This document shows positions 1-28,656 of a stretch of DNA of 28,656 nt, in pieces (position 1 is the stretch's first letter; the number at the start of each line of letters is the position of its first letter). A program made the translations under genes and the position numbers. The notes under the pieces were generated by a model. That model saw only the letters and a program-made list of their open reading frames with translations, was not told the origin of the DNA and did no database searches. Origin of the DNA: Sarea resinae. Lineage: Eukaryota. The stretch covers positions 186,001-214,656 of the forward strand of contig JAPEUD010000043.1 in NCBI GenBank assembly GCA_026026165.1, in the 5' to 3' direction.

Positions 1-28
1 AACCCCTCCGGCCTCGACCTCGGACAAG

Positions 29-868
29 ATGACTTCATTGGAAGGCAGAGTCTACGCAGTGACTGGCGGTGCCTCGGGCATGGGAGCAGCCACCGTAAAG
101 CTTCTTGCCAGGAGAGGTGCCGCCGCTGTCGCCGTAGGGGACTACAACGAGCAAAACTTCGAAGCCATCAAAGAAGAGGTCAAGCAGATCAATGGCACGA
201 CCGAGGTGACAACGACGAAAATTGACGTGGCCGAGTCCGCCAGTGTCAAGGCATGGATCGAGGAGACGGTCAAGGCATTTGGGCGACTGGACGGCTGTGC
301 CAATGTGGCTGGTGTCCCGCAGAAGGTGGGCGTCCGGAAATCCCCGACCATTCTGGAAGAGACGGATGAAACATGGAGAAGGACCATGGCGGTCAACATT
401 GACGGCATCATGTATTCGACGCGAGAGGAGGTCAGGGCCATGGTCGCGCTGCCCAAGGAGAAAAGATGCATTGTGAACGTCTCCAGCATGGCATCGGTGA
501 TGCATGGACCCGATACGTACGCATATACTGCTTCGAAAACAGCCTGTGTCTCGTTTTCGAGCAGCGTTGCCAAGGACGTGATGCCATTTGGCATCCGAGT
601 GAACACGGTTTCTCCTGGTACGCCTTCATGAACGAGAGTGTTTTCTTTAATGCTGCCAACGCACTAAATTATGATCGTAGGTGCCACCATGACGCCCATG
701 CTGGCTCAATTCTTCGCCGACAATGAGACGGCAACGCATGCCACTGCTGCGGTCGGTCTCAATATGCTGCAACCAGAGGACATTGCGCGAAGCATTGTAT
801 ATTTGCTTTGCGAGGATTCAGATCAAGTCATGGGAGTGAATCTTATTGTCGGCTCTGGGGCACCTTGA
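29..868 (+). CDS. Short-chain dehydrogenase/reductase (classical SDR); exons 29-617, 681-868
   Basis: Rossmann TGGASGMG, NVAGV, catalytic YTASK, IRVNTVSPG. Intron 618-680 (GTACGC..TAG) joins the two ORF-track pieces in frame (SPG-ATMTPM). Confidence 0.92.
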
Positions 869-1179
869 AAACCTTTAAAGTGTTTGGTATACCAATCTTA
901 CTCGGCTTTTGTATGTGCATGACTGGATTCGTGAGCCGTCATAGGCGTACATAGCTAGATTTTTGGGAGTAATTCGACAGTAGTGTCGAGGTAATTTGGG
1001 AAAAACCATCGGTCTTTATCGGATTGACAATGACGAGGAGTGTATATACTACTACGTATGCTTCCTGAGAGAGGGAGAGAGTATGTGTGTGATCTGTTAC
1101 CATCAATCTCGTCAAGATATTTCTCGACGAATATGGTTGTCACCATTAGAGAAAAATAAAATCAAAAGAAAATGGAATC

Positions 1180-1185
1180 AAAAAA
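1180..1185 (-). terminator. RNA polymerase III oligo(T) terminator of the SRP RNA gene
   Basis: TTTTTT on the minus strand immediately after the predicted 3' strand of the SRP RNA. Confidence 0.75.
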
Positions 1186-1450
1186 GTTGACAATCAGCCC
1201 AACTTTACCGTCCCATCCCGAACGAGTTCGTAATCCGGTACCGCCACTCGATGGTGAAGATGCCTCTGCAGAATTGCTTCCCTCAAGGGTCATCTCCATT
1301 GCTTAAGGCTTTACAAGCGATCGTGGGTTACCCACACGAGTTGAAAACCACCACGGAGTTCGAACCGGGCGACCTGCGTCCGTTTTTAGAGTGAATTGGG
1401 AAAGTCCCGTTGGGATACGACCATCTTCTCACTTTATGACCACTACAGCC
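1186..1450 (-). ncRNA. SRP RNA: Signal recognition particle (SRP/7SL-like) RNA, Pol III
   Basis: Minus strand starts GGCTGTAGTGGTC, resembling the fungal small Alu domain (GGCTGTAATGGC in yeast scR1). Helix-8-like TGAGG-GAA-GCAA-TTC-TGCAG (1285-1266) has a GNRA loop and lies within a longer stem (1299-1287 pairs with 1264-1251). Long-range helix 1420-1406 pairs with 1226-1211. Internal B-box GGTTCGAACTCC (1366-1355); T6 terminator at 1185-1180. Confidence 0.88.
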
Positions 1451-1925
1451 GAAGTAAAATGCGCCCTTAACCGACATATAAGGGTATCCCCCGACAGTCA
1501 CATGCTCACGGCACCACTCCCTAATCCATGTGATGACTACAAGCAATACCGTACTCATTTCCATGCACACCCATAACACGAGGAAAAAAGGAGTCACGCA
1601 ATGAATAATATCACCCATCTGTGATAATGAAAATGCAATTCAAGATTTGTATCTGCAACAGATCGACTCGACCAGATGCCCAACTATAGTACATATCGAA
1701 CGGATATCTAACACGAAACACGCCCAACGCCGAGATGCAACGCGCGAGATGCATCAGGTGCCCTACTTGCACCCACACGCATTGAGCATCCATCCCACAC
1801 ATGAGTATGCAACAGTCACCCCGCAAATCTGCAAGACACCCGATGTGTGCACCTTTTCCCCCGAAAATTCAAGAGAAAAGGGATAATTCGTTTCGAAAAA
1901 GTCATCATCATTGCTCATGTCCACA

Positions 1926-3483
1926 TCACAAGAAATACTCGCCTCGGCCCCCTCGGCCGGCTGGGACGGCTCTCTGGTTATCGGGCACGGCGCTGAATAT
2001 GGTGAACTTAGGGTTGAGGTCTTCTCGGAGGTTCATAATTGATGCCACGTTACCGCAGCGGTAGCAGTAATTTGGGGCGGACCACACAGTGACCACATCT
2101 TTGTTCTTGAAATGATACTGCGAATGTGATTAGACGGGGCCTAGGATAAAGTTCGTGGATCGTAGTACTGCTTACCTTAAAGCCTTCGTTGACGAGCTGA
2201 TGGGCCCGAGCAATGAAATTCAAACCATTGACGTGATTGAACTGAGAGTTTCCTTATTAGCCTTGGCCAACTCGACGGCGGATATTGACGGAAATCACCT
2301 CTGAAGAAACTTTATCCCCGAACAGCCATCCAGCTCCTCGTGGAGAAACAGCCCATGTATCGACGTCCTCGGGGTCACTCCATACCAAGTCGCAGAACGC
2401 TCCCTCATGGGGGATCTCTTGAGCTCTCGCAACAACACGAATTTGATCTAAGGTCCTGATCTCCGGACTTAATCCACCATGAACACACAATACTTTCCCG
2501 TCGACCACGGCGGCTAAAGCAAGAAAGTCGAAGACTTGACAACAGGCTTTCCACACGGAGGCGTTCCCGTATTTGGTCTGGCATTCTTCATAGAATCCGT
2601 AGACTTGAGTAATTTGTCGCGACTCGTGGTTACCTCGAACAAGTGTGACCTTATCAGGGTATCTTTTCAATAGTCAGCAGGCAGTCTCAAATCCAGAATT
2701 GATGAGGCCATACTTTGCTTTCAGGCACATGAGAAGGGTGAAAGTTTCCAAGCTGAAATAGCCACGATCCACAAAATCACCCAAAAAGATGTAATTTTGC
2801 CCGCCCATGCCACTGACACCTGTTTCTTGACCAGCCATACTCACACCAGAATCGTCCCCTTCGCTTGCCCCTCCACTCGAGCCACCGGAAAGTTGAGGCT
2901 CTAAGTTTCGTCCTCTCTCTTCCTCATCATCACTACCGATACCGCTCCCACCACTTCCGCTACTACTGTCCGATATAATTTTTCGTTTTAGCTTCGGATC
3001 AGTGATCTCAGTTGGCGGTTCGATATCATCAGAGGTGATGACTTTGGTAGGTACAGTTGGAGGTGCGACGTGGGTCGAATTGGGCATTCCGCCAGCAATG
3101 CGGAACAATTCTAGCAGGTCGTAGAATTGCCCATGAATATCACCGCAGACAGTTACAGGTGTGCGAACCGGCTGGATGTTCGACTCTGCATTGCACAAGT
3201 CAGCATTTGTATTCCCGATATATCATGTGTCCGGCATGCGCAGCTGAATTTGGGACGAAAGGTCCGCATGCCAGATAGGGTCAAGAGGCATATCAAGGCC
3301 GAGTAAATTTAAAACACAGCACTTACCCTCCATTAAGCATTCCTTGACAATCTCACACAGCCGTTTCATATCTGCTTCGGGCAGATACTTGCACTGCTTT
3401 GCTGACTCGAGCCATTCATCTGGTCCGCCACCTTTGGCTATGTGCGCTGGACCAGGCTGCGGTACTGGATCGCCCCTAGGCAT
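1926..3483 (-). CDS. SIT4: Ser/Thr protein phosphatase, PP6/Sit4/Ppe1 catalytic subunit; exons 3483-3327, 3185-2714, 2662-2299, 2241-2176, 2117-1926
   Basis: [44 protein letters not shown]-terminal EYFL*. N-terminal [19 protein letters not shown] is typical of Sit4/Ppe1. Four GT-AG introns restore the frame. Confidence 0.93.
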
Positions 3484-4109
3484 GATTGCGAGGGTCTGTG
3501 ATTAATGTGTTGAATTGGCTGTGGGAATGATCGACTGTGCTTGCTGCGATGAGCCCCAGAGATGATGATTAATGCTATCGACCGAGAAAGGCCAGCGTGG
3601 ATAAGGTAACGAGAGCTTGAGATATAAGGATGACGCCTGCGAAGATGTTGGTGAATGGGGGAACGCTGGAGAATGTTTGACCCTCGTGAAGAGAGATGAT
3701 TGATCTGGCGGCAAATGATTATGTTCGTCAAAGAGTTGAAGTCCCTTAAGGTCGCACGTCGGACAGCATCATTATGCCCGTCTGCATGTTCGCCGTGCTC
3801 GGGTGGTCGGTTCCTTCCTGCTTTGGCGTTTAGGTCGATACTCTGTGGGAGAGCGACCACCTACGAATGCATATATTCTGACGTGCTACGGGAGCCGCCT
3901 GCGTCAATGATCGTTTGGTATCGCAGCCATCCACAGTGTAGATGATTGACTAGACCACCAACTATAACAATACTCTCCAGCGGTCCTTTTGATATTCACA
4001 CCGACATTTGTTCACCACACATGGGATTTTCAGTCTCAGTTCATGAGAGAGCAATAGTCGATCTCCCGTTCGCACACCAACCGAATCTTTGCCTGTGAGA
4101 CTAGCCACC

Positions 4110-6023
4110 ATGGGCCCAAAGATCGCAATAGCGAAGCCGCCCTCAAATAGCAACGGCCCAACGAATGGGCTACCTACCATGCCCGTCTCCACAACGGGGA
4201 AAGCGAACCAGAATGGTCCATCTAAGGCTCCTGCCACACGGCTGAAGGTTATTATTCGACGACTTCCGCCGGGCATCACTGAAGCCGAGCTGGAAACAGC
4301 TCTAGGAGAGGACTGGAATCTGCGTGCGGGGCGAGTAGACTGGAAGCTCTACAAAGCAGGCAAGGTTTCATCCGAGTATGGCATCATTTGATATGTATGC
4401 GAATGCAATTATTAATTCTTTCACTCTTCCAGTCCGGCGAAGCCTTCACGACCCGCAAGGCTATATCTTCATCTTACAGAATCATCACATCTTGCAACCT
4501 TGTCTGAACGAGTCCGCCAAGCCATATTTACTGATTCAAAGAATACGGCCAAAGATCCTTCTTTACTTGGTCCCCCCTCGGTCGAATTTTCTCCATATGG
4601 ACGTGTACCTGGTGGGCGACGACGGAACGACGCACGACAAGGGACCATTGATCAGGATCCGGAGTTCATTGATTTCCTACAGAGCCTCACAAATCCTGTC
4701 ACCAAACCGGTTCCGGTGGATGGCACCGCAGAAGGGGCTAGTAAGAAAGAAGAGAAGGTCACAGTCACGCCACTCATCCAGTTCCTTAGGGAAAAGAAGG
4801 CCTCAAAAGCTAAAGACGCTACAACGACGAAGAGCTCGAAGCATACGCGCCATGGGTCGAAGGAAACCAGAGTCGACAAGGCCACAGAGAAGAAGATACT
4901 CAGCAAGCCTGGAAAGGGAGCTTCGGTCTCTCCAGAGAAAAAATCTAGCAGAGAAGCCAAAGTCGACAAAGCGGATCCTATCAAGGTGCTAAGCAAGGAA
5001 GCTAGCAATCCAAAGTCTGCTTCCTCTTCGAGCAAAGCGACCACTTCGTCGTCACCCGCCGTCGAGAGGAAGAGAGTTCGTGGCAGTGCCAGCGCTGCTG
5101 CCAAGATTCTGCAGCGCGACCTAGGTCTGAGCGGCAGTGGCGGTCGAAGAAGTCGCAGAGAAGCAGGAGGAGATGGCGGTAAAGCGAATGCGGACTCTAC
5201 GTCGAAACCCCAGAAACAGAGTGAATCATCGGTAGCTACCAAAGCATCTACAATCGCGGAACCCAGGGAGCGGACGAAGAATAGCAATCGGAAGGAACAA
5301 AAAGAAGCGCGACCTGAACGGCACGGGGATCAACCCTCAGACGCCGCAGCCGCTGCTTCTAGTCCCGCGACATCAGCAGGTGCTCCGTCTCAAGCTCCCA
5401 AGGCCCCTGCATCACCGTCAATCCTCAAGAAACCCAAGGATACCTCTCGACCGCCACCCGGCTCATCGAAATTGCGGTCACAGGAAAAGACGAGCACATC
5501 TCCAGCAGTCTCATCAAGTCCCACATCATCCCGGCCGGCTACGCCATCCAACAATGCCGCCTCCACTACGTCTCAAGCCTTCCTCAAACATGCCAATCCC
5601 TCTCAGGGTATCACGGAATCTCTCATCCAGCAGGCCATGGCTGCTTTCGGACCCGTGAAAAAGGTCGAAATCGACAAGAGGAAGGGCTTCGCTTATGTTG
5701 ACTTCGACGACGCTCAGAGCTTGCAGAAGTCGATCCAGGCCAGTCCGGTCAAGGTGGCTCAAGGGCAAGTCGTAGTGTTGGAGAGAAAGGAGCGGCCGGC
5801 TCGACCAGCGGCGACGAGTCGAGGGGGTAAGGCAGATGCGAGGGGAGGTGCCAGTGGCGGTGGCGGTGGCGGTGGCGGTGGAGGTGGAGGTGGAGGTGGA
5901 GGTGGACGAGGTGGACGAGGAAGAGGTAGAGGCGCTGCGAGGGGAGGTGCCAACGCTCAAGCTACCAATGCGGCACCGGCAGCATCACCTGCACCTGCAC
6001 CAGCCGCTGATGCGCCGTCATAA
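4110..6023 (+). CDS. UPF3: Nonsense-mediated decay factor UPF3 (Smg-4/UPF3 RRM-like domain, plus C-terminal RRM and Gly/RGG tail); exons 4110-4375, 4433-6023
   Basis: RLKVIIRRLPPGITE..DW..GKVS-D-PAKPSRPARLYL..PPSVEFSPY..D.RQGTIDQDPEFIDFL matches the UPF3 signature. Intron 4376-4432 (GTATGG..CAG). Confidence 0.9.
5855..5905 (+). repeat. GGN trinucleotide repeat (GGCGGT/GGAGGT) encoding poly-Gly in UPF3
   Basis: Directly visible run ggcggtggcggt...ggaggtggaggt. Confidence 0.9.
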
Positions 6024-6465
6024 GCAGACTGCGACGTTGTAAAAAGCCTGGCGAAGACCTATCGAATCTCACTAGAATCGAGGCCCACATGATTTTAGAC
6101 ATCATTCACTCAATTTAGTCGTGCCTAGTGAAGGTGAGCTGTATGCCGTATGGTTGAGGTCTCAATAGTCCCTAAGTGTATGGGCTTGAGAACCACCAAG
6201 CGACGGGGATCCATCATGTCCAAAATATTATGTATATTTGTAGGCCATCGCGACCATAACACGACATTCTACAACATGACCGGCAAAGGCCTATGAACAA
6301 GAAGCGTAAAAGTAATTCATCGGCAATCGGAGCGCACAACTTGACATCACAAGCGAAGAGCAATAGCATGTTCATATAAATTCATATTCATTGCTGTTGA
6401 GAATAAGGCGAGCTATCTACGGATCATCTCAAACTCCCAAGCAAGCAAGCCATAAACAAGAGAAA

Positions 6466-6854
6466 GCCTGTCAGACCTCCATCGACGCCCGCCCCGCTCA
6501 GCCGACCGAAGTCAAGCACAAGACAGGGTTGAGATCATCACCACTCTCTTGCTCCCAGTGAGACCGAAGTCTCTCCGGGAGCAAAGGCGAGAGTATAAAG
6601 GCTTCACTCTAGGGCATCGAGGATATACGATCATCAGCCAGGTTGGAGATTCTGTGGCTCTGGTAAGGAGCTCAGAAGAGGACGTTTACTATAGAATTGA
6701 TTCTATCTGTAAAGGTGAGAAAAAAGCGTTGGTTAGCACGAGTTCATTCAAAGTTTGAAGCGTTTCAGAGGTATTTGGATAGAGAGCGTCAAGCTGCTCA
6801 AAACCAGTGGGCCTCGAAAAGGTAGGGGGTGGGCACTCACGAAGTAAAGTCGAC
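6466..6854 (-). ncRNA. U3: U3 snoRNA with a spliceosomal intron (exon 1 6854-6841, intron 6840-6707, exon 2 6706-~6466)
   Basis: Spliced 5' end GTCGACTTTACTTC|ATAGAATCAATTCTATAG matches U3 GAC/box A'/box A (yeast GTCGACGTACTTCATAGGATCATTTCTATAG). GAGCCACAGAATC hinge; box C' TGATGA (6636-6631); box B AGAGTGA (6610-6604); box C TGATGA (6540-6535); box D CTGA (6474-6471) with terminal CCTG/CAGG stem. Intron has GTGAGT donor, GCTAAC branch (6737-6732) and TACAG acceptor. Confidence 0.93.
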
Positions 6855-6891
6855 TGAAGAAAAAAACAGAAGAGAGAGGGCCTCCAGCGAG

Positions 6892-6898
6892 TATTTAT
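6892..6898 (-). promoter_or_regulatory. TATA-like element of the U3 gene
   Basis: ATAAATA about 40 nt upstream of the predicted U3 5' end, followed by a pyrimidine-rich tract. Confidence 0.55.
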
Positions 6899-7570
6899 GT
6901 GGGAGAGGCAGAGCTCGCTTAGGCTGTGCCAAGCCCTTCCCGCAAATTTTCGAATCGGGTCGGAGAACACAAAACAGAACAAACTGACGCAAACACTGCA
7001 AATTCACGAGGTACTACGTGGGAAGTATGTCGCCAGCAGTGAATGGCGTTAGAGTACTTTGCGAGTAGTATTTGCGCACCAATGACAACCTCCTGTCCTA
7101 CCTGCTGTACCTTCCATCGTGGGGCTGGCCAGACTCGGGCAGTTACCAGCGAGGACTGGTTCCTATGAACTTGTAAGCCAGTTAATGAATATGTTATACC
7201 TACCTAATAGGCAGCGGATCGAGACAGAATTATGATAGCAAAGAATCTTATCAACATTCACCGAACTGTCAACTATCGTTCTGTCTTGCCTCTTGTCAGA
7301 CCTAAATCATTTCTCCTAACAGCACCGTATTAATATCGTCTTATATACCTCTCTCGCAACTAAATATTATGGAACTAATTGAAATTCAACTAAAATTCAG
7401 CTCTTACTCAAAGAACTATTCTTAAAATGATTGACTATAGATAGAAACTTCTCTATCCTGTAAAGCTATCCCTCACATCCACAAAGGGCGGGTGGCTTGG
7501 TTCATGTATACACACTGGGCCTACTACTAGATAGATCGAGAGATCCATTGGCTCGAGCCCAGGCTGGCTG

Positions 7571-8109
7571 GAGTTTTGGCGAAAAAATCGTCGAACGTCT
7601 CAGAGAAAAACCCGCCGCGAGCCCGTCGGGGCCCCGTCGGGTCGGGGGTCCCCCCGCCCGCACGTCTGCCACACTTACTGCGATACAACGATACGATTCG
7701 AGAAAGGGAATTTGGGACGGAAAATCGTCGAACGTCTCAGGGAAGCCCGCCGCGCGCTCGCCGTCAGAGTCCCCTCCCGTTTGGGGGGCCCGGTCTAGGG
7801 CTGCTTCAGGTTGCTACCAGTCCCTTTGGTCGTACCGTACGTCAACGAAGGAACTTTCGAGTAGAAAATCGTCGGACGTCTCAGAGGGAGCCCGCCGTAC
7901 GCGCCCTCCGCCCGCCTGCCAGGCACCAGATAGGAAGGTACCTACCCACAGGTACGCAGTACAAGCCCTATCGTTCCCATCGCCCGACAAGTGACCTGTC
8001 CTATGGTATCCGGTACCCAGTGCTCTATGTAGCGCATGAGTTTCGAGCGAAAAACCGTCGAACGTCTCAGCAAAAAACCCGTCCCGCGCGACCCGCCGGG
8101 TTATGCGGG
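7571..8109. repeat. Four imperfect ~45-bp direct repeats separated by unique spacers
   Basis: Core (T/C)CGTCG(A/G)ACGTCTCAG at 7588-7603, 7725-7740, 7869-7884 and 8055-8070. Each is preceded by GAR-TTT..AAAA and followed by ..CCCGCCG/CCCGTCC. Periods 137, 144 and 186 bp. Confidence 0.9.
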
Positions 8110-8645
8110 TTACAGGCGATCCGCCGGGGTCTGGCTGCGGCGTCCGACAGCTTTTAGCCAAAATCAATATACAGGCGGCTAAACAGCCATTTAAGGTAAG
8201 GTAGGATAAGAGAACTCCGATCTGAGGATTGACTAAGGAAGGATTAAAGAGAGTAACTGCTTTACTTGGCTTTTATCTAAAATATTTAAAGCAGGGTTAG
8301 AAAGGTGAGACAATAGTGGTTATACTACACATAACACAACAATATATATGAGTCCCTTAACACCTGACTTATTCTCTTATTTTCTTTATCATAGATAGAA
8401 TAGCACATTAATAGAGAAGACTTCAGAAAGAGAGGAAAAGAGAAAGCACAAAGTAGAGAGAGGCACTGATCAGACGATGAATAGAACAGGGGAAAATAGT
8501 GATGAAATAAGTAATACAATGCTATCTATAGCCTCCCTGTAGACTGTCCTGTCTCGGCTTTTATTCCTCCTGCTCCCCCATCTCTCCTTCTTTTCTCCTT
8601 CTTCAATTTTCTGTCTCCGTCGCTCTTCTACATCGCACGAACACA

Positions 8646-11600
8646 TCACATCAAACATCCATTCTTCCGGCTCGAATGCAACTCGCTCATGCCGACTCTA
8701 ACACGCTTCGTCCTCTCCGCAGCCCCGGCTCCGGTCCCTTCTCCACGCCCGCGCGACTCTCTGTTCTTGCGATCGCCACGAAGCGCCGCGTATCCTAGCG
8801 TCGGACTCGAGACATTCGGCTGGTTGGCCGCGGGTCTGGAATCCTTTCTCGGCGGATGCTGACTGTGACGGTGGGGGTAATCGGTATCATTGGATGGGTC
8901 AGAAGAGGAGTCAGGGGATGAAGAGGGGGGCGCTCGAGGCTGGGCTGAGATCGACGTCGAGGTGGCATTGTTGATATTGGAGGTAGGGAGAACGGCAAAG
9001 GCTTCGACGAGCCATTCGTACCACACTTTTCGCTCGTCCGTCATGCGCCAGATGGTAATGTCTAGGTCCGTGTTATCTGGGAAGGCGAGGGGGGTCTTTT
9101 GTTGTCATTATACCGATTAGCCTGCATACCCGATGTGACTAATAAAGTACCACTAGAAAGTACAGCGAAGGCGGAGCTGGAAGTGATGTAACGTGGGAGG
9201 CGGAATGGAATGTGACACAGGATAAGATGAGAAGAGATACATACCTTCAAGGGGAAGAAAATGGGAAACCAAGAAATCATATCCCGACTCTTACTCGCCA
9301 TGGTATTCGGGTTCGTGCTCAGCTCCACGTCGTCATAAAGCACTGTCTCGAAGTACCCGGCTAGCCCATGGCAGACGCCGCGGTCTGCACAGCGAAAGCG
9401 CAGACGTGCATAGCGGGTATTATGGCTGTTGTCCGGTGGGTCCTCGATATTGGGCGCGTGTGGGTTCGGATGCGAGAACTCCCAGGCGGTTTGGATGACA
9501 GGGGTAGCGGTTGTATTGGGTGGGTTTGACGACGTGCAGGTGGTTGTGTTGGCCATTGACATTGACTCTCGTGCTGCCGCCGAAGAAGGCATGGGCAGAG
9601 TGGATAGGAAATCAATCGCGTGAAGCATGACCACATAGGGGGTTTCTGGCGCGGCTGCATCAACGGGGATGCGGGCGGAGATGTCGGCGTGGAGTTTAGG
9701 GGCGGAGATTGGAGTAAGATGGGCAGTGTAGGAGGCGGGGATGCTGATTCCATGGGTAGGGTGGACGACGTGTTGAGCGCCGTCGAGACATTCGGGTGAT
9801 AGTTCATTGTCTGCGAAGGATCCTAGGAGTTCGGATATCAGGATGTCGACCGTCGTGTGAGTTGTGGTGGAAGTAGTGGCTCTCTCTGACGGGGGTGCTG
9901 CACCGCCCTCGAGTACGGAAGTGGTCATGGTGGGACCTTTCCATGACCGCATGTCTGATTTGACGACTGTAACTTGGCTGTTCCAATCTTGTAGATTGTG
10001 TCGCTGGAGGAGGACGTAGGCGTTTGGATTCTTCTCCACAGCCCACATGTCGATTTCCACCCCTGTTGAAGCGCTGGCTTTTAATGCACGAGTGACCAAA
10101 GGCCCCCTGCCCGCACCGACGACAGCAACGACAACTTTTCCGTCAGGACGCGAGGTAGCTTTGCCTTGCTGGGCCCAATCGCTTAGGGCTCGGGCGATGG
10201 CTCTCTCGTACCAATCATATTTGACGGGATCTTTTTCGAAGACCTCGTAAGTGATGCTCTCGAGGTTATCGGTCAGTGGTTGCAAAGGGGCCTGGAGATA
10301 ATCCTGGTACCCGGAACCGAAACGCTCGATTGTTGACCGAGGCGGCTGGTTACGCTGAAGATGCCGAATATAGCTCAGATGTGGGGTTGGATCTTTAGAC
10401 TTCTTTCCCGGGTGAGAGTAGCGCTGACTCTGTGACGCTGCAGCTTCAGCGGGCGTAGGTGATGGCGAACCTGCCCGGGCATCAGCAGCAGCGCTAGGGC
10501 TGAGAAAGCCGTCCGCCGAGGGAACGGGGTTGCCATTGAGATCTTCCACCCCGGGAATAGGGCCCACATCGCAGAGGAGGAGCCAAGGAGGATTTTTGAG
10601 CCGCATGTAGCGCGATATGAGTGCCTGGTGGCTTTTGCTGAGGACAGGATAGCCTTTGCTATTCTTCAGGAAGGTGCTGGCATCTATGGAGAGGAGGCGG
10701 AGGGGCTCGGAGTACCATCTGGATTGGACTGATATGGGTGGAAGATGGCGGGGAAGGGATAATGCTATTAGTTAAGGCACTGTCAGCAATAGGTCGATGT
10801 CGCCCCATGATGAGCAGGCAGACAAGGGAATGGATTATTCGGCGGATCAGATTGGCCTGTTGGAAAGGTATAGGGAAGCCAGGAACAAGAGAAAGCTCGG
10901 CGGAACGGAATGTGCCACTCAAGGTAAAGAACAGAATAGAGATATTCTTCGACAGTTCTATGTTCTTACCTACGGATAGCCTGGCATTGTATTTACACAC
11001 TGTTCGGATGACATTCCAAGCATCCCAAGTCCCAAATAGATCTGCCTTCCGTCTTGGCTCTTCATCTGCTTCCGTCATGAATTGCTCCCTTGCAAATGGT
11101 GCCAAGCTACCCATTTCCCCGTCTGCATCATGATCCGGATGATCAATCATTGGCAGAAGGATCTGAATCTGCAAATAAGGTCCGATGCTCAGGGCCTCCT
11201 GAATCGCTCGCGCATACTGAGCGATTCCATCCCCATCGTTTTCGCTTCCATGATGAAGTCTCGGTCCAGCAACGATCAGATTGCCGACACCACAGAAGGC
11301 TGCATAGGCAGTTTCCAAATTTAAGACCTGCTGGGATAGATTCGCGATGAGCGGGTCCGGTGACGCGAGATCGATCCATGAACTCGCAAACGCGAGGAGC
11401 TGCGAGATGGTCTCACAAGGAGTCAGAGGCGTATCTGTCGGTGTCAGTGGCGGTATCGTAGGAGCAGGCGGCTCGACAGAAGTGCCGCCAAGAGTGCTCT
11501 TCGACTCGTAAAGGCTCGGTTGAAGCTTGGACAGATGAGCAGAGAGTAGAGTGAGGACTCTGGAGTGGAAATGGGGGGAAGTGATTGGCGTCGTCAGCAT

Positions 11601-11791
11601 ATCATACTAGAAGGAAGTCAATGGTCTGCCCGACATCCAAGAAGGTCATGGCAAATTCCTACGTTGTATTCGTGAGCCTGCTTCAGGACTTCAGCCGTGA
11701 CGGGTATGGTCCGTTTGCTGGCATGCTGGCCGACGCAGAAGAGAGGCATATAATCGTCGGCGGGCGGAGATGTCTCCATCTCCATCTCCAT
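8646..11791 (-). CDS. PRMT5: Type II protein arginine N-methyltransferase PRMT5/Skb1/Hsl7; exons 11791-11663, 11606-10970, 10764-9245, 9095-8646
   Basis: YQDYLQAPLQPLTDNLESITYEVFEKDPVKY, VVGAGRGPLV, AVEKNPNA, ISELLGSFADNELSPECLDG, SWFPIFFPLK, KVWYEW. N-terminal TIM-barrel motifs (SSWIDL, WDAWNVIR). Three GT-AG introns join the ORF pieces in frame. Confidence 0.95.
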
Positions 11792-12322
11792 GACGCCGAC
11801 GGAGAAAAAGCGTGGTGACGCGGATAGCTACGCGTGGGCTCTGAGTGAGGGCAAGTGGTGTCCGGCGCAATCCAGCGCACGCGAAAACACAGCGGGAATC
11901 CAACGATCAGCGTCGGTCAGTGTGCCATGGTCGGATCACACGTTGGAAGGGAACAGATGGCGGAGATGGTCATGAAGACGATGAAGGGGATGCCACGAGT
12001 CTTGAATCGTGAATCGAGGGTGAACATCCCCATGGATGTCAAGAAGAGGCAGGCCGGCACGCAAGGCAGGTGCTACTGCGCAGGTGTGCACAGGGTCCGA
12101 GGGGTCGAAGTCACAGGGCAGTCGTAGCCGACCCATCCCACTCGCAACGGCTACACTTGCCCGTCCATCTGGTCACTTCTCGACTACTCAAGCATCACTC
12201 GAAATACTTTCTTCTTTGCCTCGCCATCGAGACTCCAGAATTGACAAGATCGCGATTCCATTCCCCTCGACTCAACACGCCCTTCGAACAGTACAATCAG
12301 CCCCCGTCAGGGCCACTGATAC

Positions 12323-14927
<2,605 letters not shown>

Positions 14928-14993
14928 TGATGATGATGGGTGATAGGTGATGATGATGACGGTGGTGGAGATAGATAGATAGATGGAGGGTTA

Positions 14994-15093
14994 GATGGAT
15001 GGATGGATGGATGGATGGATGGATGGATGGATGGATGGATGGATGGATGGATGGATGGATGGATGGATGGATGGATGGATGGATGGATGGATG
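14994..15093 (+). repeat. Perfect tetranucleotide microsatellite (GATG)25, preceded by short (TGA)n and (AGAT)n tracts
   Basis: Directly visible, just downstream of the PRP43 stop codon. Confidence 0.98.
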
Positions 15094-15592
15094 ACTGGAT
15101 GCGCATGGGAAGGCGTGGGACAGCAAGGGAAAGAAAGGGACAGCAAGGGACACGAAAGGCAAGGACAGAAAGGCTGGGGAAAAAGGAGATCACCCATGTA
15201 TCCATCCATCCATCTACTAAATAAAACCTAAATCCCGCACCTAATCCCAATCCTTCCCTCTCGCTCTGTTTACCCAAAGAAAAAAAAATCAGAAAGTTTT
15301 CATGCTCTAGAATTTTTTCTAGCCTACCCTAAGACTCCGTATACCCACCGATATCTTTGCGTCGCGGCAGTGTCGTATTGTATCGTATTGTGTTAGAAGG
15401 TCATGCCATGTCCTGTATTAATCATGTCGACATCAACAACAGTCACACACATATCAAATCCAGCAGAGCCTTCATCCTCGTCTCTACTTTCGTCTATTCT
15501 CGTTTTCAATCTTTTGTGCATTTGTCCCAGGAGCTTTTCTACTTAATACGTCTACCACGCACTACGGTATAGGAATAACTATTTTTTTCCCC

Positions 15593-18500
15593 CTAAAAGG
15601 CCTCGCTGACGACCTTCCCAGCCACCATGGTAACGGGCTCGACGACGCCGCCGCCGCCATCTCGTCTCGGCTTATTACTCGTCGTCGTCGTGCTCCCCGA
15701 GCTTCCCGCGCTGCCCGTGCTGCCCGTATTTCCGGTGAGGCCCTTTCGGATCGCGAGGACGGTGTCGACGATGACGGCGTCGATGCCTTCTTTGACTTGC
15801 AGCTAGATGAGGACATGTCAGTCCCGGTTCCTTTTCGAAATCAAGGAAAAGAGCGTCGAAGCAAAAACTCACCTTGACCTTTTCGGGATCGTTGTTCAGC
15901 GTGCCGTAACTGACGCAAACCAAGCCGGACTCCTTGACGACCCGGACGAGTCGCGGACAAAGCACCAGCGGTTCCGCGGCCGAGACCACGCCCAGGAGAT
16001 TCCAGCGCGATGCGAACCGGATGGCTTCCTGGAGACTGCTGGCGCGGATGTCGCCGACGGGAGAAGTGCCGGCGTCGGTGAGAAAGAGGATCGGAATGGA
16101 CGGCTGCTTGAACGAGAGCAAGAGGCAGATGTCCGGGTTGAAGCTCGAGAAGATGATGTTGCGCTTCTTGCCCAGGTCGTAGACTTTGGTCAGGACGGTG
16201 TCGACGAAAGAGTTGAGCTCGACGGCATAGGTGTCCATTTCCTGCTCTTCGCTTTCGTGGAGCATTGGGTATTCTGTATGCGTCATTAGCAAAGAGAGCA
16301 AATACTCACGTTTGACGGTATCAACTTACTCATCTCAATGTTGAATCCAATCGACTGCGGCAGCTTTTTGAACATCTCCTCCAGAGTCGTAAACGGGGCC
16401 TGAATGAAATTTCCTCGGCTGTTTCCCTTGTATCCTTTCATCTTGAAGTCGCGAGTATGCTTCATCCGCTCGCTCATGTCCGCCACCGTCTCATTATGAC
16501 TATGACCCACCGATAGCGACCGATGTTTTCGTTGTGCGTTGGAAGTATTGACTTCTTTTCTCGCCGAGTCTCTCCAGTGATTCGGAGACCCTGGACGAGA
16601 TGACTTTGGCGTATGGCTGTCGCTAACGTGTAAGAACTGTTCCAGAGTGAGGGTATGAACTGGGGCATCGATGCCCGTCTCGCTGACGAGAAAGTCGTGG
16701 TAAATGACCGGTACATGGTCCTTGGTCAGCTGGACATCAAACTCAACGTATGACGCTCCAAGGTTGGCGGCAGCGATGAAAGACTGAAGGGTATTCTCCC
16801 CCAGCTGCAGAGATTTACGCGCCGCAAAATTCTTGCCTAAACCTCGGTGTCCAATGACCATTGTCGATGCCATACTCTTCCAATACGTCTGCTTCTCGGT
16901 AATGGACATATTCGGGTGAGAGAAGGGCGTTATGATCAAGAAGTTGAAGTTGACGCATCCAATGACTTCCAGAGTATGCGCTGCCACAATTGGAACACTG
17001 ACATCGCCCTGCAGAGTGATACGGTTGGATCCGATGCTTGGTTTTACGCTCGATAGCAGCGCTACAGCACGGCCGACCAATTTGTCTTTCGATCCAGCGT
17101 AAGTCGGGATGATATCAAAGAGCAATTTGACTTTTGCAGGATCAGAGGTGGTAAAGATAACGGCTTCTGTACTGATGTTATCGTGCACAGGCAGGTCAAT
17201 AACTGAAGGTTCGCCGCTGGCACCGGTCGCCGACACCACCAGAGAAAGTGCAGTGTCGAGTTGAGTCGAGTGAGCATTGGCGAGGGGGATTTGGTCAAGC
17301 TTGACGGCTTCCGTCGCCTTTCTGATATCCATAGTCCCGAGGCTGACCAATACCATGCTTTCGTCTGCTAGATAACGATGACCAAACGTTTTGACGGGTT
17401 CCGCAGTCCGGACAGGGACGCTTCCAGGGAGATAGCCGTTAGATTTCCTGTCTTCGAGGGAGGACGAGCCCGGGGGAGAGGATGATTGAGTCGTGGTAGT
17501 ACTTTCTGAATCAGATAACTCTGGCACCGACATCATGTCGGCTAGTCTCTGGGCAATCTCGATATGCCCACGCAAAGCAGCATGTTCTTTGGGTGTCCAG
17601 CCAGAGAGATCAGACTTCCCGATGTCGGCACCAGCTTCGATCAAAAGCTCCACGATCCCGAGGTGACCATCGACACATGCCACGAACAATGGTGTCCAAG
17701 CGAATGTCTTTTCCGTCAACTCGGTGTCGGCTTTCTGATTTTCGGAACCCTCGAGGAGGACTTTCGCACACGCCTGGTGATCGAAGCGAGCGGCCACATG
17801 GAGCGCAGTCTCTCCCTGCTCATCTTGATAATTGATGTCGACTCCCGCATCAACTAACAATTTAACGATGGCGACAAAATTGGACTTGGTAGCAAGAGCA
17901 AGTACAGCACTCGACTTGGATACGCCCTTTCGGCGAAATTGCTTCTCTTCATCCTCGCCCCTCCAGTTTTCGGCATCGAGAAGCGTCTTCGTGGTTCGAG
18001 GATGCCCACCAATGACGCTCAAATGCAAAGGCGCCCATCCTTCGTGATCCTGCCAGGGGATGGAATCAATGCCTGCGCTCACGTCGAACTGACCCCAGTC
18101 CTGCATGTGCCTGATGATGATCTGGCAAATAACGACCGACCCGAATTGAGCCGCATAATGTAACGGCATGCGCCCGTACGTATCCTTGGCCTGTAGTGCC
18201 GGCCTCTGACGGGGACGCAGTGCTCCCAGGAGATATTGTAAGAAGATGACCACTTCATCGTTCATGCCTAGCATTTGAGACCCGTCCTGTTCTTTCCTCG
18301 AGGGAGGTGGTGGGGCCAACATTGGTGAAGCAGCCGGGACTATGTAATTAGCCTTCTCCTCCGGAATGGACAGTCGAGAGTCCGGCTCTTGCTCGGGGAC
18401 GCCGACAGATTTCAGTCGGCCGATGGAAATGATCAGTCGGTGAATGCAATTTCGCTTGCTGATGTCGTCTTCTTCGTCTAGAGTGGTGATCTGGTCCAGT

Positions 18501-19343
18501 AATTTGTTGATACAGGCTCTGGAGCGACAGGAGATAGCACGTTGTAAGAGGTTTAGTAATAGTTTCTGAAATACGGACTCCTTCGTTTCGTCATTGCCTG
18601 GGTTCGCCTCCATCAGAAGCTCTGCGAGGATTGAGGCATCATCGTTGCGTATCGCTCGGTCAACAGTATCGAGGAGTCCGGATGGTAAGCTTAGGATAGC
18701 CTTTGATGAGACCCTTCGCAGCGACGAAGACGAACGCACTGAGCGATTATCGTCGACTGGATTGGCGTCCCCGAGCGTCGAAAGCCAGTCGTTGATCTTC
18801 TTCATCGCATTCGAGAGACCAATATTGGTCGCAAAGGGCTTCGGATCAACCTTGGACTGGAGATACCTGGTTTGGGCACAGACGTTCGGGAGCTTCTTAT
18901 CCAGCTTCTTCGTGATCTTGGTGAAACCTCTCCTGTTGACCTCTCCGTACCACTGGAGCTTGCGCAACTGACCACGAAGCTCGAGCAAAGCTCCCATGAG
19001 GTCCTCGACCTCGTCTCTGTCGAGACCATCTGGGATTCCCGCAAAAATGCCATAGCGATCCTGAAGAAGTTTCAGCCGTCTCGCCGAGTCGGCGAACTTT
19101 TTATTGTAGAAATGGTCTACATCTTCCAGGTTTCGATCCAATGAATAGAAGAAGCCTGGGCGATGTTTAGCAAGTCTCTTGGCGGAATCTTCCGGAGCCG
19201 CACTCACCAGCCAGATCAGCATCGCCTCCATTCTTGGTGTGCTCTGTAGCCGACTTGATGAGCTTTTTCAAGCCCTTGTAATTTATGTAAAACGAGGCCC
19301 ACTCGGGGACCTGGTTGCGCGGTAGATTATGTCCAAACTTCAT
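15593..19343 (-). CDS. GDE1: Glycerophosphocholine phosphodiesterase Gde1 (SPX + ankyrin + GDPD); exons 19343-19208, 19155-16330, 16273-15873, 15802-15593
   Basis: SPX start MKFGHNLPRNQVPEWASFYINYKGLKKLIK. Ankyrin repeats (GRMPLHYAA, GETALHVAA, WTPLFVAC). GDPD motifs VIGHRGLG, ENTLQSF, VEFDVQLTKD, FNIEMKYP, IIFSSFNPD, GIDAVIVD. Confidence 0.95.
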
Positions 19344-20910
19344 CTTGATGAATACCCTTCAATTTACCTTGGGTGATGCCAATATTTTGAGTCGAAAGAG
19401 AGGCTGAGTGCTACGATCAGTCCATGAGGGCCATGGTTAGAGACGTAACCGCACGCGGCAGGATGATGAAAAGAAAGAAGAAGAGATTGCGAGCGCCATC
19501 GATGAAATAAGATGGTCTTCTATCCTCCTGGTGGAGACGAGTTCAAGGGAGAGGGAGCTGGAACGAGAATGGCGGGAAGGTACCATGAGCAACCTTCATG
19601 ATTATCATCGAGTCTGAGATGATGGATTTTGGGTAGTGAAATGGGTATGGTATGGATGGAGTATGGAGTACTCTACTATTATGGGGAAGAGTGTGGTCGC
19701 GATACGGGCTCCTGTTGGCCAGTTCGCAAGAGGCCAGCGCGCCAAGACGATTCCAGCGATTAAGTACCGACGACGAGTCTCAATGTCCGAGAACGCTCTC
19801 GAGCACGGCACGACGACAAAGCACTCCGGAAAGTCCCCCATCAGAAGCGGGGGCATGATATCGGCCATTGACATATAATTTATCATTTTTGAAGCGTTGC
19901 TCCATTCGTGTCAGCTGGAGGTCCACATCGATTACGGATGGGGAGCCACTCGGCCTTGTTAGCCCGAGCGGCGAGGAGATGCCTGCCGTGTGCACACCGT
20001 CTCTTACTCGATCTCGTTGATCCGATAGACTGATGCGGCTGTCTCTCATCGGATCCATAAGAGGGTGCTACTTGATTGGATTCCTGGTCCTGCATCCGAC
20101 GCTATTCAATATCTACGTAAGAATCACTCGGCCTCAGACTATCACCATGTATCGTAATATCGACCTTGATTGTGATTCGAGTTTACAGATCACAATGTGT
20201 TCTAGGGTGTCTGATCACAAGAAACAAGTTATTCACCTTCCATTTGCTGAGAGGAAATAGATCTAGTGACTCGAGAAGCTTGGTTTCATTGCTTAGGCGA
20301 TTGATTTGATGAAGAAGCAATATAGATTTGAAGCAATCTTGGTAGAATTATAGGGTCAACGTTCTATTTGTCTTTAGTCTACAGCAATCTAGAACGTATC
20401 GCAAATACAAGGTAGCTGACCCAACGCTGCTCGTCTCGATATATTGTAATACGGGGTGATTCAGCGAAGTTGCGTTACGATGAAGAAGAACCCATTTGAG
20501 AAAAGCTATCAATTGTCATCGGAAACAATCAAACATATCCAGCTGTCAGGCGCTCTAGCTCCACTGCAACAACATCGAACCAGTATAGTTAGTAGAGAAA
20601 AAAACAACTTTGGTCAGTTTAAAGCGAGACCGAAAGAAATAGCAGACACTAGAGTATATGCCTTTGCCATTGATATTTAGCATAGCATAAGTAGGGGGGA
20701 GAACACTTTCTGTTCTATTCCAGTAGAACATTCCAAACGAATGCCAGTCAAGCCCCTCTCTAGATGCCTCCAGATCCCATCCCTCCTGGCTGTTGACAAA
20801 GACCACATTCGCTGTGCTAGCCGGTAGTGCTAGCTAACGTATGCTAGGGTGGCGCCTCTCGAGCCTAGAAGGGCTTCCTCCTCTGACTGCACCCGTCCAA
20901 TGACGATGAT

Positions 20911-21602
20911 TTACTGTTCGATTGCGTGAAGATAAGCTGCTACGTCCTTGCTAAAAATACAGTCTTTGACAAGTTGATCAGCTGACTCGACGATCCACGT
21001 CTGGCAATTCCTCTGCGTGATTTTCTTGCCGATGCCTTTTGCCTCGGCCGTGACCTAGAAGATTGTTAAGATTAGCTGATTTGTTTAGGCAACAGGCAAT
21101 AGGGTGCCGGATTTTGAGCACATACGTTATCGTTGACCGCAGTCAGAGTCTTTCCAGGGACCCTGACCTTATATGCACTGGCCTCAAAAACGCAGACAGG
21201 CGCAGTGTCGAGTTTTGGTTTTCCATTGTTGAACATGGCTTTCTCGTCAAAATACTCCTGACTAACCCACTGCAGCTGTATTCTCTTCGTTGGACGGTTG
21301 TTGGTGTCGCGAAAGTCATGGCTGCGTTTGACCTGGAAGTTGAAGCCGTTCATCACATCGCCAATAGCGTGAATCTGAACGCCAACGTGAGGGCTACCAT
21401 TTGAGCGCACAAAGTATGCCCAGTGATCCTTAAAGGGAGCGCCATCGAAGATCAGCAACTCGACCAGGAAAGCACCTGCAGGACCCGTTGCGGCCACGAA
21501 TGGCGGCTTGGCAGCAGGAGGAGGAATGGAAGCCCCCTTGACAGGTGGTGGAAGTGGAGGCGGCGGAGGAGCGGCGCGGGCTTTGGATGAAGAAGTATGC
21601 AT
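20911..21602 (-). CDS. Conserved fungal hypothetical protein with Pro-rich N-terminus and HW...NCQ motifs (DUF6540-like/permuted papain-like); exons 21602-21126, 21054-20911
   Basis: KDHWAYFV..IHAIGDV..GF in exon 1. Intron 21125-21055 (GTATGT..CTAAT..TAG). Exon 2 reads VTAEAKGIGKKITQRNCQTWIVESADQLVKDCIFSKDVAAYLHAIEQ*. Confidence 0.75.
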
Positions 21603-22268
21603 TATATTGGATTTATTGAATTCGGCTTGCTAATATTGCAATCGAAAAGGATGTCGAGCCAGTCAGAAAACAACGATCTTATAGCTAGATGGAGGCATAG
21701 AAAATGGTATGATCCCCCCCTCCCTATGCGATCCTTTTTGAGCGCGAAGTGAAGCAATATGCTTCACTCATCACCTCCACATTCAGCGGACATCTTTCAG
21801 CGGTTAAAGAGATTGAATGAAGCAGACAACCTTGCGAGACCATAATATGTGCAATCCAATGTGACTCGTCACCGCATATCAAAACGGGGCGGCGCTGTAA
21901 GGAAGGAGGCAGTTAGTCAGCAGGTTAAGCGACCGGAGTCAAGGATTCACTTCAAGCAAGGAACCACGTTCCCTCTTCTGTCATTAGCCGGACATCATCA
22001 TGCATTCACCCCAGCAATAATGAGATATAATCAATCGATTCAAGTCAGGAATAGATTCGGTCTATGAGCTAATCAGAAGAGCCTTTTTCCCGCTTACGGA
22101 GTATATCCGTCAAAACATTCACTTAGCGAGGTCAGCCAGGCCGCGTTAGGAGATAAGATGCATGGAAAAGAGTCGACCGATCATTTGCCCCGCCTGCTAC
22201 ATCTGATACCATCCGCGGATATAGAAATTGAGTACTGGCGTAGAGAAACCTGATACCCCTTCCAAGCG

Positions 22269-23165
22269 ATGAAGACCTTTCTCGAATCCAGCTTCTTCAG
22301 GGAGAATCGAGGGACTACGCTTCCAACGCCGTCCGAAATCAGAGCCATCAACAAGAAGTCAGTCGATCCATGTCAGATAACCTTCTATCGCCCACCACCC
22401 GTCAAAATTCCATCTTTGGGCCTCTTTGTGAAGTACGGATCCGATGTAACTGTTGTCGAGGCCCAGACTCAAATGATGTTGCGCGAGCGCCTAAAAGGCC
22501 AAGTACCCATCCCTGAGGTCTTTGGCTGGGCCGAGGATGGGGGCCAGGTGTTCATTTATATGGCATTAATTGAGGGCGAGACCTTGCAGGAGAGATGGAG
22601 TGACATGAACGAAGATGAGAGACAATCTGTCTGTGAGGGACTCAAACACATGGTGAAGGCTTGGAGGGCTTTGGAGCAAGACGGTCATGGCCGTTATATT
22701 GGTAAGTTTTATTAGCTTCATTACTTAAACAGAACTAAACGATGATTTATAGGTAGTCTGGGTAGGCAACCGTTAAACGAAAATTTTTTTTTCGGCCGCC
22801 CAGAACTCGCTGGGCCGTTCCAAGGCCCAAATGCTGTCCAGCAGTTCCAAGATGTTTGTGGAATTGAGATCGCTAAGGAAGCGCCCATTGCGTTCACACA
22901 TGACGATCTTGTCGCGCCCAATATCCTTTTGTCGCCGGGGCCGAATCCGAGAGTGGCAGCGATCATTGACTGGGGCCAGGCTGGCTGGTATCCCGCTTAT
23001 TGGGAGTATTGCAAGGCGCGACTAGTGCATCTGAATCCAGAATCCTTCAGTGATGCTCTGCAAGAAGAATGGCGCACGAAATATTTGCCGAAGATTCTGC
23101 ATCCAGAGGATGATGAATCCATCTACTACCCTTGGCTTTATTTTTATTTGTCCAAAGGCATCTAG
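22269..23165 (+). CDS. Aminoglycoside phosphotransferase (APH)/choline kinase-like protein; exons 22269-22701, 22753-23165
   Basis: LFVKYG, VPIPEVFGW, YMALIEG, Brenner motif FTHDDLVAPNILL, IIDWGQAGWYPAYWEY. Intron 22702-22752 (GTAAGT..TAG) restores the frame. Start codon uncertain. Confidence 0.85.
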
Positions 23166-23209
23166 TCCTGTCAAAATTCTGCAATGTTCGATGTTACATC
23201 ATGGGACCA

Positions 23210-23241
<32 letters not shown>
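23210..23241 (+). repeat. Poly(G)32 homopolymer
   Basis: Directly visible, 45 bp after the APH stop. Confidence 0.95.
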
Positions 23242-24779
23242 CGCGGACGAAAAGCAGCGCGCCATTGTGGTCGACCACCATTACAGATCGGGTCGAATGA
23301 TAGGTATTTAAAAGTTCAAAAAACAAACACAGTGAGTGTGGAATAGGTCAAGTGCTCACAACCATCACAGCATTCCCATTGTTTTCCGTGCCTGACGTTT
23401 GGAGCCCTGGAGCCCAGGGTGCCTGAATCTGGTGTTCGACGTATCCAAGCAGCACCGAACGAAATTACCCCACTAAGATGCCCTTATCAGCACGTGCAGA
23501 TAAGAGCCGTTCCTGATCCGCACCGCGGTATGAGCGAATGTCGCCGGCTCCCCGTCCGATCCCTGCCTTTCAGGAGACGATGAAAAGACAACGATATCAA
23601 ATCATCGACATCCTCAGAAGCCAACAATCAAGCGAGCGAATCCGCATTCCTACTCCGTAAATACTTCGCAGGCTTAGGCTCCTTTCCCGGCCAGACTCCG
23701 CCCCGCATATGCGCATTGCCCAGCTTGGCTCCCCTGCTCTTTTTCAACTCTAGGAGGGGGCGGCGGCTCTTCTTCCGATCGAGGTACCTTGTGCATGTAT
23801 GGACTCAGCTGTTGGAGTATCAATTGATGCTCGTACATCATAGAGAATCCATGACATGACAAATTTACGACCGTACGAGTACAAGTAAGCAAGCTGCAAT
23901 GATAGGGCACGAGTAGAGTAGGTACGTTCCACTGTACTCACAGTAGATCATCCACATACCCAAACCCCCTCTTCCATCAGGGGTTTCCAACACGCATCAC
24001 AATACCCACCCCTTTCATCTTTTTTTCACGAGATCCGTCTCCAGACGAAAGGGAAGAAGTGGGTACCATGTACTGCGGTACATGCAAAGAATAATCGCTG
24101 GGTTAGAGTAGTAGAATAACAACTCGGCCAAGGGGAAGCCCGATGTGATATTGTTACCACAACCAGTACTCTATGGCTGGAGCTTTCCAAGGGCATCTGC
24201 AGGGCCAAAGTGGGCTAGAGTACAGCGGGGACGAGGTGGTGGGGCCGGTAAGTGGGCTCTCAGAGGAGGACCCCTGTTCGAGCGAGCCGGCTTCGTTTGA
24301 TGCGGGCGGCTGGCTGCTGGCTGCCATGGGCGTCACACCGCTTGGTGGAGAGTACGGAGTGGAGTAATCCTGTACCTCATACCCACGGTAGGTAGGTACG
24401 CTAATGAGATCGCACTGCAATTCAAGGGCAAACGGGACTCGAGGCGAGGGCGAGTAAGGTCGTTGTATGATTCAAAGACGTGAAGGGAATTCCATCACCG
24501 TGATACCGATTCAGAAGGGGGAATAAAAAAAGGGGAATATATATTGCCGGATCAATGCATTGATGGTATTTACATCTCTCGTACTCTACATTTGACTCTA
24601 TATCCGTGTCCGTGCATCGTCCTATGTATAACTCCAAAGACCACAAAAAAAGCCCGCCTACACGTGCACGCAGAAGACCGTTCACCAGAACACCCGACCG
24701 ACCCTAGTGCTGCCAGCCAGAAAGAGCGACGCCCTGCAATCGAATAAGAAGCGCTTGAAACACAGCTTGCGGTCCATCG

Positions 24780-27107
24780 TCAACCAGCGACAGCCACGGC
24801 GTGAGTGACAGTGTCTGCGGGAGCCTCGAGGCCATGGCGAAAGTCCGCACGAGGCCTCAGCCCATAACGAGCATAGTGTTTACCCTGGTCGAATTCCTCC
24901 AATGCACGGTCATGCGGATCATCTGGTAGAGAAGATAGCTTTTTGGAAGCATGGGCGTTGGGTTTGATCGGTGACAACGCTTGCCTCTCACTCAGGTGCA
25001 AGATGTCTTCGCTTTTTCCTTGCCGATAACGTACTTGCTCATAGTAGCTCGTCTGCTCCCAGATGTGGTCTCGCTGAACGCCTCTGCTGATTCTCAGAGG
25101 CTTCTCTCTGCCGTAGATCGAGGGTCCGCGCAACTTCGGCTTCTCCGTAAGGATTTTCCTTATTTTCAAAACCATACGAGCGATGAAGTATTCAGAGTCT
25201 TCAAGGGCTTGCTCAAGAAGCTGTATAGGATCCTTAGGCTGATGGGTGGCTAGCCTTGGTTTTGTGGGTTTGTCAAAACGCAGAGACTTGGTCTTCGTCG
25301 GAGAATGAAGTACTCTTTCTTCCGTCAGACCTCGGTTTAGGGCTTCCCTGAGGATCCATTCGAATTCTCGGTGCTTTTTACAGACTCTGCAAAGCTGAAG
25401 CATCCAGTGATAAGCGCGGTCATCGACGTTTGACTGTTGAGGGAGCGCTCGAGAAATGGCCAACATGTTGAACCTGGATTGTCCATCAAATGCCCGGGGA
25501 TTGAGTTCAAGAGATGATGGTCGGTCTCCATTGTGGGCGAAAAGGCCTTGTATTTGCTCCCAGACGGTTTGGCCGATCATCCAATCGCGCTTTTGATAGC
25601 TATACTTCAGCAAAGACGTCAGGATTTCGACATTCGCATCATATCCTTCTCGGATCATCCGATTGTACCATTCTATGGCAGCTTCGATGCCCACAAATTT
25701 CAAAGTTCCATTGATGATGGCGCCGAACACGATCTGATTCATGGGAGGCCTTTGAAGAATCCTATCATCCCGACGATGAATCAAGCGCTCGTTGTCGCCT
25801 GATATGTAGATAGATGGTCGTGCGAGAGATAGGCCAGACTGATCAACGCCATCTAGCCTGGCGACGAATTTGAGGAAGCCGTGCTTGTTACCACAAGCAG
25901 TATAGAATTTGAGGATCGCGGAAACAGTCGTCTCATTCATCCTAATGTGGCTCTCGAGCAGCGAATCAATCACAAAGTTCGTCAAGGCATTTTCTTTGAA
26001 TCGAGAAAGGTAGATGATGAGGATGTTGTACGTGTCGACGCTTGGCGGAGAATTTGAAGAAAGGAGGTTGTAACAGAGTTTGCCAATCATAACCTGAAGC
26101 GTGGTCTTTTTTCGTGCGTGTTTATTGAGTATGGTGAGAAGAACCTTCTTTAAGCCCGCTTGCTCGTCGACGTTTGGCATGGGCCCATGCCCTAGGTATG
26201 AGGGAAGTTCAGGTGAATGGAATCCAGCCATCTCAAGGGCGTCGGGATGACATTCGAGAAAGAGTAGTTGCTTCTGCATTCTTCGGATCCTCGATGAGAG
26301 ATCTGCATGACTTTCCGTAGGCAGCTCTCGAAATCCTTCCGGGATCTGTTCCCCATGCCGTTTTGTAGCAGACGAATATACCAGCATGCGAAGAACCAAT
26401 TTTGCCACAGAGCACTCTTGGGTAACGAGCTTCTTCACGTCCAAGGGCTGCTTGATAGTCGCTACACCCCTGTCCGCAACTTGACCTTCCACTGATTGGG
26501 GGGCAAAGGTTCGCTCGCGTTTCAACCGCGCCTCGGAATGTCTAGTATTTTCTCTGAGAAAGTTGGAAAGATAGTCGAGTAAAAGTAATCGTTCTCTTCC
26601 CTCGGACCTCGTGACATTTTCGGTGCCCTTTTTAAGCAACGTTTCGAGAAGGTCTCGATCGATTGCAGCCTCCGTTGAATCTTCCTCGGAAGCCTTCTCC
26701 GTATCTGCTGGCTGCTCGAGAGCTTGCTTTCTTTGAGCATCCGCAAAGGCCGCTGATAGCCCATCGTTATCCACCGCGCGATGAACCTTGTGGTAATTGA
26801 TCTCTGGATGGGCTGTTTCCTGCTTTTCCATGGGAACGGCTGCATATTCTGCTTCCAACTCGGCTTTTGCGTCGTCGATGGCCTGATCCAATTCCGCCCG
26901 CCTTTTATCCTTGAACTTGGAATCCGCAACCGCGGCCGTCGCCATCACCGAGGAATAGAAGAGAGTGAATGCATCGCCAGGCAGGAGACGCCGTGGCGCC
27001 GAGGCCGCTGTCGTGGAGCGTCGAGCAACTGCCGTTGTTGAAGAGAGGCAGCTAGAACAGCGACAAGAGCACTTGGTGCGGGCTACTCGGGACCATAGAG
27101 TCTGCAT
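24780..27107 (-). CDS. Probable mitochondrial pentatricopeptide-repeat (PPR)-like protein, single exon
   Basis: Long uninterrupted ORF. Arg/Ser-rich presequence-like start MQTLWSRVARTKCSCRCSSC. PPR-like segments (PSVDTYNILIIYLSR, NETTVSAILKFY, NQIVFGAIINGTLK..AIEWYNRMIREG). Confidence 0.75.
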   Translation of the reverse strand: MQTLWSRVARTKCSCRCSSCLSSTTAVARRSTTAASAPRRLLPGDAFTLFYSSVMATAAVADSKFKDKRRAELDQAIDDAKAELEAEYAAVPMEKQETAHPEINYHKVHRAVDNDGLSAAFADAQRKQALEQPADTEKASEEDSTEAAIDRDLLETLLKKGTENVTRSEGRERLLLLDYLSNFLRENTRHSEARLKRERTFAPQSVEGQVADRGVATIKQPLDVKKLVTQECSVAKLVLRMLVYSSATKRHGEQIPEGFRELPTESHADLSSRIRRMQKQLLFLECHPDALEMAGFHSPELPSYLGHGPMPNVDEQAGLKKVLLTILNKHARKKTTLQVMIGKLCYNLLSSNSPPSVDTYNILIIYLSRFKENALTNFVIDSLLESHIRMNETTVSAILKFYTACGNKHGFLKFVARLDGVDQSGLSLARPSIYISGDNERLIHRRDDRILQRPPMNQIVFGAIINGTLKFVGIEAAIEWYNRMIREGYDANVEILTSLLKYSYQKRDWMIGQTVWEQIQGLFAHNGDRPSSLELNPRAFDGQSRFNMLAISRALPQQSNVDDRAYHWMLQLCRVCKKHREFEWILREALNRGLTEERVLHSPTKTKSLRFDKPTKPRLATHQPKDPIQLLEQALEDSEYFIARMVLKIRKILTEKPKLRGPSIYGREKPLRISRGVQRDHIWEQTSYYEQVRYRQGKSEDILHLSERQALSPIKPNAHASKKLSSLPDDPHDRALEEFDQGKHYARYGLRPRADFRHGLEAPADTVTHAVAVAG

Positions 27108-27434
27108 GTCGTCGCATACCTGGAGCACTCAATGATGGTCCAAGTTGCTCACCGAACTCTGAAAGATTCCTGGGAGCAGAGGTCCGATGATGGCAGATTG
27201 GGAGGGTGAGCCGGAATCGCGGAGCAGCGAAATTGGTGGTTCGTATGATGCCACCCAGGTCTGGTAGGTATCGGCAATCGTCCAGTGGTGCCGCTTTTGG
27301 CGTCGCACGCTGCAAACAGAGCAAACATCACCTGTGGCCGTCAGCGCATCTAAGCCCCGCCTATTTCTGTCAAGTCAATGCCAAAACACAGCGCTCATGA
27401 AATTGAAGTCAGGCGACCAAGGACTAAAATCACA

Positions 27435-28143
27435 ATGTTGGCTCTTACTCTGACGGCAGATCTGACCGGGTAGATATCTGACTTTGTCTGATTTCATCGA
27501 GGCAGAGCACTTATTCTCACAATAGGGTCACGAACCTCCGCCCAGACGACTCCGCCGAGGATCCCTACTACTACACCTTTAAAGTGCAATGCACGTCGTG
27601 CAGAGAGACTCACCCAAACTGGGTCAACGTCAGCCGTTATGTGAGTTGTTTTACGGGCCAACTGGAAAGAGTAGAGCGTGAGACCAATGCGTCCAGGAAT
27701 CCCACGAATTGACAGGCAGCCGAGGAGAGGCCAACTTTGTTTGGAGATGCAAGTCCTGCAAGGTTCGTGACAACGTCATGGGAGAACGTTGTCCATTACT
27801 CAATATTCAGAGCTGAGATTGCTTCAGAGAGAATCGTCGGCCACCGTCAAAGTTGCGCCAATGCCATATCAGCAGAGCTCGCCGCCGAAGAGACAAAACA
27901 TCTTGGAATTTGACTGCCGTGGACTGGAGTTTACCGACTTCAAGTCTGATGTACGCTTGTGTGACACTCAATGCGTCCGACATAGCTAACGATCTTCAGG
28001 GAGAGTGGCTTGCGGATGGATTGGAGTCGCCCACGAAGTTTGCAGGTATTGATCTAGCAGAGGGTGAGTGGTTCGACTACGACGAAAAGGCGGGCGAGGA
28101 GGTCAGCATTAAGGATGTGAAGTGGGAAGTCCGTAGGGCTTGA
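27435..28143 (+). CDS. UPF0587/DUF866 CxxC zinc-binding protein (C1orf123/CZIB-like); exons 27435-27469, 27526-27640, 27697-27762, 27828-27950, 28000-28143
   Basis: Spliced product MLALTLTADLTGVTNLRP..YYYTFKVQCTSCRETH..GSRGEANFVWRCKSCKRE..FDCRGLEFTDF..GEWFDYDEKAGEEVSI. Four GT-AG introns. Confidence 0.9.
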
Positions 28144-28521
28144 CGGGCCGAGAGCAAATGCTCTCGGCTCCTTTGATCTTGTATTCTAGCTTGTGATGCA
28201 TATGACAAAAATCTCTACCTCCTTGGAATCATCTAAGAGACGAACCCCACCTTGATACCGTAAAGGTATCTTGATATCGTAAGGTAATCCGAGGCCCAAA
28301 AGCAGCAGCCTTTGAGCTCGCGCTAGTCTCAATACGACCCCTCGCCCTCACCACCATCTACTACGCGCAGAGCCGCACCTTAAATTTCCCAGGCCTTACT
28401 CACCACCAAAACCACCTACCTATTATTCCCTGCCCTGCCTACCTACTTACCGACTTCTGAACATCATCTCCCACATGCGCCGCGCAAACGCCTACTTCAA
28501 TTCCAGTAGCCCGCCGCAATC

Positions 28522-28638
28522 ATGAGCGTATGCCGTCGTCCCTCATCCCTGCGAGGCATTGATCTCTCGCTGCATAACCGCCAGCTAACAGCGTTCGCAG
28601 TTTGTCCCTCTCAACCCGCGGCCGATGCTGCAACAACT
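28522..28638 (+). CDS. SMX3: Small nuclear ribonucleoprotein SmF, 5' partial (exons 28522-28527, 28601-28638; continues beyond the window)
   Basis: ATGAGC|GTATGC..GCTAAC..CAG|TTTGTCCCTCTCAACCCGCGGCCGATGCTGCAACAACT|GTATGC gives MSFVPLNPRPMLQQL, matching the fungal SmF N-terminus. Only 15 codons are visible. Confidence 0.75.
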
Positions 28639-28656
28639 GTATGCGCCCCCCCCCCC

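Follow-up and report, generated by a model that had tools for sequence, protein, structure and literature searches.

A five-copy repeat array between the U3 snoRNA and PRMT5 genes of Sarea resinae as a putative array of protein-binding sites

The stretch of DNA analysed here, 28,656 nucleotides of a Sarea resinae contig (GCA_026026165.1, JAPEUD010000043.1, positions 186,001 to 214,656; hereafter, the window), carries genes for SRP RNA, U3 snoRNA, and the protein PRMT5 (Table 1). Pfam searches of the long open frames in the window returned products of commonplace housekeeping genes, namely a short-chain dehydrogenase, a calcineurin-like phosphoesterase (Metallophos), UPF3, PRMT5, a DEAH helicase, and GDE1. 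For the GDE1 frame, the best match is a Sarea resinae protein (from a MAG) at 98% identity and the next best one reaches only 72%, indicating that the lineage is isolated and little studied. PRMT5 shares 59% identity with an Aspergillus fusion protein in a search among longer proteins. The last PRMT5 frame (8646-9104, minus strand) continues for about 100 codons beyond the PRMT5_C match as a low-complexity tail rich in Ser, Pro, and Arg, which could be a genuine extension of the C terminus or an intron that went unrecognised. A spliceosomal intron appears to interrupt the U3 gene, judging from minus-strand signals at 6707-6856: after a short exon 1 (GTCGAC..., approximately 6853-6840) come GTGAGT, a CTAAC branch site, and an ACAG that immediately precedes the start of the Rfam match (6719). 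About 40 nt upstream there is a TATA-like ATAAATA. Elsewhere, the window includes a (GATG)33 microsatellite (14970-15101) and a run of 32 G (23210-23241).

A repeat array occupies the DNA between U3 and PRMT5, where a first-pass annotation of the window had placed it and where the Rfam match to U3 and the PRMT5 domains confirm it to be. Both genes are on the minus strand, such that the array lies past the 3' end of PRMT5 and before the U3 promoter, with the probable start of U3 about 718 nt from copy 1 and the end of the PRMT5 open frame 480 nt from copy 5. The array is a real block of about 600 bases that includes five copies of a sequence of about 47 bases. Four direct copies with periods of 137, 144, and 186 had been described previously, and these were recovered by a repeat search (matches at 7567, 7704, 7848, and 8034); together they fit within 514 bp (7571-8084). 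A 15-nt core, CGTCGRACGTCTCAG, occurs four times with 0 mismatches against 0.12 occurrences expected, and four or more occurrences were reached in 0 of 100 shuffles. When an nhmmer profile of the four direct copies was scanned against the whole 28.6-kb window, the direct copies were matched with E values of 7e-19 to 2e-17 and a fifth copy, inverted and diverged, was matched on the minus strand at 8124-8166 (E 0.016, 10 bits); the next best match in the window had an E value of only 3. Copy 5 is thus an addition to the four copies of the first-pass annotation. Read on the minus strand, it presents a T-run, an A-run, GTCGGACG, CAG, and a CCCC-GGCGG stretch in the same order as the other blocks.

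Table 1. Features of the repeat array and of the neighbouring genes (positions are those of the window).
Feature	Position	Strand	Remarks
SRP RNA	1176-1451	-	Rfam, 156 bits
U3 snoRNA gene	6466..6853	-	Rfam Fungi_U3, 160 bits, 6466-6719; upstream exon/intron read from sequence
Copy 1	7571..7617	+	Left array end; nhmmer E 7e-19
Spacer 1	7618..7707		90 bp, unique, GC-rich; no significant alignment to other spacers
Copy 2	7708..7752	+	nhmmer E 8e-19; core 20/20 identical to copy 1
Spacer 2	7753..7851		99 bp, unique, GC-rich
Copy 3	7852..7897	+	nhmmer E 2e-17; core with G for A: CGTCGGACG
Spacer 3	7898..8037		140 bp, unique
Copy 4	8038..8084	+	nhmmer E 5e-18; core with C for T: AAAACCG
Spacer 4	8085..8121		37 bp, between convergent copies 4 and 5
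Copy 5	8122..8166	-	Right array end; inverted, diverged; nhmmer E 0.016
Copy 4/5 hairpin	8034..8170	-	Long hairpin if single-stranded; z -4.12 (minus), -2.21 (plus), 200 shuffles each
PRMT5 gene	8646..11606	-	Pfam PRMT5_TIM, PRMT5, PRMT5_C

Identity among the direct copies is 70-83% across the roughly 47 nt, and copy 5 is 63-69% identical to copies 1-4, with copy 1 the nearest. Conservation peaks in a 20-nt core that is identical at 18-20 of 20 positions among the four direct copies; copy 5 matches them at 14-15 of 20. Across all five copies, 21 of the 70 aligned columns are invariant, and these are grouped in sub-blocks (TT, AAA, GTCG.ACG, C.CAG, CC.G, and GC). Length differences of 1-2 nt occur inside the block, between CTCAG and CCCGCCG. 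Neither the nhmmer profile nor similarity searches detected copies beyond the array in the 28.6-kb window, and the array has no exact match longer than 13 nt elsewhere in the window (E at least 0.28). Beyond the window, a metagenome scan with the 20-mer returned 10 loci with a single match each, whose alignment was confined to the core, with unrelated flanks; these are read as chance-level matches, given a rough expectation of about 10 from the assumed database size. An extended pattern had 0 matches in prokaryote genome contigs and 0 in viral contigs, and a literature search with the core sequence found no mention of it.

The sequences that separate the copies are as unique as was first described, with all six pairwise local alignments of spacers yielding p values of at least 0.068 (500 shuffles). 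The first-pass annotation had named spacers that align with each other as a decayed tandem minisatellite as one observation that would speak against its proposals; because the spacers are unalignable and Tandem Repeats Finder reported no array here, a minisatellite origin was rejected. The same annotation described the block as a CpG-rich island between AT-rich flanks. The contrast in GC content is clear (0.61 in the island and 0.36-0.38 in the flanks), but the term CpG island overstates the case, since the observed/expected CpG ratio of 1.21 is only modestly high against 0.96 for the whole window and other 300-bp windows reach 1.47. Repeat-induced point mutation (RIP) was likewise rejected: the dinucleotide indices of the array (TpA/ApT of 1.21; (CpA+TpG)/(ApC+GpT) of 0.68) formally indicate it, yet an array at 61% GC is not RIP-like.

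Several short sequences in and around the array were noted. Spacer 4 contains two telomere-like GGGTTA hexamers (8098-8103 and 8107-8112, 9 nt apart) that could be a telobox or Myb-type protein site or a chance match; the corresponding TAACCC duplicate was considered as a telomerase template and discarded, as it is not a template of 1.5 repeats. Just outside copy 1, a CCAAT-box-like GCCAATGG (7546-7555, minus strand) is adjoined by a perfect 10-bp palindrome, GGCTCGAGCC (7550-7559), and a similar GGCT...AGCC stem is located outside copy 5 (8177-8188). Between the array and the PRMT5 stop (8410-8640), a 79%-purine tract of about 90 bp (8410-8500; 245 bp from copy 5) gives way immediately to a 75%-pyrimidine tract of about 130 bp. 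This purine/pyrimidine skew is equalled in only 20 of 2858 80-bp windows of the whole stretch, and the purine tract may be part of the PRMT5 3' region.

Alternative explanations of the array were weighed, among them a coding one, in which an unannotated gene would encode an arginine-rich repeat protein (plus strand) or an acidic protein with an ETFDDF-type repeat (minus strand) and the island would be one of its exons. On the plus strand, a run of 208 codons without a stop covers the island exactly (7531-8157), and its length exceeds that in 99.4% of controls with only the spacers shuffled (P 0.006 for the plus strand and 0.023 for either strand); moreover, copies 2-4 are mutually in frame (spacings 144 and 186). 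Yet the 208 codons do not include a single ATG, the spacing of 137 puts copy 1 in a different frame from copies 2-4, and the conserved block is interrupted by indels of 1-2 nt. In the minus-strand frame, both core substitutions would alter an amino acid. Codon-usage scores of -0.11 to -0.38 are about equal in all six frames, whereas six genes of the window score +0.02 to +0.19 in their true frames. Further, the frames of the island have no Pfam match, and no homologue was detected for the plus-strand frame among proteins of 114-364 aa in a set of 5.8 billion proteins or for the minus-strand frame among 1.84 billion representatives. Stop triplets are scarce on the plus strand at 7480-8200 (12 against 24.8 +/- 3.1 expected, with TAA at 3 against 10.1 and TAC over-represented at 17 against 8.7), while the minus strand carries 24 against 24.3 expected; a coding signal does not account for this asymmetry. 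A protein-coding exon therefore has scarcely any probability, and the initial judgement that the block includes no credible gene holds, with the long open frame as the sole point against it. The stop-triplet shortage, being specific to the plus strand, could also be taken to indicate an RNA, either a long non-coding transcript with repeated modules or a hairpin RNA, in which the blocks would serve as protein- or RNA-binding modules and copy 5 would have copy 4, or else copies 1-3, as its pairing partner. The island is GC-rich within AT-rich intergenic DNA near two RNA genes (U3 and SRP RNA), and copy 5 has a TATATT box immediately upstream on the minus strand. Of the folds in the array, only the copy 4/copy 5 hairpin surpasses shuffled sequence; it is stabilised to a greater extent as minus-strand than as plus-strand RNA (Table 1), and on the minus strand three of the five core differences become G-U wobbles (arms read by eye). 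Such a hairpin is nonetheless a trivial consequence of an inverted repeat. The fold of the whole array is no better than that of dinucleotide shuffles (minus strand, z -0.53; plus strand, z -0.24), and RNAalifold detects no conserved structure in the five blocks: its consensus has 3 pairs (-1.3 kcal/mol) on one strand and 13 (-5.2 kcal/mol) on the other, and covariation is nearly absent. The GC-rich inverted repeats reported in the first-pass annotation are present (e.g., the palindrome at 7622-7641), but units 1-3 fold like shuffled sequence on either strand (z -1.15 to +1.20), and the GC hairpins therefore reflect composition rather than a feature in their own right. No Rfam family is matched at threshold, and relaxing the cutoff to E <= 10 gives two chance-level matches (E 3.8 and 5), with 3.8 also the E value of the best snoRNA match. 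The modular, processed non-coding RNA that had been suggested thus loses support for want of an Rfam match, excess folding energy, conserved structure, and C/D boxes, and an RNA function is considered unlikely. Specific RNA candidates were also rejected. A tRNA or SINE origin was dismissed, as a search found no tRNA; a scripted scan of 6860-8660 for a C box, D box, and terminal stem found 0 candidate box C/D snoRNAs on the plus strand and 1 on the minus strand, outside the array; the sole near-match to a telomerase RNA template in the window is at 2008-2016, against 2.8 expected; the core of a hammerhead-like CTGAGA... sequence does not fit (by eye), and Rfam yields no ribozyme match. Derivation from the U3 locus was discarded based on block versus U3 alignments (p 0.10-0.52).

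The array may be a relic or a non-autonomous DNA transposon, with its terminal inverted repeats in copies 1 and 5 and with copies 2-4 as subterminal transposase-binding sites that were already aboard at insertion. The long terminal repeats of IR/DR-type Tc1 elements carry repeated binding sites of about 30 bp with unique spacers. In the array, inverted copies mark both boundaries, and copy 5 is nearest to copy 1, with which it has a TTTTGGC variant in common. An end-to-end inverted alignment (7549-7626 against 8189-8112) reaches a score of 38, exceeding all of 500 shuffles (19.4 +/- 3.8, maximum 37), and the composition of the island is unlike that of its AT-rich flanks, as would be that of an insertion. 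The transposon-end option of the first-pass annotation accordingly gains an inverted fifth copy and significant inverted ends. It gains neither a target-site duplication (two 5-mers in a grid of 35 x 40, or 1400, end positions, in which chance alone would give about 1.4) nor a transposase domain (0 of 16 ORFs scanned with Pfam) nor a second copy in the 28.6-kb window, and the fifth copy has diverged much further than the direct copies. The layout, with four copies against one, is asymmetric, and the putative terminal repeats are 69% alike while the internal cores are 90-100% alike, which is the reverse of the pattern of a young element; an old element, in turn, would not retain perfect cores. 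A transposon survives as an explanation only with strongly asymmetric ends or later constraint by the host, and it is regarded as doubtful. If correct, the array would represent an undescribed non-autonomous element in a barely studied class of fungi. Old local duplications could also have left a functionless remnant, with short-tract gene conversion, and not selection, maintaining the likeness of the repeat middles. Identity does peak at the centre of the block and fade towards both edges, as eroding conversion tracts would have it, and GC-biased conversion would be consistent with the high GC. For efficient gene conversion, 20-50 bp of homology is very little, the spacers retain no trace of common descent, and the sharply defined invariant sub-blocks are more easily explained by constraint. 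Such a remnant is accordingly held to be improbable.

What was observed directly comprises the repeats, the strict conservation of their primary sequence as opposed to the unalignable spacers, and the absence of RNA-structure and coding signals. Cores that are identical at 18-20 of 20 positions while spacers cannot be aligned fit a constraint on primary sequence rather than on a reading frame or an RNA fold. A near-perfect 20-nt centre together with separated, weaker sub-blocks, in both orientations, has the look of sites for a protein with a long footprint, and the arrangement of invariant columns in separated sub-blocks is as would be expected for several DNA-reading domains. Moreover, the inverted copy 5 points to a duplex DNA site, which tolerates inversion, rather than to a protein-binding module in single-stranded RNA, which does not. 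Among the options put forward in the first-pass annotation, an iterated protein-binding array is the best fit to the data, although by exclusion and analogy rather than by proof. On those grounds, we infer protein binding, a barrier function, and selective constraint by the host, and we tentatively propose, with a probability of roughly 0.3, that the array is a DNA-level cis element made up of sites for one DNA-binding protein with a long footprint, and a putative roadblock or insulator. Five sites, four facing one way and one opposed, would be bound by a single sequence-specific protein, conceivably one with several Myb/SANT, winged-helix, or zinc-finger domains. The sites would be set apart by unconstrained GC-rich DNA at a roughly nucleosome-sized spacing, and proteins bound there, with PRMT5 ending on one side and the U3 promoter on the other, would form a roadblock or insulator whose effect depends on orientation, such that read-through transcription, replication forks, or both would be halted ahead of U3.

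Several considerations count against an array of protein-binding sites. Repeats that arrive ready-made in a mobile element need no host function for their conservation, and the inverted copy is clearly weaker, with 14-15 of 20 core positions. Additionally, such sites leave unaccounted for the shortage of stop triplets on the plus strand with its 208-codon frame, as well as the GC-rich island itself. If the blocks are docking sites of a barrier or insulator, they would be a rare natural example outside of rDNA and fission yeast, in which a multi-site polar roadblock separates a protein-coding gene from a strongly transcribed gene for a small RNA, and the bound protein could then be captured with the 47-bp block as bait. 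As a single orphan locus, the array is at present of value as a lead.

The layout of the array can be compared to those of several known systems. Tc1/mariner elements of the IR/DR type carry direct repeats of about 30 bp that bind transposase, spaced by 150-200 bp with unique DNA between them, and inverted at the other end of the element. The ends of such elements are symmetric and near-identical and are flanked by TA duplications, whereas the array has four copies at one end and one at the other, ends that are 69% alike, and neither a duplication nor a transposase. A second comparison is with the B-box bound by TFIIIC, the consensus of which, GGTTCGANNCC, was used as a yardstick for the blocks. 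GTYCGAC, which contains the GTTCGA centre of the B-box, is present on the minus strand of every copy, but the blocks lack the terminal CC and the leading G, and two copies (3 and 5) read GTCCGA. The SRP RNA gene of the same window, in contrast, carries a canonical B-box, GGTTCGAAC. The footprint of the tauB module of TFIIIC is about 40 bp (PMC11724288), a precedent for a protein that covers a site of such length, tauB contacts bases beyond the B-box, and extra-TFIIIC (ETC) sites act as boundaries (PMC11724288, PMC12409998). A TFIIIC B-box or ETC site was rejected as an explanation of the blocks, which do not match the consensus, have only GTYCGAC in common with it, and come with neither an A-box nor a tRNA-like fold.

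A third comparison is with sites at which bound proteins arrest polymerases, as in the terminator repeats of rDNA and the Pol II roadblocks of yeast. The terminator boxes of rDNA are iterated. The yeast Reb1 motif is absent from the blocks. DNA-bound factors block Pol II as well as replication and DNA synthesis (PMC5052057), and the putative sites of the array resemble those of the Reb1/TTF-I type, which are oriented, bound by protein, able to stop polymerases and forks, and often iterated downstream of a transcription unit (PMC5052057). Known sites of this type measure 8-18 bp, in contrast to about 47 bp for the blocks, and the present locus is not rDNA.

The closest architectural counterpart is RTS1 of Schizosaccharomyces pombe. 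Region B of RTS1 spans about 450 bp and contains four repeated motifs that are bound by the Myb-domain protein Rtf1 (PMC10473836); RTS1 arrests forks that arrive from one direction only, region B is flanked by a purine-rich region A, and Rtf1 is, beyond its Myb domains, specific to S. pombe (PMC10473836). Four motifs over about 450 bp of otherwise unique non-coding DNA are mirrored by four direct copies within 514 bp in Sarea resinae, and the purine-rich region A has a conceivable counterpart in the 79%-purine tract, which is 245 bp away and perhaps part of the PRMT5 3' region. The array differs from RTS1 in its extra inverted copy and in being placed beside U3 and PRMT5 rather than at the mating-type locus. 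The resemblance would be one of architecture only, the two being likened by their layout and not by the sequence of their motifs. By this analogy, the sites could form a polar barrier of the RTS1 type in a filamentous ascomycete, trapping forks and read-through polymerases just upstream of the heavily used U3 gene, a proposal that is judged to be decidedly unlikely. If it were true, programmed polar barriers would extend beyond rDNA and the mating locus of fission yeast and would be a wider fungal device for protecting small-RNA genes.
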